Below are positions 1 to 64,000 of a stretch of DNA of 64,000 nucleotides, piece by piece (positions within the stretch are counted from its first letter, which is position 1; every line of letters starts with the position of its first letter). The position numbers were made by a program, and so were the translations under genes. The stretch is from positions 1-64,000 of IMG/VR virus record IMGVR_UViG_3300021137_000001; one strand, written 5' to 3'. The notes below the pieces were generated by a model. That model had not been told where the DNA came from, did not search any database, and saw only the letters and a list, made by a program, of their open reading frames with translations.

Positions 1-1773
1 CCAACATTAGTTGGACAACAAGCAACACAAGCATTGTATAATACCGTTGCAACTACAATGAACTTTGCTGGTGCTGCAACTGCAATTACAATTGGTGCTA
101 TTACTGGTACTGCAAACATACGTAATGCGCTAACTACTATAACTGGTGTTGCAAATATATTAGCAACAACTGATAGTACTGTGTCTACAACTGGTGCATT
201 AATAGTAGCTGGTGGTGTTGGTGTGGGTGGTAATGTACACGTTAAATCAGGCAAACAAATAATCGTCGGTTATGATATTGTTGGTGATGTTTATCTACCA
301 CAATCAACTGCGCAATTCTTTAGTAACGTTGCTGGATATAGCCAAGTTAACCAACAAAACATTAGTAGCAACACATGGGCAAGTAGTGACTTTATTGCAA
401 CTGCTGATAACGGTAATGATACACAAGGTTATATTGACTTAGGTGTTAACAGTAGTACATATAATCAAGCAACATTTACAATTAGTAAAGCAAATGATGG
501 TTATTTATATGTACAAGGTAATGCAACAACAGGTGGTGGTAACTTAGCAATAGGTACTGCAACTGCAAATGATTTACAATTCTTTACTGGCGGTACTTTA
601 GCTGCAAATGAAGTTGCGCGATTTAATAATTCATCTGCTAATTTACAACTTAAACAAACTACAGTATCAACATCGGCGACAACTGGTGCGTTAACTGTAG
701 CTGGTGGTGCTGGTTTTGCTAAAAACGTATATGTAGCTACAGGCGCAACAATTAATAGCACACAAAGCTCAGATAACTTCTTAGTTAAAGGCTTGCATTC
801 AACTGCATTAATTTACGCAGATAGTAATAATGATTCAGTTGTTATTGGTGGCGGACATAGTGGCGCTTCTGGTGGTAACACAACTATACAAGGTGGCGTA
901 ACATTAAAAATTGATTCAACTGATACATTTATGGTACCGGTTGGTACAACTGCACAACGTCCAAGTAACAGTGGCAACGTTGATGCTAGGGGTATGACAC
1001 GATTCAACTCTACTATTAACAACTTAGAGTTTTATGATGGTACAGTATGGCAAAGTGCTGGTTCTGTATTTACTGTAATTAGTGATAGACAATTTTCGGG
1101 TGCAACTGGCGGATTATACGGAAACGTTGATGGCACAAATGCTGTCTTTACAATACAATCAAGTTCAACAGCAGCGGCAACTATTGTAAGTATCAATGGT
1201 GTGGTACAAATCCCAGTAATAGCTTATGATGTAAGTACGGTAACATTAACATTTACAGAAGCCCCAACATTAGGTGATGTAATTGATGTACGTTGTTTAG
1301 CAGCTACAACAGTATTGACATCACTTGCAAGTAGTAACGGATTAAATCAGTTCATTACAGACACAACTGGCGCACAAATTTGGTCAGGTACAGGTAGTAC
1401 AGTTGAACGTGTAAACGTTGACCCTACTGGTGTAATGCAATTAATGAATGGTACTAAAGTTGGTTATGATCAAACTGCGGTAGCATTAACAGTAAGTGCA
1501 GTAACAGTTGATAGCTTTGCAGTAGCAACATATCGTTCTGCCAAGTACATAGTTACATTTACTAACGGTACAACATCATACGAAACAGCAGAAATTATGG
1601 TAATACATGATGGTACAACTGCTACTAGAGCACAATACGGTACAGTAAGTACAACAGGTAGTACACAGGTAACGTACACAGTGACAATTACTGGTGGTAA
1701 CGTATTATTACAAGCCGCAACAGTGTCTGGTACAGGTACAGTTAAATCATTTGCTACTTATATTAAGGTGTAA
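1..1773 (+). CDS. Virion structural/tail-fibre-like protein, 5' truncated by the window
   Basis: Frame 1 is open from base 1; Thr/Gly/Ala-rich repeats (STTTGALxVAGGxG); C-terminal domain (DSFAVATYRSAKY...HDG) resembles T4-like phage fibre proteins. Confidence 0.6.
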   Translation, partial: PTLVGQQATQALYNTVATTMNFAGAATAITIGAITGTANIRNALTTITGVANILATTDSTVSTTGALIVAGGVGVGGNVHVKSGKQIIVGYDIVGDVYLPQSTAQFFSNVAGYSQVNQQNISSNTWASSDFIATADNGNDTQGYIDLGVNSSTYNQATFTISKANDGYLYVQGNATTGGGNLAIGTATANDLQFFTGGTLAANEVARFNNSSANLQLKQTTVSTSATTGALTVAGGAGFAKNVYVATGATINSTQSSDNFLVKGLHSTALIYADSNNDSVVIGGGHSGASGGNTTIQGGVTLKIDSTDTFMVPVGTTAQRPSNSGNVDARGMTRFNSTINNLEFYDGTVWQSAGSVFTVISDRQFSGATGGLYGNVDGTNAVFTIQSSSTAAATIVSINGVVQIPVIAYDVSTVTLTFTEAPTLGDVIDVRCLAATTVLTSLASSNGLNQFITDTTGAQIWSGTGSTVERVNVDPTGVMQLMNGTKVGYDQTAVALTVSAVTVDSFAVATYRSAKYIVTFTNGTTSYETAEIMVIHDGTTATRAQYGTVSTTGSTQVTYTVTITGGNVLLQAATVSGTGTVKSFATYIKV

Positions 1774-1776
1774 TTA

Positions 1777-2514
1777 ATGTTAAAGATTAATAAAGTATAT
1801 AGAAAAGATTACATTGGCGAAAACATTGTAGTCGAGAGAAATTACACAGAAGGGACGTGGCATGATACAACAGAACATGTCCCTAATGCTGTAACTAATA
1901 CACAAATATCTAATAGAGCTGTTGTGATTGGCAATGGTCCAAGTAGATTAGAATTTGATATGCAAGCTGTATTTGAGCATAGAGGCGGATTATTAGGGGC
2001 AACAACTGTACAAACTTATGGTTGTAATGCACTGTACCGAGATTATACTCCGGACTTTTTAGTAGCTCGAGGTAATAGTATAGTTAATGAATTGGCAACC
2101 TCGACGTACATCAATAATAATATTGTGTATGCAAGCTCGATTGATGTGTTGGGTCATCCTAGTAAATTTTATTTAATTCCAATCGATCCATATTGTGATG
2201 TCGGAACAACAGCAGCATATATTGCGGCATTTGATGGACACACAACAATATTTTTATTAGGGTTTGATAATCAAGATAGCCCAGACTATAATTATAATGT
2301 ATATGCAGATACTACAGGATATGATGCACATAATAATAGTACATCAGACCAAAAGTGGATTGCAGATAGAGCAATGCTAGTTAAAACATATAGCGAAGTT
2401 GATTTTGTATGGGTAACTAAATTTGGTAGAACAACAATGCCAACTGCATGGACAACATTGGTGAACTATAGACAAATCTCTTTTAAAGAGTTTGTACTAG
2501 AAGCTAGTCTATAA
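1777..2514 (+). CDS. Glycosyltransferase-like/MptE(DUF115)-like protein
   Basis: Motifs VVIGNGPS, YGCNALYRDY and IFLLGFD. Confidence 0.45.
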   Translation: MLKINKVYRKDYIGENIVVERNYTEGTWHDTTEHVPNAVTNTQISNRAVVIGNGPSRLEFDMQAVFEHRGGLLGATTVQTYGCNALYRDYTPDFLVARGNSIVNELATSTYINNNIVYASSIDVLGHPSKFYLIPIDPYCDVGTTAAYIAAFDGHTTIFLLGFDNQDSPDYNYNVYADTTGYDAHNNSTSDQKWIADRAMLVKTYSEVDFVWVTKFGRTTMPTAWTTLVNYRQISFKEFVLEASL

Positions 2515-2961
2515 TATAGATTCTAAAGTTTTAATCTTAGCAATAACTTCTTTAAAATTAACAGTACGCCAAACTCCAGGATGTAGGGGTTTGGGGTAAT
2601 CTCCTAATCCAACCCAGCAATAACCTCTATGCTCGTGATTTAAGTCAGGAACAAATTCTTCTTTAACTGGTAATAAAAATGTGTGATATGAGAAATTGTT
2701 TTTGTCGCTAGTAAACTTTTCAATAGGTATCACTTTAGCAGAGGAAAAATCTACACCAAGCTCTTCTATAAGCTCGCGATGTAATGATTCAAGCAACTGT
2801 TCGCCAGCATCAATCTTACCACCTGCTAGTCCCCATGTACCTGCATACTTGCTTGAATTACGTAATAGAAAAAGATATCGATGTGTAGTTACACAATAAA
2901 TGAACGTACCTACACCTTCAATTGATTTATTTGATATTGATTCTTTTATTTTAGTTAACAT
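2509..2961 (-). CDS. NUDIX hydrolase
   Basis: Nudix box GGKIDAGEQLLESLHRELIEELG. Confidence 0.85.
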   Translation of the reverse strand: MLTKIKESISNKSIEGVGTFIYCVTTHRYLFLLRNSSKYAGTWGLAGGKIDAGEQLLESLHRELIEELGVDFSSAKVIPIEKFTSDKNNFSYHTFLLPVKEEFVPDLNHEHRGYCWVGLGDYPKPLHPGVWRTVNFKEVIAKIKTLESIL

Positions 2962-2967
2962 ATTACT

Positions 2968-2996
2968 ATTATACTACATTAACTGATAAATGTCAA
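2968..2996 (-). promoter_or_regulatory. Sigma70-type promoter for the NUDIX gene
   Basis: TTGACA-17nt-TATAAT on the minus strand; ATG follows 6 nt after the -10 box. Confidence 0.8.
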
Positions 2997-4397
2997 CTAA
3001 AGAACTAATGTCCAGAGTCCATTTTTATATTCTCCCTCAAAAGATTTAACCCATTGATTGAGATTCCATTTATATTGTGTTCCAGTATTCAAATTTGACA
3101 CGTATTGTAACACAGTTTCTGCTACACTGTCAAATACAACAGTCCAATGTGTGCCGTTGAATTCAATAATGTCATTTGCGTTAGCAATTAAATCTGCATT
3201 GTCTGTACCGCGCCACGCACTTGGACCATCGCCGTTTGCTGAATTAGTACTACCAATTGCATTTAAAATTAAATAACGTGTGCCTGCTACAGCACTTTGC
3301 GCTAAGTCAACAGCAGTATTCTTACGTGGGTCAATAATAGCATCAATTGCGTCTAAAGAATTTGCAGGATATGTATCGATGTCTGCATTAAAAATCAATA
3401 AACTATCGTCTGTTGGATGATAACTTACTGTACCAACAACCTCCGTAACTCCGTCACCAGAAGCTAATCTAATCTGACTGATACCTTCCTCTATAGACCC
3501 ATAAACATTAACTAAATTTTTCCATATATCACGTGTACCAATTTTAGTCGGAGTAGTTAACGTGGGCTCTCTTAATGTTTCTAAATCTTGCACTTTCAGC
3601 AAGGTAAGTGTATTACCGATTAATAAAACTCCATAGTCCATCGGAGTATAATACATACGTGCGCCCATTAAATTAGCTTCTGTGTACGCCGCAGAATTTA
3701 AATCACCCTGTGCATCGTGTATATTAGCAATAATTTTTTGAATAACGCCAAGTTTCTTAACTTTAGCTGGCGGACTAATCCAAATTGGTAATTTAAATGT
3801 TAATGTTGCAATATCAATTGGATTTTCGGTAGTAGCAGATACAGTTCTGCTTGACCAAGATGGGCTATCTAAATAGATAATACTTAAACTTGTCCAATCG
3901 ATGTAATTATCTGTACTTTGTATTTCTAATCCCGGATTAAACAACGGTAATATTTGTTCAATTAATTGTAATTTTTGTTTTGTATTACTTGTCCATATAT
4001 CTAACTTTAATTCTAAAGTATATGGCACTGGCATTATACGTTCGATAGTAAATGCATTACCTTGTGTTGGTACGTAGGTATCAGTTTCTGGATCGTATTT
4101 ACGTTGACGTATGCTCATATTATTAACATAAGTTGGACTTTGTACACGATCTCTATCGTATGTTAGTCCGCTAATATAAACCGCCATTGCTGGAACAGCA
4201 TTCATAGTACTTTCGCTATTGTTTGCTAAAATTGCTGCCACCTGTCTGCTACCATCTGCATAATAAATCGGCACACGTTGTAAAGTTTTACTACCAGTGC
4301 GATCTTGCCCAAACTCGACTTCGTACCCACTCATTATTCTAATGAATTGTACTACAAAACGTTCGATTTGTCCGTCATAAAAATATTGAGCTGCCAT
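2997..4397 (-). CDS. Tail terminator/sheath stabiliser, T4 gp15-like, with C-terminal extension
   Basis: N-terminal YFYDGQIERFVVQFIRIMS, VPIYY, PVPY and FNP motifs; neck/tail context. Confidence 0.65.
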   Translation of the reverse strand: MAAQYFYDGQIERFVVQFIRIMSGYEVEFGQDRTGSKTLQRVPIYYADGSRQVAAILANNSESTMNAVPAMAVYISGLTYDRDRVQSPTYVNNMSIRQRKYDPETDTYVPTQGNAFTIERIMPVPYTLELKLDIWTSNTKQKLQLIEQILPLFNPGLEIQSTDNYIDWTSLSIIYLDSPSWSSRTVSATTENPIDIATLTFKLPIWISPPAKVKKLGVIQKIIANIHDAQGDLNSAAYTEANLMGARMYYTPMDYGVLLIGNTLTLLKVQDLETLREPTLTTPTKIGTRDIWKNLVNVYGSIEEGISQIRLASGDGVTEVVGTVSYHPTDDSLLIFNADIDTYPANSLDAIDAIIDPRKNTAVDLAQSAVAGTRYLILNAIGSTNSANGDGPSAWRGTDNADLIANANDIIEFNGTHWTVVFDSVAETVLQYVSNLNTGTQYKWNLNQWVKSFEGEYKNGLWTLVL

Positions 4398-5941
4398 TAG
4401 TTATCCGCCAAAGGTTTAAGTGCGTCAGACAACGCCTGACGTTCCTGTATTACTTTACTGTAAACAGTGTATTCTAGCATGTCGTTATTAGCGAGTGTAT
4501 TTGTGAGTGTAAATGACACATTTCCGGCAGTATTTGACATCGTATTTGTAATATGTGTACCATTTAGTAGAGTTTTTACACCATATGTACTCACATACGC
4601 AATTTTCGTTACAACCGTCTTAGTTGACATATTAAATGATATTGTAGTTACATTAGCTACTGGAGTATAAGGACTTGCGACACGAATCGCATCCCACCCA
4701 AGTCCGCCACTGTACATAGCATTAATATTATTAACAAAGCCGCTAGCCAATGAAGTATTGTCTAATCCTGGAGTTAAGTTTGTACGTACAGCATCTTCAA
4801 TTTTAATCCAACGACGTGAATCATAACGGAATAGTCTATTTGGAACATAGTCCAATCGTAAATAATAATCACCTTTAACAGGAGTATCTGGAAAGGCAAT
4901 ACCAGCACCAACAGGCAAACCATTAGGCGGCAATCCTGTGCTAGTTAAGTATCCTTGTACTTTAGCAGTAGGCGATGCAACTGGATCATCGGGGAAACCA
5001 CTATCGTCTACAGGAGCAACATAGATGGAACTTGTATCGTATCCACTTAGTGGTACTTCAATTTCTGCACGTGCAATAATAGCATCGTTAACCGCAGTAT
5101 ATTTGTTGTATGTACTTAATAAATCACCAATTGGAGTATTGTTTGCATCACCGCTACTAATATTAGTTGTAATATCTTTATATTCTTGGCTATCAACTAA
5201 TGGTGCAACTTTAACTCTCCATAAATGGGGATACCATGTTTGACTAAACCCTTCTGCGGCACGAGTAGCATCTTGTACAACGTAATAACGTTTTAATGCA
5301 CTTGGTAAATCATCGTCTAACGGATAGAAGTCTTTAAGATGTGGCATTTCAATTACATCACCGACTATAATCTTACGTCCAAGCAATTCAACCATGTCGT
5401 TTAAGTGAAAAACCATAAACAACGTATCACCAGTTAAGAACAATCCAAACTGACTTAAATCAAAATCATTGTCACTCATACGATATACACTACGCAAAGT
5501 ATAAATGCTAGTATCATACTTGCGATCTCTATTCTCAAGGAATAATAGGTCTTGTATATTTTTTACACTTTCATTGGCATAACTTGGCTGTGTTGCATCA
5601 GTATAGAACGCTATCGCCGCCCCAGCCCCAACAATAGCAGTAGTGCTTGCTGATAGCGTAACGGTTGTGCTAGTTTTTGCAATAACGGTTGTATTTGGTG
5701 GAATGCTAGTACCAGCAACAAACATACCTCTTGTTATTGCTGAAGTATTTGCAAATACTAATTCAGTCCCAGGTGCAGACTGCGCCGCTGATGTGGCAAT
5801 ACTCGTACCTTGCTCTAATGGGCCGAGATACTTATGGATGTTAATATCAACGCCGCCGACAGTAAACATCTCACTGATTCGGCGATCCATAAATTTATAA
5901 TCATTGCCCTTCTGGGGTTTGTACATGCTTAATCTTGGCAT
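4397..5941 (-). CDS. Neck/head-closure protein, T4 gp14-like
   Basis: DLLFLENRDRKYD, LSQFGLF and GDVIEMPHL motifs; adjacent to the gp15-like gene; late motif TAAATA upstream on the minus strand. Confidence 0.55.
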   Translation of the reverse strand: MPRLSMYKPQKGNDYKFMDRRISEMFTVGGVDINIHKYLGPLEQGTSIATSAAQSAPGTELVFANTSAITRGMFVAGTSIPPNTTVIAKTSTTVTLSASTTAIVGAGAAIAFYTDATQPSYANESVKNIQDLLFLENRDRKYDTSIYTLRSVYRMSDNDFDLSQFGLFLTGDTLFMVFHLNDMVELLGRKIIVGDVIEMPHLKDFYPLDDDLPSALKRYYVVQDATRAAEGFSQTWYPHLWRVKVAPLVDSQEYKDITTNISSGDANNTPIGDLLSTYNKYTAVNDAIIARAEIEVPLSGYDTSSIYVAPVDDSGFPDDPVASPTAKVQGYLTSTGLPPNGLPVGAGIAFPDTPVKGDYYLRLDYVPNRLFRYDSRRWIKIEDAVRTNLTPGLDNTSLASGFVNNINAMYSGGLGWDAIRVASPYTPVANVTTISFNMSTKTVVTKIAYVSTYGVKTLLNGTHITNTMSNTAGNVSFTLTNTLANNDMLEYTVYSKVIQERQALSDALKPLADN

Positions 5942-5975
5942 TGCGTAGTCCTGTATATCTAATATTTAGCTTAGA

Positions 5976-6004
5976 TTGACATCGTGACAAATAGATGTTA
6001 TACT
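5976..6004 (+). promoter_or_regulatory. Sigma70-type promoter
   Basis: TTGACA-17nt-TATACT. Confidence 0.75.
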
Positions 6005-6010
6005 TGCTTT

Positions 6011-6277
6011 ATGAGTGAATTAACTACAAGTTTAGATTGGGTAAGGGTGCAAGCCGAAATTGAAGCACCAGTGCATAAACTAAAAAGCTATAGTGGCGAG
6101 ATGCTAAAGATGAGCAGAAATATTGCTTTGATGGTTACGAAGCTAAGTACTGAAGAAATAGAGTGCAGACGTCAGCAGAAACAAACACGTAAACACAAAG
6201 AAATATTAGACAACATCAACGCAGAGATACATAACTACGAGCAAATGGTAACTTTTGCGGTATTATTGGCAAGTTGA
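6011..6277 (+). CDS. Hypothetical helical protein (start more likely 6011 than 5984)
   Basis: ORF; the ATG at 6011 lies at the predicted +1 of the upstream promoter. Confidence 0.6.
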   Translation: MSELTTSLDWVRVQAEIEAPVHKLKSYSGEMLKMSRNIALMVTKLSTEEIECRRQQKQTRKHKEILDNINAEIHNYEQMVTFAVLLAS

Positions 6278-6279
6278 GC

Positions 6280-6308
6280 TTGACAAATGAATACAATGGC
6301 TGTATAAT
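6280..6308 (+). promoter_or_regulatory. Sigma70-type early promoter with extended -10
   Basis: TTGACA-17nt-TATAAT preceded by TG. Confidence 0.85.
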
Positions 6309-6340
6309 GCTATATATAAACTGTTAACAAGGACGAACAA

Positions 6341-7519
6341 ATGGCTATTAAAATTGATGGTATGAAGAAAAAAACTAAAGTAACACGTGATCCGATTTTT
6401 ATGGATGAGAAAAGTGTTGGCTCAGAACCAGTATGGGATCCAGTACGTGCTTTAGAGTTTACAGAAGAAGAATTCGACCATCACATGCGTATTAGCTTAC
6501 GTTATTACAATTATTTCTATACAACTAAAGAACTTAAGAAGTACTTGGTTGAATGGGCACGTAACTATGATAGTGCCGCACATAAATTTGATAAAGCAAC
6601 TTTAGATAAGTTTGCTAAAGCATCAGACAGTTTACTACCACTTACACCTTGTGCATTAGCTAAAGCACACAAACAGGGTATGCCGCTACACGAAAGACAC
6701 GTTACTTACTTGGTTAGCTCGATTAGAAAAGTAGTCGATAACTTAGTCGACGAAGCAGAAGTAATTGACCCAACAGCACCAGTAGTTGTTCGAGTAACTA
6801 TCCAAGATAGACTTAACGATATACTTAAAACACATATCTTACACTTTGAAGAACTTGAGGATCAGCTGATCGAAGGTAAAACAGTAGACCCAAAAGCATA
6901 TGAGTACTTAACGGGCAAAAACGTCCCACAAGGTATGTTAAGCAGAATTGCGGCAGTATTTGAAAAACATCAAGACGAAATGAACGAAGCACGTGCTGGT
7001 AAAGACGAGCAACTGAATGAAGGTTATGCGCATTACAAAGCGGCAGATTACAAACGCTTTGATGCATTTTACACAAAACTGATTGCAGACTTAACTAGCT
7101 ACGGTCAAGTTAAGAAAGCAACTAAGAAAGTAACAGTACGTAAGCCACTTGCTAAAGAGAAGTTAGTTGCAAAACTAAAATATCTTAAAGAAGAAAAGAC
7201 TCTACGCTTAGTATCTGTCAATCCAGTTGACATAGTTGGGTGTGCTGAATTGTGGGTTTACAACGTTAAGACACGTAAACTTGGCAAGTACGTTGCAGAG
7301 TCAATGGGCGGAGCACTTACTGTTAAAGGTACTGCTATTGTTGGATTTGATGTATCAACAAGCGTACAAAAGACATTGCGTAAACCCGAGCTACAACTTA
7401 AAGAGTTTTTAGCGGCAGGTAAGATACAACTGCGCAAGTTTATTGAAGATATTAAAGCAACAGAGATTAAACTAACGGGTCGTATTGGTCTAGATACTAT
7501 CCTTCTTAAAGTTCAGTAG
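6341..7519 (+). CDS. Hypothetical early protein (392 aa)
   Basis: Long ORF with AAGGA RBS downstream of a consensus promoter. Confidence 0.7.
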   Translation: MAIKIDGMKKKTKVTRDPIFMDEKSVGSEPVWDPVRALEFTEEEFDHHMRISLRYYNYFYTTKELKKYLVEWARNYDSAAHKFDKATLDKFAKASDSLLPLTPCALAKAHKQGMPLHERHVTYLVSSIRKVVDNLVDEAEVIDPTAPVVVRVTIQDRLNDILKTHILHFEELEDQLIEGKTVDPKAYEYLTGKNVPQGMLSRIAAVFEKHQDEMNEARAGKDEQLNEGYAHYKAADYKRFDAFYTKLIADLTSYGQVKKATKKVTVRKPLAKEKLVAKLKYLKEEKTLRLVSVNPVDIVGCAELWVYNVKTRKLGKYVAESMGGALTVKGTAIVGFDVSTSVQKTLRKPELQLKEFLAAGKIQLRKFIEDIKATEIKLTGRIGLDTILLKVQ

Positions 7520-7525
7520 CCATAC

Positions 7526-7559
7526 AGTCCTGTTTCTGCTAAATACATGAAACAGGACT
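7526..7559 (+). promoter_or_regulatory. Perfect 11-bp hairpin with the late promoter TAAATA in its loop and the RBS in its 3' arm
   Basis: AGTCCTGTTTC (7526-7536) / GAAACAGGACT (7549-7559); TAAATA at 7540-7545. Confidence 0.7.
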
Positions 7560-7565
7560 TTTACA

Positions 7566-8450
7566 ATGGCAACAGCAACTGGTAATTTAACCGCAACACT
7601 CAGTCTAACCACAGACAGCTTATACGATCCAGCTACGGGCACGGGCGCAGGGCATATTGCGTATGACCCGGCATTATTAACAGCGGAAAATCAGCTACGT
7701 AATGATATAGTTGATTATATTCGTCTACGTTTGGGTGATGGCATCATTGATGTTGAAGCAGATAAAGAACATTATGACATGGGTATTAAACAAGCCTTTG
7801 TACGTTATCGTCAACGCAGTTCAAACGCAGTAGAAGAAAGTTATGCGTTCCTAGACTTACTTCCAGAAACACAAGAGTATATACTACCACGTGAGATTAT
7901 GGATGTTAGACAAATATTTAGACGTGGTATTGGATCTGTAACAGGTACAACAGCAAGTCAATTTGAGCCATTCGCATCGGGCTACTTAAACACTTATATG
8001 TTAGTAGCTGGTCGTGTTGGCGGATTGGCAAACTACGAATTATTTGTGGATTATCAAAAGCTAGCAATGACTATGTTTGGTGGATATATGAACTTTACGT
8101 TTAACAAAGCAACTAAGAAGCTAACAGTAATACGTAAACAACCATGGCAAGGCACGAACTCTACTGCGGTAGAAGCAGTTGCACTATGGGTATATAATGT
8201 TAAACCAGATTCGATGTTGTTAAACGACCCACAAGTGTTTCCGTGGATACAGGATTATGCTTATGCATTGGTAATGATATCAATCGGTCAAGCACGTGAA
8301 AAATTTGCGCAAATCGCAGGCCCACAAGGCGGTAGTAGTTTAAACGGTGCTGCACTTAAAGCAGAAGGACAACTATTGCTCGACAAACTTGATGCAGAAA
8401 TATCAAGCTATGCTGATGGCGGGTCTCCGCTTACGTGGGTGACTGGCTAA
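7566..8450 (+). CDS. Neck protein/head-tail adaptor, T4 gp13-like
   Basis: IVDYIRLRLG...IDVE, WIQDYAYA, GQAREKF and LNGAALKAEG motifs. Confidence 0.65.
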   Translation: MATATGNLTATLSLTTDSLYDPATGTGAGHIAYDPALLTAENQLRNDIVDYIRLRLGDGIIDVEADKEHYDMGIKQAFVRYRQRSSNAVEESYAFLDLLPETQEYILPREIMDVRQIFRRGIGSVTGTTASQFEPFASGYLNTYMLVAGRVGGLANYELFVDYQKLAMTMFGGYMNFTFNKATKKLTVIRKQPWQGTNSTAVEAVALWVYNVKPDSMLLNDPQVFPWIQDYAYALVMISIGQAREKFAQIAGPQGGSSLNGAALKAEGQLLLDKLDAEISSYADGGSPLTWVTG

Positions 8451-8527
8451 ATCAATAATTGACATCTGTCTGTAATAAATAAAATCATCTTATCCGCAAC
8501 GTATAAATATATGTAAGGAATTAACTT

Positions 8528-9241
8528 ATGTTCTTACAAAATAAATATACAACGTGGTATTATGCAATCATTCACCGCGGTCAAGATAGAATATTAACTG
8601 GTTATAAAGAAAATCATCATATTATACCAAAATCACTCAACGGATCAGACGATAAGAGTAATTTAGTTAGTCTAACTGCTCGAGAACATTTAATATGTCA
8701 TTTATTATTAACTAGAATGACTATTGGATCAAATAAACATAAAATGTTGCATGCAGCGTGGGCATTAACTACCTATCGCGATAATAGTAGAGATACAATT
8801 AAAATAACATCACGGCTATACGAATCATTAAAGATAGCTCGCTCTTTAATGATCACTGCTACACAAAGTGGCGAAAATAATCCATTTTATAATAAAAAAC
8901 ATTCTAATGCTACCCGCATTAAAATGTCACAATCTGCATCAAAACCAAAATCACTTGCATGGAAAGAATCTGCATCAACTAATAGAAAAGGAGACGGCGG
9001 TAGTTTCTTTGGTAAAACTCACTCGGATTCTCAAAAAGAAAAATGGAAAACAGACCCTCGAAGAATTCATATGGGTGCAGAAAATGGATTTTATGGTAAA
9101 ACTCATACTGATGAACAGCGACAAAAGAAACGTGAGGAAAAACTTGCAGCTTCTAAGAAAATATGTTATTATTGTAATAAGAGTGTAGATGCAATGAATT
9201 ATGGGAGATGGCACGGTGATAGATGTAAATCAAAAAAATAG
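8528..9241 (+). CDS. HNH homing endonuclease with NUMOD3-like repeats
   Basis: ENHHIIPKS...NLVSLTAREHLICH; repeated FYGKTHS/FYNKKHS; TATAAATA at 8502-8509. Confidence 0.8.
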   Translation: MFLQNKYTTWYYAIIHRGQDRILTGYKENHHIIPKSLNGSDDKSNLVSLTAREHLICHLLLTRMTIGSNKHKMLHAAWALTTYRDNSRDTIKITSRLYESLKIARSLMITATQSGENNPFYNKKHSNATRIKMSQSASKPKSLAWKESASTNRKGDGGSFFGKTHSDSQKEKWKTDPRRIHMGAENGFYGKTHTDEQRQKKREEKLAASKKICYYCNKSVDAMNYGRWHGDRCKSKK

Positions 9242-9908
9242 ACAGATAATTAGTGTATCTGGTTTTATTTCAAGTGGCAAAGATACAATTGCAGATTACT
9301 TAGTTGCTGAACATGGCTTTAAACGAGAGAGCTTTGCTGGTACACTTAAAGATGCAGTTGCTACAGTCTTTGGGTGGGATAGAGAACTACTCGAAGGACG
9401 AAGCGCAGAAGGCAGAGCATGGCGGGAAAAAGTAGATCCATGGTGGGCTAAACGCTTAAAGATGCCAAAACTAACTCCACGTTGGGTATTACAAAACTGG
9501 GGCACAGAAGTATGTCGTCATGGTTTCCACACTGATATATGGATAGCAAGTCTAGAAAACAAACTACGTAAAACAAATGAAGATATTGTAATTTCGGATT
9601 GTCGCTTCCCTAATGAAATTAAAATGATTAAGAACATGGGCGGTAAAACAGTACGTGTTAAACGCGGCACTGAACCTGTATGGTATAATTCGGCTAAAGA
9701 TGTTAATGCTGGTATGAAGCGCATCGGCTGGGCATTAGGTAAAGGCGAATTAGATAAGTTAGGAATACACCCGAGCGAATATGCATGGATCGGTACTAAA
9801 TTTGATGTCACTGTTACCAACGATGGTACCATCGAAGACTTGTATGCTACTACTGAAGAACTACTAATATCAGAAATCAGGAACGAGATCGCCCTGAGTC
9901 CAGCCTAG
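9216..9908 (+). CDS. Deoxynucleoside monophosphate kinase (T4 gp1-like); start GTG 9216 or ATG 9201
   Basis: P-loop GFISSGKDT, SFAGTLKDAV, LQNWGTEVCR, ISDCRFPNE. Confidence 0.85.
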   Translation: MIDVNQKNRQIISVSGFISSGKDTIADYLVAEHGFKRESFAGTLKDAVATVFGWDRELLEGRSAEGRAWREKVDPWWAKRLKMPKLTPRWVLQNWGTEVCRHGFHTDIWIASLENKLRKTNEDIVISDCRFPNEIKMIKNMGGKTVRVKRGTEPVWYNSAKDVNAGMKRIGWALGKGELDKLGIHPSEYAWIGTKFDVTVTNDGTIEDLYATTEELLISEIRNEIALSPA

Positions 9909-10811
9909 TCCTTCTTTAACGATAGTGATTTGACAGTTTGCGCAAATAGTTCTTAAATTTAGCGGAGCATTATTCTTTAAGTTACCATCAACATAGTACA
10001 CGCTGAGTTGTTCTTTATACTTTGCCTTAAAGCCACATTTCTCACAGTGTGGCTTTTTCTTATACCCAGCTAATATCCATGTTGGCTTTTGTGGAGCAAG
10101 TTTTCTATTCTTTCTAGCACATGCACTGCATCGAGTGCGATAATGAGTGATGCCATTCCGCTTATAATTGACAGCAGATAGGTTTCTAGTACAGCTTTGA
10201 CATAAAGGACGGTGTGATATTAATTCTAATTTATCTGTAGTTAACTTAATTTTAATTTTTTGTGCTTCTTCTCTCGATTGCAAATTTTCTTGTTCTCTAC
10301 TTAATATTAATGCAATGCGAGCATTTTTCCGCTCTTCTTTTAACTTGAGTTTTTCTTGTTCTTTAATGAATTTATTATTATCTCTAACTTTTTTCTGTTC
10401 ACTCTTTAAAACTGCATGTTTTTCTTGAGTACGGAGTTTACGTATCGCATTAGCCTTTTGCTGATTTCTAATAGAGTCTGGGCTTCGTTTTCTTCCTTTT
10501 GGCCATCCAGGTCCTCGGTGACCGCCGGCCGAAATATTCCACCCAATATTTTTAGACGCTCGTATTTTACCCTCGAGTTCGTAACAATATGTTTCATCAC
10601 CGATTAGTATTATTTCTTTAATAATAGTATCCCATCCATATTTGCTAACAGCATACGCTAGATGTGGATTTGAATGAGTCTTGGCTATTAGTTTAGTAAA
10701 ATGATCAACAATGCGTCTATCATATCTTTTAGATACTCCGATATATCCTTCTAATAAAGGGTTTGTGTGGGATTCTAAGTGAATCCAATATAAGACTGCG
10801 GGTGTCTGCAT
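9870..10811 (-). CDS. GIY-YIG endonuclease domain fused to a Zn-finger/HNH-like domain
   Basis: N-terminal LYWI...GYIGVS; C-terminal CxxC pairs and VDGNLKNNAPLNLRTICANC; ATG at 10811 lies 5 nt after TAAATA. Confidence 0.65.
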   Translation of the reverse strand: MQTPAVLYWIHLESHTNPLLEGYIGVSKRYDRRIVDHFTKLIAKTHSNPHLAYAVSKYGWDTIIKEIILIGDETYCYELEGKIRASKNIGWNISAGGHRGPGWPKGRKRSPDSIRNQQKANAIRKLRTQEKHAVLKSEQKKVRDNNKFIKEQEKLKLKEERKNARIALILSREQENLQSREEAQKIKIKLTTDKLELISHRPLCQSCTRNLSAVNYKRNGITHYRTRCSACARKNRKLAPQKPTWILAGYKKKPHCEKCGFKAKYKEQLSVYYVDGNLKNNAPLNLRTICANCQITIVKEGLGWTQGDLVPDF

Positions 10812-10952
10812 ACTATTATTTACCAAAACCTTTAAAAAGGTATTAGATTTGTTATTACTGCTAAAAATGTTATTAATATATGCGGTATAATACCGTTAAA
10901 TTTTGATGATTTGATAAATATTTTAAAGTATTATAATATAAGGATACTAAAA

Positions 10953-13900
10953 ATGGCAGCACTAATTTCCCCAGGCGTATCGGTTACCATCATTGATGAG
11001 AGCCAATATCAACCTACAGCAACCGGTACTATTGCTTATGTATTGTTAGCAACAGACCAAGACAAAATTAATCCAAGTGGCACAACTGCTACTTACACAA
11101 CTAAAGCAAATGCTAATAAAATAGTTAAAATTACCAGCCAACGTGAATTAGTTTCTAACTTTGGTAGTATTAATTTCCAACTTGATTCAAGTGGCAATCC
11201 GATACATGCACATGAATTAAACGAATATGGCTTGTTAGCAGCTTACAGCGCATTAGGCGTTGCAAACCAATTATACATTCAACGTGCTGATGTTAAATTA
11301 TCTGAGTTAACTGGTACGAGCATTCGCCCTACTGGCAATGCATCAGATGGTACATATTGGCTAGATTTAACTACAACTAATTGGGGTGTTACTGAATGGA
11401 CTGAGTTAGGTTTTGTTCTTCAAACTCCAACAGTAATTACTGATGCTGCTAATTTATCAGGTGGCGTACCGCTAGCATCATTTGGTGCAATTGGCACTTA
11501 TGCTGTAGTTGCTACGAGCTCATCTAACCCAATCTACTTTAAACGTTTCGATAATACATGGGTATTAGTTGGTAGCGATGATTGGCAAGTTGCGGTTCCG
11601 ACTATTGTTGGTACAGCTGCAGACCCATTATTGAGTATTGGTACTAAAATGGTACTTAACGGTGTTAACGTTACATTAACTGGTACTTCTATTTCTAGCG
11701 CGGCAGACGACATTAATTCTGCATTAAGCGGTAAAAATGTTAGTGCAACAGTTAACGTTGCTGGTCAAATTGAATTACGTATTAACAGTTTAGCTGCATC
11801 AAGTGGTAACTTGTTACTTCCAAATGGTGAGTTAACAATTGCTAAAGGTACTGAAATTGGCGGAACAGATTGTGCTGTAACATTAGGCTTGTTTACATCA
11901 GCTGATGGTACTGCAAACGTTAAAACAGTATTTGGACCAACAGTGGCATTTGATTCATATCGTAATGCTCCAGCTTGGAGAACAAGTGATCAAACTCCTC
12001 GCCCAACTGGTAGTATCTGGCTTAAAACTTCAGCAACTGGTAACGGTGCTAATTGGGGTATTAAAGAATACAGTGCTAACTTAGATTCATGGGTATTGCA
12101 AGCTGCACCTTTATATTCTGGTGATACTGCTGCAATTAACGGATTGGATCCAGTAGGCGGCGGCGGACAACTAGGTGTTGGCACAGTATATGTACGTTAT
12201 GATACATTAGGAACAAATACTGCTACATATAAACCATACGTTAAAAACGTAACGGGCTTATTAAATGTAACAGGTACAACTCCAATCACTCCGTTTGAAT
12301 TTAAAGCAGGCGATGCGTTTATTATGGATGTAAGTGTTCCTGGTTCAACTATTACAACAGCAAAAACAATCACTATATCTGGCACAGGCAATGCTGTACC
12401 AGCGACTACATTTGTTGGTGATATTTTAGCTGCAAGTTTGCCAAATATTGTTGCAACAGTTACAACAAGCGGTGCAATTAGCATTAGTCATCTTGCTGGT
12501 GGTACTATTAAATTTACATACGTAACAGGTACTCCATTAACAACAGCTGGTTTAATTAATGATAGTAATGTGCAAACAGTGGTCGGTGGTCAAGTTTACT
12601 TGGCTAGTCCGTTTACTCCATTGACATACACATATTCAACTACTGCACCTTATAGCAACCCAGCTGATGGTACTTTATGGTATTACAATTCAGCACTTGA
12701 AGTTGACATTATGATTAATGATGGCAGTGGATGGAAAGGTTACAAAAACGTAGTTAATGATGCACGTGGTTATGATTTAAGTGCAACTGACGTATTAGGT
12801 CCAATCTTAGCAGCGGCTAAACCAACTACGCAAGTAAGTGGTGGACAATTAGTACCTGGTGATTTATGGATTGATACGGGTGATTTAGAAAATTATCCAA
12901 TGATTTATCGCTACACTTCTGCAAGCATCTGGGAATTATTAGATAATACAGATCAAGTTAGTGTTGATGGTGTATTGTTTGCTGATGCACGTTGGAGCTT
13001 TAATGATTCAACTAACCCGATCGTTGATGCAATTCCAAGCATTGTTAGTTTAGCATCAAGTGACAACACTGATAGTGATTGTCCAGATTACAGACTATAT
13101 GCACGTGGGACATTATTGTTTAATACACGTCGTAGTGGTTACGGTGTTAAACGCTTTGAAAGCACATGGTTTGCTAATGATGCAGTTCCTCCAACAGAAG
13201 TTGCAACATGGGTAAGTAACAGTGGCGTAGATCAAAACTTAGTTCCTTACTTCGGTCACAAAGCAGTTCGCAATGTTATTGTTGAAGCTATGAAAGCTGC
13301 AATTGAATCAAGTACAGCATTACGTGAAGAACAAGTACAATTTAACTTAATCGTTTGCCCTGGTTACCCAGAGTTAATGCAAAACATGATTACTTTAAAT
13401 AACGATCGTAAACAAACTGCATTCATTATTGGTGATAGTCCGATGACATTGAATTCAAGTTCTGCTACTATCGAAGCATGGGCAAGCAACGCAAATCTTG
13501 CACAAGATAACGGTACAAACGGCTTAGTAAGTACAAGTGAATACTTAGGTGTGTTCTACCCAAGCGGATTAGGTACAGACTTAGGTGGTGAAACTGTTGC
13601 AGTTCCTCCAAGTCACATGATGTTGCGTACAATTATCCGTAGTGACAATGTTAGCTATCCATGGTTTGCACCAGCTGGTGTACGTCGTGGCTTAATTGAC
13701 AATGTTACTGCAATTGGATATGTTGACACAACTGATAGCAATTCATTCCGTAGTATCGGAGTTACTCAAGGTCTACGTGATGTATTATACACACAAAGAG
13801 TTAACCCAATTACAGTACTTCCTGGTGTTGGTTTAGTTAACTACGGTCAAAAAACTCGTGCAGCAATGACAAGTGCAATGGATCGTATTAATGTTGCTCG

Positions 13901-14201
13901 TTTAGTATGTTACTTACGTGTTGTACTTGACCAAGTTGCTCGTCCGTTTATATTCGAACCAAATGATACAATTACACGTAATCAAGTTAAAGGTGCATTT
14001 GAATCGGTACTTAATGATGTAGTTGCTAAACGTGGTATCTATGACTATGTAGTAGTTTGCGATACAAGTAACAACACACCAGATCGTATTGACCGTAATG
14101 AATTGTATGTTGATATTGCAATTGAGCCAGTTAAAGCAATTGAATTCATCTACATTCCAGTACGCTTGAAAAATACAGGTGCTATTGCAGCAGGTGTTTA
14201 A
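10953..14201 (+). CDS. Tail sheath protein (gp18-like) with large inserted domains
   Basis: MAALISPGVSVTIIDES start; PWFAPAGVRRG, RINVARL, FIFEPND and IEPVKAIEFIYI motifs. Confidence 0.92.
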   Translation: MAALISPGVSVTIIDESQYQPTATGTIAYVLLATDQDKINPSGTTATYTTKANANKIVKITSQRELVSNFGSINFQLDSSGNPIHAHELNEYGLLAAYSALGVANQLYIQRADVKLSELTGTSIRPTGNASDGTYWLDLTTTNWGVTEWTELGFVLQTPTVITDAANLSGGVPLASFGAIGTYAVVATSSSNPIYFKRFDNTWVLVGSDDWQVAVPTIVGTAADPLLSIGTKMVLNGVNVTLTGTSISSAADDINSALSGKNVSATVNVAGQIELRINSLAASSGNLLLPNGELTIAKGTEIGGTDCAVTLGLFTSADGTANVKTVFGPTVAFDSYRNAPAWRTSDQTPRPTGSIWLKTSATGNGANWGIKEYSANLDSWVLQAAPLYSGDTAAINGLDPVGGGGQLGVGTVYVRYDTLGTNTATYKPYVKNVTGLLNVTGTTPITPFEFKAGDAFIMDVSVPGSTITTAKTITISGTGNAVPATTFVGDILAASLPNIVATVTTSGAISISHLAGGTIKFTYVTGTPLTTAGLINDSNVQTVVGGQVYLASPFTPLTYTYSTTAPYSNPADGTLWYYNSALEVDIMINDGSGWKGYKNVVNDARGYDLSATDVLGPILAAAKPTTQVSGGQLVPGDLWIDTGDLENYPMIYRYTSASIWELLDNTDQVSVDGVLFADARWSFNDSTNPIVDAIPSIVSLASSDNTDSDCPDYRLYARGTLLFNTRRSGYGVKRFESTWFANDAVPPTEVATWVSNSGVDQNLVPYFGHKAVRNVIVEAMKAAIESSTALREEQVQFNLIVCPGYPELMQNMITLNNDRKQTAFIIGDSPMTLNSSSATIEAWASNANLAQDNGTNGLVSTSEYLGVFYPSGLGTDLGGETVAVPPSHMMLRTIIRSDNVSYPWFAPAGVRRGLIDNVTAIGYVDTTDSNSFRSIGVTQGLRDVLYTQRVNPITVLPGVGLVNYGQKTRAAMTSAMDRINVARLVCYLRVVLDQVARPFIFEPNDTITRNQVKGAFESVLNDVVAKRGIYDYVVVCDTSNNTPDRIDRNELYVDIAIEPVKAIEFIYIPVRLKNTGAIAAGV

Positions 14202-14213
14202 TTAATAAAGTAT

Positions 14214-14248
14214 GCATATAATGGGGGAGTTATTTCCCCCGGTTATGC
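14214..14248 (+). other. GC-rich stem-loop between the sheath and tube genes
   Basis: GGGGGA/TCCCCC core with GCATA/TATGC outer stem; no U-tract; TAAATA follows at 14262. Confidence 0.45.
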
Positions 14249-14285
14249 GCTAAGAAATAGCTAAATATATAAAAGGAACAACAAG

Positions 14286-14903
14286 ATGGCAACATCATCA
14301 TTAAGTAAGTTTACCGTACCGCTAAGTACAGACCAAAGCGCAAGCGCACAAGGTTTGTTAATGCCTAAATTAAAGTTCCGCTTTCGCGTAACATTTGAAA
14401 ACTTCGGTGTTAGTCAACCATCAACGGAATTAACTAAACAGGTTATGAGCTTTAAACGTCCAAGTTTAACGTTTGATCCAATTGAAATTCCAGTTTACAA
14501 CAGCCGAGTTTATCTAGCTGGTAAACCAACATGGGACACAGTTACCACTACATTACGTGATGATGCAGGTGGTGAAGTTGCTAAACGTGTTGGTGAGCAA
14601 TTACAAAAACAATTTGACTTTATGGAACAAGCTTCTGCTTCTAGCGGTATTGACTATAAATTTATTACACGTTGGGAATCATTAGACGGCGGCAATGGTG
14701 CAAGTGAGCCAACTATTCTTGAATCATGGGAATTATATGGTTGCTTTATTACTACTGCTGACTATGGCGATTCTGATTATAGTGCAAATGATCCAATGAC
14801 AATTGCTTTAACAATCCGTTATGATAATGCTATCCAAACTCCAATTGGTACAGGTGTTGGTAGTGTTGTTGCAAGAACATTAGGCAGCACAATTACTGGT
14901 TAA
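14286..14903 (+). CDS. Tail tube protein (gp19-like)
   Basis: Directly after the sheath; KFRFRVTF, YLAGKPTW and WELYGCF motifs. Confidence 0.85.
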   Translation: MATSSLSKFTVPLSTDQSASAQGLLMPKLKFRFRVTFENFGVSQPSTELTKQVMSFKRPSLTFDPIEIPVYNSRVYLAGKPTWDTVTTTLRDDAGGEVAKRVGEQLQKQFDFMEQASASSGIDYKFITRWESLDGGNGASEPTILESWELYGCFITTADYGDSDYSANDPMTIALTIRYDNAIQTPIGTGVGSVVARTLGSTITG

Positions 14904-14924
14904 TTCCCGTAAATGAAACAACTC

Positions 14925-14954
14925 AAAAGCTCGGTTATTACCGGGCTTTTTTTT
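14925..14954 (+). terminator. Rho-independent terminator
   Basis: AAAAGCTCGGT-TATT-ACCGGGC followed by a T run. Confidence 0.8.
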
Positions 14955-14984
14955 GGCGATAAATAATATAAATGGATAGAACAA

Positions 14985-16034
14985 ATGGCAGCTGGATTCT
15001 TTAACCAACTATTATCACAAGTAAGCACGGGCGACCAAATAAAAGATTGGCAACATGCCTCTCGGACCTTTGTTGACGGATTATATCGACTTAGTCCTAA
15101 AATGGGATCGATGTTCCATGTGTATATCGATGTAAATAGTCAATTAGTACCCGGTGATCCAACGGAAATTGGTATGATGGCAAAAACAGTTACCTTGCCA
15201 AAGTTTACTATACAGAATAAAATTCTTAATGCATATAACAGAAAAAATATAGTACAAGAACGCATTAACTATGATCCAATTAATCTTACATTTCACGATG
15301 ATAGTTCCGATATTGTAAATAAGTTTTGGCAGGGATATTATCAGTATTATTATAGAGATTGGGATCACCAAGAAGCATTATATAAACAAGAATCTAAATA
15401 TCAAAAACGACAAGCACAAGATTGGGGGTTTAGTCCTAAATCAAGTGGAACTAATGCACCTAACTATATTAATAGTATTCGAATTTATAGTCTACATCAA
15501 AAATCATTTAGCAGTTATATACTAATAAATCCAATGATTACATCATTTCAACATGGTCAACATGCACAAGGTGAATATACTCCGCTTGAAAATTCAATGA
15601 CAGTAGCATATGAAGCTGTGCATTACGAAAGCGGCCCTGTCGGAAGCGGTAAAGTTATGGGCTTTGATCATGTACACTACGATAAAACAGCAAGCCCATT
15701 ATCATCCTTGGGCGGTGGCACACAAAGTTTGCTTGGGCAAGGTGGTGCAATACAGGGCATTGGAGATGTGTTGACTAACTTAGGAAGTGGCAATTTTGGT
15801 GCAGCGGCACTCGGAGCATTGCGAACAGGCACAAATATTAGTAATATGAATATTAAGCAAGTAGCAAATGCTGAATTACAACAAACTGCAATGAATATAC
15901 TTCGCGGACAAAATACACAAAGTACAGTATTTGTTCCTACTGCATCTAGTGTACAAGCAGGATTATCCAAGGCAATATATTCTGTACCGGGATTAGTTGG
16001 TGTAAAAAACCCTTCAACTGGTAATATGAACTAA
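14985..16034 (+). CDS. Tail tube-like/baseplate-tube initiator protein
   Basis: Tube-like motifs (KTVTLPKF, YDPINLTFHDD, AYE); context. Confidence 0.55.
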   Translation: MAAGFFNQLLSQVSTGDQIKDWQHASRTFVDGLYRLSPKMGSMFHVYIDVNSQLVPGDPTEIGMMAKTVTLPKFTIQNKILNAYNRKNIVQERINYDPINLTFHDDSSDIVNKFWQGYYQYYYRDWDHQEALYKQESKYQKRQAQDWGFSPKSSGTNAPNYINSIRIYSLHQKSFSSYILINPMITSFQHGQHAQGEYTPLENSMTVAYEAVHYESGPVGSGKVMGFDHVHYDKTASPLSSLGGGTQSLLGQGGAIQGIGDVLTNLGSGNFGAAALGALRTGTNISNMNIKQVANAELQQTAMNILRGQNTQSTVFVPTASSVQAGLSKAIYSVPGLVGVKNPSTGNMN

Positions 16035-16044
16035 AGGAACAACA

Positions 16045-16410
16045 ATGACAATTAACGGAAATTTACCACCAAGTACCAACACAAACAGTACAACAACCTA
16101 TTTTAACAATTTTTTTAAAAACGGATTTACTGTTAGTCAAAATGTCGACGATACGATGATAGGATACTTTCAAACTATTACAGGCGACAGGGCAAGTGGA
16201 ACAACGTTGGCATCGGCTGTACTTTATACAGCACAAAGTCAGGGTATTGATCCAATGATTATTATCGATGAGTTCCGTAAATTAAAACCCAATGAACTTA
16301 ACGCATACTTAACAATGTTCTTAAATCTAAATAGAGTAAGCACTAGTTTACTTGGGCTTAGTAACAGCCCGCAAACAAACAAATACATAGTAAGAGCAAT
16401 TCTTCCATAA
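16045..16410 (+). CDS. Hypothetical structural protein
   Basis: ORF with AAGGA RBS in the late operon. Confidence 0.55.
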   Translation: MTINGNLPPSTNTNSTTTYFNNFFKNGFTVSQNVDDTMIGYFQTITGDRASGTTLASAVLYTAQSQGIDPMIIIDEFRKLKPNELNAYLTMFLNLNRVSTSLLGLSNSPQTNKYIVRAILP

Positions 16411-16841
16411 TGGCAAAGTATGCAAATGGCAAATTTACAATAAAGAATACTGAGAAATACATCGGTAAACGTTTGCCAACATACAGATCAAGCTGGGAAT
16501 TTACGTTTATGTCATTCTGCGATAACAACCCAGCAGTAGTTAACTGGGCAAGTGAAGCAATTACAATCCCATACCGTAATCCAGTAACTGGAAAGAATAC
16601 AGTTTATATTCCGGATTTTCTCGTTGTGTATATTGATGCAAATCAGCGCAAGCACTCAGAACTTATCGAAATCAAACCAAGCACACAAACAACAATGGAA
16701 GGCGCTAAAAGCTATCAAGACAAATTGTCGGTAGCGGTGAACATGGCTAAGTGGGCAATGGCAGATGCTTATTGTAAAGCCCATGGCATGCGCTTTAGAG
16801 TAATTACAGAGTTTGATATTTTTAAAAACGTCAAACGCTAG
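16410..16841 (+). CDS. Head completion nuclease (T4 gp4-like, TnsA-like fold)
   Basis: YRSSWE, WASE, IPY, YIPDF and IEIKP motifs. Confidence 0.8.
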   Translation: MAKYANGKFTIKNTEKYIGKRLPTYRSSWEFTFMSFCDNNPAVVNWASEAITIPYRNPVTGKNTVYIPDFLVVYIDANQRKHSELIEIKPSTQTTMEGAKSYQDKLSVAVNMAKWAMADAYCKAHGMRFRVITEFDIFKNVKR

Positions 16842-16859
16842 ACTAATAAATAGTTTACT

Positions 16860-17363
16860 ATGACAAAAAAACTTGAAGAACTCTTTAACCTTGCTCCTAC
16901 TGATGAAGTTACAGTAGAAGAAGCAACACAAACAATCGAAGAAAACAATGCAATACTAGCAGATGTCAATCTTGCAATTGATAAGATTGATGCGGCACTA
17001 CCATATGTTAACGACATCGATACAACAGACACTGAACTAGATGAGCTTGCTGAGTTAGCAACTGAAAAGTTTAAAGACTTACTAGATTTAGGTATGAATG
17101 TAGAAGCACGTTTTAGCGGGACAATATTGCAAACAGCGGGCACACTACTAGGACATGCAATTACAGCAAGACAAGCTAAAATGGATAGAAAGATGCGCAC
17201 TATTGATCTGCAACTTAAAAAGATGCGACTTGATCAGATTGCGGCTAAAGATGCTATTAAATCAGACAGCGATAAGATACTTGATGCAGTAGAAGGCGGT
17301 GGCGTGGTACTTGACAGAAACGCACTACTAGCACAAATCTTAAACAAAGCCAAGCCAGATTAA
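16860..17363 (+). CDS. Putative terminase small subunit
   Basis: Helical coiled-coil protein upstream of terL with its own late motif; assignment by context. Confidence 0.4.
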   Translation: MTKKLEELFNLAPTDEVTVEEATQTIEENNAILADVNLAIDKIDAALPYVNDIDTTDTELDELAELATEKFKDLLDLGMNVEARFSGTILQTAGTLLGHAITARQAKMDRKMRTIDLQLKKMRLDQIAAKDAIKSDSDKILDAVEGGGVVLDRNALLAQILNKAKPD

Positions 17364-17406
17364 AACAGCAATTTTGAATAAATAACTGTAAGGATATATA
17401 AAAACT

Positions 17407-18003
17407 ATGAAGAATTTTCTACAACATTTAACTGAAAACCAAAAAACATACGAGTTTCGCATCAAGATAGCCGACATTGATCCAGCAGATATAATGGACA
17501 GATTGAAAGCGGCACTTGATGCATATGGCTTAGAAAGTTTGAGCAAACCAAAACGTTTACCAATTAAATCTAATGACATTGACTTTCCGAGTTTAGCTAA
17601 CTGTCAATTGTATTTAATGGACGCAGTGCTTAAATATCCAGTCAATGATGCTCAGTTACGTGCCATTGTATCGGAACGTGGTGCAATCCCAATAAGTAAT
17701 ATCGTAGTTGTTCCTGGCAATCATCCAGAAGAACAACGTCGTTGGAACTTAGAAGGTAATGATGTGCGTGAATTTAAAAAAGGTGAGTCAGTATTAGACA
17801 AACCATATGAAGCAGACAAACCAGATGCTAAAGTAGCAAGTGAAGCATTTGCAAATGCAACAAGTTTACTTAAAGAACTAAGCACACCGTCATTTGGCAT
17901 TGCAGGTAGTGAAAAAGCAGACGGCAAAACAACAAACGATATCCCAACTGGTGATATAAGCCCAATTGGCAGTACACAAAATAAAATTACAAAGGTAAAA
18001 TAA
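17407..18003 (+). CDS. Hypothetical late/head protein
   Basis: N-terminus MKNFLQHLTE; late motif upstream. Confidence 0.6.
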   Translation: MKNFLQHLTENQKTYEFRIKIADIDPADIMDRLKAALDAYGLESLSKPKRLPIKSNDIDFPSLANCQLYLMDAVLKYPVNDAQLRAIVSERGAIPISNIVVVPGNHPEEQRRWNLEGNDVREFKKGESVLDKPYEADKPDAKVASEAFANATSLLKELSTPSFGIAGSEKADGKTTNDIPTGDISPIGSTQNKITKVK

Positions 18004-18005
18004 TC

Positions 18006-19562
18006 ATGAGCAATAACAACATCTATAACATCTTAGGCAAGTTAAAAAGCATTACTGATACTGCTGCATTAACGCCAGACACACAACCTACTACTGTTTA
18101 CGAAAGCGTAGAAGCACGTGGTAGTATTACTGAAGCAGTCAGAGCTTTAGAAGCTAAGTTTGCAACGTTTAAAGAAAGCGTAGCAGATGACATTGCTGAT
18201 AAGAAAGCAGAAAAAGAAGCTGGCGATTGGTGGGGCGATAAGAAAGCTAGCCTTAACAAAGACAAACGTGAAGTTAAGGGTAGCAAGTACGGCGGGAGCA
18301 AACAAAAAGACGACGACGAAGCTAAAGATAAAGACGACAAGAAAGATGCACAACTTTCTAAAAAATCTAATAAGACTGCTATCTTAGATAAAGATGACGA
18401 AGAAGATTTAGATGAAGGCATTGTAGATGCTATTGGCAGTAGAATTGGTCACGCAGTTAAAGGTGCTAAACGTGCATTAGCTGGCAAACCAAGTGCTAAA
18501 CAAGTTCAACAACAACATGCTTTTAAAGCAGGTCTCGGTCAGGTGAATTTAGGTGTTACAGCTCAACAAATTGCTGATGCTCCTGGTGAATATAAGAAAG
18601 CTGAAAGAACTGGCAAACTATTGCGCAATGTCTCTGCACAACAAGCTGGTTATAAAAATGATGTAGATGAAGCATTTGAGTTTGGTAGCAAAAACTTTAA
18701 AAATGCATCTAGCTTAAAGAAAGCTCCAAAAGCTAAACTAGTTAAAGAAAGTGCAGTACGTAATCACCCAATCTATACTAACCCAGAAGCGTGGGATCAC
18801 TATAAGAAAGAATTAGACGAAGAAGAATTAAACAAAGCAACACAAGAGTTAGACGAAATTGCTAAACTTGCTGGTCTGCCAAAACAAATCAACGTTGATA
18901 TGAATAAACCACTTGGCGCACCTGCTAAAGCAGACGGAGTAACCCTTCCACCAGCGCCGATTGAGCATGAGCCAATGTTGGAAATGGATGATGAATGGGA
19001 CGACGAATCAGGTTATGATTTAGATGATCCAAAACATCCAACATGGGCAGAAAGACAACGTGAAAAAGCAGAGTGGGCTAGAGATTATGCTAGAGATAGT
19101 GAGTTAGATGAAGCTGAAATGGAAGAAGGCAACGAATTCAGTGGAGCATTAGCATCTGCTAAAGCAACTGGCGCTAAAGAATTTACAGTTGGCGATAATC
19201 CAACAGTATACAAACTTAAAGAAGATATTAACGTAAGCGTTACAGCAAATGGCGAAGAAGATGCACTTAATCTATTCCGCAAACTAGCTGGTATGCCACA
19301 AATTGCAATTGCACAAAATGAAGAACCGTGTGATGGCGCAATGGAAATTGAAGTTGATGAAGAACGTGACCCAGAATACGTAAACAGTCCACGTGAACAA
19401 ATAGCACCAGTTAGTGCTGCTATTCCAAGTGGTACTGACTTAAACCGTAGCAAACGTCAATACAAAAAAGAATATCCAGGCGATAACCCAATGGCAGTTG
19501 CAGAAGCTAAAGATACTAGCTGGAGCAAATATGCTAGCATGTTAAAAGGTTTATTGAAATAA
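18006..19562 (+). CDS. Acidic putative internal head/scaffold protein
   Basis: Charged low-complexity sequence with many [ILV]xE / xDE[GA] motifs. Confidence 0.5.
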   Translation: MSNNNIYNILGKLKSITDTAALTPDTQPTTVYESVEARGSITEAVRALEAKFATFKESVADDIADKKAEKEAGDWWGDKKASLNKDKREVKGSKYGGSKQKDDDEAKDKDDKKDAQLSKKSNKTAILDKDDEEDLDEGIVDAIGSRIGHAVKGAKRALAGKPSAKQVQQQHAFKAGLGQVNLGVTAQQIADAPGEYKKAERTGKLLRNVSAQQAGYKNDVDEAFEFGSKNFKNASSLKKAPKAKLVKESAVRNHPIYTNPEAWDHYKKELDEEELNKATQELDEIAKLAGLPKQINVDMNKPLGAPAKADGVTLPPAPIEHEPMLEMDDEWDDESGYDLDDPKHPTWAERQREKAEWARDYARDSELDEAEMEEGNEFSGALASAKATGAKEFTVGDNPTVYKLKEDINVSVTANGEEDALNLFRKLAGMPQIAIAQNEEPCDGAMEIEVDEERDPEYVNSPREQIAPVSAAIPSGTDLNRSKRQYKKEYPGDNPMAVAEAKDTSWSKYASMLKGLLK

Positions 19563-19915
19563 TGAAAAGTCTACGCTCATACATAGAAGAAGGCATGCAA
19601 CGACTAGTTGAGCGTAGTTCTATTGATCCAGAAACACAAAATATGCTAAATGTAGCAAAAGCCAAATACCCAGATACTACTGATGACTTTGGTGCACTTG
19701 CTACATTAGTACGTAGAGCAAATACTCACAGTATTGCAGGTATTAAAACACTTGGCGCAGAAAATGATGCGGAAGAAGCAGACATTGACACATTAGAAAT
19801 TGAGAATGATGTTGAAGATAGAGAAATTGCACACGGCGAACACAGACTCGACGGAATTGATGCAGAGCTTGCGGCCTTGCGCAGACAAATTGCTACACTT
19901 ACAGGTAAACAATAA
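19562..19915 (+). CDS. Hypothetical coiled-coil head protein
   Basis: N-terminus MKSLRSYIEE; TAATG coupling. Confidence 0.5.
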   Translation: MKSLRSYIEEGMQRLVERSSIDPETQNMLNVAKAKYPDTTDDFGALATLVRRANTHSIAGIKTLGAENDAEEADIDTLEIENDVEDREIAHGEHRLDGIDAELAALRRQIATLTGKQ

Positions 19916-20301
19916 TGAAAATTAAAGATATTATTACAGAAACCGACCACCACGCAAGTGCCAAAGACTTGCCAGGCGATCAAGTCGCCGCCCTAAAAGG
20001 TGCTGTAAGTATGCCCGGTATTAGTATGAACAAATCAAACGGTAGTGCGTATGCACAATATCGCTTTGGGCTAGCATTAGCAGGTGCACCGGATTTCCCA
20101 ACTAAAGCAGCAGGTGCAATAGCAGGTGACCCATTACTATGTACATATACAGATGAAGAACTAGCGATGATTAATAGTGCTGCTGATATGGTAGGCGCAG
20201 GTCATGTTAATCGCTTAACTAACAATCGTAGTGAAGAACTTGGCAACACTGGCAAAACTAGCCCAGTACCCACACGTAAAAAGAACAAGTACGGTGTCTA
20301 A
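19915..20301 (+). CDS. Hypothetical head protein
   Basis: N-terminus MKIKDIITE. Confidence 0.55.
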   Translation: MKIKDIITETDHHASAKDLPGDQVAALKGAVSMPGISMNKSNGSAYAQYRFGLALAGAPDFPTKAAGAIAGDPLLCTYTDEELAMINSAADMVGAGHVNRLTNNRSEELGNTGKTSPVPTRKKNKYGV

Positions 20302-20479
20302 ACAATATCGCATTAGGGCACAGGACTATACAGAGTCATTAATCCCCGATGCAATACTTGATGTAAACGACCCAGCATACACAATTGCAAGTGTAACTGA
20401 TGTAAATCAACCGATGAGTTTATCTAACTTCATCGCAACACACAACAATATTAACACATTACCTCCGCAAGCTAAGTAA
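20294..20479 (+). CDS. Small hypothetical protein (probable GTG start overlapping the previous stop)
   Basis: In frame with track ORF 20231..20479; fills the gap before terL. Confidence 0.4.
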   Translation: MSKQYRIRAQDYTESLIPDAILDVNDPAYTIASVTDVNQPMSLSNFIATHNNINTLPPQAK

Positions 20480-20483
20480 TATT

Positions 20484-21401
20484 ATGGCACAAACTCCAGA
20501 CAGCGTCTTAGTTAAAAGACCCTACCAATCAGAAACATTTACAGAAGAACAGCTCTTAGAATTTGCTAAGTGTGCTGACCCAATCACTGGGCCGGAATAC
20601 TTTATGAGTCATTACTTCTACATACAACATCCTACTAAAGGACGTATGTTGTATCAGCCGTTTGAATATCAAAAACGCTTAATTGAAACATATCACAATT
20701 ATAGATTCAGTATCAGTTTAATGCCACGTCAAACTGGTAAATCAACAAGTGCTGCCGGATACTTACTATGGTACGCAATGTTCGTACCCGATGCAACAAT
20801 TCTTATCGCGGCACACAAATATACAGGCTCGCAAGAAATTATGTCACGTATTCGTTACGCATATGAACTATGCCCTGACTTTATACGTGCTGGCGTAACA
20901 ACATACAACAAAGGTAATATCGATTTTGAAAATGGCTCACGTATTAACTCGGCTACAACGACAGAAAACACAGGTCGCGGTATGTCTATATCATTATTAT
21001 ATTGTGATGAGTTCGCATTTGTACGCAGTACAATCGGTCGTGAATTTTGGACTTCTATCAGTCCTACACTAGCAACAGGCGGTAAATGTATTATCACATC
21101 AACTCCTAACTCAGACGAAGATCAATTTGCTACTCTGTGGAAGGGAGCCAACAAATGCGTGGACGATTTTGGAAACGCCACTGCGTTAGGAGTTAATGGG
21201 TTTAAATCATTCCGTAGTTATTGGAGAGAACATCCAGATAGAGATGACACGTGGGCAACGGAACAACGTGCGCAATTAGGTGATGAACGCTTCCGTAGAG
21301 AGATGGATTGCTGTAACGGTGATACAATACTACAATTAGAAATTAATGATGAGCAAAAAATAGTCACAATTGGTGAATTGTTTAATATAATCGATAAATA
21401 A
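20484..21401 (+). CDS. terL: Terminase large subunit, N-terminal half (ATPase) fused to a 30-aa N-intein
   Basis: Walker A PRQTGKS, Walker B LYCDEFAF, ITSTPN; ends RREMD|CCNGDT...IIDK*. Confidence 0.92.
   Translation: MAQTPDSVLVKRPYQSETFTEEQLLEFAKCADPITGPEYFMSHYFYIQHPTKGRMLYQPFEYQKRLIETYHNYRFSISLMPRQTGKSTSAAGYLLWYAMFVPDATILIAAHKYTGSQEIMSRIRYAYELCPDFIRAGVTTYNKGNIDFENGSRINSATTTENTGRGMSISLLYCDEFAFVRSTIGREFWTSISPTLATGGKCIITSTPNSDEDQFATLWKGANKCVDDFGNATALGVNGFKSFRSYWREHPDRDDTWATEQRAQLGDERFRREMDCCNGDTILQLEINDEQKIVTIGELFNIIDK
21309..21398 (+). mobile_element. Split intein N-fragment (30 aa, atypically short)
   Basis: Begins with Cys in a block-A-like CCNGDTILQL, then KIVTIGELF, then stop. Confidence 0.85.
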
Positions 21402-22433
21402 TTGGAGAAGACCAATTTAATTGAGAAATGTATGAGTGATGCAAATTATGTAATATCGAAAATAGATAACAAAAACTATTGTGTATCTAACGGTCAGTTT
21501 ACAAAACATCTCAGAACAAATCAACTCACATATCAAGCATATTATGAAAAATATATAACAGGTACTATTAAATTATGTAGTTGTAGTAAACCATTGACCT
21601 TTTATCAAAAAAATCACACCTATGCTAGCAGTTGCGGAAACCCTGTATGTGTGGGTAAAACTATAGCTAAATCAAAACAATTATGGACAGACGAGCAGAA
21701 GCTATCGGATTCAGCAAACAAGAAAAAAGCTGCCAATGCTAAGACAGACAAACAGAAAGAGCTGCAAGTGGCTCGAGCCAGAGCAACTTTTATGCGCAAG
21801 TATGGAGTTGAATGGAGTTCTAAGTTTGCCGACCAAAAAGAAAAATCTAGAAAGACAAAGAAAGAAAAATATGGTAGCGAAACATATAATAATAGCAAGC
21901 AAACAAGCAATGCCTGGCAAGCAAAGACACTTGATGAAATTTCCAATATAGTATCTAAACGTCGTGCAACTTGTATGGATCGATTTGGGGTCGAAAATGC
22001 TTTAATGAAACCGGAAGCTAGAATAAATTCTGCTAAATCAAATAGTATAGGTCGAGCATTTGTTATGCCATCGGGTAAGGTTGTTGGGGTTCGTGGGTAC
22101 GAAGATACTGTGCTGGCCAACTTATTAAAAGAATACAGCGAATCAGAATTATTATTTGATGATAGGAAAACTATATATAGTTTACCGGTGTTTGCATATA
22201 TAAACGTAAACTTACACCTTGCAACATATTATCCGGATATCTATATTTCAAAAGAGAATAAAATCATCGAAGTAAAAAGCATGTGGTGGTGGAACGGAAA
22301 TGGTAATGAAAAATATAATTCTAGACTAATTAATAATTTACGGAAGAAAGATTCAGTAATAGAGCAAGGATACGAATACGAAGTTTGGTTGTTTAAAAAT
22401 AAAACAGAATATGAGATACTAGCATGGAAATAA
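21402..22433 (+). CDS. Free-standing PD-(D/E)xK-type homing endonuclease between the terL halves (start TTG 21402 or ATG near 21431)
   Basis: GYE...YYPDIYI...IIEVKS; KYG/RFGVEN repeats; Cys motifs. Confidence 0.7.
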   Translation: MEKTNLIEKCMSDANYVISKIDNKNYCVSNGQFTKHLRTNQLTYQAYYEKYITGTIKLCSCSKPLTFYQKNHTYASSCGNPVCVGKTIAKSKQLWTDEQKLSDSANKKKAANAKTDKQKELQVARARATFMRKYGVEWSSKFADQKEKSRKTKKEKYGSETYNNSKQTSNAWQAKTLDEISNIVSKRRATCMDRFGVENALMKPEARINSAKSNSIGRAFVMPSGKVVGVRGYEDTVLANLLKEYSESELLFDDRKTIYSLPVFAYINVNLHLATYYPDIYISKENKIIEVKSMWWWNGNGNEKYNSRLINNLRKKDSVIEQGYEYEVWLFKNKTEYEILAWK

Positions 22434-22765
22434 TGTATAAAGAAAACAAACACGGTTATAAAGTGTTAACTCCTGATGGATATAAATCCTTTGTAGGCAT
22501 TCGGTGTCTTGGCAAAAAAGAAATCCACCGGATTGAATTGGGTACTGACTATTGGATTGAGTGTACATCTAATCATAAGGTATTTGTTAGTGATACTATC
22601 AGAGTTACTGTTGATGAACTTGTAGTAGGAGATATAGTATTAACTAATAGTGGCAATCAACAAGTATCTGCTAAATTAAATTTAGGAAGAGAAGAATTAG
22701 TATACGATTTAATCGAAGTAGACGGTGGGCATCGTTATTATACAAATGGAATATTGTCGTCAAAT
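22424..22765 (+). mobile_element. Split intein C-fragment (114 aa) ending Ser-Asn, followed by Cys+1
   Basis: AAT at 22763-22765, TGT at 22766. Confidence 0.85.
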
Positions 22766-23506
22766 TGTGAATTTATCATCTGGGATGAAACACTTATTAA
22801 CCCAGGGCATTTAGTTGAAATGCAAGGTATTGACCCAATCGAACAGCAAGGACAAATACGTTGGTATAAAAAGCCAAATCCAGCATTTACATATCTCGTT
22901 GCACTTGACCCAAGTCTAGGCACAGGCGGCGACCCAGCGGCAATACAAATATTTGAACTCCCAAGTTTTATACAAGTAGGCGAGTGGCAACATAATCGCA
23001 CACCAGTACAACGTCAAATTGTTATACTAAGTGAGATTACTAAGTACCTTGCTGAAACTGTGCCAGTTAATAGCATATACTATAGCATGGAAAACAACTC
23101 TATCGGCGAAGCGGCATTAGTAACAGTAGCATCGATGGGCGAAGAAAACATTAAGGGAACATTCTTAAACGAACCACGCAAATCAAGTGGCGGAAGTTAT
23201 AGAAAGGGATTTAATACAACACAACGTTCTAAGCTATCTGCTTGCGCAAAGTTAAAAAACTTAATTGAATCTAAACGCTTAACAGTAAACAGTAAGAACT
23301 TAATCTCAGAACTAAAAACATTTGTTGCAAACGGCTCTAGCTTTGCTGCTAAACCCGGCGAAACAGATGACTTAGTAATGAGTGTAGTACTAATGGTACG
23401 CATGGCTATGCTATTGCAATCATACGATGCAAGTTTAGATAGTGCGATGCGTGATACGTTAGATGATTTCATCGAGCCTCTTCCCTGGATAATGACTACA
23501 TATTAG
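22424..23506 (+). CDS. terL: C-intein (114 aa) fused to the terminase large subunit C-terminal half (nuclease)
   Basis: Intein blocks B (CTSNH), F (VYDL) and G (YTNGILSSN|C); then CEFIIWDET, ALDPSLGTGGD, ENN and DDLVM. Confidence 0.9.
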   Translation: MEIMYKENKHGYKVLTPDGYKSFVGIRCLGKKEIHRIELGTDYWIECTSNHKVFVSDTIRVTVDELVVGDIVLTNSGNQQVSAKLNLGREELVYDLIEVDGGHRYYTNGILSSNCEFIIWDETLINPGHLVEMQGIDPIEQQGQIRWYKKPNPAFTYLVALDPSLGTGGDPAAIQIFELPSFIQVGEWQHNRTPVQRQIVILSEITKYLAETVPVNSIYYSMENNSIGEAALVTVASMGEENIKGTFLNEPRKSSGGSYRKGFNTTQRSKLSACAKLKNLIESKRLTVNSKNLISELKTFVANGSSFAAKPGETDDLVMSVVLMVRMAMLLQSYDASLDSAMRDTLDDFIEPLPWIMTTY

Positions 23507-23557
23507 ATTAGATGCCTTTCAACAGACTAGCATAAATAATACTATGAGAATAAAAAA

Positions 23558-25903
23558 ATGCGCGAAATAAACAAAATAGCTGAAGCATTGTTTGAAAAAA
23601 TCCGTGATAGATTTGATGATGTTACTTTAGGTGATGAAAACGCTAAAGCAACACAAGATCCAGCATCCGCACGTTTCTTCAACTTTGATTATACAGTAGA
23701 TGGCGCAAGCCACGGTAACATAACAATTAGCGTTATTGATGAAAATTCACTTAAAGTATACTTTAGTAAAAACATCAGTAGTGATTTAGACGATGAAGAA
23801 AAAGCAAAATGGTATGCGTTTTTACGTGAACTAAGAGAGTTTGCTCGTCGCAACTTATTAAGTTTCGACCCACGTGATATTACACGTAGTACACTAAAAC
23901 ACCGCGATTTGCAACAAGTAAGCAAATCAGACAATACATACAGTAAAGATGAAGTTGCACTTGGCGAAAGCAGAATGCACGGCACAAGTCGTAGTAGTTA
24001 CGAGCAAGATGGTGACGTAAAGATTATTGTACGTCATAGCGATCGAGTAGACCCAGAGCAACGTGGCGCACGTAGTCGTAAAATTAAAGCTCTGTTTATT
24101 GAAACAGCAGATGGCGCACGTATTAAACTACCCCACAACAACTTAAAATACGCACGTGCAATGGCACAACACATATCACAAGGTGGTGACGCTGGTGATG
24201 ATTTTGGGTGCCATATTACTAAAATAGCAGAAGAATGTGGTAAACTACGTCCGTTTAAATCAGCAATGATACGTAGAACATTTGAAGATGCTGAAACACA
24301 ATCAATGGCAGAAGCCGCATTTGAATATCACGGCTTGCTAAACAATACACTTAAAAAAATGGGTGGACGTAAAGGTTATGCTGCTTGTAAAGAAAGTTTT
24401 ATAGCAGATGATGTTTTAATGGATGAATTTGATGTTGATGCATTGCGTGAACGCTTTGTTAAACGATCATTTAATGATAGAATGGAAGACGCACTACCAC
24501 TTGTACAAAAGGCATATAATATGAAAAAATCTAATAACTTCGCGCAACAATTTGAAAGCTGGGCAGACAACGTAAGTGAAGGCACATGGGCTAAACCGGA
24601 AGGTGAAGAACAAGTTGCTGAACTTATCGACTTGTTGATGGAACCGCTAACAGTTGGTATTGATGCAACTAACGCAACTAGCGCACTATATAACTTAGTC
24701 GGTGATGACCAATTGTTTGATCGCTTAGGTGATTTAGCAGAAGAAAACCCAGAAGCTGATGCACGTGATGTGGTTATGGATTGGGTACAAGAAAACATGC
24801 CAGAAATTTATCAACAAGTTATGGCTGCAATTGGCGATGAAGATACAGCCGGTCAACAAGCAGAGCCAGAAATGGATGAAGGCGACACATATGGCGGCAC
24901 ACCGGCTGGTGGACAAGATTATACAAACGTTGAAGAAAACTACGACGATGAAGAAAATGATAGCTGCGATGCAGTACAAGCGGCAATTATTCGTCGTATC
25001 ATAAATTCACATAGTGATTTACTATCACAATACGGACCAGAAGCAATTACAAATGCATCTAGAGATGTTGCTGAATGGGTGGGTAACGTTGAAGAAATTG
25101 GTAGCAGTGATGTTAGCGGTTGGGTTAAAGAAGTTATTAACAACTTAGGCGGCACTGACGAAATTGAACTTGAACGTGACCGTGATGAACCAGAGCAAGA
25201 ATACGGTAGCGATATGCAGTTTGATCAAGACATCGACAGCCCAGACCAGTTTAATCGCGGTGGCGAAATGGATGAAGGCATAGTTGATACTGTTCGCGGT
25301 AAGAACTATAAACGTTTAGCAGATCGCAGTTTTAACAAGGCAATGAACGCACATGATGAGACTTTGAAATATGATTTTGATGACCCGTTCGGCCGCCCTC
25401 CACACGAAAAAGAATTTAGTAAACAAATGGCTAACATGCGTCAACGTGATAACAAAGCAAAATCACTTGGTATCGATGAAGCCACAGGTGCGTTAGATGC
25501 TATTATTGCTAATAACAAAGCGGCAGTTGATAATTTTATCCATCACAATGAATTAGATTATGATTTAGAAAGTGACTTACATGAATATTATTATGACAGA
25601 TTAAGTCATTCTGCACAACGTGATGCAGACGACGAAGGTGAAATTGCACAAATGTTTGCAGATGATTTGGCTGACATGGGTATGATGTCTAACGTTGACG
25701 AAGCAATTGGCGACGATTACGTAAACAAAGATGAAAAATTAAAACGTATGGGTGCGAAAGAATTAAGTCCGTTAGACAAAGCTAGAATTATGCCAAGCCA
25801 AATGAAAGCAATGTCTAAAGGCGACGACGAAGGCGACTTAACAGCATACAACAAACAATTTAATGAAGAAATCGCACAGATGCGCAGAATCGCTGGTATT
25901 TAA
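23558..25903 (+). CDS. Large acidic hypothetical virion protein
   Basis: 781-aa ORF after terL; late motif upstream; repeated xDE[GA] motifs. Confidence 0.6.
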   Translation: MREINKIAEALFEKIRDRFDDVTLGDENAKATQDPASARFFNFDYTVDGASHGNITISVIDENSLKVYFSKNISSDLDDEEKAKWYAFLRELREFARRNLLSFDPRDITRSTLKHRDLQQVSKSDNTYSKDEVALGESRMHGTSRSSYEQDGDVKIIVRHSDRVDPEQRGARSRKIKALFIETADGARIKLPHNNLKYARAMAQHISQGGDAGDDFGCHITKIAEECGKLRPFKSAMIRRTFEDAETQSMAEAAFEYHGLLNNTLKKMGGRKGYAACKESFIADDVLMDEFDVDALRERFVKRSFNDRMEDALPLVQKAYNMKKSNNFAQQFESWADNVSEGTWAKPEGEEQVAELIDLLMEPLTVGIDATNATSALYNLVGDDQLFDRLGDLAEENPEADARDVVMDWVQENMPEIYQQVMAAIGDEDTAGQQAEPEMDEGDTYGGTPAGGQDYTNVEENYDDEENDSCDAVQAAIIRRIINSHSDLLSQYGPEAITNASRDVAEWVGNVEEIGSSDVSGWVKEVINNLGGTDEIELERDRDEPEQEYGSDMQFDQDIDSPDQFNRGGEMDEGIVDTVRGKNYKRLADRSFNKAMNAHDETLKYDFDDPFGRPPHEKEFSKQMANMRQRDNKAKSLGIDEATGALDAIIANNKAAVDNFIHHNELDYDLESDLHEYYYDRLSHSAQRDADDEGEIAQMFADDLADMGMMSNVDEAIGDDYVNKDEKLKRMGAKELSPLDKARIMPSQMKAMSKGDDEGDLTAYNKQFNEEIAQMRRIAGI

Positions 25904-25923
25904 TACAAGAAATTAGTTTTACC

Positions 25924-25950
25924 AAAAGGGCACTTTTTAGTGCCTTTTTT
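25924..25950 (+). terminator. Rho-independent terminator
   Basis: AAAAGGGCACT-TTTT-AGTGCC followed by a T run. Confidence 0.75.
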
Positions 25951-25951
25951 C

Positions 25952-25980
25952 TTGACCTTACTATCAATATAACGTATTAT
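25952..25980 (+). promoter_or_regulatory. Sigma70-like promoter for ssb (late motif also present near 25995)
   Basis: TTGACC-17nt-TATTAT. Confidence 0.55.
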
Positions 25981-26063
25981 TAATGTGTAGGTGATAAATA
26001 GTATTGTAAGTAGCGGGAAGTTACCTACATTAAAGACCAACTTAAAACACAAGGAGTTATACC

Positions 26064-27077
26064 ATGGCAACATCATTAGCAGAAATCAGAGCAAAGTTAC
26101 AAGCGCAAGACACACGTAGTACAGGTAAATCATCAGGCGGCGGCGACAACGCAATCTACGCACATTGGAACATTGACGAAGGTGCAACGGCACGTATTCG
26201 TTTCTTACCAGATGCAGATCCAAAAAACACATTCTTCTGGGTTGAACGTAATATGATCAACTTAGAATTCGCTGGCGTTAAAGGTCAGACAGACAGCAAA
26301 AAAGTAGTAGTTCAAGTACCATGCGTTGAGATGTGGGGCGAAGCGTGTCCAATCTTAGCAGAAGTGCGCACATGGTTTAAAGATTCTTCATTAGAAGAAA
26401 TGGGCCGTAAGTATTGGAAAAAGAAATCATATTTGTTCCAGGGCTTTGTTCGTGAAAATCCAATGAAAGATGACAAGACCCCAGACAATCCAATTCGTCG
26501 TTTCATCATCAGTCCACAAATCTTTAACTTAGTTAAGTCAGCGTTACTTGACCCAGAGTTAGAAAACTTGCCAACTGATTATGCAGGCGGTTTAGATTTT
26601 ACTGCAACTAAAACATCTAAAGGTGGTTACGCAGACTATAGTACTAGTAAATGGTCACGTAAAGAATCTGCATTAACTGTAGACGAAGCTGAAGCAATTG
26701 AGAAACACGGTTTATATAATCTTGCAGACTTCTTGCCTAAACGTCCAACTGATGTTGATCTTAAAATCATGAAAGAAATGTTCGAAGCATCAGTTGATGG
26801 ACAACCATACGATGAAGAAAAATGGGGTGCGTATTACAAACCACGCGGTTCATTCACTTCTAATGCTCCGGCCACTAACACAGCACCGGCTGCGCAAGCA
26901 CCTGTAGCTACACCTGCTGCAACAGCAGTTGTTAGTGAGCATGTTGCTACAACAGACGTTCCATTTGAAGCAGATGATGCTCCAGAACCAACAGCGGCAG
27001 TAACAACTCCTGCTAGTGGCGGACAACGTGCTGAAGACATTTTAGCAATGATTCGTAATCGTCAAAAGACTGCGTAG
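26064..27077 (+). CDS. Single-stranded DNA-binding protein (gp32-like)
   Basis: IRFLP, PCPI-like ACPI, IISPQIF, YSTSKW; flexible acidic tail; upstream of uvsX. Confidence 0.8.
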   Translation: MATSLAEIRAKLQAQDTRSTGKSSGGGDNAIYAHWNIDEGATARIRFLPDADPKNTFFWVERNMINLEFAGVKGQTDSKKVVVQVPCVEMWGEACPILAEVRTWFKDSSLEEMGRKYWKKKSYLFQGFVRENPMKDDKTPDNPIRRFIISPQIFNLVKSALLDPELENLPTDYAGGLDFTATKTSKGGYADYSTSKWSRKESALTVDEAEAIEKHGLYNLADFLPKRPTDVDLKIMKEMFEASVDGQPYDEEKWGAYYKPRGSFTSNAPATNTAPAAQAPVATPAATAVVSEHVATTDVPFEADDAPEPTAAVTTPASGGQRAEDILAMIRNRQKTA

Positions 27078-27086
27078 GGAGTATAA

Positions 27087-27869
27087 TTGATTACGTATGT
27101 AATTGATTACCAAAACGGGAGTATGGGTCAGAGTTTGTTGGCTCATACTCTTTATAGTTGCAATCAAGTCGAGTTAGATCTAAATCTATTTTTTTCTGAT
27201 ACTGGCAATAGTCATAACATTTGTAAATTAAATAAAACACATCTACAGGCGCAGCATTATATTAATATTATTGATACTTGCAATTATACAAAGCTAGTGG
27301 AAATAGTGCCCGATAATGAATATAAGTTGCTTCGATTAAAGATGAGTTATGAAAAATGGACTGGATGTTTTCCGGAGCCAGGTAATTTTGAAAAATTTAA
27401 TTTTCGTGATCTAGGTAAAGATAATTCATATTATGAATCGTTGGCTTTAAATTATTATGGTATATTTGATGATATACCATACAATAGTGATATAGTAACA
27501 CTGTCGGCATTTATAGCCAATGATATTGATGCATATAAAACATTAATTGCACGTACATTTGGTTGGCAGTGGGATGATGCTAAAAGTACTGAATTTAACC
27601 ATTCAATGATTTATGCCAATAAAGCATATTTAGATTGGCTTAATAAAATAACCACTATTTGTACAGATATTATTAATTTCAACATTAGTCAACTTGATAA
27701 TTTATTGTTTTGGGAAAAGGCTGCAATTATAGCGTATGTTTGTTATACATTAAAGATAGATGATTTAAAGAAGTTAACCTGGAACGAAGCAGATCAATTC
27801 CTACTTAACGATACTAAATTTTTAATTACTGATTTAAAAAGGATATTAACACATGGCAAAACCATTTGA
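27087..27869 (+). CDS. AT-rich accessory hypothetical protein
   Basis: ORF with TTG start between ssb and uvsX; visibly more AT-rich than its flanks. Confidence 0.55.
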   Translation: MITYVIDYQNGSMGQSLLAHTLYSCNQVELDLNLFFSDTGNSHNICKLNKTHLQAQHYINIIDTCNYTKLVEIVPDNEYKLLRLKMSYEKWTGCFPEPGNFEKFNFRDLGKDNSYYESLALNYYGIFDDIPYNSDIVTLSAFIANDIDAYKTLIARTFGWQWDDAKSTEFNHSMIYANKAYLDWLNKITTICTDIINFNISQLDNLLFWEKAAIIAYVCYTLKIDDLKKLTWNEADQFLLNDTKFLITDLKRILTHGKTI

Positions 27870-28923
27870 TGTAAGTAAATTTAGAAAGACCTTAACTAAG
27901 TCAATTGACGGGTTAGGATTTGGATTCAACGACCCAACTGATTGGGTTAGTACAGGTAACTATGCACTTAACTATTTAATTAGTGGCGACTTTAACAAAG
28001 GTATTCCGCTAGGTAAAGTAACAGTATTTGCTGGTGAGTCTGGCGCAGGTAAATCATACATCTGTTCTGGCAATATTATTAAAAATGCACAAGATCAAGG
28101 CATCTATGTTGTTTTAATTGACAGCGAAAATGCGTTAGATGAAGCATGGCTTAAAGCACTTGGTGTTGATACAGACGACAGCAAATTGCTTAAACTAAGC
28201 ATGTGTATGATTGATGATGTAGCAAAAACAATTAGTACATTTATGGCAGACTATAAAGTATTAGCAGAAGGCGATCGCCCAAAAGTTATGTTTGTAGTTG
28301 ATTCGCTTGGTATGTTACTAACACCAACGGACGTCAATCAGTTCGAAGCAGGCGACATGAAAGGTGATATGGGTCGTAAACCTAAAGCCCTTACATCACT
28401 TGTACGTAACTGTGTAAACATGTTTGGTAACTACAACGTGGGCTTAGTGTGTACAAATCACACATACGCAAGTCAAGATATGTTTGACCCAGATGATAAA
28501 ATCAGTGGCGGCCAAGGCTTTATCTACGCATCAAGTATTGTAGTTGCTATGCGTAAATTAAAACTTAAAATTGACGAAGACGGCAACAAAGTTACTGAAG
28601 TACTTGGTATACGTGCGGCTTGTAAGATTATGAAAACACGTTATGCTAAACCATTTGAATCAGTGCAAGTACAGATCCCATATGAAACAGGTATGAGCCC
28701 GTACAGTGGACTAGTTGATTTAAGTGAGAAAAAAGGTATTTTGGCTAAAGATGGTAACAGTCTTAAGTATACCGCAGTCGATGGCACGGTTATTAAACAA
28801 TTCCGCAAAGCGTGGGAACGTAATGATAACAACTGTCTAGACAAAATTATGAAAGATCTTCAAGACAATCCTGATATGCTAAGTAAACAAGATACAGTTA
28901 AATCAGAGGAAGAAGCAGAATGA
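27853..28923 (+). CDS. uvsX: RecA-like recombinase UvsX
   Basis: Walker A AGESGAGKS, DSENALD, VVDSLG, NHTY and SGG motifs. Confidence 0.92.
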   Translation: MAKPFDVSKFRKTLTKSIDGLGFGFNDPTDWVSTGNYALNYLISGDFNKGIPLGKVTVFAGESGAGKSYICSGNIIKNAQDQGIYVVLIDSENALDEAWLKALGVDTDDSKLLKLSMCMIDDVAKTISTFMADYKVLAEGDRPKVMFVVDSLGMLLTPTDVNQFEAGDMKGDMGRKPKALTSLVRNCVNMFGNYNVGLVCTNHTYASQDMFDPDDKISGGQGFIYASSIVVAMRKLKLKIDEDGNKVTEVLGIRAACKIMKTRYAKPFESVQVQIPYETGMSPYSGLVDLSEKKGILAKDGNSLKYTAVDGTVIKQFRKAWERNDNNCLDKIMKDLQDNPDMLSKQDTVKSEEEAE

Positions 28924-29150
28924 GTGTAGATGTAGAAATTTTGAGTGAAATGTGGCTTACAGTTAAGGAGTACATCTCGCAAAAGGACAGACAAGCAGTA
29001 GCAGATCATGTTATTAATGTTGTAGCAGACCACAGCATTACAGAAGCAGATTTGAAGAAGTTTGGCGGTACTGATGCATATCTGCGACGAGCAGTTGAGG
29101 AATACTTAGGCGAAGAAGCTGAACCCGAAAACGACTACGACGACGAGTAA
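28920..29150 (+). CDS. Hypothetical protein
   Basis: ORF coupled to uvsX. Confidence 0.6.
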   Translation: MSVDVEILSEMWLTVKEYISQKDRQAVADHVINVVADHSITEADLKKFGGTDAYLRRAVEEYLGEEAEPENDYDDE

Positions 29151-29152
29151 AT

Positions 29153-29608
29153 ATGTGGTATAACAAAGTAGTACAAGATATTAGCAGACTCCCTGACTTC
29201 ATTGATTACTATGGTGCTGAACTAGCACAGGCGAAAAATGAAGTTAAGGTGTTTGGCAATATTGAAAAGGGACTAGCAATGCTCCCAGGCGTTACAGAGC
29301 AACGTTTCAATCAGTTACAAGAGATTGAAGCGGTGCTTAACTTTCTAAACATTAAACTACGTAAAATTCGTCAAGATCACTATAAAAAGTATCTCGAAGG
29401 ATATGCACGTGCGCTAACATCGAGAGATGCTGAAAAGTACGTTGATGGCGAAAGCGAAGTTATTGATATGGAAACAATTATTAACGAAGTTGCACTATTG
29501 CGCAACAAGTGGCTTGGCATTATGAAAGGGCTCGAAGCGAAATCATACATGATAGGACATATTGTTAGACTGCGTACGGCAGGAATGGAAGATGCAACAA
29601 TTAACTAA
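29153..29608 (+). CDS. uvsY: Recombination mediator UvsY-like
   Basis: Helical protein with KYVDGE and KGLEAKSY motifs next to uvsX. Confidence 0.7.
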   Translation: MWYNKVVQDISRLPDFIDYYGAELAQAKNEVKVFGNIEKGLAMLPGVTEQRFNQLQEIEAVLNFLNIKLRKIRQDHYKKYLEGYARALTSRDAEKYVDGESEVIDMETIINEVALLRNKWLGIMKGLEAKSYMIGHIVRLRTAGMEDATIN

Positions 29609-29858
29609 TCCTGTAGACGAATTATTGGAACAATGGGAAGAAATTAAACATATTTCTTCCCATATCACCTCAACTGACAACACAGACATATTAGATTATA
29701 TGCGTCGCAAAGCTCAACTCGTGCATTATTCTCAAGAACTACGATTCGCAAGACTAAGCAACGATACTAAAACTGAAGAAGAATATACTGCAAAATTTAT
29801 AGAAGCTTACACTACTTTCAGCAAAGATTTTATTTTTAGGATATTAAAAAATGGCTAG
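29592..29858 (+). CDS. Hypothetical protein
   Basis: ORF overlapping its neighbours. Confidence 0.5.
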   Translation: MQQLTNPVDELLEQWEEIKHISSHITSTDNTDILDYMRRKAQLVHYSQELRFARLSNDTKTEEEYTAKFIEAYTTFSKDFIFRILKNG

Positions 29859-30747
29859 ACATGCACTTAAGGTATTAAATCAACTTAGGGAATATGATAG
29901 CTTCCTTGATAGTTTACATACAATTGTAGACATAGGCTGTGGCACTGGTGAAGATATCACTTGGTGGGCTACATTAGAGTCACGCGATGATACGCCTGTT
30001 CCATACAACTATAATTGTTTTGCTATTGACCGCGACGCCGCTAAATTATCAAAAGTTCCCGATCTTATTAACATACATAAACTTGAAAAAGATTTTAATA
30101 AATTCTGTTTGCCTGTATTGGCTGATTTAATGTGGTCGCACGATAGTTTACAGTATAGCACTAACCCAATTGAAACATTGAAAGTGTGGAATGAGCAAAT
30201 GAATGTTGATGCTATGCTAATTTTAAGCATTCCACAACATTCCGGAGTTGCCGATAACAAATACTATAGTCGTACACATAGCGGATGTTTTTATAACTTT
30301 ACTCCAACCAGTTTAATTTATATGCTTGCAGTTAATGGCTTTGATTGTAAAGATGCATATATGCTTAAAGAATTCAATGATCCGTGGATTCATGTTGCAG
30401 TATATAAATCAGCAATTGCTCCAATGGATGCAACTACAACAACTTGGCTTGATTTGGTTAATTTTGGTTTACTGAATCAAACAGTAGTTGATTCGATTAA
30501 TTCGTATGGTTACTTACGACAAGAAGATATACTATATCCGTGGTTAGATAAAGAAAACTATTATATTGATTATGTAAGTCAATGGACAGAAATCCCAGAG
30601 CAAGCAACACGAACGGTAGATGGTGTTATTAACATTTCCACACCGACTACTACACCGGTTATTAAACAAGGCAAACCTACTAAAAAAAGTACAACGCTAC
30701 TTAAAGCAGTTGGTATAATGCGCCCACCTAAGAAAAAATATGATTAA
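29851..30747 (+). CDS. Class I SAM-dependent methyltransferase-like protein
   Basis: IVDIGCGTG motif I. Confidence 0.65.
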   Translation: MARHALKVLNQLREYDSFLDSLHTIVDIGCGTGEDITWWATLESRDDTPVPYNYNCFAIDRDAAKLSKVPDLINIHKLEKDFNKFCLPVLADLMWSHDSLQYSTNPIETLKVWNEQMNVDAMLILSIPQHSGVADNKYYSRTHSGCFYNFTPTSLIYMLAVNGFDCKDAYMLKEFNDPWIHVAVYKSAIAPMDATTTTWLDLVNFGLLNQTVVDSINSYGYLRQEDILYPWLDKENYYIDYVSQWTEIPEQATRTVDGVINISTPTTTPVIKQGKPTKKSTTLLKAVGIMRPPKKKYD

Positions 30748-31504
30748 TAGAGTTGTGCTTGTAACGGGCGGGTTTGACTGCTTGCATAGCGGGCATATTG
30801 CCTACTTCAAAGCTGCTAAAGCACTTGGGCATATACTTGTTGTTGGAGTAAACAGTGATGCTTGGATTGCTCGTAAGAAGGGCCGAGCATTTATGCCAAG
30901 CACTGAGCGTATTGCTATTATTGAAAACTTAAAGATGGTTGATCATTGTATATTGTTTAACGACGATGATGATACTGCAATCGAAGCAATTAATAACGTT
31001 AAAGCAATGTACCCAAACAGCGAGATAGTATTTGCTAACGGCGGCGATAGAACAGAATATAACATTCCTGAGATGAAATGTGCAGATGTTGCATTTGCAT
31101 TTGGCGTTGGCGGCAAGGATAAGCTCAATAGTAGCAGTTGGATATTAGATGAGTGGAAAGCGCCTAAAACTCTACGAGAATGGGGTTATTATCGTGTATT
31201 ACATGACGTTCCAGGTCTAAAAGTGAAAGAATTAACCATCGATCCGGGCAAGCGCCTAAGTATGCAGAAACATTACGATAGATCCGAGTTATGGTTTATT
31301 GCAGATGGCGAAGCAACTGTTAGCGAGTACAGTATTGTTTACCCAACAACGCTACAAAATCCGCACCTACCCAAAAGTTCAACTCATCGCATACCAGAAG
31401 AACAATGGCATCAACTTGCTAACCCATATACTAGACCATGTCGCATAATTGAAATACAATATGGCGATCAATGTGTCGAAGAAGATATAGAAAGGAAAGA
31501 TTAA
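30740..31504 (+). CDS. Cytidylyltransferase-family domain fused to a cupin (mannose-6-phosphate isomerase type II-like)
   Basis: TGGFDCLHSGH (HIGH-like), GVNSD, NGGDR; REWGYY, LSMQKH, IEIQYG. Confidence 0.8.
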   Translation: MINRVVLVTGGFDCLHSGHIAYFKAAKALGHILVVGVNSDAWIARKKGRAFMPSTERIAIIENLKMVDHCILFNDDDDTAIEAINNVKAMYPNSEIVFANGGDRTEYNIPEMKCADVAFAFGVGGKDKLNSSSWILDEWKAPKTLREWGYYRVLHDVPGLKVKELTIDPGKRLSMQKHYDRSELWFIADGEATVSEYSIVYPTTLQNPHLPKSSTHRIPEEQWHQLANPYTRPCRIIEIQYGDQCVEEDIERKD

Positions 31505-33066
31505 TGTTTGACAATAGTAAGCCAAATATTATTTTATTAACAGATCACAGTGAGCCAATATTCATGCAGAAGTTGTTTGGGATTGCACGAGTTGCATCGG
31601 CCCTACGACAAGCAGGGTATCAGGTGGTTGTTATTAATCATTTGCATATATGGACTCCTGATGAACTTATGACTACACTTAGTCATTTAATTTCATCTCA
31701 CACATTGTTTGTAGGGTTTAATTCTATATTTTATCGTGATTTAGAAAATGTAATTACCCGAGACGATGGTCATATCGAGTGGCCGTTATGTAAACCTGGA
31801 TCTATGTTACCACATGCACACAGTCTGAATCGACGAGTAGTGCAGACTATTAAAACCGCAAATCCTAATTGTAAAATAGTATTGGGTGGTCCTGATGCTG
31901 CTGATGCTAGTTGGAATAAAGATTATGAGTATGTAGTATGTGGTTATGCAGATATGAGTATAGTTAATCTTGCAAATCATTTATTAAATGGCGAAAAACT
32001 TAATAAATCATATAGAAGCATTAATGGATTTATTATAATAAATGATAGTAAAGCAGATGGGTTTGATATAGCAACATCTAGGACATCGTACGAAACATAT
32101 GATGTAGTATTACCAGGAGAAACATTACCTATTGAGATTGCTCGTGGCTGCATATTCCAGTGTGCATTTTGTAGTTATCCATTAAATGGTAAAAAGAAAT
32201 TAGATTTTATTCGTAGTGAAGAATTCTTATATAATGAATTTTTAGAAAACTACGAAAAATATCAAGTAACTAGATATATATTCTCCGATGATACCTTTAA
32301 TGATAGCGTGGATAAAGTGCAGATGATGTATAATGTTTCAAAACGCTTGCCTTTTAAATTGGAATATTGGGCATATATAAGATTAGATTTAATCTCGGCC
32401 CATCCAGAAACAGCTGATTTACTGTTAGACAGTGGCATGCGTGGAGCCTACATGGGTATCGAATCGTGGAATAAAATCACCGGTGAAATCATTGGCAAGG
32501 GCATGGCTAAAGAAAAGCAACTTGCAACCTTACGATACCTTAAAGGTAAGTGGGGAAATCAAATAATGCTACACGGTTCTTTTATGGTTGGCTTACCGGA
32601 AGAAAGCGTAGAATCAGTAACTGACACCTTTAATACTTTAATGACTGATGATTCTCCACTTGATTCTTGGATATTTCGAGGATTTAACATGGAAGATAAA
32701 GCCGCCAAATCAAATGAATTTTACAGTAAGATAACATTAGATCCTAAGGGCTATGGATATCGAATATTAGGCAAACAAGATCATTTGCTAGCATGGGAAA
32801 ATGATTATATGGATTGGAAAAAAGCAACAGAACTTGCCAACCATTTTACATTGTCTGGCAGAACAGTTCGATCTGTTAAAATTGGAGGATTGGGATCATT
32901 TTCTATTGCTAGCCTTGGATTTGATTTAGAATTTTCGACAAATAAATATGTTTCAGACTTTGATTGGAATCAAGTTGATATGCGTAAACAACAGCGAGCA
33001 ACGGAATATAAACATAAATTTTTCAAAGAACTACGTATACCTATTGATATAGAACGAAAAGAATAA
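31504..33066 (+). CDS. Radical SAM protein with B12-binding-like N-terminus
   Basis: RGCIFQCAFC (CxxxCxxC), FSDDTF, MGIES, FMVGLP. Confidence 0.8.
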   Translation: MFDNSKPNIILLTDHSEPIFMQKLFGIARVASALRQAGYQVVVINHLHIWTPDELMTTLSHLISSHTLFVGFNSIFYRDLENVITRDDGHIEWPLCKPGSMLPHAHSLNRRVVQTIKTANPNCKIVLGGPDAADASWNKDYEYVVCGYADMSIVNLANHLLNGEKLNKSYRSINGFIIINDSKADGFDIATSRTSYETYDVVLPGETLPIEIARGCIFQCAFCSYPLNGKKKLDFIRSEEFLYNEFLENYEKYQVTRYIFSDDTFNDSVDKVQMMYNVSKRLPFKLEYWAYIRLDLISAHPETADLLLDSGMRGAYMGIESWNKITGEIIGKGMAKEKQLATLRYLKGKWGNQIMLHGSFMVGLPEESVESVTDTFNTLMTDDSPLDSWIFRGFNMEDKAAKSNEFYSKITLDPKGYGYRILGKQDHLLAWENDYMDWKKATELANHFTLSGRTVRSVKIGGLGSFSIASLGFDLEFSTNKYVSDFDWNQVDMRKQQRATEYKHKFFKELRIPIDIERKE

Positions 33067-33076
33067 TAAATACATT

Positions 33077-34234
33077 ATGCGCAAATTTATTGACCTCATT
33101 TTAGAAGCTGAATCTATTCTTAAACAACAAGTAGTTGATTTAGTACACCAAACCAACGATCCACAAATATTACACAAAGTACTATTAGCGTTAAAGTCTA
33201 CTGACTTAGGTGCAAAACTTAAACAAGTACTTAAACAGGATGTTGATGCTAACAAGATGGTAGATAAGTTGGCTAATTTAATTGTACATGTTGATGGTAC
33301 CGTTGAAGAAAAAGAAAAATTTGCAGACGAATATCCAAATGGCTTTGTTGATACTACTACGTTACTGAATGGTAAGAGAAATAGTTTTACTGATATCATT
33401 GAAGCTGGCTTCCCAGATCGAGTATTTCGTTTACTTGCAATTGAATTAACAGCACAGGGTGTTGGACCAGGGGAAATTGCACTAGCAATACTAAGTCCTA
33501 AGATTAAACATAGTGGCCGTGCAAGTGGTGGCGGCGATTTGAATATTGATGGTAAGGCAGTTGAAGTTAAGACTACAGTAAGCAAAGGTGGCCGCTGGAG
33601 CGACGCACGTAAAGCTAATTTAAACATGCGAGCTATTAGAGATGCAATTGCTGAAATAGTAGTAGCAAACGGTATTGAAATGCCAGCACGAGTAGGGATT
33701 ACGTTTTGGGTTAATACAGTACGTCCTTTGATACAGGATGATTCGACAGCACTCGACAAAGTAACAACAATTATGGCCGATGGATTGTTTTCACATGTTA
33801 ATAACTCAGAGTATAAAGAATCACTACAAACTGGTGACGCCGGTGCCATCAAAGAAGCAGTATTGAGTACAGGATATGATAATTATAAAAAATATGCTGG
33901 ATTTGATGGTATGCTATTGCTAGATGTGCGCGGCGGTGGATCTGCGCAGTATTTTGAAACATACGACGATATGCGCGGTCAAATTAATGCGTCGACTATC
34001 TATCTAATGGCACCAGAATCAGAGGCTATGCCACAAATAGTATTGTCAACTTCGTCAAATGGTGCAGAACAATTTACAGGAATTGCGCCCCAATCCAGTA
34101 AAGAAACAGCAGATGCAATACGTAAGCAAGTAGATAACATAACTGCACCAACTACAGGACTTAGACCACCCGGAACAGTGACAGCTCCACGTGCTCAGAG
34201 GACAGTATCAGACATACCAAGAGAAAAACGATAG
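33077..34234 (+). CDS. Late protein with putative PD-(D/E)xK nuclease domain
   Basis: GVGPGE...GDLNIDGKAVEVK; N-terminus MRKFIDLILE; TAAATA at 33067. Confidence 0.5.
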   Translation: MRKFIDLILEAESILKQQVVDLVHQTNDPQILHKVLLALKSTDLGAKLKQVLKQDVDANKMVDKLANLIVHVDGTVEEKEKFADEYPNGFVDTTTLLNGKRNSFTDIIEAGFPDRVFRLLAIELTAQGVGPGEIALAILSPKIKHSGRASGGGDLNIDGKAVEVKTTVSKGGRWSDARKANLNMRAIRDAIAEIVVANGIEMPARVGITFWVNTVRPLIQDDSTALDKVTTIMADGLFSHVNNSEYKESLQTGDAGAIKEAVLSTGYDNYKKYAGFDGMLLLDVRGGGSAQYFETYDDMRGQINASTIYLMAPESEAMPQIVLSTSSNGAEQFTGIAPQSSKETADAIRKQVDNITAPTTGLRPPGTVTAPRAQRTVSDIPREKR

Positions 34235-34241
34235 ATTCTCT

Positions 34242-34266
34242 AAAAAGGCACTTCGGTGCCTTTTTT
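34242..34266 (+). terminator. Rho-independent terminator
   Basis: AAAAAGGCAC-TTCG-GTGCC followed by a T run. Confidence 0.85.
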
Positions 34267-34267
34267 A

Positions 34268-34296
34268 TTGACTTCATTTTCTAAAGGCTATATAAT
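34268..34296 (+). promoter_or_regulatory. Sigma70-type promoter
   Basis: TTGACT-17nt-TATAAT; ATG follows 6 nt later. Confidence 0.8.
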
Positions 34297-34302
34297 AGTA
34301 CT

Positions 34303-34542
34303 ATGAACTACACATTAGAACAAATTATAGCACTAGCACAAGAAGTTGAAACAACTGATGCAATTGATTGGGAAAACTTGCCGCTTAATAAAGATCATAT
34401 ATATCAAATGGTTGGCAGTCAAGCATACGAACTATATAAGCAACACGCCGATACAGAAGATGGCGAAGCAATTATAGTAGCAACAATAACTAAACTGTTA
34501 GTAGAAAATTTTGTACTAAATCTCAAAGTTGAATCACGATAA
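34303..34542 (+). CDS. Hypothetical protein
   Basis: ORF at the predicted +1. Confidence 0.6.
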   Translation: MNYTLEQIIALAQEVETTDAIDWENLPLNKDHIYQMVGSQAYELYKQHADTEDGEAIIVATITKLLVENFVLNLKVESR

Positions 34543-34555
34543 GGAGTATTACAGC

Positions 34556-34765
34556 ATGGCTAAAACAAATGCAAGTTTTAAATTAGGTAAGATGGTTAAA
34601 TTAACATTGTCTACAATTGATGACAAAGAATCACGTCGTTTATATTTGAAAGCAATGGTTGATGCACAGCAATCATTTATGGAATCAAAGAACAAAAAGT
34701 TCTCTGAATTACGCTCAACACCAGCTAACGGCGGACAAGCACGTCAGCAACAACCAGCTAAGTAA
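34556..34765 (+). CDS. Hypothetical basic protein
   Basis: AAGGAG at 34541 before the ATG at 34556. Confidence 0.6.
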   Translation: MAKTNASFKLGKMVKLTLSTIDDKESRRLYLKAMVDAQQSFMESKNKKFSELRSTPANGGQARQQQPAK

Positions 34766-35310
34766 TGCAGGTACATAATCTTATTGGCGGAGCAAAGCTA
34801 CTTATGTTTGCTCGCCATGCAGATAGTAGAGGCTGGTTTGCTGAAAGTTGGTCGAACAAATGGATGGAAGAATACGGAATTGCAAAACCATTTGTTCAAT
34901 CCAACACAGTGCGCACTGAACTAAAACATACTATTCGTGGATTGCACACACAAATCCCACCTCACCAAACTTCCAAGTTATTGCAAGTTATACGTGGTGC
35001 GGTGTTGGATGTGTTTGTTGATGCACGTGTAGATTCAGTAACGTATGGGCAATGGGGCTCAGTTACCCTAAGCGAAGATACTGCACAATTAATTTACGTA
35101 CCCGATGGATTTTATCACGGCTATATGACATTAGTTGATAATACTATTGTACACTATCAACAGGATGAATTTTACTCATCCGATTCGGATCACGGCTTAC
35201 TATGGAATGATTCAACAATAAACATAGAATGGGGGCTAAATGGTGCAATACCGATAGTTTCTAGCAAAGATACTGCCCAACCGACGTGGAATCTTGCCAA
35301 AAAGTTCTAA
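34765..35310 (+). CDS. rfbC: dTDP-4-dehydrorhamnose 3,5-epimerase
   Basis: DSRGWFAE, TIRGLH, DVFVDAR, YVPDGFYHGY, LLWND. Confidence 0.88.
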   Translation: MQVHNLIGGAKLLMFARHADSRGWFAESWSNKWMEEYGIAKPFVQSNTVRTELKHTIRGLHTQIPPHQTSKLLQVIRGAVLDVFVDARVDSVTYGQWGSVTLSEDTAQLIYVPDGFYHGYMTLVDNTIVHYQQDEFYSSDSDHGLLWNDSTINIEWGLNGAIPIVSSKDTAQPTWNLAKKF

Positions 35311-35315
35311 AAAGG

Positions 35316-35345
35316 TTGACATTGTGCTTGCAAATATGCTATTAT
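35316..35345 (+). promoter_or_regulatory. Possible sigma70 promoter
   Basis: TTGACA-18nt-TATTAT. Confidence 0.5.
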
Positions 35346-35379
35346 TGTAAGATAAACAATTAATCAATGAGGTAACACT

Positions 35380-35535
35380 ATGTTTGAATCAATCGAAATT
35401 AGAAAAGTAGCAAATGGTTTTATTGTAATTTTAAATACCGAAGATGACGCTAAAGAGTTTGTATTTGATACAAGTCGCAAAGCAGTTAAGTTCATTCGTG
35501 AATACGTAGAAGGTAAAGTATCACAACCAGCATAA
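35380..35535 (+). CDS. Small hypothetical protein (51 aa, MFESIEIRKVANGFIV...)
   Basis: Not in the ORF track; GAGG RBS; translated by hand. Confidence 0.65.
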   Translation: MFESIEIRKVANGFIVILNTEDDAKEFVFDTSRKAVKFIREYVEGKVSQPA

Positions 35536-35601
35536 TTTTATCTGTGTTATATGCTAAAATAAATACCATATAGCAGTAAATTCAACTAAAAGGAACATTC
35601 A

Positions 35602-36630
35602 ATGTCAAAAAACGTACTCGTAACGGGTGGCGCAGGTTTTGTAGCCCATCACGTTATTGAAAACTTACTTAGAAATACTGATTGGAATATTATCAGTCTT
35701 GATCGCTTAGATTTCTCAGGCAACTTAAATCGCCTTGCAGATATGATGGATCAATTTGATGCGACAACTAAAAAACGTGTACGGGTTGTGCATCACGATT
35801 TACGTGCAGAACTTAACTCAATGTTACAATATGATTTAGGTGATGTTAATCTTGTATTACACTTAGCGGCAGGTTCTCACGTTGATCGCAGTATTGCCGA
35901 TCCAATGAGCTTTGTGCTTGATAACGTTGTAGGTACTTGTAATATTCTAAACTATGCACGTACACTTCCTAACTTAGAACGCTTTATCTACTTCTCAACA
36001 GATGAGATCTTCGGCGCAGCTCCTCCTGGTATTAATTATGGTGAGCGCGACCGTTACAACTCAACTAACCCATACTCTGCTACTAAAGCAGGCGGTGAAG
36101 AACTTGCAGTTGCATACGAAAATACATATAAAATGCCAATCTTCATTACACACACGATGAACGTGTTTGGTGAAAGACAGCATCCAGAGAAATTTATCCC
36201 AATGTGTGTACGTAAAGTATTAGATGGTGACACAATTACTGTACATAGTGATGTTAGTCGCACAGTAGCAGGTAGTAGACATTATATCCATGCCGCAGAC
36301 GTTGCAGATGCAATGCACTTCTTGTTAAACTTAGATGATGCTAAACTTACTACTGACTTTGGCGGCGCCAAATGTCCTAAGTTCAACTTAGTAGGTAAAG
36401 AAGAAATCGATAATTTAACGCTTGCTAAAATTATTGCGCAAGTACAAGGCAAAGAACTAAAATACGAATTAGTGGATTGTCATAGTTCACGTCCAGGACA
36501 TGATTTACGTTATGCATTAAGTGGTGACTACATGCGCAGTTTAGGATGGGAACCAAAGTATTCATTAAGCCAACGTATTGGTGAAGTAGTTGAGTGGACA
36601 CTTGCAAATGAGAGATGGTTAAGATGCTAA
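35602..36630 (+). CDS. rfbB: dTDP-glucose 4,6-dehydratase-like (extended SDR)
   Basis: TGGAGFVA, LAAGSHVDRS, STDE, PYSATK, RPGHDLRYA; TAAATA at 35570. Confidence 0.88.
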   Translation: MSKNVLVTGGAGFVAHHVIENLLRNTDWNIISLDRLDFSGNLNRLADMMDQFDATTKKRVRVVHHDLRAELNSMLQYDLGDVNLVLHLAAGSHVDRSIADPMSFVLDNVVGTCNILNYARTLPNLERFIYFSTDEIFGAAPPGINYGERDRYNSTNPYSATKAGGEELAVAYENTYKMPIFITHTMNVFGERQHPEKFIPMCVRKVLDGDTITVHSDVSRTVAGSRHYIHAADVADAMHFLLNLDDAKLTTDFGGAKCPKFNLVGKEEIDNLTLAKIIAQVQGKELKYELVDCHSSRPGHDLRYALSGDYMRSLGWEPKYSLSQRIGEVVEWTLANERWLRC

Positions 36631-37286
36631 GAGATATATTTGATAATTTAGATTTACATTGCGGTAAATGGTCTGAGTACTTTGACATTTATGAACGACA
36701 TTTTGCAAAATATCAAAACAGAAAACCAGTTGTAGTCGAAGTTGGTATCTGTAGGGGCGGAAGTGCTGAGATGTGGAAGAAGTATTTTGGTACTGATGCT
36801 ACTATTGTCGGCATCGATGTTGATCCAGTGTCATTTGAACAACGCCATCAAACTGAAGGTTGCATACAAGTAAATGGCAATCAAGGTGACCCTGCATTTT
36901 GGCAAGAGTTTCTAAAAACATATCCGCAAATTGATGTGTTCTTAGACGATGGTGGTCATCATATGAGTCAACAGATTGTTACGTTGCAACAAGTATGGCC
37001 ACATATTGTTAATGGTGGTGTTTATATGTGTGAAGATACACATACTGCATACTGGCCAGAATATGGCGGCGGACTTAATAACCCACGTAGCTTTCTTGAA
37101 TATGCAAAACAAATTTCAGATACAATGAATGTTAATTACTATCGTGGCAATGACCGTCACCCTGATAATATTGCACTTGCTAAATTCTTTAAAGAACTAA
37201 CCGGCATGCATTTTTATGATAGCATTGTAGTAATGGACAAAAATGTCCGTAAAGAACAAATTCTTGTAACGAGTACACCAATATAA
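36615..37286 (+). CDS. SAM-dependent methyltransferase (Methyltransf_24-like)
   Basis: VEVGICRGGS, IDVFLDDGGH, GGVYMCED. Confidence 0.75.
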   Translation: MVKMLRDIFDNLDLHCGKWSEYFDIYERHFAKYQNRKPVVVEVGICRGGSAEMWKKYFGTDATIVGIDVDPVSFEQRHQTEGCIQVNGNQGDPAFWQEFLKTYPQIDVFLDDGGHHMSQQIVTLQQVWPHIVNGGVYMCEDTHTAYWPEYGGGLNNPRSFLEYAKQISDTMNVNYYRGNDRHPDNIALAKFFKELTGMHFYDSIVVMDKNVRKEQILVTSTPI

Positions 37287-38023
37287 TGAAAAACACAGTC
37301 CTAGTAACATCGGCAGTATATACTAACTATGGTATATACGATACTAAACAGCGTATACAACAAACATTAGATACCGTTAAAAGCGCACGTAAGTATATCC
37401 CAGATTGTACTATTATTCTAATTGACAATAGCACTACTGCAATTGCGCAAGACGACAGTACAGAACTAAATGAACTAATTGATATTGTTGATTACTATAT
37501 CGACAATAGTGATGACAAAGACATACAGCACTTCCATAACAATATTACTAATTACGACATTGGTAAGAACTCAATGGAGTGTATTGGTATGTACAAAGCA
37601 CTTGCTTACATGTCGTCTAATGCAGAGATAATGGATATTATTACAAGCTCATCACGCATATTTAAACTTAGTGGTCGTTATCAAGTTACTGATAAGTTTG
37701 ACATTACTAAGTTTGATAATGAAACAACTGTGGACAAATATGTGTTTAAGAAGGCACAAGCAAGTTGGATTGCAGAAGCTGATACCGGTGTAACTACATT
37801 GTTACAAACTCGTCTGTGGTCATTTACTCCGAGTTTGTTTGTTGATACAGTTCAGTTGTTTCAAAACATTCTAAAAAATATGTTTTCTACTATTAATAAC
37901 GGCAAGTACATTGATGTCGAGCATAGTATGGCTAAGTTCATTCCAGCAGACAAGTTAGTTGAACTCGACACAGTTGGATTAATTGGTAATATTGCTCCAA
38001 ACGGTATGGTAGTAGTTGATTAG
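37286..38023 (+). CDS. Glycosyltransferase-like hypothetical protein
   Basis: LIDNS and IFKLSGRY motifs; sugar-cluster context. Confidence 0.45.
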   Translation: MKNTVLVTSAVYTNYGIYDTKQRIQQTLDTVKSARKYIPDCTIILIDNSTTAIAQDDSTELNELIDIVDYYIDNSDDKDIQHFHNNITNYDIGKNSMECIGMYKALAYMSSNAEIMDIITSSSRIFKLSGRYQVTDKFDITKFDNETTVDKYVFKKAQASWIAEADTGVTTLLQTRLWSFTPSLFVDTVQLFQNILKNMFSTINNGKYIDVEHSMAKFIPADKLVELDTVGLIGNIAPNGMVVVD

Positions 38024-38024
38024 C

Positions 38025-39227
38025 ATGGAACACGCAAAAGAACTTAACGAATGTTTATGTTGTGGAAGTAAACAGTTGACATTGGTGATGGATTTAGGCG
38101 AGCAACCACTTGCTAATAGCTTTATCGACGATACTGCTATTCCTGAATATATATTTCCATTACAAGTAAATCTTTGTACGGATTGTACTCATTTGCAATT
38201 AAGTCATGCAGTAAATCCAGACTTAATGTTTAAAAATTATCTATATGTAAGTGGTACAAGCAAAACATTGCGTGACTACTTTGATAGTTTTGCTAAGTCG
38301 ACGTTGGATTATTTTACAACACCACCAACGACTATGTTAGATATTGCATGCAATGATGGTTCGCAATTGAATTCATTTAAAGCATTAGGATTAAAAACAT
38401 ACGGAATTGATCCTGCTCGTAACTTGTATATGTTAAGTAGTGCCAAACATGAAGTGGTTTGTGATTACTTTACGGAAGAATATGTAGAGCATTTTAAATC
38501 TAAACATATAGATATTATTAACGCACAAAATGTATTTGCGCATACAAGTTATCCGTTAGAGTTTTTAATGATGTGTAAAGAAATTATGCATGACAATAGT
38601 CGCTTGTTCTTACAAACAAGTCAGGCTAACATGGTGCACAATGATGAATTTGATACTGTGTACCATGAGCATTTAAGTTTCTTTAATGTTGCAAGTATGC
38701 AGGCACTAGCTATTCGTGCAGGGCTGTATTTAATTGATGTAGAGAAAACTCCAATTCACGGAATTAGTTATAAATTTGTGTTTGCTACAGTGCCAGACTT
38801 TAAGTCGGGAGTCGAACAACACCTGGCAGAAGAACGTGCATGGGGATTACAAGAGATTGATACGTACACTACGTGGGCAGAAAAATGTCAACAAGGGGTT
38901 GATGTACTTAAAGAAAAGATTAAGGAATATCGAGCTGAAGGATATGTAATCGCTGGCTATGGTGCCGCTGCAAAAGGTATGACATTACTCAACTTTGGTA
39001 ATATACAATTAGATTTTATCATTGACGATAATCCATTGAAACAAAATTTGTTTACGCCAGGTATGCATATTCCTGTAGTATCAATTGACATACTTAAAGA
39101 AGTTGAAGATATGAATGTAGCATTTATTCCGCTAGCATGGAATTTCTTTGATGAAATAAGTGCAAACATTCGGCTAGTACGTAATAAAGAAGGTGACGTA
39201 TTTCTTAAATACGCACCAGGTAACTAA
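38025..39227 (+). CDS. NDP-hexose C-methyltransferase-like protein
   Basis: N-terminal CxxC...DLGEQPLANSF...CxxC, DIACNDG, YHEHLSFF, GYGAAAKG, IDDNPLKQ. Confidence 0.8.
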   Translation: MEHAKELNECLCCGSKQLTLVMDLGEQPLANSFIDDTAIPEYIFPLQVNLCTDCTHLQLSHAVNPDLMFKNYLYVSGTSKTLRDYFDSFAKSTLDYFTTPPTTMLDIACNDGSQLNSFKALGLKTYGIDPARNLYMLSSAKHEVVCDYFTEEYVEHFKSKHIDIINAQNVFAHTSYPLEFLMMCKEIMHDNSRLFLQTSQANMVHNDEFDTVYHEHLSFFNVASMQALAIRAGLYLIDVEKTPIHGISYKFVFATVPDFKSGVEQHLAEERAWGLQEIDTYTTWAEKCQQGVDVLKEKIKEYRAEGYVIAGYGAAAKGMTLLNFGNIQLDFIIDDNPLKQNLFTPGMHIPVVSIDILKEVEDMNVAFIPLAWNFFDEISANIRLVRNKEGDVFLKYAPGN

Positions 39228-39228
39228 T

Positions 39229-40008
39229 ATGAAGAAAACAGTTGTTTGTACTTTTTATAATGAAGAATATATATTACCGTGGTTTTTAAAACATAATCGT
39301 GAAGTGTTCGACCATGGCGTTATGATTGACTATCACAGCACCGACAGAAGTAGAGAAATTATTAAAGAACTATGCCCAACTTGGGATATAGTAATGAGTC
39401 GAAACTTTGATTTCCAAGCCGATAAAGTAGATCGAGAAATAATGGATGTTGAGAACCAATTTGATGGTTGGAAGATGTGCCTTAACGCAACTGAATTGTT
39501 AGTAGGTGATTATTCTATATTAGGTGATCAACCTGGGCAATTTCTTGTGCCAAGTGTGTTTATGGTTGATTGCGATAAAGAACGACTAGTTACACATGAT
39601 CTTCCTTTATATGAACAAAAGACTTTTGGATTTACATTTGATACACAGCAAAACTTTTTAGAACGACGGGCTCGCAGCATACATAGTATACCTGTGCAAT
39701 ACGCACTTCAATCTACAGTTGAGTGTATGGGTCCGGGAAGACATTTTAACAAGTACACAACGGATAAGTTAGCAGTATTTTATTACGGTTGGGCTCCATT
39801 GGATGAACAGGGTATGAAACGTAAGTTACAAATCCAAACACAAACTCCTTTACATGATAGACAACGCGGATGGGGATTTCATCACATAACAAACAAAGAA
39901 ACAGTCGAGTATAGATTAGAAAATGAATTTATACCACGCAGTCGAGACTTAACACAGGAAATTGCAAAATATGTCACTAAACATAAAAATCTTTCAAATA
40001 TACTTTAA
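39229..40008 (+). CDS. GT-A-fold glycosyltransferase (family 2-like)
   Basis: FYNEEYILPWFLKH, IDYHSTD. Confidence 0.7.
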   Translation: MKKTVVCTFYNEEYILPWFLKHNREVFDHGVMIDYHSTDRSREIIKELCPTWDIVMSRNFDFQADKVDREIMDVENQFDGWKMCLNATELLVGDYSILGDQPGQFLVPSVFMVDCDKERLVTHDLPLYEQKTFGFTFDTQQNFLERRARSIHSIPVQYALQSTVECMGPGRHFNKYTTDKLAVFYYGWAPLDEQGMKRKLQIQTQTPLHDRQRGWGFHHITNKETVEYRLENEFIPRSRDLTQEIAKYVTKHKNLSNIL

Positions 40009-40804
40009 GCCAGAACAAGTTGCAACGTTAGATCCAGCATTTACTCCACTTGATAACACAGTAAACCTTAAACCAGAGTTGCGCGAGTGGGCAATATGGG
40101 AACAGGAATATGAACGTATATGTGCAGAAGGATTGGACTACTGGGGCTTTGTATCTTGGAAGTTTAAAGAGAAAACAAATCTAAGCGGTGAACAGTTACT
40201 GGCTTTTATTACTGATAATCCCGGTGCTGACTTATACTTTGTTAACCCATGCTTAGTAAATGAAGCGTTATTTGCTAACAGTTGGGAACAAGGCGATATA
40301 CACCACCCTAACATCTCTGCAATTGGCAACAGCTTTCTAACTAAGATCGGTTACGAAGATGTTGATGTACGCAGTATGGTACTTGATCGTAACTGTACTA
40401 TGTTTGCTAACTACATTGTTGGTAGTAGAGCATTCTGGGATAAGTTTATGACATTTACACGTCGACTATTTACAGAAGCAGAAAAAGACCCTGTGTTCAA
40501 ACAGCAAGTATTTGGTGAGGGTATGAGTAACTATGCGCATGATAAAACTCTACCTAACTTTACATTTTTAATTGAACGCTTAATCCCAACGTTTATTGAT
40601 CTTGAGAAGATTTCTGCACTTGCATACCAATACACGCCAGAAACTATACTTGAAAAATATCAGCCATATTTAGGCGAGTTACGAGCATTATCGAACCTAA
40701 AAGTACTCATAAATCAGTATAATAGTGATGATTTGTACGACATTTGGAACCATTATAGACATAGCCTACTACAGCGTCACCCTGGGATATTGGGGTTAGA
40801 ATGA
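39962..40804 (+). CDS. Glycosyltransferase-like hypothetical protein
   Basis: DYWGFVSWKF, ANYIVG and IERL motifs; context. Confidence 0.45.
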   Translation: MQNMSLNIKIFQIYFKPEQVATLDPAFTPLDNTVNLKPELREWAIWEQEYERICAEGLDYWGFVSWKFKEKTNLSGEQLLAFITDNPGADLYFVNPCLVNEALFANSWEQGDIHHPNISAIGNSFLTKIGYEDVDVRSMVLDRNCTMFANYIVGSRAFWDKFMTFTRRLFTEAEKDPVFKQQVFGEGMSNYAHDKTLPNFTFLIERLIPTFIDLEKISALAYQYTPETILEKYQPYLGELRALSNLKVLINQYNSDDLYDIWNHYRHSLLQRHPGILGLE

Positions 40805-41453
40805 GTTTAACTAGTAAAAAAATTATTAAGATCGAGCCAATAAATCCGACATTTTCGATAACTTGGTTTTTAGGATTAAGATGTAACTTTGATTGTATGT
40901 ATTGCCCTGACAAATATCATAATTTAACTGATAAGGATCTGACATTAGCTGAATTGCAACATAAATGGGAGATAATTTTTGCAAAAACACAAAAGCGTGG
41001 ATTAAAATATAAATTAGCATTCACTGGCGGTGAAGTTACTGCTAATAAAAATTTCCTACCTTTCTTACAATGGCTTGATACAAATTATAAGGAATATATT
41101 TCCGAAACAGGATTCACTACAAATGGATCCGCTAGTAAACAATATTACTTAACTGCAATATCAATTGATATAATTTCATTTATTAGTTTTTCAACGCACA
41201 GTGAATTTTTTAATGAACATAAATTTTTTGATACAATAATAGCAGTTCATCGAATAGCAACAATGATCCGTAAAAGTATACATGTTAATGTTATGAATGA
41301 ATATTAGAGCACTGAAAAATCTACAATATATTGCAACTTTTTAAAAGAGAAAAAATCAATCATAGTCTTAATGAAATCGAATACAGTCTTAAAATTAGAG
41401 ATACTATAAAACTTAATCCTAATAAAAAGGAGTTTAATTTTGACAGTCAATGA
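40801..41453 (+). pseudogene. Radical SAM gene, probably degraded (premature TAG plus frameshift)
   Basis: CNFDCMYC and FTGGE; TAG at 41305-41307; protein-like continuation switches frame at the A6 run (41350-41355) and ends at TGA 41451-41453. Confidence 0.55.
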
Positions 41454-41739
41454 TCGTAATTATAATTCAAAAGTTACATTTGATGATAATACTACGGCAC
41501 TAATATATGTTAGTAGATTACATAATGAGGGGCTTGATCATTGGCAAGGTTGGCACTGTGACGCAGGGGTCAATTATATTTACATTTATCAGAATGAAGT
41601 ATATGGCGGTGAATGTCAAAATGATAGGCTAGGCATATTGGATCAAGAATGGGACTTAATTGATTATTATACCATTTGTAATTTAGATAGGTGTAGCGGC
41701 TGCACCAATGATTTGATGCAGAAAAAGCAGAAACCGTAG
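41440..41739 (+). CDS. Cys-rich SPASM-like Fe-S domain protein
   Basis: WHCDAG, GGEC, CxxxxCxxC; AAGGAG before the TTG. Confidence 0.55.
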   Translation: MTVNDRNYNSKVTFDDNTTALIYVSRLHNEGLDHWQGWHCDAGVNYIYIYQNEVYGGECQNDRLGILDQEWDLIDYYTICNLDRCSGCTNDLMQKKQKP

Positions 41740-41820
41740 TTATCCCAACCTACATAAAGTAAAGTATATAGTAAACCATAGGAACACATGGACTATATAT
41801 AATACACAAGGAGGATTCTT

Positions 41821-42036
41821 ATGCGCAAACCAGAAGAAGCCACATTGCAACAAGCAACACCCGCCAGAGATTATTATTGTGCGGGAAGGAAGTGTAAGAT
41901 AAGTAATACGTGCCACAGACACACAGCAAGTCTAGAAGTTGCAGAACCCAGATGTAGTGATTATGATCTACTGATGATTCAAGAGCAACCAGCTACTTGC
42001 AGATTTTATACAATTCAAAGAAAGACATCAACTTAG
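41821..42036 (+). CDS. Small Cys-rich hypothetical protein
   Basis: GGAGG RBS; YCAGRKC...C...C pattern. Confidence 0.5.
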   Translation: MRKPEEATLQQATPARDYYCAGRKCKISNTCHRHTASLEVAEPRCSDYDLLMIQEQPATCRFYTIQRKTST

Positions 42037-42084
42037 TAACACGTCTGTAAGAAATACGCAATAACTTAATAGGAGGTATCTACT

Positions 42085-42600
42085 ATGAGCAGTTTCGTCT
42101 ACTCAAAAATAGCATTCATGGCCATTATGTCATTAGTTATAATTACTGCCAACGCAGAAGAAGCAATATCAGTCGCAACACAAAAACAATTAACTTGTTT
42201 AGCACAAAACATCTACCACGAAGCCGGAAACGAAAGTTTAGCTGGCAAAGTAGCAGTGGCTCAAGTAACAATCAATCGCGCTAAAAGCGGAGACTTCCCA
42301 CGTACAATATGTGGTGTAGTTAATCAAAAAATAGTAATAGCAGATAAAACAATATGTCAGTTCTCGTGGGTATGCGATCCGCTTGCTCACGGACAACGCA
42401 TATATTCTGCAGCATGGAAAGAAAGCTACACAATAGCACAAAACGTATTGTTCGAAGGACTACGCATTGAGTCATTGGGTACAGAAGCATTGTACTTTCA
42501 TAATGCATCTGCCAACCCACGATGGGGACTTGCAAAACTTGATCGCATTGGCGGGCATACATTTTACAGCGCAGACAAAGTAAAAGTAGCAGCCAGATAA
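42085..42600 (+). CDS. Cell wall hydrolase (SleB/Hydrolase_2 family)
   Basis: CLAQNIYHEA, VAQVTINR, QFSW, YFH, IGGHTFY; N-terminal signal. Confidence 0.85.
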   Translation: MSSFVYSKIAFMAIMSLVIITANAEEAISVATQKQLTCLAQNIYHEAGNESLAGKVAVAQVTINRAKSGDFPRTICGVVNQKIVIADKTICQFSWVCDPLAHGQRIYSAAWKESYTIAQNVLFEGLRIESLGTEALYFHNASANPRWGLAKLDRIGGHTFYSADKVKVAAR

Positions 42601-42603
42601 TGC

Positions 42604-42632
42604 TTGACACTTTCACTAAATTCAAGTATACT
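42604..42632 (+). promoter_or_regulatory. Sigma70-type promoter
   Basis: TTGACA-17nt-TATACT. Confidence 0.8.
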
Positions 42633-42657
42633 ATGTTTTTAGTGAAGGAGAGTTAAA

Positions 42658-43140
42658 ATTAAAATTGGATTCAGTTTTGGAAGATGCTTGCGAGATTTAG
42701 TCAACGGCACAGTTAAACTTGAAGATGTTATGTGCATCATTGCACGTACACATATGATTACAGAAGAACACGTTAAGAATGTGATTAAAGAATACACATA
42801 TCGACGTGATTACTTATACGGGCTTGACTCAGCAGAGTGTGAACGTATTGGACTCGAACTATGGAAGTCCGGTAAAATACTCGAGCCACGTGCTAACGGT
42901 ATTAGTGCTAGCTCAGTACCGCGTGATTATATCTGGATGGATTTATACCCAACAGAAGCAGACGTTACAAGTGATGGCGTTAAAGAAGCATGGGAAACAT
43001 ATCGTCTTATGATTGCGCTTACTGAACAACTACCCGAACCAAATGAGCAAGTGTATCATCACAGTTCAAAGTTTGTAAGCGAAAATGAGCGTGGCACCTT
43101 TGATGACATTGACCCCGCTATACTTGCGGCATTAATTTAA
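42658..43140 (+). CDS. Hypothetical early protein, probable ATT start
   Basis: AAGGAG at 42645-42650, ATT 7 nt later, in frame with the 42688 ORF; in-frame TGA at 42643. Confidence 0.6.
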   Translation: MKIGFSFGRCLRDLVNGTVKLEDVMCIIARTHMITEEHVKNVIKEYTYRRDYLYGLDSAECERIGLELWKSGKILEPRANGISASSVPRDYIWMDLYPTEADVTSDGVKEAWETYRLMIALTEQLPEPNEQVYHHSSKFVSENERGTFDDIDPAILAALI

Positions 43141-43193
43141 CTAAATATTTACATGGTGACAAAATTACCGTGCAAATTACAAAGGGACATACA

Positions 43194-43319
43194 ATGTCGA
43201 ACACTACAGATACAAACTTACCAACTCCCCCAGAAGAACCAACTCCCTCAACTGTCTGCCAACCAGGTGATACAGAATGCGTTAAACGCTTAATTGAAGC
43301 TTTTTCGGACTGTGATTAA
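43194..43319 (+). CDS. 41-aa Pro/Cys-containing peptide (...VCQPGDTECVKRLIEAFSDCD)
   Basis: AAGGGA RBS; TAAATA at 43142; translated by hand. Confidence 0.5.
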   Translation: MSNTTDTNLPTPPEEPTPSTVCQPGDTECVKRLIEAFSDCD

Positions 43320-43320
43320 A

Positions 43321-43650
43321 TTATAGATTATCTGGCCAGTCACGATATAATGCATGTTGGATATTGCCTTTAACAAACTGATTAAAACTTCTATGTTTAG
43401 ATTCTAGTTCACCTTCTAACGGAGCAACACGTTTAAACGCATTGTCCAGTTGCGCCATATCTTTAAATTCCATCATAATATGCCACTCTGGAATATCCAG
43501 GCTTCGAAATCCCATCTTACAACGTGTAATACGATAGCTAACTAATTTATCCTCGTTAACTAAATGTTGTAAAAATCCTTTCATATTATTGACCCAGTCT
43601 AAATCACTGATGTCGCCTTCTTTGTCTGCCCATATATGATAAATGTCCAT
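43321..43650 (-). CDS. DUF6614-like small protein
   Basis: YHIW, RCKMGFRS and PEWHIMMEF motifs (family recalled from memory, unverified). Confidence 0.5.
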   Translation of the reverse strand: MDIYHIWADKEGDISDLDWVNNMKGFLQHLVNEDKLVSYRITRCKMGFRSLDIPEWHIMMEFKDMAQLDNAFKRVAPLEGELESKHRSFNQFVKGNIQHALYRDWPDNL

Positions 43651-43651
43651 C

Positions 43652-44803
43652 TTAACTCCTCTCCGGAAAATAGTCTTTTATTGTACCTTCTCTATGCAAG
43701 TCACTTGTAATACAATGGAGGCCGCCATCCCAAAAATATCTATGTCGAAAATTGACAACATGAGGAGTAATTCCGTGCCGAACAAATGCCTCAAATACAT
43801 GTTCATTGTAATTATTACACACTACATTATGCTCATCTATAACCAACATATTGACATCAAATACAGTTTCTTCTACATAACCAACCCAATGCCCTAACCA
43901 TTGCTCGACAAAATCAGTAAATTCATCATTTAGTTCTTCTCCCGGAACCCACCACTTACCATAATTTTTTTCTTTAAGATCTAAAAATGGTTTAACAGCC
44001 GCCCAACTTTGACCTGGTAAATAAACAACTTCCCAGTCTGGGAATGTTTCGGCATACGTCGGAACATCCCTCAGACTTATAATCAGTCCTGGTTTAACCG
44101 GACAGTATGTGCTATCCATGTGTCCACCAGTATTAATAACACGGCACCGGTATTCTGAGAAAAAATTACTATATTTTTTTTTAATTTCTAATAGATCATC
44201 ATTGTAATTTTCAGTGCCAAAATATAAATCTCGACCAACTCTGGTAGTCATAGCACGGTTCAACAGTGCTGGTCCCGATCCGTCTGACATCGGTTGTTCA
44301 CTTATTATATTTCCTTGTGCGGATATTTTTTGAAATATATGGTTGTATTCTTGTGAAATAGTCACCCGATGTTTATTAATAATTGACTGTACTTCTTGTT
44401 TAATAATATCGGGTAATATATTATATTCATCTACAGTAGATATTTTTGGCCAATCATCTGCTGCAATACTTTGATATACCTGCACCTCGGTGCACCAATT
44501 ATGATAAAAAGTTTCACCAATCATAACTGAAAAATCACATGGAGTCATTGGTGGGGGTAGATATCTCCCATCCTTTAAATATACACTAAAATCTTCATTA
44601 ATTATAGGTCTGAGTACTTCGACCCCAAATGATTCTAATAGAATGATTAATTTTTGATAATCTTCTTCTGTTTCGACGGCAATGCGTTCCATAACAGAAC
44701 GCACACGTATATTTTTAATAAATGAATAAAATTCAGGAGGATAGCTACGTCCTACTATGCAGACCTTAAGTGGATCCCAATGTTGATAAACTGAATATGT
44801 CAT
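43652..44803 (-). CDS. Amidinotransferase (glycine/inosamine amidinotransferase superfamily)
   Basis: WDPLKVCIVG, GHMD, RHRYFWDGGLHCITSDLHR. Confidence 0.8.
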   Translation of the reverse strand: MTYSVYQHWDPLKVCIVGRSYPPEFYSFIKNIRVRSVMERIAVETEEDYQKLIILLESFGVEVLRPIINEDFSVYLKDGRYLPPPMTPCDFSVMIGETFYHNWCTEVQVYQSIAADDWPKISTVDEYNILPDIIKQEVQSIINKHRVTISQEYNHIFQKISAQGNIISEQPMSDGSGPALLNRAMTTRVGRDLYFGTENYNDDLLEIKKKYSNFFSEYRCRVINTGGHMDSTYCPVKPGLIISLRDVPTYAETFPDWEVVYLPGQSWAAVKPFLDLKEKNYGKWWVPGEELNDEFTDFVEQWLGHWVGYVEETVFDVNMLVIDEHNVVCNNYNEHVFEAFVRHGITPHVVNFRHRYFWDGGLHCITSDLHREGTIKDYFPERS

Positions 44804-45228
44804 TCTAATTTTCCTAATAATTCAAACCCGGAGATAGTTTGTTTGTATTCATCTGCTCCGCCCATATACAAATAAGTAAATCCTAATGCTTTGTATATAG
44901 CACACTCATTCTTTAAACTTTCTATTCCTAATCGCAATTTAGGATTATCATAATCCCATGCAAACTGTAAACTTTCAGCATTATTAACATCGTATTTTTT
45001 AACTAAACTAAATGCTATTAATTGACCCTGATTATGATATCCGATTATGTCAGTATTACTATCTAAATATTGTTGATTAAAAATTGGCATTACGCTACTA
45101 AACTTTTTATACTCGCAGTACTTGCGATAAATGAGATTTAATTCTGATATATCAGGGTTGCGGATATATTGCCAGTTGGTTGATGTTGTATAATTGGTTT
45201 TTGCCAGATTTATTCTTGCGTATTTCAT
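44800..45228 (-). CDS. GNAT protein resembling the C-domain of aminoacyl-tRNA-protein transferases (ATE1/Bpt-like)
   Basis: LIAFSLV...WDYDNPKLRLG...E...ALGFTYLYMG resembles the YDP...SLG...YxYLG pattern. Confidence 0.55.
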   Translation of the reverse strand: MKYARINLAKTNYTTSTNWQYIRNPDISELNLIYRKYCEYKKFSSVMPIFNQQYLDSNTDIIGYHNQGQLIAFSLVKKYDVNNAESLQFAWDYDNPKLRLGIESLKNECAIYKALGFTYLYMGGADEYKQTISGFELLGKLE

Positions 45229-45232
45229 TAAA

Positions 45233-45727
45233 TTACTTATGGCGCCACGTTACTACTTCGTCTAACTCTGATTGACTCCATGTATCATAATATCCCTTAG
45301 CACGAATTTGATCAGACGCCGCAGTTAATTTACTCAACGGAGAGATTACAAATAATCCACATTGCCCAAAGTTCATATTAACCCCTGCAATATATTCTTT
45401 TACATCTGGGTGGTCTTCTAATAGAACATAATCATTTTGCATAATGTTAGCATTCAATTCTAATGCTAACTGTTGGCAATCTTCACCAGAGATTAGTGTA
45501 TGGTCAAAGCATATAACTGCTACGTCATACTGTCCGAACATAGTTAAACTTTCGTTGACAGTTTTGGTTAAGTCTGCTATACTACTTTCGATTATAAGGA
45601 TTTTATTGTTTATGCGAGCTTGTCTTGCATACAGGCAAGGCGGCCAATTATTTAATGCAGGATTTGGTTTCTCTACAAATGACGTCAACCATTCGATTAA
45701 TTGAGTCTTTATTAAATTGAAGTTCAT
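45233..45727 (-). CDS. Hypothetical protein (DUF1415-like N-terminus)
   Basis: W...V...PPCLYARQA; first gene after the minus-strand TAAATA (45733-45738). Confidence 0.5.
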   Translation of the reverse strand: MNFNLIKTQLIEWLTSFVEKPNPALNNWPPCLYARQARINNKILIIESSIADLTKTVNESLTMFGQYDVAVICFDHTLISGEDCQQLALELNANIMQNDYVLLEDHPDVKEYIAGVNMNFGQCGLFVISPLSKLTAASDQIRAKGYYDTWSQSELDEVVTWRHK

Positions 45728-45751
45728 ACTACTATTTAAGGTAGATTTAGG

Positions 45752-45780
45752 TTGACAAAATATTATTTTGGCTGTATAAT
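45752..45780 (+). promoter_or_regulatory. Consensus early promoter
   Basis: TTGACA-17nt-TATAAT with TG extension. Confidence 0.85.
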
Positions 45781-45812
45781 GCTATACATACACTAACAAC
45801 AAGGAGCAACAA

Positions 45813-45977
45813 ATGACTAAACTTATTATTATTTTTATCTGCCTTAATTTAACTGCTTGCGGGTGGGACCAGAAGAAATGTGTAGATGGAAAGTTATACC
45901 ACAAGCCCTACGGAAATGGACCGTACCTACTCGAAAACGGTATCACTTGCCTACCTGAAGATAAGGAAACAAAATGA
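45813..45977 (+). CDS. Small lipoprotein (54 aa)
   Basis: MTK plus hydrophobic stretch and lipobox LTA|C; AAGGAG RBS; translated by hand. Confidence 0.65.
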   Translation: MTKLIIIFICLNLTACGWDQKKCVDGKLYHKPYGNGPYLLENGITCLPEDKETK

Positions 45978-46261
45978 AAAACTTAGCACAGTATATTGAA
46001 CAGAAAAATACTTGGGCAATTTTTTTTAAAAGCCCAACTTATGATGTTAATAACTTATCAGAACGTGATTGTCAAAATCTGTACGATAGTTTAGACAATG
46101 ACCTAAGCCCAGAGAACTTAACTTGTGACGGCGAACTTAGCGGAGCAAACATTCGCGGTCGCGCACGTTTATTGAACTCAGCGGCAAAAGAGTTAGTTAC
46201 GATAATTCGTGCTAACAACTACACAATCCCCTACTCCGACTTCCGCGAACTTAATTTTTAA
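45974..46261 (+). CDS. Hypothetical early protein
   Basis: LSPENLTCDGE motif; coupled to the lipoprotein gene. Confidence 0.6.
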   Translation: MKNLAQYIEQKNTWAIFFKSPTYDVNNLSERDCQNLYDSLDNDLSPENLTCDGELSGANIRGRARLLNSAAKELVTIIRANNYTIPYSDFRELNF

Positions 46262-46265
46262 TCAC

Positions 46266-46294
46266 TTGACTTTTTGGTAAAATGGCTGTATAAT
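46266..46294 (+). promoter_or_regulatory. Early promoter
   Basis: TTGACT-17nt-TATAAT with TG. Confidence 0.8.
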
Positions 46295-46326
46295 AGCACT
46301 TATACACTAAAGCAACGGAGCACAAG

Positions 46327-46758
46327 ATGACATACACATTTGATGAGAACGTAGTTAGCGACTTACACAAAGATGCACGTGGTTCACGTCCAAATGAATA
46401 CTTTTGGGAAGAATGGTATAACATCAATGATGAAGGTAAACAGTCAATATGGGATGGCTTGCTTGTGGAACTTGACGTTACTGATAAGGAAGAACAAGCT
46501 CGCGAACAATCAGCAATTGCTAGTTTTGAACGGCACATTGCTTCATTGGAATCAATTAGCAACTCACGTGAACAATCAATCAGATGGATTCTTGAAGGCT
46601 TAGAACTTACTGAATCAGACAAACTATATGGTAGTGATTACATTTGCTACAAATTGGGTCTACCATACAGTTACGCTACACAATTTGATCTAGCAAGTGT
46701 GCGCAACGACGCAGACATATATGCGGATTTAGATGCTATTGCATATGGCAACAAATAG
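46327..46758 (+). CDS. Hypothetical early protein
   Basis: SDLHKDARGSRP motif; GGAG RBS. Confidence 0.6.
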   Translation: MTYTFDENVVSDLHKDARGSRPNEYFWEEWYNINDEGKQSIWDGLLVELDVTDKEEQAREQSAIASFERHIASLESISNSREQSIRWILEGLELTESDKLYGSDYICYKLGLPYSYATQFDLASVRNDADIYADLDAIAYGNK

Positions 46759-46759
46759 G

Positions 46760-46788
46760 TTGACAGAACAGAAAATAGACTGTATAAT
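46760..46788 (+). promoter_or_regulatory. Early promoter
   Basis: TTGACA-17nt-TATAAT with TG. Confidence 0.85.
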
Positions 46789-46850
46789 AGCTACATAATA
46801 AGAAAACAGATAACTGTTTCAAAATTATAAAATTATTTAAGGAGCATTAA

Positions 46851-47873
46851 ATGACTGGTTTTGTTAAAATTAAAAGTGGTACTTACAGAAACGCTAAAGT
46901 AGAAAACGAAGTGTTTCCGCTTGTTAAACAATATACTGTTGGTGCTAAAGGTGGCTTTATTACTGTTGATGGTACAGGACAGTTTGGTAAGGATAAAGTA
47001 CGTGTGTTAGTAGATGGTGTAACAGACTTTGAGTTTGTACACGCAGACGAATATACAGGTACTGTTAGCACAGCAACAAAAACTTCAGCAGTAACGTCAA
47101 CAGATGAAGAACGTATTACGCAAATTGCAGAACGTTTTGAAATCTTAGATGACATGACTAAGGCAACATTGAATGGTGACATTCGTGCGCTGATTGTAAG
47201 TGGCCCTCCGGGTGTTGGTAAATCTTTTACAGTTGAACGTGAACTTGAACGTTCTGCACTGTTTGATCAAATTAGCGGACGTCGTGTAAAAAGTACTATT
47301 GTTAAAGGTAGTGCAACAGCTATTGGCTTGTACAAAACATTGTATGAGTTTAGTGATAGCAACTGCGTAATTGTATTTGATGACTGTGATAGCATCTTGT
47401 TTGATGAAGTGAGTTTGAACTTGCTTAAAGGTGCATTGGACAGTGGTAAAAATCGTAAGATTAGCTGGTTAGCTGAATCACGTGTATTGAAAAATGAAGG
47501 CATTCCAAATAGCTTTACATTTCACGGTAGCGTAATTTTTATTACAAACTTGAAATTTGATCAAGTACGTAGTCAAAAGATGAAAGATCACTTAGAAGCA
47601 TTGCAATCACGTTGTCATTACTTAGATTTGACACTTGATACAATGCGTGATAAGATTTTGCGTATCAAACAAATTGCCGATACTGGTGTGTTGTTTGCAG
47701 ACTACGATTTTGAACAATGCGCACAAGATGAGATTATTAACTTCTTGAACGTAAACAAAAACAAAATGCGTGAAATGAGTTTGCGTATGGCAATTAAAGT
47801 AGCAGAGCTACGTAAGAGCTTTCCGACAAAATGGCAGGCACTTGCTTCAACAACTTGTATGAAAGCAGGTTAA
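46851..47873 (+). CDS. AAA+ ATPase
   Basis: Walker A GPPGVGKS, Walker B IVFDDCD, ITN, SRC arginine finger. Confidence 0.8.
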   Translation: MTGFVKIKSGTYRNAKVENEVFPLVKQYTVGAKGGFITVDGTGQFGKDKVRVLVDGVTDFEFVHADEYTGTVSTATKTSAVTSTDEERITQIAERFEILDDMTKATLNGDIRALIVSGPPGVGKSFTVERELERSALFDQISGRRVKSTIVKGSATAIGLYKTLYEFSDSNCVIVFDDCDSILFDEVSLNLLKGALDSGKNRKISWLAESRVLKNEGIPNSFTFHGSVIFITNLKFDQVRSQKMKDHLEALQSRCHYLDLTLDTMRDKILRIKQIADTGVLFADYDFEQCAQDEIINFLNVNKNKMREMSLRMAIKVAELRKSFPTKWQALASTTCMKAG

Positions 47874-48139
47874 TGCGACATCGCAAGCGTAGAGTCTTAG
47901 AGGGTAGCTGGTTTAACTTAAACAGTGTAACCAGCCCCGCAACAGGTCGTAAGCACTATGTGGTCAGTGCTAATGCCTACAGACTATTAAAGTTAGAAGG
48001 CATGAACATAGACGATGTGCGTGATCACTTTGACCCACATCATAATAGAGGTAGTAAGCACAGTACTTCGTGGAAGTTTAGAAGCCGTGAACAAGCAGAA
48101 CAATTACTTACAATGGCAATATTAAAGTTCGGAGGATAA
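47873..48139 (+). CDS. Hypothetical protein
   Basis: TAATG coupling. Confidence 0.5.
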   Translation: MRHRKRRVLEGSWFNLNSVTSPATGRKHYVVSANAYRLLKLEGMNIDDVRDHFDPHHNRGSKHSTSWKFRSREQAEQLLTMAILKFGG

Positions 48140-48140
48140 G

Positions 48141-48515
48141 ATGGCTACTGGATACGCTCACGCAACAATTGAACGGCAGTTTCTAGCAGAAACAATACGT
48201 AAAGCAAAGTACGCGGCAAAGACAACTAGGAATCTTGCTTTCCTAGTTGACTTGGACTATGTTATTGGTTTACTAAAAGCGCAGTCCGGCAAGTGTGCGA
48301 TTACAGGTTGGGATTTAGAATTTACACGCGGCGGGACCTTCAAGGGAAGTATGAATCCTCGAGGTTGCACGATGGATAGAATTGATAACGACAAAGGTTA
48401 TATTCGAGGTAATATTCAATTGACCTGTGTGTTGCCTAATATGATTCGGGGAACAATGTCGTTGGAGTCATTTAAATCTTTGTGCAATGATGTAGTTGCA
48501 CATACAGGAAAATAA
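48141..48515 (+). CDS. HNH/endonuclease VII-like protein
   Basis: CAITG...DRIDNDKGYIRGNIQLTC. Confidence 0.65.
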   Translation: MATGYAHATIERQFLAETIRKAKYAAKTTRNLAFLVDLDYVIGLLKAQSGKCAITGWDLEFTRGGTFKGSMNPRGCTMDRIDNDKGYIRGNIQLTCVLPNMIRGTMSLESFKSLCNDVVAHTGK

Positions 48516-48516
48516 G

Positions 48517-48624
48517 ATGGACAACAACACAGCCGCACTATTATTACTTGCTGGTACAGCTTATTTGGTAGGTTGGTGCGGCTGGAGTGCTTGGTGGTTT
48601 TTGTTTGCAGTATTATTGATGTAA
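48517..48624 (+). CDS. 35-aa hydrophobic membrane peptide
   Basis: MDNNTAALLLLAGTAYLVGWCGWSAWWFLFAVLLM; translated by hand. Confidence 0.45.
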   Translation: MDNNTAALLLLAGTAYLVGWCGWSAWWFLFAVLLM

Positions 48625-48668
48625 TAGCTTTCACTGTGTCGCATGTATGCTCCTGACACAGTGACCTC

Positions 48669-48703
48669 AAAGCCCGATGTTTAATCGCATTGGGCTTTTT
48701 TTT
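48669..48703 (+). terminator. Rho-independent terminator
   Basis: AAAGCCCGATG...CATTGGGC followed by a T run. Confidence 0.75.
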
Positions 48704-48708
48704 ATCGG

Positions 48709-48737
48709 TTGCTCTCTATAACTTAATCGCGTATAAT
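48709..48737 (+). promoter_or_regulatory. Sigma70-like promoter
   Basis: TTGCTC-17nt-TATAAT; ATG follows 5 nt later. Confidence 0.6.
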
Positions 48738-48742
48738 AAACT

Positions 48743-49870
48743 ATGACCTATAAATTCATCGAAGATTTTTTAGAAATAATGGCTGGTTACGATAACAATA
48801 TCGCACCAAACATATTTCACGTTGCTAACTACACCCCAACTATTAGCCTTGCTCGTTACGACCATACAATAGTTGAGAGCATGGGCGCACATACACGTTA
48901 TGGTGGCGCACTAACTGATAAGCAAGCTGACTTGGCTGTACGCCTAGTGCTTAAATATCGTAAGCAATTTACTAAACTTGGTATTGATGTAACGCCAGCC
49001 GAGAACCCACAGTATCGCAGACCAGTGCGCATTATTAACAGAGCAAAACGTGTATGGTTAGATGATGAACGTATTGCTATGCGCTTCCCATACGACATGG
49101 CGATTATTAAAGAAGTGCAGACATACAGAAATCAAAGTCAAGGGCGCATGAAGTTTGATAGCGAAGATAAGATATGGTATCTAGCATTAACAGAATCAAA
49201 CATCTGTTGGGCAGTTGCATTTAGCGAACTATATAACTTTGAAGTCGATGAGCTTGTACAAAACTTAAACACACTAATCACAACATGCGAAGCAGAACTG
49301 TATGAGATTAAACTTGTATATGATGCGGTGCATGGCTTTAAGATTACTAACGCGGCTGATAGTTTAATTGAATACATCAATACTAACTTAGGTGGGTTTG
49401 GTCTCGACAATGCAGTTGCACTAATTGATAATGCAAGTGTGCTAGGTTATACGTATGACGAAATGATTATACACCCTGCACTATTAGATGTGTTTAATAT
49501 GCGTCGTAACATACATCTACCAACTACAGCAAGTGCCCTTACGCTTGTTTTAGACTATGCAGAGCTAACTAATCGCTACCCTGTATGTATATACGACCCA
49601 TCAATGACATCAACGGATATGGATTTAAGCAGGTTTAGTGAAAGCGAAATTGTACGCTTTAATCATAGTGGTAAAACAAAGACTTGCGATTATAACATAG
49701 ATTGTGTTAAAGTAGTATATGCAAACAAGATACCAACGACATGGGAGTATCCAGTGCCGTTACTTATATCAACTGCTGAGATGATGTTTGGTGGTAAACG
49801 GATGGAATGGATTAATCGAGCAGAGAAGATTGTTTACTATACCAATGTTAAATTGAGAGAAGCTGATTAA
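48743..49870 (+). CDS. Hypothetical protein upstream of uvsW
   Basis: 375-aa ORF. Confidence 0.65.
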   Translation: MTYKFIEDFLEIMAGYDNNIAPNIFHVANYTPTISLARYDHTIVESMGAHTRYGGALTDKQADLAVRLVLKYRKQFTKLGIDVTPAENPQYRRPVRIINRAKRVWLDDERIAMRFPYDMAIIKEVQTYRNQSQGRMKFDSEDKIWYLALTESNICWAVAFSELYNFEVDELVQNLNTLITTCEAELYEIKLVYDAVHGFKITNAADSLIEYINTNLGGFGLDNAVALIDNASVLGYTYDEMIIHPALLDVFNMRRNIHLPTTASALTLVLDYAELTNRYPVCIYDPSMTSTDMDLSRFSESEIVRFNHSGKTKTCDYNIDCVKVVYANKIPTTWEYPVPLLISTAEMMFGGKRMEWINRAEKIVYYTNVKLREAD

Positions 49871-50664
49871 TGGCAACAAAAATTTTAGTAGTCGGATGTT
49901 CGTTTTCAAATGGTCATGGGCTCAATGATCAGGACAATGGCGATTGTAATAAATCTGATCCAAAACTTTGGGTTAATCAGGTATGCAATAAAGTTTGGCC
50001 TAATTCAGACATAACTAATCTTGCGAAAACTGGAGCAAATAATAATTGGATATTCTTTGAAACTATAAGCGCATTATTATTAAATGAATATGATATTGTT
50101 TTAGTAGAATGGACGGCGATACCTAGATTCAATATTAAAGTAGGATTAGAATTGTACACCGTTGAATCAATGTTAAATTCAGAATCAATTGATATTAATA
50201 TTAATAACAATATAACTTATACCAGTAAATGGCTAAACTCATTAGGTGATAATTTACGAAAAATACATAACGATCATTGGGATATTTTAGATCTTGTCAA
50301 ATATATAAATGTCATATTGCAAATACACAAAGGAAAAACATTTTTTATCAATGGGTTGGCTCCGTGGCCAGATCAATATTTTACTAAGAAAAAAATTCAG
50401 TATCCATCTGAATTATCAAATTTTGAACAAAATATGTTTGCTATAAGTACCAGAGATGACGATGAAATATTTGCTCTTTATGAAATGGTACATAATCAAT
50501 ATCAACAATATGGAGGAGTACGTCAAGAGCATTGGTTAAATTTATATAGCTCATTGATGTCGATGCAAGTTGATTATATAAGCGATACAGATCTGCACCC
50601 AGGTTACAAAAGTCAAGATATATTTGCAGAATATTTAATATCACAACTAAGAGAAAATAATTAA
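49870..50664 (+). CDS. SGNH/GDSL hydrolase-like accessory protein
   Basis: LVVGCSFSNG at the N-terminus, DLHPG at the C-terminus; AT-rich. Confidence 0.55.
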   Translation: MATKILVVGCSFSNGHGLNDQDNGDCNKSDPKLWVNQVCNKVWPNSDITNLAKTGANNNWIFFETISALLLNEYDIVLVEWTAIPRFNIKVGLELYTVESMLNSESIDININNNITYTSKWLNSLGDNLRKIHNDHWDILDLVKYINVILQIHKGKTFFINGLAPWPDQYFTKKKIQYPSELSNFEQNMFAISTRDDDEIFALYEMVHNQYQQYGGVRQEHWLNLYSSLMSMQVDYISDTDLHPGYKSQDIFAEYLISQLRENN

Positions 50665-51680
50665 TGGCACTAGCTAGACTGATAATCAAAGATGAAGTTA
50701 ATGTAAAGATCGAAGGACTAGACTTACATGAACGCAAAGAACTCAGCAACATGTTCAAGTATGAAATTCCGGGCGCACGTTATCTACCAAGTGTACGTCT
50801 TGGTCGTTGGGATGGCAAGATTGCTTACTTTCAGTTAGGTGGTAGCACGTACACTAACTTGCTTGCTGAGATATTACCATACTTAGATGAGCGTGGGTAT
50901 AACATTGAGTTGGAAGATTTACGTGACTATAGAACACAGTTTAGTTTTGCGCAGGTAACAGAACAAACATTCGCACACAAAGTATGGCCAGCTAAACATC
51001 CGATTGCGGGCCAGCCAGTTGTGCTACGAGATTATCAAATTGAAATCATTAACAAGTTTCTTGAGAACCCACAGTGCATACAAGAAATTGCAACTGGCGC
51101 AGGTAAGACATTAATTACTGCGGCACTAAGTTATAGCTGTGAACAATACGGTCGTACTGTAGTAATCGTACCAAACAAATCACTTGTTACACAAACAGAA
51201 GCAGACTACATTAACTTGGGACTAGACGTTGGTGTTTACTTTGGTGACAGAAAAGAATATGGACGTACACATACAATATGTACATGGCAAAGTCTTAACA
51301 TTATGCTTAAGAACACTAAGTCAGCAGAAGCCGATGTTACTATAATGGAATTTTTAGAAGGTGTTGTATGCGTTATGGTCGACGAATGTTTTGATAGTGA
51401 TAGTAAGGTATTAACTCCGACTGGATATGTGGCTATTAAAAATATAAAAGCTGGTGACAAAGTAATTAACTATTCGGAAAATACTAAAGAATTTAAGATA
51501 GATACTGTAGTTAAACAACATATAAATTTAACTAATTCGTCTAGCGAAAAAATGTATGAGCTAACCTTTGATAATGGAGTATCTATCCGTGTAACTGGCA
51601 ATCATAAATTTTTAACTAATTTGGGTTGGTGCAGGGCCGACGAATTATCAGATAACCATGAAATTGTAAATAAAACATAA
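50664..51680 (+). CDS. uvsW: UvsW SF2 helicase N-terminal half fused to a 97-aa N-intein
   Basis: LRDYQ, ATGAGKT, VIVPNKSLVTQ, TWQS, VMVDE|CFDSDS...TGNH...NKT*. Confidence 0.9.
   Translation: MALARLIIKDEVNVKIEGLDLHERKELSNMFKYEIPGARYLPSVRLGRWDGKIAYFQLGGSTYTNLLAEILPYLDERGYNIELEDLRDYRTQFSFAQVTEQTFAHKVWPAKHPIAGQPVVLRDYQIEIINKFLENPQCIQEIATGAGKTLITAALSYSCEQYGRTVVIVPNKSLVTQTEADYINLGLDVGVYFGDRKEYGRTHTICTWQSLNIMLKNTKSAEADVTIMEFLEGVVCVMVDECFDSDSKVLTPTGYVAIKNIKAGDKVINYSENTKEFKIDTVVKQHINLTNSSSEKMYELTFDNGVSIRVTGNHKFLTNLGWCRADELSDNHEIVNKT
51387..51677 (+). mobile_element. Split intein N-fragment (97 aa)
   Basis: Block A CFDSDSKVLT, block B VTGNHKF. Confidence 0.88.
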
Positions 51681-51707
51681 ATACATATAACTAATGCAGA
51701 AGTCCTT

Positions 51708-52610
51708 ATGAAAATACAATACAATAAATGGATAGAATTACTCAATGACAGACTAATAGAACATAATCAATCTATTAGAGTAATCGAGTACTCTAGTGGC
51801 ACATTAACATTGTCGAGCGGTGAAACTTTACTAGATAATAAGTTTGAGAAATTTAAAAAACGAGTTATGAATAAAAAAACCACAATGTGGGTAGATAATA
51901 TGGATAACTTATTCCATGGTACAGTTACTGAAAAAGAAATTAAATCTAAATTGGCGGCAATTGGCGGGTTGTCAGTACAAGAAAAATACGGTGAAAATAT
52001 TAGATTAAATCTTAATACAGGTACCCCATGGAATAAAGGTACCAAAGGACAAAATATAGGTACAGGTACTCCCCGACCACAAGCAGTTAAAGACAAAATT
52101 AGTGAAAAAAATTCCGGCAACAGAAATGGTATGTACGGAATTAAGATGACTGAACAAGATAGACAAAAAAAATCATCATTAATGAAACAAAAAATATTAG
52201 CAGGAGAGTTTACTCCTAACAGCAATAATAGAAATACTCATTGGGACACGAAATTTAATAGTAAATCGTATAGGTCAAGTTGGGAGGCATTATATCAATA
52301 TATTAACCCTTTTGCAGAATACGAGACACTGAGGATAGAATATAATTTGCATGATAAAAGACATATTTATATTGTGGATTTTGTAGATCATGTCAATAAA
52401 CTAGTGGTAGAAGTTAAACCTAAAGAATTGTGCATTGGAGAGAAATTTGGTGCGAAAATGTCGGCACTAACTGCATGGGCCAACAATAATAACTATAAAA
52501 CACTATTAGTTAATAAAAAGTGGTTACAAGAACAAGTAGTTGATATTGATTACAGTATGTTTGATACAAAAACTGCAAAAAAAATAAAGGCGTTATATGA
52601 AACTAATTAA
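51708..52610 (+). CDS. Free-standing homing endonuclease (NUMOD3-like plus TnsA-like PD-(D/E)xK) between the uvsW halves
   Basis: PWNKG, NGMYG; YRSSWE...YIVDF...VEVKP. Confidence 0.75.
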   Translation: MKIQYNKWIELLNDRLIEHNQSIRVIEYSSGTLTLSSGETLLDNKFEKFKKRVMNKKTTMWVDNMDNLFHGTVTEKEIKSKLAAIGGLSVQEKYGENIRLNLNTGTPWNKGTKGQNIGTGTPRPQAVKDKISEKNSGNRNGMYGIKMTEQDRQKKSSLMKQKILAGEFTPNSNNRNTHWDTKFNSKSYRSSWEALYQYINPFAEYETLRIEYNLHDKRHIYIVDFVDHVNKLVVEVKPKELCIGEKFGAKMSALTAWANNNNYKTLLVNKKWLQEQVVDIDYSMFDTKTAKKIKALYETN

Positions 52611-52701
52611 CCGAACAGAAATATCTAAACCGGCCAATGTATATAATTTACATATAGAAAATGACCACAACTATATTGTCGACGGAGCAGTGGTGTCAAA
52701 T
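52597..52701 (+). mobile_element. Split intein C-fragment (35 aa) ending Ser-Asn, followed by Cys+1
   Basis: AAT at 52699-52701, TGT at 52702. Confidence 0.88.
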
Positions 52702-53436
52702 TGTCATATGGCCAAAGCGGATGCGCTGAAAACTTTATTAACGGGAGTGATGTCACACATACCTATCCGATGGGGCTTAACGGGCACAATACCTAAAGAA
52801 ATGTACGAGTTTATGAGCCTAAAGTGTTCATTGGGTGAAGTCATTGGGCGTTTAAGTGCAAGTGAATTACAAGATCAGGGTGTACTTGCTAACTGTCATG
52901 TAAACGTTGTACAGCTAATAGACCATGTTGAATATAAGGATTATCAAAGCGAGTTAAAATATCTATTAGAGACAGACGCACGTATTGATTATATAAGTAA
53001 AATGATAGAGCGTATTAGATTAACTGGCAATACACTTGTCTTAGTTGATCGCATCGCACCGGGCAAAGCATTAGTTGAGCTAGTTAAAGATGCTGTGTTT
53101 GTATCAGGAGGAACAAAAGCAAATGATAGGAAAGAAAGTTATGATGAGTTTGCAACCAGTGATAACTTTGTTGCTGTTGCCACTTATGGGGTTGCTGCTG
53201 TTGGTATCAATATCCCTCGCGTTTTTAACCTTGTGCTCATTGAGCCTGGTAAGAGCTTTGTGCGGGTCATCCAAAGTATCGGGCGTGGCATTCGTAAAGC
53301 GGAAGACAAAGATTTCGTCCAAATCTGGGACGTAACGTCAACTTGTAAGTTTGCTAAACGACATCTTACAGTCAGAAAGAAATTTTATTCTGAGGCCTCA
53401 TATCCTTACGCAATAGAAAAAACCGAATGGAAATAA
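52597..53436 (+). CDS. uvsW: C-intein (35 aa) fused to the UvsW C-terminal half
   Basis: VYNLHIENDHNYIVDGAVVSN|CHMAK; GLTGT, GINIP, QSIGRGIR. Confidence 0.9.
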   Translation: MKLINRTEISKPANVYNLHIENDHNYIVDGAVVSNCHMAKADALKTLLTGVMSHIPIRWGLTGTIPKEMYEFMSLKCSLGEVIGRLSASELQDQGVLANCHVNVVQLIDHVEYKDYQSELKYLLETDARIDYISKMIERIRLTGNTLVLVDRIAPGKALVELVKDAVFVSGGTKANDRKESYDEFATSDNFVAVATYGVAAVGINIPRVFNLVLIEPGKSFVRVIQSIGRGIRKAEDKDFVQIWDVTSTCKFAKRHLTVRKKFYSEASYPYAIEKTEWK

Positions 53437-53455
53437 TTAATCAAGGAGCATTAAA

Positions 53456-53532
53456 ATTCACATCCTCACCTTAGAAAATACCGCATACGAAATGAATGAA
53501 ATCCCAGATGAAGTGGAGGATTTACGCTTTGC
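53456..53532 (+). repeat. Duplicated 5' end of the gene at 54485 (copy 1, truncated)
   Basis: 53471-53532 matches 54500-54561 at 60 of 62 nt; codons 2-5 are synonymous variants. Confidence 0.9.
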
Positions 53533-53597
53533 GCTATTTGGATTGAATTCTGACAGATTATGTAGACCAAAAGATTTTAGCAACACCACCATACCTT

Positions 53598-53816
53598 ATG
53601 AATACTAACATAGTTTGCGCTATGTTGGAATATTTTGATACAAATGCAATTAGTATTACAGATAATGTAGGTGTAATATTACCTGCTGATCCAAAGTGTG
53701 CGGACTATTATCTGTATAACGCATGGATTATTAAAACAAAACAAATTGATCAAATAGTATGGTCTGATGAACTTGTTGCTAGTTTGCCATTTGACAGAAC
53801 ATTACGTAGACATTAA
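53598..53816 (+). CDS. Small hypothetical protein within the insertion
   Basis: ORF between the duplicated segments. Confidence 0.4.
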   Translation: MNTNIVCAMLEYFDTNAISITDNVGVILPADPKCADYYLYNAWIIKTKQIDQIVWSDELVASLPFDRTLRRH

Positions 53817-53836
53817 ATTTAGAAAAGGAAACAACA

Positions 53837-54472
53837 ATGATTTATAAAGTAGATTTACCTCCGCCTCATCCGGGCATTATTAAATATTGTCTTGAAAATA
53901 TATTAGGAACTCACTTAGACTGGGCGTATACATGGCATGACCAATTTATCGCACCGCACATACCTGCAGGAACAACACCGGTATCATCTTATATACATCC
54001 ATTTCTACCTGAAAGTTTGGTATTTAAACAGATTAATATACAGTATAAAACGTATTTTAGTAAACCCGTTAGACCTGCAATTGTTATGTTTACTAATAAC
54101 TCCACAGATCATAAATTTGCTAGTCTAGTACCGCATTGTGATAAGAATCGAACATTTTCTATTAATTATATAATAGAACAGGGCGGCGCCGAAGTCACCA
54201 CATCATTTTATCGAGAAGGTAGAGAAAATCCGGATTTATCAGTGGCAGAATTTGGATATCCTAATCAGTTAACACTTGAAAATGTTTATGTATGTCCGAA
54301 AAATTCCTGGTCGATGCTTAATGTTCAGCAATATCATGGCGTTGATAATATTGAATCTACTAGAATCGTGTTTATGTTAATGTCGCTGGATAATTTTGAT
54401 AGATCAGTAGAAGAAATATATAAAGAGTTAGAACATTTAACAACACCACTGGAACCAATTAACAAGGATTAA
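53837..54472 (+). CDS. 2OG-Fe(II) oxygenase/cupin-like accessory protein
   Basis: PHCD (HxD)...YHGV; AAGGA RBS; AT-rich. Confidence 0.5.
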   Translation: MIYKVDLPPPHPGIIKYCLENILGTHLDWAYTWHDQFIAPHIPAGTTPVSSYIHPFLPESLVFKQINIQYKTYFSKPVRPAIVMFTNNSTDHKFASLVPHCDKNRTFSINYIIEQGGAEVTTSFYREGRENPDLSVAEFGYPNQLTLENVYVCPKNSWSMLNVQQYHGVDNIESTRIVFMLMSLDNFDRSVEEIYKELEHLTTPLEPINKD

Positions 54473-54484
54473 TACCATAATACT

Positions 54485-54985
54485 ATGCATATACTAACAT
54501 TAGAAAATACCGCGTACGAAATGAATGAAATCCCTGATGAAGTGGAGGATTTACGCTTTGCTATTTTAGACAACAGTGATCCAAAGAATCCGGACTATTT
54601 CTTTATCCCACTAATCTTTTTAGAATCATTTAACAGCCCTGCACTTGTATTAAACATCGGTGGCAACATGGTAAAGATGCCGGTTGATTGGCAAGTGCTA
54701 ATCGGCGAACCAGACATTGGTGATTTAGAAGTAATACCATTAACTAGCATCAATGACAGGGGCTTTAGTGTATTCGAATTCAATCCAATCTCGAGCTTTA
54801 AGCCAGAGTTCTTTAAGATTGAGATTGTAGACATCTATCAAGACGTTAAATGGTACTTCCCAAAACTTAAACCAGGGCAGATGCTGGCTGTACCAATTGA
54901 ATCAGGCGACAAGCCATTATGCGCTTACTTTGTTAAAGACATTTCGAGACAAAGTGAAGTCGTGGATTATTCAAAGATATTTTAA
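54485..54985 (+). CDS. Hypothetical core-like protein
   Basis: Intact ORF; its 5' end is duplicated at 53456. Confidence 0.7.
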   Translation: MHILTLENTAYEMNEIPDEVEDLRFAILDNSDPKNPDYFFIPLIFLESFNSPALVLNIGGNMVKMPVDWQVLIGEPDIGDLEVIPLTSINDRGFSVFEFNPISSFKPEFFKIEIVDIYQDVKWYFPKLKPGQMLAVPIESGDKPLCAYFVKDISRQSEVVDYSKIF

Positions 54986-55156
54986 ATGGCACGTAAACAT
55001 ATTTGGCGGATGTGGGCTAAGGCACTTGGCGACAAGGCTGGGCTCACCGATAAAGAAGCAGATACAGTTGCATTAATACGCACTATAATTGTGTTAACAT
55101 ATCTGCTAACTAACTTTACTATTGTTGCAGGTGTACTGCGACATTGGAATGGATAA
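54986..55156 (+). CDS. Small membrane protein of a type common in T4-like phages (WRxWAKALG...WN)
   Basis: 56 aa, translated by hand. Confidence 0.65.
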   Translation: MARKHIWRMWAKALGDKAGLTDKEADTVALIRTIIVLTYLLTNFTIVAGVLRHWNG

Positions 55157-55383
55157 TGATATTTGAAAGCCCGGACAAAGGTAAGACTGTGTACAGTAGG
55201 GAAGTGGGAGAAACAGCCCGCACACTACATAGCATGGATGATGACATACAAGATATGTTTGCAACTATACGCGAAGAGAGACTATGGGAGAACATTCGCT
55301 GTGAAGCAAAGACAAATATCGCTTTACAAAACGCCCTCGAACATGCTATAATGATATATAAGTTAAGCAAAGAGTATGAATAA
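55156..55383 (+). CDS. Hypothetical protein
   Basis: MIFESPDKGKTVYSR; TAATG coupling. Confidence 0.6.
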   Translation: MIFESPDKGKTVYSREVGETARTLHSMDDDIQDMFATIREERLWENIRCEAKTNIALQNALEHAIMIYKLSKEYE

Positions 55384-56371
55384 ATTACATATTAGACAAC
55401 ATTTAGATCGCCTGACTACTAAGAAAATATTAGTAGTCGATGAGTCTGATCTACTTGCCGATGAGATAATTTCCACTGATTCATATGATAGTATAATATT
55501 TGATTATGCAACCCCATATATTCAACAGTTAAATGAACTTAAAATAGTTGAGTTGTTAATACAACTAAATTTATCTATACCGTGGATAATAATAACATCA
55601 AATTTTACTTATTATAAAAATAATAATCCACATATAATATATTATCCAATTTATTTTATTGATGGCATTGATAAAGCTGGGCAACGAATAGAGATATGGG
55701 GACCTCGCTTATATAATTTAAGTTTTATGTCGTATCATTTGCACTGGCATCGATTATTGTCGTTGTTAGCATTATATAAACAAACATGGTTTACTACTTG
55801 CCTACTAAATTTATTGCCTATTGCCCAAATGAATTCAAGTCAATTACAAGGATATCAAAATGGTATACTATTGTTAACTAAGGATGAATTGTTATCATTA
55901 AATGAATTGTTTAAATTAGCTCCAATTGTTGCAGACGACACCGATGATCAACGAGAGATTGTGAATATACAAAATCGAGCATTCACTGATTGCTATATAA
56001 ACATGTTTACTGAATCTGATTACGCAAAACCATTTATAACAGAAAAAAGCATAAAACCTTTTTTATCAGGGCAATTCACTGCGGTGATGGCACATAAAGG
56101 AGTATATACCCATTTACAAGATTTAGGATTTGATTTATTTCAAGAATACATTAATTTAGAATTTAATATAATAGACATAAATGATGCAAGAAATGCAATT
56201 AATAATGTGATTGATCAAATTTCTAAATTATTACCTAATATAGAACAAGTATGGAATGATACCTATATTAGACGTAAGCATAATTATGAACTTGCAATAT
56301 CGCCTGCATTGCGCAGTGAATTGTGTAGAGAATTAACAGAACAATTAAATAAAGATAAAGAGACTATATAA
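55376..56371 (+). CDS. AT-rich glycosyltransferase-like accessory protein
   Basis: FTES...FITEKSIKPF...G...LQDLGFDLF resembles GT-B (GT10-like) C-terminal motifs. Confidence 0.45.
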   Translation: MNKLHIRQHLDRLTTKKILVVDESDLLADEIISTDSYDSIIFDYATPYIQQLNELKIVELLIQLNLSIPWIIITSNFTYYKNNNPHIIYYPIYFIDGIDKAGQRIEIWGPRLYNLSFMSYHLHWHRLLSLLALYKQTWFTTCLLNLLPIAQMNSSQLQGYQNGILLLTKDELLSLNELFKLAPIVADDTDDQREIVNIQNRAFTDCYINMFTESDYAKPFITEKSIKPFLSGQFTAVMAHKGVYTHLQDLGFDLFQEYINLEFNIIDINDARNAINNVIDQISKLLPNIEQVWNDTYIRRKHNYELAISPALRSELCRELTEQLNKDKETI

Positions 56372-56610
56372 TGGCATATAACCCAGCCCAATTTAAAGCA
56401 AAGAAGAAACGTGCAGTAGATCCAAATGCGCCACCGCGCCCTAACTTGCTAGCACATGAAAAGAAAATGAAAGAGTCGCAAGCGGCATTTGAAGAACTGT
56501 ATCATAGAGTGCATCAACAAGCAGAGTTGATTGAAAGTTTGCGCACAAAGTTTCAATTTTTAGAACACACAGTGAATTACATTGTGGCTAAACTTAAAGG
56601 TAACAAATGA
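56371..56610 (+). CDS. Small coiled-coil protein
   Basis: Coupled ORF. Confidence 0.55.
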   Translation: MAYNPAQFKAKKKRAVDPNAPPRPNLLAHEKKMKESQAAFEELYHRVHQQAELIESLRTKFQFLEHTVNYIVAKLKGNK

Positions 56611-57071
56611 GTTCAAGTTTACAAATTAGTGATGAGATGGCAGCATATGATCGCAAAGATCGTGCTTACTACGATAACTTTACAGACGAAGATGTGAAGA
56701 AGTTTAGCACATACTTAATGCTACGTTATGGCGCAAGCGTTACTGGGTCAAGTGATTTACAAGCATACTATGTTATGGCAGTAAACGAACGTGTAAACAA
56801 AAACTTCTTTGACTTAGGCAAACACCCGAAGTTACAATGGTTACTTTGTACAACAGTAAGCCCGGGAATGGGCAGACAAAGTCATTACTGGCAGGGTACT
56901 AAGAAGAAAGAAGGCGATAGCAAAGCAGTAAAGTTTCTTGCTAAACTATATCCTAATTTAAAACAAGATGAGCTCGATGTACTTGTTGCAATCAATGATA
57001 CTAAAAGTCTTAAACTGCTAGGGCAAACAATGGGTATGGATGATAAGGCAATTAAGAAAGAGCTTGGATGA
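56607..57071 (+). CDS. Putative clamp-loader small subunit (gp62-like)
   Basis: YLMLRY, VNERVN and LQWLL motifs; replication context. Confidence 0.4.
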   Translation: MSSSLQISDEMAAYDRKDRAYYDNFTDEDVKKFSTYLMLRYGASVTGSSDLQAYYVMAVNERVNKNFFDLGKHPKLQWLLCTTVSPGMGRQSHYWQGTKKKEGDSKAVKFLAKLYPNLKQDELDVLVAINDTKSLKLLGQTMGMDDKAIKKELG

Positions 57072-57805
57072 TTAACGACATTGTTAGCGCATGGAAGGAT
57101 AGCAACATAGCAAAGCCCGCGGGATATACGTGTAAGTATTGCGAGCGTAGTTTTCAACGTGAGAAAACACTTGCTGCGCATCAGTGCGAACCAAAGCGCA
57201 GATGGCAACAGGAAAAAGAAGTCGGTGTACAGTTTGGCTTACAGGCATACTTACGCTTCTTTGAACTGAGTCAAGGTAGCGCAAAGACAAAGAGCTACGA
57301 AGATTTTGTTACAAGCCCTTACTACACAGCATTTGTTAAGTGTGGCAGATACATGATTGATGTACGTGCAGTGAACCCAAAAGCGTTTATTGAATATGTA
57401 CTTAAACAAAACAAGAAGATTGATCATTGGACACACGAAGTAGTATACTTAGAATACTTACATCAGTATATGCGCAAAGAAGCAGTGTCGGATGCGCTTG
57501 AAAGAGCATTAACGGAGATGCAAAAATATGTGGACGAAAATACAGAATTATTTCCGAATGGGTTCAGAGACTATTTTAGAGTGGCTAATCCAAACCGTGT
57601 TTGCCATCATATTGCTAATGGGCGTGTCAGTCCTTGGATTGTGTTTAACTGTGATTCGGGCATTGCATTTCTTGGTGAGTTGGGCGAAGAGCAAGTTACA
57701 CAAATAATTAAAATGATTGACCCGGAGTACTGGCAACGTAAGTTTAAAGATTACTTGGCTGATACTGAATGGACTAAACAGATTTTAAAAGATGCCGGGC
57801 TATGA
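57068..57805 (+). CDS. C2H2 Zn-finger-containing protein
   Basis: YTCKYCERSF...LAAHQC. Confidence 0.6.
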   Translation: MINDIVSAWKDSNIAKPAGYTCKYCERSFQREKTLAAHQCEPKRRWQQEKEVGVQFGLQAYLRFFELSQGSAKTKSYEDFVTSPYYTAFVKCGRYMIDVRAVNPKAFIEYVLKQNKKIDHWTHEVVYLEYLHQYMRKEAVSDALERALTEMQKYVDENTELFPNGFRDYFRVANPNRVCHHIANGRVSPWIVFNCDSGIAFLGELGEEQVTQIIKMIDPEYWQRKFKDYLADTEWTKQILKDAGL

Positions 57806-58389
57806 CAATTAAGTTTAAATCCGACATTGATATCGATTTTGCTGACCGAACAGAGATATTGAATTTAATAGATCATGTACCTGCGAGCATACTAACTAAT
57901 GGTAATTTTCGAAAACATGCGTCTGGAATCTATGTAACGGACATCCCACAAGACCCATTTACAGCACAAGCAAGTATTGATTATGATGTTGCTGAAGATA
58001 GAGGTTATGTTAAACTGGACTTTCTTAACGTAAACTTATACAAGCAAGTACGTGACGAAGCACATTTAATTGAACTTATGCGTGAACCGGACTGGGCTCG
58101 ACTATATGACCCAGACTTCTGTGCGCAATTGATGCATGTAAATGCACATTATGATACATTGATTAAAATGCCCGAAGCAGTAAACACTATTCCGCGACTA
58201 GCAATGTTCCTTGCTATCATACGTCCTGCAAAGCGACACTTGGTTGGTAAAACTTGGAAAGAAGTTGCTGAAACTGTGTGGGATAAACCCGATGATGATA
58301 CTTATTACTTTAAGAAGGCGCATTCGATTTCGTACAGCCAATTAGTTGTTGTTAATATGAATTTAATAGAAGAACAATTAATGTTGTAA
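57802..58389 (+). CDS. Miniature DNA polymerase III alpha (DnaE)-like catalytic protein
   Basis: DIDIDF, KHASG, KLDFL, AIIRP and FKKAHSISY occur in DnaE order within 195 aa. Confidence 0.7.
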   Translation: MTIKFKSDIDIDFADRTEILNLIDHVPASILTNGNFRKHASGIYVTDIPQDPFTAQASIDYDVAEDRGYVKLDFLNVNLYKQVRDEAHLIELMREPDWARLYDPDFCAQLMHVNAHYDTLIKMPEAVNTIPRLAMFLAIIRPAKRHLVGKTWKEVAETVWDKPDDDTYYFKKAHSISYSQLVVVNMNLIEEQLML

Positions 58390-59067
58390 TCGTTTTAATT
58401 CGGCAACTTTTCTGGCAGCATCTCCTAATTTTCTTTTATGCTCTTCTGTTCTAACAGGTTTTGGTTTTCTTAATTTAGCCTTTCGTTCTTCGGATAATGG
58501 TATTCCCTTCAACTTCGATACTTTGCCTGTTTGTGAGATTGATTTCTTCCGTTTGGTTTCTTCTGAATCGGGTATTCTGTGTTTGTGTGCTTCGCTCATT
58601 TTTAATTTAGTTTCGAGTGAATGTTTCTTTCGTGCGATACCTTTTTGTGCATTGGAAATTTTTTGTCGTGTTTCTGCAGAACACACACGCTTTGTTAATT
58701 GTTGGGTTACCAAATTTGATCTTTCTATTCTTAAATTTTCATACACCCTGCTAGTGATGTTAGTGGTATATCTAGGTTGAGTAACAGACATTCGCTTCAT
58801 TGAAAACAACGCAAAAATCATCGATGTTCGACCTGGGCCAGTGGTAATTTTACTTAATAACCAATGACAAATAAAATGTTCTCTTGCTGTTAATTTAACT
58901 AAATTACCTAATTCGTTGCTTCCTAATAAAGAACGAGGAATAATATGATGAGTTTCGTAATATACATACTCGGGATTACTTTTTTTTAATTTTTTTCGAT
59001 TCTGTGATTTTGCGGTATTGATTATATTATAATACCAGATAGTGTATTTGTTATTAATAAATAACAT
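58378..59067 (-). CDS. HNH homing endonuclease with NUMOD3-like repeats (paralogue of 8528..9241)
   Basis: ETHHIIPRS...NLVKLTAREHFICH; KHSLETKLKMS. Confidence 0.8.
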   Translation of the reverse strand: MLFINNKYTIWYYNIINTAKSQNRKKLKKSNPEYVYYETHHIIPRSLLGSNELGNLVKLTAREHFICHWLLSKITTGPGRTSMIFALFSMKRMSVTQPRYTTNITSRVYENLRIERSNLVTQQLTKRVCSAETRQKISNAQKGIARKKHSLETKLKMSEAHKHRIPDSEETKRKKSISQTGKVSKLKGIPLSEERKAKLRKPKPVRTEEHKRKLGDAARKVAELKRLQH

Positions 59068-59137
59068 AGCTGTAACTCCTAAATAGTTATAGAGTAGTTG
59101 GATATGTCTAGTATCGTGAACTACATTAATATTTATC
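59068..59137 (-). promoter_or_regulatory. Late promoter plus a structured two-hairpin 5' leader of the HNH gene
   Basis: TAAATA; GTAGTT/AACTAC with inner GATA/TATC; CTATAACT/AGTTACAG covering AGGAG. Confidence 0.55.
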
Positions 59138-59511
59138 TATTGAACACGTCTTACCAACGTGATGGAACGGCGCTTACTGCGCTTTGCTGCAATTTCTCTT
59201 AGACTTACGTACGGCCCGTGTTGTATTACGACATCTTTACTGTTGAATGTTTTTAAACAAACTCTAAACTCTACCCAATCCTGCTTTAAAAATACGTTAA
59301 TAGGTATAAGTCTATTACTCTCCCACCACCACTGATCTGCCATAGCTAAAAACACTGTTTTCTGCTCCAATGTTCGTAGTGCAGCGAAGTCATATATAGT
59401 GGTGATGAATTCATCTGCGTTCTGAACCACGCCAATATATTCATTACCACCATACGTTAAGAACGACATGAAAGGGTATTGATCTAATAAAATCTTGTGA
59501 CTGTCTTCCAT
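59137..59511 (-). CDS. Hypothetical protein (MEDSHK...)
   Basis: ORF with YPF, YIG and WWWESNRLIPI motifs. Confidence 0.6.
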   Translation of the reverse strand: MEDSHKILLDQYPFMSFLTYGGNEYIGVVQNADEFITTIYDFAALRTLEQKTVFLAMADQWWWESNRLIPINVFLKQDWVEFRVCLKTFNSKDVVIQHGPYVSLREIAAKRSKRRSITLVRRVQ

Positions 59512-59549
59512 TGGATTCCGTATAAATATGTGATAAGGGATAAAACATA

Positions 59550-60044
59550 GTGCCACTCATTACTTCATATTTATACGAGAATATTATCGAGGTTCAGATT
59601 CTGGACACAAATCCCACAATTAAAACAAGGAATAATGTCGTGTATAGCAGACCAATCAAAATTTACCAAGGAATAGATAATCCTGTTCAAGTTCATATTA
59701 AGAATCAAGATCAAAAATCAGTAAATTTGACGGGCTATGCAGTACAAATAGACATACAAGATCCATTAGTACAAGGGTCGATGGAAAGTTTAGCTGTAGA
59801 CATGACAGACATAACAACAGGACAAGGTACGGTAATTATTACACGTGATGTTGTAAACTCGTTAGATCAACGATACTATAAACTAACTATTAAATTAATT
59901 AAACAAAGTAATAATGCAGAACGCCCGTTGTATATTGACAGCAACTTTGGCGCACTGTTAGATTTAGAAGTATTACCGGGTTGGTATGAAAGCATGCCAC
60001 TCACATTAAACTCAGATGAAGTAATTGACGGTGGAACAATATAA
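59550..60044 (+). CDS. Hypothetical virion protein (possibly baseplate/fibre adaptor)
   Basis: TATAAATA at 59521; GTG start; coupled to the fibre gene. Confidence 0.5.
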   Translation: MPLITSYLYENIIEVQILDTNPTIKTRNNVVYSRPIKIYQGIDNPVQVHIKNQDQKSVNLTGYAVQIDIQDPLVQGSMESLAVDMTDITTGQGTVIITRDVVNSLDQRYYKLTIKLIKQSNNAERPLYIDSNFGALLDLEVLPGWYESMPLTLNSDEVIDGGTI

Positions 60045-63000
60045 TGACAATATCATATAGCAAACAAGTATTATTAAAAAGAGGCAATACTGCGGTATCG
60101 AGTACATATCTTGGACCGCTGGGTGAGTTAGTATTAGATACTGATACATTAAATGTATATGTACACGATGGCGTAACTGTAGGTGGTACATTAATAGGTA
60201 CGGGCACAGGCGGTACTGGTGGCAGCATTTATGGTGACGCTAATGTTGCGGCTTATTTGACAAGTATCGGATATAACCCATACGGTGATTCAAATGTTGC
60301 TACGTATCTAGGTGCGTTTGATGGTAACATCGTTCCATCGGCAAATAATGTTTATAGTTTAGGTAGTATTGATAGTCAATGGAAGGATTTGTTTGTTAGT
60401 AATAACACCATTTACATCAATGGTGTGCCATTAACGTTGGGCGCAGATAATACTTCATTGAGTATTAACGGACAACCCATATTAAGCAACGGTAGTATTA
60501 GTAGTTTTAGTACAACAGGTAATATCGCAGCCAGCAACTTCTTTATAACTGATGGTGTTCCCTTAACAGGCAACATAGCATTTGCTGGTGATCAAATTAT
60601 TAATTCAGCTGGAAATGATATCCGTATTGTTGCCAATAACAATACGTGGGCATTTGGCACAGATGGAGTAATTACGTTCCCAGACAACACAGTACAAACT
60701 ACAGCATATCCGGGAGATGGTGCAATCGACACACATAGCTGGGTTAACAAATTATCATATCCTGTTAATTCATCTATTAATCCAATAGCAGTAACATCTA
60801 CAGAATATGACAGTCAAGGTAATATTATTGCGCTAGTACTTAATTATTCAAATGGACCAGATTTTGTCACTGTTATGAAGTTTGATCAATACGGGTCATT
60901 AATCGGGCAAGTTAACTATGCTGATACTTTTAATATTGATGGCTGGGGACTGGCAGTTGATCTAAATGACGATAGTATATACATTACCGGTTCCACTGCC
61001 GGCGTACTTGATACTGAGATATTTATTACTAAATTAACTAGCGAACTGGTGGCAGTATGGACAAATACTTACGGCACACCACAAGACGATAATGGGTATG
61101 TTATTGACGTAGCATCGGATGGCAACCCAGTTATAGTTGGTATATCATCAGTTACTGCTATTACTATATTAAAAGTTGCTAGTGCAGATGGAGCAGTTAT
61201 CTGGCAACAAGAATTAATTGCGGCTACAGGCAGTTCTCAAGCATACGGAATGGGAGTAGGCCCAAGTGGCGAGATTGTTGCGGTTGGCAATAGATATGAC
61301 GTTGGTGATTCTACTAATCGTCAATTAGTTGTAAAATATGATAGTACTGGCGCAATACAGTGGCAAAAAGAATTATTAATGGATGCTGGCTTTGAGTGTC
61401 GTGGTGCTGATGCAGATATAGATAGTAGCGGAAATATTTACGTACTTGGTACTTACGATTGGGCCAGTGGTACCGGTCTTAGCGTAACGCAACTTAACAG
61501 TTCAGGAGTGGCACAATGGACACGTAAAGTACAAGGACCGTGTAATGAGCTTGCATCTAGTATAGTATGCGGCCAAGATGGTTTCTTATACTTAGAAGCG
61601 ACATCAGGAACTGCTATTACTGGCCCTGATATAAGACTTGATAAATTAATAGCCAAATATGATACAAGTGGTGCAGTTATATGGCAACGTAAATTTTCAT
61701 CGGCAGTTAATTGGCAAGTAGATTTTAATTTCTTCACTAATGGTATTGCTGGCGGCAGCTTGTTAGCAGTTAGAAATGGTTTATTTGCCGTGGGTGGATT
61801 ACAAACTCCTCCTTATTTCGGCGGTGGCCCATCACAGTGGAACGGTCTAGTATTTCAAACTGCTACAAGTGGGGTTGAAGTCACTATGGGAGAATATACA
61901 TTTGCAGCAAGTAACTTATCTGGTATATTAACTACACCGTTTAATACTGCTGATGCTGGATTAGTAACTCAGACAGGTAACTTATCTCAATTTAACACAT
62001 ACGCAATCACATTATCGTCGGGCAGTGTTACTTCGACACATACCGGTACTGAGAATCTTGGTAATTTTATATTCTTTAAAGATACTGTTAGAGTTGATAA
62101 TGGAATGACAGTAATTACCAACCGTGGAACATTAAATATCGGTACTAATATGGAAATGCCCGGCGTTCCACAACATTTTCATATTGCCTTTGATGGTAGT
62201 AATGGCACAGCCCCAACCAGTGACTTATTCTTAGGAGATGATTGGAATTATACAAAAATACCAGCAGGACGTAATGGAGTTATTATTGGTGCTGGTAACT
62301 TAGGTGGCAACGCACAACAATGGAACTTTGGTATCGATGGCAATTTAACATTGCCTAACTCTGCTACCATTTCTGACCTTAAGGGTGGAGCAACAGCATT
62401 TAGTTCTATAGGCGGCGTACAAATTAACACAGCAGCAGGTACTTGGCAATTTGGTGGTGATGGCAGTTTAACATTACCGGGTGGTGGTACAATCACTTCT
62501 GCTCTTGGCTCGCCACAACAAGGACTTTGGTTAGGATGGAATGGACATAAATTATTACTGAACGATGACGGTCAATTTTGGACGGGCGGGGTTCAGCTAG
62601 GCGGTAGTGGACACCCAGGTTATGTTGGGTCATATGGCAACATAACGCTAGATACCAATATTGGTGCTACTCCCGGCGATTCAAAATGGGTCTTTGGAAC
62701 AGATGGTTTGCTAACATTCCCAGATGGACAACTAATTGGATCTCTAGAAGGCTCTGCTGGTATCTTTGGTCCAAACGGAACAGATTTTTTAATCAATACT
62801 CGCTTTGATAACACAGGTTCTTATCAGGCGTGGACATTTGGCACCAATGGTATATTAACATTACCATTTGGTAGCACTATCAATGATACACCGTTAGCCC
62901 CAGGTGCAGGCGGTAATGGCCAGGCTGTTGAGATCAAACCAGGCCGCGTCAGCCATAATAATCAACTATTAAGAATATATCCCACAGCTCCTAATCCAGA

Positions 63001-63904
63001 CGGCAATCACCTACACTTAACTTCAGGCGATCTCACAGACACTGATTTGTTCCTAGGCGATGACAATCAGTTTGTACAAATTGCTGTTGACGGTAAAGTT
63101 TGTATTGGTACTTATGGTACTGAAGGACATTTCTGGCAGTTTGGCACAGATGGTACAACTTCATTTCCTAACAATGCTATTACCACATCTAATACACCAT
63201 TAACAATACAAACTAAATTACCTGCTACATATGGTCCGTTTTACACAGCGTATTTTGAAAGTGGCAATGGCAGTGTAAACGGTGTTCATCCGGGAACTTA
63301 TGCTGGATATTTTAGTATTACTACTGTCAATATTAACAACGATGGAACATATTCAGTTAGTGGTTACCCAGCATCTATACAGAACGGAACTAATCCAACT
63401 TATACAATATCGGGTGTAGACTTAGGCGGTACTTCCCCTGCCAACGACTGCCTATTAACTGTTACCACAGTCGATGACATTATTACAAATGTAGTAGTAT
63501 CCGGTACTGCGCTTTTACCTAAATGGACCTTTGGCACAGATGGTTCGTTGACATTACCTGGTGCAATTATTACAACTGCAAACACTTCATCATATACCAG
63601 TACAACGGTTACTGTTGATATTACTGCATTAGTTAATAAATTAGTACCACAAGCAACAACAGGTGCCCCACATTATTATATTCCTCCAGGAACTGATGGA
63701 CAAATTATGTATCTTGTTCCGGCAAATATACATAATGACGGCAGTGAATCAACAACGATAAGTTTTGATAATGCTCGTTGGTCAAGTGGCGCAGGTCCAA
63801 TTTATATTAGTGAAGGCGCAAGGCCAAGTTGGCTTCCATTTGCAGCCGGTTCTGCTGTTGTAACAATCATATTCGCTAATGGTGCATGGAATCTTCCATA
63901 CTAG
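60044..63904 (+). CDS. Tail fibre/receptor-binding protein with Mtd_N-like N-terminus, propeller-like repeats and WxFGxDG modules
   Basis: LLKRG...GELVLDTD...VHDG; KYDSTG.IQWQ repeats; seven WxFG(T/I/G)(D/N)G motifs. Confidence 0.7.
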   Translation: MTISYSKQVLLKRGNTAVSSTYLGPLGELVLDTDTLNVYVHDGVTVGGTLIGTGTGGTGGSIYGDANVAAYLTSIGYNPYGDSNVATYLGAFDGNIVPSANNVYSLGSIDSQWKDLFVSNNTIYINGVPLTLGADNTSLSINGQPILSNGSISSFSTTGNIAASNFFITDGVPLTGNIAFAGDQIINSAGNDIRIVANNNTWAFGTDGVITFPDNTVQTTAYPGDGAIDTHSWVNKLSYPVNSSINPIAVTSTEYDSQGNIIALVLNYSNGPDFVTVMKFDQYGSLIGQVNYADTFNIDGWGLAVDLNDDSIYITGSTAGVLDTEIFITKLTSELVAVWTNTYGTPQDDNGYVIDVASDGNPVIVGISSVTAITILKVASADGAVIWQQELIAATGSSQAYGMGVGPSGEIVAVGNRYDVGDSTNRQLVVKYDSTGAIQWQKELLMDAGFECRGADADIDSSGNIYVLGTYDWASGTGLSVTQLNSSGVAQWTRKVQGPCNELASSIVCGQDGFLYLEATSGTAITGPDIRLDKLIAKYDTSGAVIWQRKFSSAVNWQVDFNFFTNGIAGGSLLAVRNGLFAVGGLQTPPYFGGGPSQWNGLVFQTATSGVEVTMGEYTFAASNLSGILTTPFNTADAGLVTQTGNLSQFNTYAITLSSGSVTSTHTGTENLGNFIFFKDTVRVDNGMTVITNRGTLNIGTNMEMPGVPQHFHIAFDGSNGTAPTSDLFLGDDWNYTKIPAGRNGVIIGAGNLGGNAQQWNFGIDGNLTLPNSATISDLKGGATAFSSIGGVQINTAAGTWQFGGDGSLTLPGGGTITSALGSPQQGLWLGWNGHKLLLNDDGQFWTGGVQLGGSGHPGYVGSYGNITLDTNIGATPGDSKWVFGTDGLLTFPDGQLIGSLEGSAGIFGPNGTDFLINTRFDNTGSYQAWTFGTNGILTLPFGSTINDTPLAPGAGGNGQAVEIKPGRVSHNNQLLRIYPTAPNPDGNHLHLTSGDLTDTDLFLGDDNQFVQIAVDGKVCIGTYGTEGHFWQFGTDGTTSFPNNAITTSNTPLTIQTKLPATYGPFYTAYFESGNGSVNGVHPGTYAGYFSITTVNINNDGTYSVSGYPASIQNGTNPTYTISGVDLGGTSPANDCLLTVTTVDDIITNVVVSGTALLPKWTFGTDGSLTLPGAIITTANTSSYTSTTVTVDITALVNKLVPQATTGAPHYYIPPGTDGQIMYLVPANIHNDGSESTTISFDNARWSSGAGPIYISEGARPSWLPFAAGSAVVTIIFANGAWNLPY

Positions 63905-63910
63905 AACGTG

Positions 63911-64000
63911 ATGCAACTATTTTTATATACCTTAATCGTAACACACATTACAATAGTGTGTGTTACGCTTTATCTACACCGTTGCCAAAGTCATAAAGGT
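63911..64000 (+). CDS. Fatty-acid (delta-9-type) desaturase, 3' truncated by the window
   Basis: Hydrophobic N-terminus then HITIVCVTLYLHRCQSH (first His box HRxxxH). Confidence 0.6.
   Translation, partial: MQLFLYTLIVTHITIVCVTLYLHRCQSHKG

What the first reader, a model, noticed from the sequence alone, without database searches (positions are those of the whole stretch)
43321..45738. Counter-oriented late four-gene operon: amidinotransferase, aminoacyl-tRNA-transferase-like GNAT and two unknowns
Seen: four tightly packed minus-strand genes (gaps of 4 nt or less, or overlap) behind one TAAATA. The amidinotransferase keeps His/Asp (GHMD) and the catalytic Cys (GGLHC), but the segment aligning with DAAD of glycine amidinotransferase reads NRAM (alignment from memory). 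Established: amidinotransferases move the amidino group of Arg; ATE1/Bpt transfer amino acids from tRNA to proteins. Inference: an Arg-centred modification or small-molecule pathway that I cannot match to a described phage system.
Basis: partly seen in the sequence, partly recalled or inferred. Interest (0 to 1): 0.7.

Follow-up and report, generated by a model that had tools for sequence, protein, structure and literature searches.

The report
Phage heme-oxygenase, tRNA-transferase, amidinotransferase operon
A freshwater jumbo phage carries a four-gene operon, recurrent in uncultured phages, that pairs a probable heme-thiolate oxygenase with an aminoacyl-tRNA transferase, an arginine amidinotransferase and a small barrel protein, and it points to an undescribed phage pathway for arginine/guanidine chemistry.

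Summary
Four minus-strand genes (164, 142, 383 and 109 aa) are packed with a 4-nt gap, a 4-nt overlap and a 1-nt gap. They sit 5 nt behind a TAAATA motif that is about 8-fold enriched upstream of genes in this 329-kb freshwater phage.

- **383-aa protein:** an AGAT/StrB1-family amidinotransferase. It keeps Cys, His and two Asp, but has Asn where AGAT has Asp254; 37 of 48 family members do the same.
- **142-aa protein:** an ATE_C/Bpt-type GNAT, not an ordinary acetyltransferase.
- **164-aa "unknown":** a virus-dominated branch of the thiolate-heme "sandwich" fold (DUF6875/cytochrome P422, DUF1415). Its only clear PDB match is AglA, a guanidine N-hydroxylase.
- **109-aa "unknown":** DUF6614, a Dabb/EthD-like barrel.

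The genes co-occur in many unrelated phage contexts, but the hub is the heme-like protein, not the amidinotransferase. Of 80 loci anchored on it, 77 carry the GNAT, 47 carry DUF6614, 31 carry the amidinotransferase and 18 carry all four. One natural heme-protein::amidinotransferase fusion exists.

My best reading is inferred, not shown: the module installs a guanidine by arginyl or amidino transfer and then N-oxygenates it, as AglC/AglA do in argolaphos biosynthesis. The target is unknown. No description of such a phage system was found.

The parts
45733..45738 (-). TAAATA promoter-like motif (context cTTAAATAgtagtATG), 5 nt upstream of the first start codon
   Evidence: Sequence. Genome-wide upstream enrichment and the 5-nt spacing class. 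gp55-like sigma factor. Late timing is inferred by analogy with T4 and was not measured.
45233..45727 (-). A164: member of a virus-dominated family with the thiolate-heme 'sandwich' fold (related to DUF6875/cytochrome P422, DUF1415 and YqcI/YcgG AglA). Cys31 is invariant in the family. It is the hub of the module.
   Evidence: AF2 model with pLDDT 95. VIA wide search of the PDB: AglA 9ub3_A at Z 8.1 over 143 residues, next hit Z 4.4. Foldseek against AFDB clusters: DUF6875/DUF1415 at probability 1.0. 18 of 31 family members hit Pfam DUF6875. Invariant C31 within PCP[YF]A. PHROGs 28122 and 10325.
44800..45228 (-). B142: single-domain ATE_C/Bpt-type GNAT, a probable aminoacyl-tRNA-dependent aminoacyl transferase that lacks the ATE_N domain
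   Evidence: Pfam ATE_C at 5.5e-5, 24.2 bits against a cut-off of 25. 21 of 29 family members hit ATE_C, best 2e-9, and none hits another GNAT family. AF2 model with pLDDT 95. Top PDB matches are ATE1, A-PGS/L-PGS and MprF. All top 30 Swiss-Prot models are Bpt, TM 0.69-0.79, aligning from Bpt residues 61-74 onward.
43652..44803 (-). AT383: AGAT/StrB1-family amidinotransferase (pentein fold). It has Cys364, His228, Asp230 and Asp90, and Asn182 in place of AGAT Asp254. This copy also has Cys89 where 47 of 48 relatives have Arg.
   Evidence: phmmer against the PDB: AGAT 3e-10, HsvA, SxtG, StrB1. Family profile against AGAT 1.5e-31 and StrB1 1.8e-29. Column counts.
43321..43650 (-). D109: DUF6614, a small dimeric alpha/beta-barrel-like (Dabb/EthD/DUF1330-like) protein. 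It is the most conserved of the four.
   Evidence: Pfam DUF6614 at 2.7e-25. In the Atlas, a family member's model matches DUF1330, EthD, Dabb and NIPSNAP models. Alignment with 71% mean column identity and invariant Y4, R40, T42, R43, K45, GFRS47-50, E55, E61, H86, H99, R103, D104.

Best explanation
The operon is a phage tailoring module for arginine/guanidine chemistry, built around a small thiolate-heme monooxygenase (A164).

Proposed steps, all inferred:
1. A guanidine group is put onto an amine acceptor in one of two ways. B142 transfers an aminoacyl group, most plausibly arginyl, from host-charged tRNA, as AglC does for aminomethylphosphonate. AT383 transfers the amidino group of free arginine through a Cys364 amidino-thioester.
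2. A164 takes electrons from a host ferredoxin or reductase and uses O2 to N-hydroxylate (or otherwise oxygenate) that guanidine or the appended residue.
3. D109 acts as an accessory or finishing protein, much as EthD is needed beside a P450.

The acceptor is not known. I favour a small amine or an amino-sugar/peptide-like metabolite over a protein. The operon is probably transcribed late from the TAAATA motif.

Shown here: the family and fold of each protein, which catalytic residues are retained, the genetic linkage and one gene fusion. Inferred: heme binding, every substrate, the order of steps and the timing.
For: A164 fold:
- The only PDB structure well above background is AglA, a Cys-ligated heme guanidine N-hydroxylase (Foldseek hits; PMC12866846 sections 4 and 6).
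- AFDB and Pfam link the family to DUF6875 (cytochrome P422, a Cys-ligated heme hydroxylase) and to DUF1415 (bioRxiv 10.64898/2025.12.11.692455).
- The family's single invariant Cys sits in the N-terminal stretch that matches those HMMs.

Precedent: AglA's substrate AMPn-Arg is prepared with AglC plus ArgRS and tRNA. A tRNA-dependent arginyl transferase working with a heme guanidine N-hydroxylase is therefore a known biosynthetic pair.

B142 is ATE/Bpt-like.

AT383 is a bona fide AGAT-family enzyme with its nucleophile and His/Asp residues intact.

Linkage:
- A-anchored loci: B in 77 of 80, D in 47, AT in 31, all four in 18.
- B-anchored loci: A in 42 of 43.
- AT-anchored loci with full flanks: A in 25 of 38.
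- Gene order varies and flanks are unrelated.
- One natural A164::AT fusion, P0348, sits next to a free A164 and a B142.
- In T4-like marine phages the same slot upstream of gp25 holds either A+AT or B+c7+A. This fits AT and B being alternative ways to feed A.

The phage carries tRNA-Arg(UCU).
Against: - No biochemical or expression data exist, and the heme co-folding job was not run by the tool.
- A164 lacks every published P422 motif (RxGxVCP, SBR1-3: 0 of 31). The window copy even reads CL instead of the family's CP.
- A164 has no sequence-level match to YqcI/YcgG or to any PDB chain.
- The tool states that Z around 8 is near the usual best score for models without clear relatives.
- Characterised ATE_C-family enzymes modify protein N-termini, not small molecules, and Bpt transfers Leu rather than Arg, so the amino acid moved is a guess.
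- AT383 lacks the Asp254 triad residue.
- AT occurs without A in about half of its loci. Distant A164 relatives in cultured phages (S-PM2, HMO-2011) stand alone beside structural genes.
- No ferredoxin or ArgRS is encoded by the phage.
Confidence: 0.38

Rival explanations
1. The module modifies proteins, most likely virion proteins. B142 adds an amino acid to a protein N-terminus as Bpt/ATE1 do. A164 hydroxylates or oxidises a side chain or an N-terminal residue, comparable to oxidation before arginylation in the N-degron pathway. AT383 amidinates lysine or remodels arginine residues. D109 is an adaptor or is itself the substrate.
For: - The nearest family of B142 acts on protein N-termini.
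- In T4-like phages the module sits inside the baseplate gene block, next to gp25, gp6 or the baseplate hub. In HMO-2011 the A164 homologue sits beside a virion structural protein.
- The promoter is of the late type.
- In cyanophage contexts AT neighbours are P4H-type 2OG-Fe(II) oxygenases and GT25 glycosyltransferases, a collagen-type modification set.
- A distant AT homologue was detected in the S-SCSM2R virion proteome (PMC12801897).
- All 15 aligned D109 sequences start Met-Asp or Met-Asn.
Against: - All characterised AGAT-family enzymes, and all characterised members of the thiolate-heme sandwich fold, act on free amino acids or small molecules.
- No conserved candidate substrate gene travels with the module apart from D109.
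- Methionine aminopeptidase does not normally expose Asp or Asn (my own knowledge).
- The virion-proteome hit is a distant paralogue that covers 41% of the query.
Confidence: 0.27
2. The module tailors a sugar or glycan. The amidinotransferase guanidinylates an amino sugar or aminocyclitol, as StrB1 does. The other enzymes decorate it, giving a modified surface glycan, a virion glycan or a DNA-linked sugar.
For: - StrB1 is among the closest solved relatives.
- A sugar-nucleotide cluster lies 2-8 kb away in the window.
- In relatives L086 and L087 the module directly follows a UDP-Glc/GDP-Man dehydrogenase-like gene and a second AT paralogue. That block sits at 134-139 kb in this genome.
- The S-SCSM2R AT homologue lies among KdsA/KdsB and glycosyltransferases.
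- GT25 genes flank AT in several loci.
Against: - Most of the module loci examined have no sugar genes nearby.
- The sugar association mainly concerns the shorter, Asp-retaining AT paralogue, not AT383.
- It does not explain the near-obligate A+B pair.
Confidence: 0.15
3. A164 is not an enzyme. It is a heme- or redox-sensing partner, via its Cys-Pro motif, that regulates the truncated ATE-like transferase. It would stand in for the cofactor-binding ATE_N domain, which is missing from B142.
For: - B142 lacks ATE_N.
- A and B are almost always adjacent.
- A Cys-Pro dipeptide is conserved in 30 of 31 family members.
- ATE1's N-terminal domain is reported to bind hemin or an Fe-S cluster (my own knowledge, not checked here).
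Against: - Loci with long B forms that carry an ATE_N-like extension still keep A164.
- A164 is also fused to, or adjacent to, AT without B.
- Its whole-domain fold match is to catalytic hydroxylases.
Confidence: 0.08
4. The four genes are unrelated neighbours that happen to share a transcript.
For: AT occurs without the other three genes in about half of AT-anchored loci, and distant A164 relatives stand alone in cultured phages.
Against: The genes co-occur across many unrelated flanking contexts with shuffled gene order, B is present in 77 of 80 A-anchored loci, and an A::AT fusion exists.
Confidence: 0.03

Closest known systems
Argolaphos AglC/AglA pair (Streptomyces monomycini)
   Same: It combines an aminoacyl-tRNA-dependent arginyl transfer onto an amine with a small Cys-ligated heme 'sandwich-fold' enzyme that N-hydroxylates the guanidine. 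AglA is the one solved structure that clearly matches A164.
   Different: It belongs to a bacterial phosphonate gene cluster, not a phage. I could not check AglC's family. AglA belongs to YqcI/YcgG, to which A164 shows no sequence match. The pair includes no amidinotransferase and no DUF6614 protein.
Cytochrome P422 (DUF6875) tryptophan hydroxylases
   Same: This is the nearest Pfam family to A164 relatives. It shares the same kind of alpha/beta sandwich and an N-terminal Cys(-Pro) heme ligand.
   Different: The P422 heme-binding motif RxGxVCP and the three Trp-binding motifs are absent from all 31 A164-family members. A164 is shorter, viral, and linked to guanidine and aminoacyl enzymes rather than to tryptophan genes.
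L-arginine:glycine amidinotransferase (AGAT), StrB1, HsvA, SxtG
   Same: There is full-length homology, and the equivalents of Cys407, His303, Asp305 and Asp170 are conserved.
   Different: The Asp254 equivalent is Asn in the window copy and in 37 of 48 relatives. The family is almost confined to viruses: 12 loci in 185,579 species genomes, all of them MAGs. The acceptor is unknown.
Bpt (Asp/Glu leucyltransferase) and ATE1 arginyltransferase
   Same: They share the ATE_C-type GNAT domain and the C-terminal Y-K-x3-G-F/Y-E motif region. They are the best fold matches.
   Different: B142 is only 142 aa, has no ATE_N domain, and aligns from Bpt residues 61-74 onward. Neither the amino acid transferred nor the acceptor is known.
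D-cycloserine DcsA/DcsB, and EthD beside P450 EthB
   Same: In DcsA/DcsB, a YqcI/YcgG-family enzyme grouped with the heme guanidine N-hydroxylases works with a second enzyme that processes the guanidino group. In EthD/EthB, a small Dabb-like protein is required beside a thiolate-heme monooxygenase. The pathway details and the EthD role come from my own knowledge.
   Different: DcsB is an arginase-fold hydrolase, not a pentein. EthD's role is itself unknown. D109 resembles EthD only at the fold level, and that was seen via a relative's model.

Membership tests
AGAT-family amidinotransferase (pentein fold) | Significant full-length sequence similarity to AGAT/StrB1 | tested here: met
   The family profile scores 1.5e-31 against AGAT and 1.8e-29 against StrB1. 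The single protein scores 3e-10. No Pfam model reaches threshold for this copy.
AGAT-family amidinotransferase (pentein fold) | Catalytic Cys nucleophile (AGAT Cys407) and His303/Asp305, plus Asp170 | tested here: met
   C364 is conserved in 47 of 48, H228 in 48 of 48, D230 in 48 of 48 and D90 in 47 of 48.
AGAT-family amidinotransferase (pentein fold) | Triad Asp (AGAT Asp254) | tested here: not met
   The window copy has N182. The family column reads N 37, S 5, P 3, D 1, G 1, Q 1. The single Asp belongs to L010:1241-2155, a short (~304-aa) AT copy.
AGAT-family amidinotransferase (pentein fold) | Arginine-dependent amidino transfer | not testable with these tools
   This needs an enzyme assay.
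ATE/Bpt aminoacyl-tRNA-protein transferases | ATE_C (PF04377) domain | tested here: inconclusive
   The window copy scores 24.2 bits against a cut-off of 25. 21 of 29 family members match, best 2e-9, and no other GNAT family matches.
ATE/Bpt aminoacyl-tRNA-protein transferases | GNAT fold closest to aminoacyl-tRNA transferases rather than to acetyl-CoA enzymes | tested here: met
   The top PDB matches are ATE1, A-PGS/L-PGS and MprF. All top 30 Swiss-Prot models are Bpt. Acetyl- and myristoyl-transferases also appear lower in the list.
ATE/Bpt aminoacyl-tRNA-protein transferases | ATE_N domain | tested here: not met
   B142 starts where Bpt residues 61-74 align. Only the longer relatives (L044, L048, L057, L069) carry an N-terminal extension.
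ATE/Bpt aminoacyl-tRNA-protein transferases | Use of aminoacyl-tRNA as donor, and a protein N-terminus as acceptor | not testable with these tools
   This needs an assay.
Cytochrome P422 (DUF6875) | Pfam DUF6875 match | tested here: inconclusive
   The window copy has no hit. 18 of 31 relatives hit at E up to 1, best 9.2e-5. Where scores were shown they fell below the 24.5-bit cut-off: 17.3 and 21.3 bits.
Cytochrome P422 (DUF6875) | Heme-binding motif RxGxVCP and substrate motifs SBR1-3 | tested here: not met
   Each motif is found in 0 of 31 members. Only the Cys-Pro dipeptide is kept (30 of 31), and the window copy reads Cys-Leu.
Cytochrome P422 (DUF6875) | Same fold | tested here: met
   AFDB cluster representatives named DUF6875 or DUF1415 match at probability 1.0 and TM 0.46-0.66 by query.
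YqcI/YcgG guanidine N-hydroxylases (AglA) | Fold: four-stranded sheet sandwiched by helices, with an N-terminal Cys heme ligand | tested here: inconclusive
   AglA scores Z 8.1 over 143 residues, and the next hit scores 4.4. The model has 4 strands plus helices. An invariant Cys31 exists, but no residue-level superposition was available.
YqcI/YcgG guanidine N-hydroxylases (AglA) | Sequence membership | tested here: not met
   The A164 family profile finds no AglA chain in the PDB sequence search even at E 10. No YqcI/YcgG family appears in the Pfam scans.
Any heme protein | Binds heme | not testable with these tools
Spectroscopy is needed.
DUF6614 | Pfam match above the gathering score | tested here: met
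   89.1 bits against a cut-off of 25, covering residues 1-108.

The most novel reading that the evidence does not exclude
Environmental phages (freshwater jumbo phages and marine T4-like phages) carry a family of miniature thiolate-heme oxygenases that is so far unrecognised. Each is almost always paired with a stripped-down aminoacyl-tRNA transferase. Together with an Asn-variant amidinotransferase, which is fused to the oxygenase in one case, they would make an N-hydroxyguanidine-type product during late infection. That product could be a new phage-made effector such as an NO donor or antimetabolite. It could instead be built on the ultra-conserved DUF6614 protein, whose N-terminus is always Met-Asp or Met-Asn, as a scaffold or substrate. 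Either way this would be the first virus-encoded tRNA-dependent, heme-dependent amino-acid tailoring pathway.
Probability: 0.25. Interest if true: 0.9.

Novelty: new variant of a known kind. Interest (0 to 1): 0.72.

Why it matters
If the reading is right, phages carry their own oxidative arginine/guanidine tailoring chemistry. Until now that chemistry has been known only from bacterial antibiotic gene clusters (argolaphos, D-cycloserine, guanitoxin, miharamycin).

The gene families involved are large. The heme-like family has 1,163 clusters at 50% identity. The ATE-like protein's Atlas cluster has about 3,700 members, 99% of them viral. Assigning them a function would annotate a sizeable block of viral dark matter, including 'hypothetical' genes in model cyanophages such as S-PM2 p080.

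It would also add three things: a third branch to the newly recognised non-P450 thiolate-heme enzymes, a natural Asn variant of the amidinotransferase triad, and a minimal ATE-type transferase that works without ATE_N.

Tried and rejected
- **Nucleotide search:** megablast of the region against GenBank phages found nothing.
- **tblastn against cultured phages:** AT383 found only 4 records. B142 found none.
- **A164 against PDB sequences:** the family profile gave only noise.
- **Heme co-folding of A164:** the tool accepted the job but did not fold it. It is no evidence either way.
- **Kin genomes:** relatives cannot be drawn for a virus record.
- **B-family alignment:** too variable for a pattern scan, so the single protein was used instead.
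- **DUF6614 as an anti-Druantia gene (Druad1):** rejected. Druad1 is a 44-aa protein whose DUF6614 label is only a prediction and cannot be a full 116-position domain.
- **Expression data:** no RNA run holding the locus was listed.
- **Phage-encoded helpers:** no Fer2 ferredoxin and no arginyl-tRNA synthetase is encoded.
- **Cellular homologues of the AT family:** only 12 MAG contigs. The Bdellovibrio-like ones place an A-like gene plus AT among radical-SAM/SPASM and PP-loop genes. This is suggestive but was not followed further.
- **ORF-based HMM counts for B-anchored loci:** these undercounted A164 because my ORF caller used ATG starts only. The tblastn counts are the ones to trust.
- **Original argolaphos paper (PMC9284158):** not held, so AglC's protein family could not be checked.
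Full report
**Setting.** The window is the first 64 kb of a 329,321-bp virus record with direct terminal repeats, estimated complete. The same sequence recurs in at least 15 freshwater, lake and sediment metagenome runs from 2012-2016. The phage has 13 tRNA genes, including tRNA-Arg(UCU), and a gp55-like late sigma factor. About 80% of its genes lie on the plus strand, so the four genes studied here really are counter-oriented.

**Observation.** Four minus-strand ORFs occupy 43321-45727:
- A164: 45233-45727
- B142: 44800-45228
- AT383: 43652-44803
- D109: 43321-43650

The junctions are a 4-nt gap, a 4-nt ATGA overlap and a 1-nt gap. TAAATA lies at 45733-45738, 5 nt before the first ATG. This hexamer is a real signal in this genome:
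- It occurs in the 40 nt upstream of 80 of 357 called genes, against 2.65% of random 40-mers.
- ATAAATA is the most enriched upstream 7-mer (61 observed, 2.7 expected).
- The motif sits either 5 nt or 18-24 nt from the ATG. The operon belongs to the 5-nt class but reads TTAAATA, one mismatch from the best form.

'Late' is therefore a reasonable inference by analogy with T4. It has not been measured, and no RNA run holding the locus was listed.

**The amidinotransferase (AT383).** phmmer finds AGAT, HsvA, SxtG and StrB1. A 48-member family profile scores 1.5e-31 against AGAT and 1.8e-29 against StrB1.
- The equivalents of AGAT Asp170, His303, Asp305 and Cys407 are D90, H228, D230 and C364. They are conserved in 47-48 of 48 sequences.
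The Asp254 equivalent is Asn in the window copy and in 37 of 48 relatives (Ser 5, Pro 3, Asp 1). This is a family trait, not a lesion.
- The window copy also has Cys89 where 47 of 48 relatives have Arg.
- The family is essentially viral. There are at least 191 loci in IMG/VR but only 12 in 185,579 species genomes, all on MAG contigs.

**The GNAT (B142).**
- Pfam ATE_C scores just under its cut-off for this copy (24.2 against 25 bits). 21 of 29 family members match ATE_C (best 2e-9), and none matches any acetyltransferase family.
- The AF2 model (pLDDT 95) is closest to ATE1, to alanyl- and lysyl-phosphatidylglycerol synthases, and to MprF in the PDB. All top 30 Swiss-Prot models are Bpt, with TM 0.69-0.79.
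- B142 corresponds only to the C-terminal GNAT half, aligning from Bpt residues 61-74 onward. A few longer relatives carry an N-terminal extension.

B142 is therefore not an ordinary acetyltransferase. It is a minimal member of this family, and its donor amino acid and acceptor are unknown.

**The first 'unknown' (A164).** Neither Pfam nor PDB sequence searches hit the window copy, but several lines converge:
- 18 of 31 relatives give DUF6875 hits at E up to 1, best 9.2e-5. Where scores were shown they fell below the cut-off, and a few relatives also hit DUF1415.
- The AF2 model (pLDDT 95) matches AFDB clusters named DUF6875 and DUF1415 at probability 1.0.
- An exhaustive structural comparison with 48,161 PDB chains gives one outlier: AglA, at Z 8.1 over 143 of 164 residues. 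The next hit scores 4.4 (Foldseek also lists AglA).

DUF6875 was recently renamed cytochrome P422. It is a Cys-ligated b-heme family that hydroxylates tryptophan. AglA is the prototype of the YqcI/YcgG Cys-ligated heme enzymes that N-hydroxylate guanidines in argolaphos, D-cycloserine, guanitoxin and miharamycin biosynthesis. It has a four-stranded sheet sandwiched by helices and an N-terminal Cys ligand.

A164 has that architecture. It also has a single invariant Cys (C31, family motif PCP[YF]A) inside the stretch that matches the DUF6875/DUF1415 models. It is not a canonical P422, because the published heme-binding and Trp-binding motifs are absent from all 31 family members. Heme binding is inferred. 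The tool would not fold a heme complex.

**The second 'unknown' (D109).** This is Pfam DUF6614 (2.7e-25). A relative's model resembles DUF1330, EthD, Dabb and NIPSNAP barrels. It is the most conserved of the four proteins, at 72-89% identity where the others are 45-65%. It has a set of invariant charged and His/Tyr residues.

**Linkage.** Three anchored scans of IMG/VR gave these counts.

| Anchor | Loci | A164 | B142 | D109 | AT | All four |
|---|---|---|---|---|---|---|
| AT (all) | 80 | 40 | 25 | 16 | - | - |
| AT (non-redundant, 2.5 kb or more each side) | 38 | 25 | 16 | 10 | - | - |
| B142 | 43 | 42 | - | 18 | 8 | - |
| A164 (best 80 of at least 542) | 80 | - | 77 | 47 | 31 | 18 |

- Flanking genes differ between lineages, and gene order varies: A-B-AT-D, A-B-D-AT, A-AT-B-D, AT-A and B-x-A.
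- One protein, P0348, is a natural A164::AT fusion. On its contig it follows a free A164 and a B142.
- In T4-like marine phages the slot upstream of gp25/gp6 holds either A+AT or B+c7+A.
- In these samples D was found only where B was, and B almost only where A was.

So A164 is the hub, A+B is the core, and AT is a frequent but optional addition. A close relative (L085) has A, B and D at 90-98% identity but an AT at only 59%, which is a cassette swap inside the operon.

**Mechanism.** The best-supported reading combines three facts:
- A164's one clear structural relative hydroxylates guanidines.
- The substrate of that relative is made with a tRNA-dependent arginyl transferase, AglC, plus ArgRS and tRNA.
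- AT383 moves the guanidino carbon of arginine.

Arginyl transfer and amidino transfer are both ways of placing a guanidine on an amine. That would explain why B and AT can replace each other, or coexist, next to A. I therefore propose 'install a guanidine, then N-oxygenate it', with D109 as an accessory protein.

Everything beyond family assignment and genetic linkage is inference. The acceptor is unknown, and so are the amino acid that B142 transfers and the reaction that A164 performs. The phage encodes no ferredoxin and no ArgRS, so host partners would be needed.

**Rivals.**
- **Protein modification** is a serious alternative. ATE/Bpt enzymes act on protein N-termini. The module sits among baseplate genes in T4-like phages. 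AT neighbours in cyanophage-type loci include P4H-type 2OG oxygenases and GT25 glycosyltransferases. A distant AT homologue was found in a cyanophage virion proteome.
- **Sugar or glycan tailoring** is suggested by three observations. A sugar-nucleotide cluster lies nearby. A second, shorter AT paralogue that retains the Asp sits beside a UDP-Glc/GDP-Man dehydrogenase-like gene at 134-139 kb, and in relatives L086 and L087 that block directly precedes the module. The S-SCSM2R homologue lies in a KdsA/KdsB context.
- **A purely regulatory role for A164**, or **chance neighbourhood**, are much less likely.

**Comparison with what is known.** Searches of the paper library found no account of a phage amidinotransferase/ATE/heme module. 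A comparative review of jumbo phages mentions none of these families. A164 homologues in cultured phages (S-PM2 p080, Syn1, S-RIM44, S-RIM32, S-H9-2, S-SCSM2R, HMO-2011 gp66, CRP-345) are all annotated as hypothetical.

The module works like the AglC/AglA pair but is not a member of those families. It is best described as a new, virus-borne variant of a known biosynthetic logic, built from divergent members of four superfamilies.

**Verdict.** The function remains hypothetical but is directly testable.

Noticed in passing
window 35602-41307 (+): A sugar-nucleotide tailoring cluster lies 2-8 kb from the operon. It comprises a GDP-mannose 4,6-dehydratase/epimerase-like gene, two methyltransferases, a C-methyltransferase with a zinc-binding N-domain, a GT2-like gene and a small radical-SAM protein.
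   Followed up: partly
genome G000:C1:134198-138889 (locus L126:3199-7890), outside the window: A second, shorter amidinotransferase paralogue (304 aa) lies beside a UDP-Glc/GDP-Man dehydrogenase-like gene and three unknowns. In relatives L086 and L087 this block sits immediately upstream of A-B-AT-D plus a third AT copy.
   Followed up: partly
whole genome; in the window e.g. upstream of 8528, 14985, 23558, 33077: ATAAATA is the dominant upstream motif (61 observed, 2.7 expected). Its spacing to the start codon falls into two classes, 5 nt and 18-24 nt. The 5-nt class implies near-leaderless late transcripts. A gp55-like sigma factor lies near 306.1 kb.
   Followed up: partly
L139:3778-5496 (protein P0348): A natural fusion of an A164-like domain with the amidinotransferase (572 aa). 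It is preceded by a free A164 and a B142. The fused A domain has lost the LEDHP and NxG motifs but keeps CPYA.
   Followed up: yes
L085 (IMGVR_UViG_3300034071_001431): A close relative has A, B and D at 90-98% identity, but its amidinotransferase is only 59% identical to any sampled copy. This is an allele or cassette replacement inside the operon.
   Followed up: no
L102-L121, e.g. L102:1313-1969: In T4-like marine phages a 218-aa protein (phrog_3704, labelled 'ferredoxin' in PHROGs, no convincing Pfam hit) always sits between B142 and A164. It could be a redox partner or another pathway enzyme. It is absent from this genome.
   Followed up: partly
L132 and L136 (Pseudobdellovibrionaceae/Bdellovibrio MAG contigs): Distant A164-like plus AT pairs lie among several radical-SAM/SPASM genes and PP-loop (QueC/NAD-synthase-like) ATPases. 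This is a possible cellular gene cluster related to the phage module.
   Followed up: partly
window 42085-42600 (+) and 45813-45977 (+): A Hydrolase_2 (SleB-like) cell-wall hydrolase and a 54-aa ORF flank the operon. The hydrolase's N-terminus looks like a signal peptide, and the short ORF has a lipobox-like LTAC (my reading of the translations).
   Followed up: no
window 43652-44803, residue 89: The window's amidinotransferase has Cys in the P-R-D motif, next to the Asp170 equivalent, where 47 of 48 relatives have Arg.
   Followed up: no
NC_006820.1 26205-26669 (S-PM2p080) and NC_021864.1 gp66: Cultured phages carry stand-alone A164 homologues next to baseplate or virion structural genes, all annotated as hypothetical. 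They would be convenient experimental entry points.
   Followed up: partly

Follow-up and report, generated by a model that had tools for sequence, protein, structure and literature searches.

Fractured genes were described by Dassa, London, Stoddard, Schueler-Furman and Pietrokovski in 2009, with gp41-1, gp41-8, NrdJ-1, IMPDH-1 and NrdA-2 among the examples (PMC2677866). In the published loci the spacer measures 27-51 nt, the endonuclease gene overlaps the IntC reading frame by 6-69 bp, and a hairpin with TATAAATA was found in the 5' UTR of the endonuclease gene at 15 of 16 loci (PMC2677866). Endonucleases of the I-Bth0305I or EDxHD (Vsr-like) type also occur in fractured genes (PMC3239194). 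In phage T4, the free-standing GIY-YIG endonuclease SegE, encoded between inh and uvsW, targets uvsW (PMC2988022). In this study, we report the analysis of a split uvsW gene in a stretch of 64,000 nt (the window; positions 1 to 64,000 of IMG/VR record IMGVR_UViG_3300021137_000001) from a 329-kb uncultured jumbo phage. By its sequence the locus belongs with the fractured genes of Dassa et al. 2009, whose list of host genes lacks uvsW. We consider it highly probable that it consists of a uvsW gene into which a class 1 split intein and a free-standing homing endonuclease gene have been inserted, between the E and the C of the DECH motif.

The arrangement agrees with that of the published fractured genes (PMC2677866) in having an N-extein followed by IntN, a short spacer, a free-standing endonuclease gene on the same strand and an overlapping IntC with the C-extein. 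The phage context, a host enzyme of DNA metabolism and a TATAAATA-like element before the endonuclease gene are likewise shared. It differs in that UvsW is outside their eight host enzymes and the insertion site is motif II of an SF2 helicase; in the endonuclease, which is TnsA-like PD-(D/E)xK with NUMOD3 whereas theirs are GIY-YIG or Vsr-like; and in the spacer hairpin, which was not supported in the window. AceL-TerL and GOS-TerL, atypical inteins of the phage large terminase, are also naturally split and reside in a phage ATPase, but their IntN is very short (25-41 aa) and their IntC long, in contrast to the canonical 97/35 division of the UvsW intein (PMC11766414). As SegE illustrates, homing endonucleases of T4-like phages are already known to target uvsW (PMC2988022); SegE, however, acts by intronless homing from outside the gene, has no intein and leaves uvsW whole. 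The DnaE split inteins (Ssp, Npu) are divided at the same canonical position, with Cys1, Cys+1 and fragments of about 100 and 35 residues, but their halves are encoded far apart and without an endonuclease, and a PDB search detected no close sequence relationship to them.

The features of the locus are listed in Table 1. All three ORFs of the original prediction were present as it had described them, namely a 97-aa IntN ending in a stop, a 300-aa ORF, and 35 intein residues continued by CHMAK. In translation the N-half junction reads VMVDE followed by the IntN sequence CFDSDSKVL, and IntC ends in VVSN before CHMAK; the endonuclease and IntC ORFs share 14 nt. The GC content was 31.1% for the cassette versus 40% for the exteins. 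All environmental sequences used here are metagenome assemblies, and this locus was assembled identically in two samples, L003 and the independent L004. An Rfam scan of positions 50300-53800 found no intron or other RNA family, and a scan for sigma-70 promoters and terminators gave no more sites than shuffled sequence. As had been predicted, uvsW is the second fractured gene of the window; the other is the large terminase gene (20484-23506).

Table 1 Features of the fractured uvsW locus (positions are those of the window)
Feature	Position	Strand	Description
UvsW N-half + IntN ORF	50664-51680	+	338 aa: 241-aa N-extein and 97-aa IntN, stop
UvsW N-extein	50664..51386	+	241 aa: UvsW N-terminal domain, Walker A (TGAGKT), D-E of motif II
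IntN	51387..51680	+	97 aa and stop; Cys1 (block A), VTGNHKF (block B, TxxH)
Conserved spacer element	51676..51710	+	CATAAATAC, short loop, GTCCTTATG including the endonuclease start codon
Spacer between IntN ORF and endonuclease ORF	51681-51707		27 nt
Free-standing endonuclease	51708..52610	+	300 aa: N-terminal domain, NUMOD3-like motifs, TnsA-like PD-(D/E)xK domain (predicted)
IntC + C-half ORF	52597-53436	+	279 aa: 35-aa IntC, then CHMAK and the remaining C-half
IntC	52597..52701	+	35 aa: block F (VYNLHIENDHNY), block G ending in Asn35
UvsW C-extein	52702..53436	+	244 aa and stop; first residue is the DECH Cys (+1 nucleophile); helicase motifs III-VI
Tract common to L005 and L033	51375..52769	+	12 nt of N-extein, whole cassette, 68 nt of C-extein

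Database searches were run with each helicase half separately. Pfam matches were obtained to ResIII in the N-half (1.7e-13) and to Helicase_C in the C-half (8.3e-8), and UvsW_N in the N-extein was borderline (25.2 bits, cut-off 25.3). The T4 UvsW structure 2oca matched the N-half at 2.6e-10 and the C-half at 1.2e-19, with T4 D-E-C-H-L-A aligned on S-N/C-H-M-A of the C-half (the slash marks the insertion point), and structure 1rif matched the N-extein at 7e-11. The sequence thus resembles T4 UvsW in both RecA-like domains as well as in the N-terminal domain, and points to a UvsW-type SF2 helicase. The uninterrupted gene was found in 46 related loci with the junction exactly VMVDE-C-HMAK and no gap, and the joined exteins were 93% identical to L032 over 485 columns. 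The predicted split between E and C of DECH was residue-exact, as judged by the ORFs, the domain scores and these intein-free relatives, and the junction of the intein-free alleles bears out that splicing would restore DECH. Domain scores above their cut-offs, the match to T4 UvsW and 46 exact empty junctions together show that the feature is no chance pattern. Helicase activity would depend strictly on trans-splicing. The term essential, which had also been applied to the gene, is too strong for UvsW; T4 uvsW mutants are viable and UvsW is dispensable in T4.

Both intein ends were recognised by domain models: intein_Nterm TIGR01445 at residues 242-318 of the N-half ORF (40.9 bits, cut-off 24.5), intein_Cterm TIGR01443 at residues 15-36 of the C-half (20.0 bits, cut-off 15.6) and Pfam PT-HINT (35.9 bits, cut-off 27.7). 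The closest solved inteins in a PDB sequence search were DnaB mini-inteins (1e-3 to 2.5e-5). Eighteen loci were compared, including those of phages S16 and PM2, whose exteins are just 25-27% identical. Cys1, the terminal Asn and Cys+1 were kept in 18/18 loci, as was the His of block B TxxH; the Thr of this motif was found in 16, and its replacement by Ser in L046 and L066 was the sole departure among Cys1, TxxH, block F, the terminal Asn and the +1 Cys. These features assign the element to the class 1 inteins (predicted HINT fold), naturally split at the canonical site and with predicted Cys1/Cys+1 chemistry, and the window intein is expected to trans-splice. A His at the penultimate position is common in inteins, though not universal; the residue is Ser in the window and Ser or Ala throughout the freshwater clade, while the S16 clade and PM2 have the His. 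IntN-bearing N-halves formed 218 clusters. The cassette and exteins are under purifying selection: no internal stops or frameshifts occurred in the cassette ORFs or exteins compared, IntC had a pN of 0.14 versus a pS of 0.74, and dN/dS was 0.08-0.17 for exteins, IntN and endonuclease (IntN about 0.13), values that are rough because dS is saturated.

The 300-aa ORF carries NUMOD3-like motifs at about residues 103-146 and a TnsA-like PD-(D/E)xK domain at residues 171-300. Among 40 endonuclease sequences E193, D224 and E235 were invariant, and K237 was present in at least 90%, with Arg in S16, PM2 and L026. The window protein itself scored 19.6 bits in Pfam where the cut-off is 26.5; among 38 relatives, 17 matched TnsA-like_N (PF08722; best 1.6e-8) and 15 matched NUMOD3 (PF07460; best 6.1e-8). 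A predicted model of the catalytic domain (pLDDT 91.6) matched viral TnsA-N-domain proteins at 8e-11 and 3e-10 among the BFVD viral models. Foldseek searches of the PDB with the whole model and the catalytic domain returned mostly PD-(D/E)xK proteins at non-significant values (E of at least 0.1), and gave a probability of 0.89-0.93 (E 0.2) for the N-terminal nuclease of Tn7 TnsA (PDB 1f1z, 1t0f). Sequence searches of the PDB, with the protein alone and as a 40-sequence profile, returned no useful match. The NUMOD3/TnsA-like label of the original prediction holds by the Pfam matches in relatives and the viral model match, and the modelled domain has a predicted restriction-endonuclease fold of the TnsA-like kind. 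The Tn7 TnsA nuclease (PF08722) is the closest named fold; unlike TnsA, the window protein has no transposon context and no TnsB or TnsC partners, and is fused to NUMOD3 motifs. It resembles I-Bth0305I and the EDxHD endonucleases (PMC3239194) in its bipartite build, an N-terminal NUMOD-type DNA-binding region and a C-terminal restriction-endonuclease-fold domain, but has E...D...ExK in place of the His-based EDxHD site. Membership of the EDxHD (Vsr-like) group was rejected, as the catalytic His motif is absent and ExK stands in its place; PDB searches gave no sequence match to Vsr or 3r3p, and the structural match to 3r3p was weak (probability 0.5, E 0.5). The protein has 1006 representative relatives and belongs to an uncharacterised lineage, annotated in phages just as 'hypothetical' or 'endonuclease'.

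The spacer contains a conserved (C/T)ATAAATAC element, and the spacer element as a whole had a mean identity of 80.6%, compared with 46% at third codon positions of the endonuclease gene. It resembles the core of a T4-type late promoter and could form a putative hairpin, and it may regulate the endonuclease. Pairing with GTATTTATG in register was found in 83% of cells, with no covariation; RNAalifold predicted no structure on the spacer alignment, and the putative hairpin was weak in the window copy, with two mismatches and a z-score of -0.38 for folding. Identity as a T4-type late promoter is not claimed for the motif, since neither TATAAATA (5 versus 11.9 expected) nor ATAAATAC (3 versus 7.7 expected) was enriched in the window.

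Comparison with related loci provided evidence on mobility. Over 1315 nt of cassette, L033 had no mismatch to the window and L005 had 2, and the whole tract shared with them had 0-2 mismatches in 1395 nt; their distal exteins, in contrast, differed from the window at 25-27% of sites. Within the C-extein, the initial 68 nt had 0/68 mismatches to L005 versus 15/65 to the window's closest relatives, which carry empty alleles (Fisher p = 2.5e-8), and on the sequence comparison this identity is a co-conversion tract. On the extein tree the window nested inside a clade of empty alleles (SH-aLRT 99), and presence of the intein changed at least 5 times. Recent homing of the cassette is well supported by this combination of a near-identical cassette in divergent alleles, a co-conversion tract and exteins nested among empty alleles, and the distribution of the intein is patchy. 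These comparisons suggest that the cassette, a selfish element, still spreads by copying into uninterrupted helicase genes of related phages. Every stage of the homing cycle was represented among the relatives: some sites were empty and others held an intact cassette, one endonuclease gene had decayed, and one mini-intein had been re-fused after deletion of the endonuclease gene. In the relatives with the gene deleted the mini-intein is contiguous and in frame.

In the proposed mechanism, the half-proteins would be translated separately, IntN (97 aa) and IntC (35 aa) would associate, and Cys1, the native DECH Cys (+1) and the terminal Asn35 would bring about protein trans-splicing to yield a 485-aa UvsW with an intact DECH. 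The 300-aa NUMOD3 and TnsA-like protein would cut the intein-free uvsW of co-infecting relatives near the DE/CH codons, probably on the 3' side given the asymmetric co-conversion, and repair of the cut allele by recombination would then bring in the cassette together with part of the adjoining extein.

Mosaicism is a feature of phage genomes, and loci sharing the cassette have different genes next to uvsW. A functional split intein might thus owe its identical copies to ordinary homologous recombination between co-infecting phages, or to inheritance with replacement of the exteins, the endonuclease no longer driving spread. DNA cleavage is a predicted step of the homing mechanism, and split or re-fused inteins lacking the endonuclease gene or with a decayed one persist in relatives (L066, L083, L007-L010). 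We nevertheless regard loss of endonuclease-driven spread as unlikely, because the identical tract starts 12 nt before the cassette and ends 68 nt after it, as gene conversion initiated by a break predicts; moreover, the endonuclease gene has an intact ORF on which purifying selection acts and which retains its catalytic residues, and the window exteins nest among empty alleles.

Two other explanations deny splicing or function altogether. The helicase halves could work without covalent ligation, with the intein fragments only a handle for dimerisation; a parallel is NrdA of phage Aeh1, which is split but has no intein. Non-covalent assembly of split proteins is possible (PMC3045599). The absent penultimate His would suit such a reading, which is very unlikely all the same: every splicing nucleophile and the block B, F and G residues are kept across very divergent hosts, about 130 aa of intein would stay inside motif II, and the contiguous mini-intein of relatives is removable by splicing only. 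A dead locus, either a disrupted uvsW pseudogene or an artefact of assembly, might be argued from the purely metagenomic data and from the dispensability of uvsW in T4. It is extremely improbable, as the same locus occurs in two samples, stops and frameshifts are absent, dN/dS is well below 1, and the 218 clusters of IntN-bearing N-halves are joined by the same arrangement in viable cultured phages. A fractured gene with a trans-splicing intein and a homing endonuclease remains the preferred explanation.

The same cassette was found in Salmonella S16-like phages and Proteus phage PM2. The split uvsW is present in GenBank genomes of S16, STP4-a, PM2 and others, annotated just as helicase, hypothetical and helicase. 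A literature search found no paper on a UvsW intein, nor on NUMOD3 together with TnsA; the original statement that no split intein had been characterised in UvsW agrees with this search, but the split gene was already in GenBank, unrecognised. S16 also carries gp113, a GIY-YIG-like endonuclease gene at the SegE position. Some relatives had three-piece UvsW genes with two different split inteins, the second with a short IntN; in L083 a second, P-loop intein contains a Vsr-like endonuclease (best PDB match Vsr, E 0.1). Cultured Tevenvirinae, such as Yersinia phage phiR1-RT (g166/g167/g168), have a terL split at IDE/C with an endonuclease of the same catalytic family as the window protein.

A wider reading joins several of these points. 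The NUMOD3 and TnsA-like protein may found a homing-endonuclease lineage (about 1000 representative relatives) that serves split inteins at (I/V)DE/C in two or more phage ATPases, among them UvsW and TerL, with trans-splicing as a possible gate on UvsW, an apparently reversible cycle in which fractured genes re-fuse to contiguous mini-inteins, and, in some relatives, UvsW put together from three pieces by two different split inteins; this combination as a whole we hold to be rather unlikely. On this reading the element may do more than serve itself. With the break in UvsW lying within motif II, the moment at which the halves meet could gate helicase activity. The C-half begins within the endonuclease ORF, and a strongly conserved, late-promoter-like spacer precedes both; trans-splicing could thereby set when replication changes from origin-dependent to recombination-dependent.

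With this locus the short list of naturally fractured genes grows by UvsW, and by SF2 motif II as an insertion site; the endonuclease of the locus represents a common phage family that joins a TnsA-like PD-(D/E)xK domain to NUMOD3. The canonical (97/35) Cys1/Cys+1 split intein is new and, with the short-IntN second intein of relatives, is a candidate tool for protein ligation. Because the cassette occurs in cultured Salmonella and Proteus phages, the proposed steps can be tested at the bench and the annotations of those phages corrected. The population data cover every stage of the homing cycle at a single site and include a measurable co-conversion tract; they are unusually direct evidence from nature that a split-intein cassette is actively homing.

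Analysis of positions 50664-53436 revealed three ORFs, all on one strand, of which the third overlaps the second by 14 nt. The window forms the first 64 kb of an uncultured viral contig of 329,321 bp (IMGVR_UViG_3300021137_000001), with contig coordinates equal to those of the window, and the identical locus was also present in a second sample (L004). The original prediction had described a UvsW helicase broken within its DExH motif by a split intein, the gene of an endonuclease lying between the halves, and the ORFs, the intein model scores and the alignment to T4 UvsW bore it out in every detail; the locus is a real feature, a fractured gene. Searches of the window ORFs with curated models gave 40.9 bits for intein_Nterm (cut-off 24.5) and 20.0 bits for intein_Cterm (cut-off 15.6), and Pfam matches at the locus were to ResIII, DEAD, PT-HINT and Helicase_C. 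Both UvsW halves matched T4 UvsW (PDB 2oca), and since D-E-C-H-L-A of the T4 protein aligned onto S-N|C-H-M-A of the window, the intein interrupts motif II between its E and its C, and the native Cys of DECH would be the +1 nucleophile. An Rfam scan of the uvsW region detected no intron and no other RNA family.

Table. Features of the window, with mismatches to loci from other samples (L005, L033) and to the closest empty allele (L032)
Feature	Positions	Strand	Description
uvsW ORF 1	50664-51680	+	338 aa: UvsW N-part of 241 aa ending VMVDE, then 97 aa beginning with Cys, then stop
uvsW spacer	51681-51707		27 nt, between ORF 1 and ORF 2
uvsW ORF 2, endonuclease	51708-52610	+	300 aa
uvsW ORF 3	52597-53436	+	279 aa: first 35 residues end VVSN, then CHMAK
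Distal N-extein	50664-51374		L005 188/709, L032 118/711
N-extein, last 12 nt	51375-51386		L005 and L033 0/12, L032 1/12
Cassette	51387-52701		L005 2/1315, L033 0/1315, L032 not applicable
C-extein, first 68 nt	52702-52769		L005 and L033 0/68, L032 15/65
C-extein, remainder	52770-53298		L005 132/527, L032 42/529
terL N-part	20484-21401		Terminase_6N and short IntN of ~30 aa
terL endonuclease	21402-22433		343-aa DUF7487 nuclease (5e-31); phrog 'homing endonuclease'
terL C-part	22424-23506		long IntC of ~115 aa ending SSN|C, and Terminase_6C
Free-standing endonuclease gene	8528-9241		NUMOD3 (3.7e-13) and HNH (5e-5)
Perfect TATAAATA	8502-8509		19 nt before the start codon of the preceding gene in this table
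Endonuclease VII/HNH-like ORF	48141-48515		124 aa; phrog_3322 (3.4e-20); ~2 kb upstream of uvsW

The locus shares the layout of the fractured genes of Dassa et al. 2009 (PMC2677866): the N-extein carries IntN, a spacer of 27-51 nt follows, then comes an endonuclease gene that is free-standing and lies on the same strand, and IntC precedes the C-extein in an ORF which, in the published genes, shares 6-69 bp with the 3' end of the endonuclease gene. UvsW is absent from the eight host enzymes of that study and is nowhere mentioned in its text. Full-text searches served as the literature check for which the original prediction had called, and they turned up no report of a UvsW intein. The fractured-gene type is already known; this member has a new host gene, UvsW, a new insertion site and an uncharacterised endonuclease family. 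According to reviews, inteins favour the P-loop motif of ATPases and also their Walker B motif (PMC4760082).

Comparison of 18 loci showed that Cys1, the terminal Asn, Cys+1 and block F are conserved in all 18, as is the His of TxxH, the Thr of which is replaced by Ser in two loci (L046 and L066). No internal stops were found in the cassette or extein ORFs compared. The dN/dS values were ~0.08-0.17 for exteins, IntN and endonuclease, which are rough values with dS saturated, and IntC gave pN 0.14 versus pS 0.74. Clustering of N-halves bearing this IntN at 90% identity gave at least 218 groups. The penultimate intein residue is Ser or Ala in the freshwater clade of the window and His in Salmonella phage S16; the missing His departs from the commonest intein pattern, and a non-His residue at this position is not disqualifying for an intein.

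In a population comparison covering the best 80 of 591 matching viral contigs, the 70 loci with complete exteins comprised 46 empty alleles, 19 fractured alleles, 4 mini-inteins and 1 decayed endonuclease gene, every state occurring at one uvsW site. Empty alleles read through the junction as ...VMVDE-C-HMAK... in an uninterrupted gene. Among these 80 contigs the closest extein relatives of the window were themselves empty (L029-L032), with amino-acid identities of 89% for the N-extein and 95-97% for the C-extein. The fractured relatives have an intact endonuclease; the decayed locus L066 (1123-1707) is still split and retains only endonuclease residues 231-300, the last 70 codons. Four loci (L007-L010) carry at the same site a contiguous mini-intein without stops (e.g. 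L007 2935-3351). Its linker in L007, when read in the endonuclease frame, which differs from that of the mini-intein, still spells out the final 17 endonuclease codons (RFDNNTARKIKTLYETN, then stop), and the IntN end is joined to this remnant at a shared CACGA microhomology. In the extein tree the L007-L010 clade is sister to the fractured L016 and L017 (SH-aLRT 99). From the linker remnant, the CACGA join and the tree position, we conclude that loss of the endonuclease gene by deletion gave rise to the mini-intein, re-fusing the split intein. Two further variants were observed: in L023 (5724-6971) the IntN ORF reads on into the endonuclease ORF, which reflects either a fusion of the two or an error in sequencing, and in L006 (2112-2366) the IntN has a 12-aa deletion.

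The window shares with L005 and L033 an almost identical tract spanning 51375-52769, which takes in the cassette and short stretches of both exteins. Relative to the rest of the C-extein, its first 68 nt had proportionally fewer mismatches to L005 (Fisher p = 2.5e-8) and more to the empty allele L032 (p = 4.6e-4). Such a pattern is the signature of co-conversion from break-initiated gene conversion and counts as evidence of recent homing, and the asymmetry of the tract suggests a putative cut on the 3' side of the insertion point. In the extein tree the window falls within a clade made up of empty alleles (SH-aLRT 99); intein presence must have changed 5 times or more on this tree, and well-supported branches force 4 of these changes. 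The GC content was 31.1% for the cassette versus 40.0% for the exteins.

The anatomy, the conserved residues, the identity of the empty site and the signatures of selection and mobility are shown at the uvsW locus. Trans-splicing of the two halves would yield a UvsW of 485 aa, while the NUMOD3/TnsA-like enzyme, possibly under late-phase control, would cleave empty uvsW alleles, into which the cassette would then be copied by repair. UvsW belongs to the conserved core genes of T4-like phages, yet in T4 uvsW mutants are viable and the gene is not essential, so that the word 'essential' in the original prediction is too strong.

A GIY-YIG identity for the window endonuclease was ruled out, as was a Vsr-like/EDxHD identity in view of the residues it conserves, SSWE(193) ... 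D224 ... E235-x-K237. The protein scored 19.6 bits against Pfam TnsA-like_N, under the cut-off of 26.5; among 38 relatives, TnsA-like_N was matched by 17 (best 1.6e-8) and NUMOD3 by 15 (best 6.1e-8). The predicted structure had a mean pLDDT of 85 at full length and 91.6 for the catalytic domain. Foldseek matches in the PDB were not significant and were dominated by PD-(D/E)xK proteins, including TnsA (probability 0.93), Cas4 SSO0001, XisH and I-Bth0305I (probability 0.5). Against viral models the catalytic domain matched a NUMOD3 protein (1.9e-19), a protein of Proteus phage PM2 (5.8e-11) and two proteins labelled TnsA N-terminal domain (8e-11 and 3e-10). No joint occurrence of NUMOD3 and TnsA was found in the literature searched. 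The whole endonuclease returned 488 proteins and the domain profile 1006 representative proteins at E <= 1e-3 (620 at <= 1e-10), most of ~300 aa with the domain C-terminal. The same catalytic family was found inside split terL in many cultured Tevenvirinae: in Yersinia phage phiR1-RT (L085 1920-4769), an atypical split intein interrupts terL at Walker B, where g166 finishes with ...IYIDE|C and a short IntN, g167 is the endonuclease and g168 opens with a long IntC that ends in HN|C. With one family in both split UvsW and split terL, the lineage appears to serve split inteins in two different ATPases, in each at an (I/V)DE|C site. Split terL with an endonuclease of the TnsA-like family was also seen in ~30 other Tevenvirinae records; these records and that of phiR1-RT label the genes only 'terminase large subunit (x2)' and 'endonuclease'.

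The 32 nt preceding the endonuclease start had a mean identity of 80.6% across nine loci, compared with 46% at third and 67% at first and second codon positions of the endonuclease; the spacer element is clearly constrained. The region 51676-51710 and its equivalents in 13 loci were more conserved than the surrounding coding sequence. The spacer carries (C/T)ATAAATAC, a T4-type late-promoter core also found in published fractured genes (PMC2677866), and its complement GTATTTATG takes in the endonuclease start codon; 83% of cells paired in register and 22-43% with the partner slid. No covariation was detected for this hairpin, RNAalifold predicted no structure, the window copy has two mismatches (z = -0.38), and the window showed no enrichment of the core motif. 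The leading candidates for how the spacer element works are a late promoter and translational sequestration of the kind described for Aeh1 mobE.

The original prediction counted uvsW as a second fractured gene, and the other was identified as the large terminase gene terL (20484-23506; Terminase_6N, DUF7487 and Terminase_6C matches). This split is atypical, of the AceL-TerL/GOS-TerL kind, and its endonuclease belongs to a different family from that of UvsW (21% identity). A free-standing HNH and NUMOD3 endonuclease gene lies elsewhere in the window, preceded by one of only three plus-strand copies of TATAAATA, and the endonuclease VII/HNH-like ORF is a candidate further mobile nuclease.

In some relatives UvsW has a second intein, which lies in the P-loop of Walker A (GAGK|T); P0130 and P0171 have it in contiguous form, and P0127, P0145, P0173 and P0189 in split form. 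In the related locus L083 (2438-5910) UvsW is in three pieces: the N-terminus with a 42-aa IntN, followed by a Vsr-like endonuclease (best PDB matches Vsr, E 0.1); a 135-aa IntC with ~105 aa of middle extein and the DE|C IntN; and, 3' of an 87-nt spacer in which no more than scraps of the TnsA-like gene remain, the last part. The DE|CH split intein has here lost its endonuclease, and such a UvsW would require two separate trans-splicing reactions.

The cassette is already present, unrecognised, in cultured phages. A translated search found the IntN in six Gelderlandvirus phages and PM2, and phrog_16259 and phrog_9690 each cover one UvsW half nearly at full length, intein part included. In S16 the locus consists of three consecutive genes, gp114 (N-half, ending ...MMNDE|CFDGDT...), gp114.1 (291 aa, annotated 'hypothetical protein') and gp115 (C-half, reading ...ALAHN|CHLATGK...), and PM2 has the same arrangement. 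Identities of S16 and PM2 to the window were 59-64% for IntN, 40-43% for the endonuclease and 49% for IntC, against 25-27% for the exteins; the cassette is thus far better conserved than its host gene between very distant phages. S16 gp113 (L001 2628-3263), between inh and the uvsW N-half, is a GIY-YIG-type homing endonuclease gene, giving the region two mobile nucleases; the equivalent position in T4 is occupied by segE, whose target is uvsW (PMC2988022). In a Lak megaphage, a related IntN interrupts a UvsW-like helicase at IIDE|C, and ~1 kb downstream there is a related nuclease. The locus lies in Prevotella phage Lak-B2 (L086 1239-4035; 385.7-388.5 kb), in a record without annotation, and its ORFs seem broken under table 11 because Lak phages use an alternative code.

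The UvsW locus gives unusually complete natural evidence of ongoing homing, decay and re-fusion, and S16 and PM2 open the whole story of the cassette to direct test.

Follow-up and report, generated by a model that had tools for sequence, protein, structure and literature searches.

A predicted two-gene minimal C-family DNA polymerase in an uncultivated freshwater phage

Background

A split, minimal form of the DNA polymerase III alpha subunit has been described, by sequence analysis, in the group 2.2 jumbo phages (Iyer, Anantharaman, Krishnan, Burroughs and Aravind 2021, Viruses 13:63, PMC7824862). As the text of that paper presents the family, a C-terminal unit that binds Mg2+ and the template and an N-terminal unit that binds the NTP are encoded by distant genes, in genomes that lack any other Pol III domain and also encode a family B polymerase. 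The role put forward for this enzyme was in making one of the strands or in repair, and the split minimal Pol III was proposed as a model of the ancestral form of the bacterial replicase (PMC7824862). A text search of the same paper returned no fused forms, constant zinc-finger neighbour or homing endonucleases, and neither selection measurements nor a test of the structure or complex with controls. No experimental or biochemical work on the family was found in the literature searched, and in some GenBank records the pieces already carry the label 'DnaE-like DNA polymerase III alpha'.

The locus considered here was found in the first 64 kb (the window, meaning the whole stretch of DNA that was analysed) of a complete phage genome of 329,321 bp with direct terminal repeats, which recurs in freshwater and lake metagenomes. 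The window gene is a further member of the published family, itself known from prediction and characteristic of jumbo phages like Rak2, PA5oct and Atu_ph07 ('group 2.2'). The correspondence includes the C-terminal unit, the distant N-terminal unit, the lack of any other Pol III alpha domain and the presence of PolB, and group 2.2 also includes the isolates nearest to this phage (Atu_ph07, RaK2-like and PA5oct-like phages). This copy differs in that it comes from an uncultivated 329-kb freshwater phage and has a homing endonuclease gene (HEG) beside each half. The family as a whole forms 5,978 clusters when grouped at 90% identity, and 403 when grouped at 50%.

Results

The C-terminal piece

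The C-terminal part of the split minimal Pol III alpha (the C-piece) is a 195-aa ATG-to-stop ORF on the + strand at 57802..58389. The initial annotation had read DnaE motifs in it, and these are present in the order given: DIDIDF (residues 8-13), KHASG (38-42), KLDFL (71-75), IRP (140-142) and FKKAHSISY (170-178). The layout includes a palm strand with D8, D10 and D12, an HAxG motif (39-42), the K71/D73 pair, and a helical, reduced fingers base formed by R141-P142 and F170-K171..H174..Y178. Among 80 homologues, with identities down to 29%, D8, D10, D12, K71, D73, R141 and P142 are invariant and H39, G42, K171, H174 and Y178 are conserved at 90% or above; given this conservation across divergent sequences, the motifs are not a product of chance.

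No Pfam model detects the C-piece, and searches of the PDB with the single sequence or with a shallower profile of 16 sequences gave nothing useful and no match, respectively. With the 80-sequence profile, all nine PDB matches (9/9) are DnaE alpha chains, with E-values from 7.4e-5 to 1e-3. The match runs in three collinear segments, in which D8/D10 pair with D401/D403 and K71/D73 with K553/D555 of the E. coli protein, and further along R141-P142 pair with R639-P640 and F170..Y178 with F756..Y764. The three catalytic aspartates of the initial annotation are upheld, with D8, D10 and D73 opposite E. coli D401, D403 and D555, and the doubt that it raised about novelty was well placed, as the group 2.2 enzyme was published in 2021. 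By these sequence criteria the C-piece is a C-family (DnaE-like) palm/fingers module.

Modelled alone, the C-piece folds confidently (pLDDT 96.4). The Foldseek statistics are modest (E 5e-3, TM 0.31-0.39, next to a sequence E of 7e-5), good scores come from C-family polymerases only, and Cid1 and HalB appear far down the list. Identity to proteins of isolate phages is at most 48%, and a megablast search of the locus against GenBank phages returned no match. The same locus, with its HEG junctions, was recovered without change from an independent DNA run. Contigs from one RNA-library run, belonging to a ~92%-identical relative, span the C-piece and three of its neighbours (p154, Zn245 and p139, described below), which is a hint of transcription only, DNA carry-over being possible.

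The N-terminal piece

When the DnaE Pfam model was run against the phage's own genome, a second short match was obtained at 177,476-177,694. It falls in a 170-aa gene outside the window (the N-piece, genome positions 177,182-177,694), which lies ~119-120 kb from the C-piece in the same genome, passes the gathering score of PF07733 over model positions 24-94, and is a full-length member of phrog_11127. The C-terminal end of the protein reads ...VWGVGRGSSVASYVLYLL...YYDLDIKEFLK.

A profile of N-piece homologues matches residues 320-393 of E. coli alpha and 385-455 of Taq alpha, and the match stops exactly at FERFLN, 8 residues before E. coli D401; for the first ~95 residues of the N-piece, no DnaE counterpart was detected. 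Included in the matched segment is the GRGS loop (E. coli 361-364), the site at which an incoming dNTP is bound by its triphosphate in DnaE structures. The GxGRGS motif is invariant in N-pieces, and the C-piece has no equivalent of this triphosphate-binding segment. An invariant glutamate of the N-piece, E167, aligns with E. coli R390, and because of this replacement nucleotide binding may differ from that in DnaE.

Distribution and a common break point

In a tblastn search of GenBank phage records, the C-piece was detected in 96 and the N-piece in 92, with near-identical counts per genus and with the two genes 34-224 kb apart. Among the matches listed, all but one are in jumbo genomes, the exception being a 142-kb Alishewanella phage; the jumbo genomes are those of RaK2/121Q/PBECO4/CBB-like and PA5oct-like phages, Atu_ph07, Phosso and a Vibrio phage. 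Both halves were also found in the two near-complete IMG/VR records tested (2/2), and fragmentary contigs often have one half only. The Alishewanella phage (vB_AspM_Slickus01, OQ508957.1) has a C-piece homologue of 33% identity in a genome of 141,644 bp, well under jumbo size. In Atu_ph07 (MF403008.1), the start of the annotated CDS AUZ94883.1 is placed 81 nt too far downstream, which removes the catalytic DIDIDF strand; the full C-piece ORF (L088:2486-3061) begins MKNIPDIDIDF.

The break between the halves occupies the same point across the aligned members of the clade, since aligned N-pieces all end in ...EF(L/F)(K/R/N/E), extended in two cases by one or two residues, and aligned C-pieces all begin shortly before DxDxD, by 16 residues at most. 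In this phage, the termini at the break read ...KEFLK* and MTIKFKSDIDIDF. Neither half has a Hint or intein Pfam match; trans-splicing was rejected because no intein blocks are present in either, and the halves must therefore associate without splicing.

Fused forms and a predicted complex

An exhaustive search without a length filter detected a natural fusion of 375 aa (P0152), in which residues 13-181 correspond to the N-piece (hhalign probability 99.8%, E 2.5e-29) and are followed by an 8-residue linker and then the C-piece. Two further fusions (P0271 and P0272) come from independent contigs; the fused proteins are 375-376 aa long, with PF07733 on record. The contigs are short, and at the fused-gene locus L145:1066-2193 the 3' neighbour is weakly p139-like. 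On this evidence, fusion of the two halves is real, though rare.

The predicted complex of the N-piece and C-piece scores 0.91, compared with 0.18 for the best control, although part of this may come from single-chain DnaE structures that were solved earlier and are known to the model. Among solved complexes, 58 of 80 attain that mark, as do 2 of 110 mismatched pairs; these counts hold only roughly, as custom-built alignments were used as input. Three prediction runs have at least 90% of contacts in common, with a partner pLDDT of 91. In the predicted interface, residues 131-144 of the N-piece (GVGRGS) lie against residues 2-14 of the C-piece (DIDIDF). The features of a Pol-beta-like nucleotidyltransferase (a G[SG] nucleotide-binding loop, a DxD strand and a third acidic residue) are all present but spread over two chains, with GRGS from the N-piece predicted to be adjacent to D8/D10 and D73 from the C-piece. 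The prediction and the natural fusions speak for a pair that may reconstitute one active enzyme.

A 195-aa protein that is by itself the complete catalytic unit, acting as a stand-alone minimal polymerase or primase, would be compatible with its three metal-binding aspartates and its confident fold alone. This is nevertheless very improbable, because the GS/GRGS triphosphate-binding half is encoded separately and co-occurs with the C-piece, natural fusions unite both pieces, the N-piece covers and buries the DxDxD strand in the predicted complex, and the phage already owns a gp61-type primase.

Neighbours of the C-piece

The C-piece is the last in a run of four + strand genes, each overlapping the next by 4 nt. 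The first, p79 (56371..56610), encodes a coiled-coil-like protein with no family match; of the 80 related loci, 66 have it ahead of the C-piece. The second, p154 (56607..57071), encodes a small helical protein (phrog_11758) with no Pfam match of its own. It has an Atlas feature score of 0.93 to a cluster in which 13% of members carry PF16790 (Phage_clamp_A), the model of its nearest cluster aligns to that PF16790-bearing cluster at TM 0.73, and tblastn matches it (E 3e-6) to a Turkey5 gene annotated 'sliding-clamp-loader small subunit'. Thus, p154 is plausibly related to the clamp-loader small subunit of the T4 gp62 type.

The third gene, Zn245 (57068..57805), encodes 245 aa (phrog_11058) with an N-terminal C2H2 zinc finger, matched weakly to zf-C2H2 (E 0.003, below the Pfam cut-off), and an all-helical domain; the AF2 model is poor (pLDDT 59.7). 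It is upstream of the C-piece and on the same strand in all 80 related viral loci (80/80), and is present in 93 GenBank phage records, in the inspected ones just upstream of the C-piece, sometimes with 1-3 small ORFs between. Gene order was inspected or compared in PA5oct, Phosso, Atu_ph07, RaK2, Vibrio 2.275.O, Turkey5 and PBECO4. No relatives of Zn245 outside phages were found in the Atlas. Zn245 is a candidate partner of the C-piece.

On the other side is a convergent gene, p139 (59137..59556, - strand; phrog_11637, E 1.6e-30), which follows the C-piece in minus-strand orientation at 78 of 80 loci. A small minus-strand gene occupies its position in PA5oct, Phosso, Atu_ph07, RaK2, Vibrio 2.275.O and Turkey5.

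Zn245 is translationally coupled to the C-piece here and adjoins it across the clade, and it could be read as an obligate third subunit that stands in for the missing thumb or DNA-binding domains, maybe together with p154 and p139. The result would be a small multi-subunit polymerase that extends gp61 primers or fills gaps beside PolB, comparable to DnaE assisting PolC in Firmicutes. We consider this elaboration rather unlikely.

The rest of the replication genes

The models for PHP (PF02811), DNA_pol3_finger (PF17657) and HHH_6 (PF14579) have no match in the complete genome, whereas control genomes were matched (14/14 for PF02811), and tblastn with E. coli DnaE against the phage genome also returned nothing. 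The genome encodes a PolB frame of 900 aa near 220 kb. Its gp61-type primase gene lies at 65.4 kb, and the gene for a gp44 clamp loader is found at 179.4 kb (179419-180345), just after GroES and the N-piece. In relatives, the C-piece is 1-3 kb upstream of the primase gene, and the N-piece is ~1 kb upstream of gp44 in three of six examined. With the primase near the C-piece and gp44 near the N-piece, both halves are found in replication-gene neighbourhoods, which comprise helicase and primase on the C-piece side and GroES and the gp44 clamp loader on the N-piece side. The clamp-loader pair and the polymerase pair are spread over the same two loci, the gp62-like p154 with the C-piece and gp44 with the N-piece 120 kb off.

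These data bear on several statements in the initial annotation. The absence of PHP, clamp-binding and OB domains, noted there for the protein, extends to the whole genome (PF02811, PF17657, PF14579 and tblastn), as does that of the thumb. The overlapping run with clamp-loader-like and zinc-finger genes is likewise confirmed by the 4-nt overlaps, with p154 weakly gp62-like and the C2H2 match below cut-off. A minimal C-family nucleotidyltransferase had been proposed; what survives is a DnaE-like module with separate partners, not a self-sufficient one, as the first half of its palm is encoded at 177,182-177,694. A split enzyme with its remaining parts encoded elsewhere, which the annotation itself had named as refuting its reading, proved to be the case for the palm (the N-piece gene) and not for the other DnaE domains, which are absent from the genome. 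It had also advised a search for DnaG and PolB; a gp61-type primase (65.4 kb) and PolB (~220 kb, the 900-aa frame) were located, and the suggested primase role finds no support beside this primase and full PolB.

Homing endonucleases and selection

A HEG of the HNH and NUMOD3 type (58378..59067, - strand; PF07460 5.7e-11, phrog_655) lies between the C-piece and p139. Elsewhere, this site contains this HEG only in the identical contig L006, and it is absent from the 79 other loci. A second HEG (genome 177731-178429, + strand) is found directly 3' of the N-piece. The two are 42% identical and belong to one HNH-NUMOD3 family with seven full copies in the genome; each is directly 3' of its half, and both insertions are absent from relatives except identical contigs. 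The chance of such adjacency to both halves is ~1 in 1,000, a rough post-hoc figure for 7 copies and an assumed ~450 intergenic sites. The placement of the HEGs may reflect homing into conserved genes. HEG insertion as the cause of the split was rejected, as the HEGs are private to this phage and the split is clade-wide.

The C-piece/p139 intergenic site looks like an insertion hot spot. In several relatives (L022, L045, L049-L055, L073, L074, L077 and L078), p139 lies ~1.2-1.6 kb after the start of the C-piece, compared with ~0.55 kb otherwise, and this longer distance points to other inserts of ~0.7-1 kb. An Rfam search of 50.0-60.5 kb detected no intron or other RNA family.

Another gene in the window is broken by a mobile element. 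A UvsW-type helicase (window 50664-53436, + strand) is a split-intein 'fractured gene', an arrangement that we take to resemble the fractured genes reported from metagenomes. The N-half is 338 aa long (UvsW_N and DEAD), with the N-intein starting right after '...VMVDE', and is followed by a 300-aa endonuclease gene (phrog_15427) and then by a C-half of 279 aa, in which an IntC fragment ending '...VVSN' precedes 'CHMAK...'. As judged from the sequence, trans-splicing would restore the DECH motif II. The helicase therefore has a genuine split intein, whereas the DnaE halves have none. Towards the end of the window, a 1,286-aa Gly/Thr/Ser-rich protein (60044-63904, + strand) with no PHROG match is, by composition, probably a fibre or other virion surface protein.

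This broken helicase gene, and the HEGs directly beside both halves, might suggest that the two pieces are decaying, non-functional remnants of a host-derived dnaE broken by mobile elements. The C-piece has a median dN/dS of 0.13 (119 unsaturated pairs) and the N-piece one of 0.07 (15 pairs); the C-piece is under purifying selection, and the decay that the initial annotation had named as a refuting outcome is not observed. The catalytic residues remain invariant in 80 sequences with identity down to 29%, thousands of intact homologues of uniform length exist, and the split is common to a clade in which the HEGs are private to one phage. Decay was rejected on the dN/dS values and residue conservation, and is almost certainly not the explanation.

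Discussion

It is in our judgement very probable that the 195-aa and 170-aa proteins form a two-gene, non-covalent minimal C-family (DnaE-type) nucleotidyltransferase, which we infer to be an accessory polymerase beside PolB. What the analysis shows is that the two proteins, conserved, co-inherited and under selection, match successive stretches of the DnaE palm and fingers and between them keep all catalytic and nucleotide-facing motifs; they are divided at one common point, occur naturally in fused versions, and have a confidently predicted interface. In such an enzyme, the N-piece would bring the opening stretch of the Pol-beta-like palm. Part of this stretch is the GxGRGS loop, with which DnaE grips an incoming dNTP by its triphosphate. 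The C-piece would contribute two metal-binding aspartates on the DxDxD strand and a third aspartate with its lysine (K71/D73), and its RP and FKKxHxxxY motifs would make up a cut-down version of the fingers base that lies against the nascent base pair in DnaE. A shared sheet would rebuild the Pol-beta-like active site in a heterodimer of ~365 aa in total, which would catalyse templated DNA synthesis. Since a thumb, PHP, clamp-binding domain and OB fold are all lacking, the enzyme should be distributive and non-proofreading, and because such properties are expected, an accessory role beside the T4-like PolB replisome is favoured, whether in gap filling, repair or primer extension. The always-adjacent zinc-finger protein possibly helps the heterodimer.

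Counted against this explanation is that the pair has no thumb or other DNA-gripping domain with which to hold a primer-template. The absence of all DNA-gripping domains of DnaE (thumb, HhH/clamp-binding, OB) would be in keeping with a split enzyme that is instead a non-templated nucleotidyltransferase, such as a terminal transferase, a tailing enzyme, or the maker of a nucleotide signal or modified nucleotide in phage-host conflict. The Pol-beta-like fold is common among non-polymerase transferases, two of which (Cid1 and HalB) occur in the Foldseek list, and E167 takes the place of a DnaE arginine. However, the RP and FKKxHxxxY motifs, which in DnaE face the incoming nucleotide and the template, are invariant or nearly so, the structural scores that are good come from C-family polymerases only, and both genes are found in replication-gene clusters. 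A non-templated activity is distinctly unlikely, and templated synthesis by the heterodimer is the preferred reading.

If active, the pair would form a C-family polymerase core far smaller than any other, with ~365 aa in two chains compared with ~1,160 aa, and would amount to a natural experiment on what a DnaE active site needs to work. The family is directly testable, as members are encoded by phages that can be cultured on E. coli, Klebsiella, Pseudomonas and Agrobacterium.

Comparison with known polymerases

The pair has the same catalytic core, motif order and fold as bacterial DnaE and PolC (PDB 2HNH, 2HPI, 3E0D, 5LEW and 3F2B), the common motifs being GRGS, DxDxD, HAxG, KxD, RP and F(N/K)KxHxxxY. 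In contrast to the ~1,160 aa of the E. coli protein, it totals 365 aa. There is no thumb: the gap from D12 to H39 is 26 residues, whereas that from D405 to H511 in E. coli is 105, and in the C-piece model the stretch that joins the DxD strand to HAxG is no more than a short helix plus a hairpin. The fingers are ~120 residues long, compared with ~350 in DnaE, and the PHP domain, HhH/clamp-binding domain, OB fold and tau-binding tail are missing. The C-piece ends 17 residues past Y178, which is equivalent to Y764 in the 1,160-residue E. coli protein, and an invariant glutamate occupies the position of E. coli R390.

The split DnaE of cyanobacteria is similar in that a C-family polymerase comes from two distant genes. 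That protein is joined by a split intein, whereas there is no intein here, and the break in the phage pair falls within the palm and precedes the catalytic aspartates by 8 residues. The favoured functional analogy is with ASFV Pol X (~20 kDa; PMC11646218), a minimal viral enzyme of Pol-beta fold that consists solely of palm and fingers and acts in repair beside a replicative B-family polymerase. ASFV Pol X belongs to the X family and is a single chain of demonstrated activity, whereas this pair belongs to the C family, and its activity is predicted and divided between two chains.
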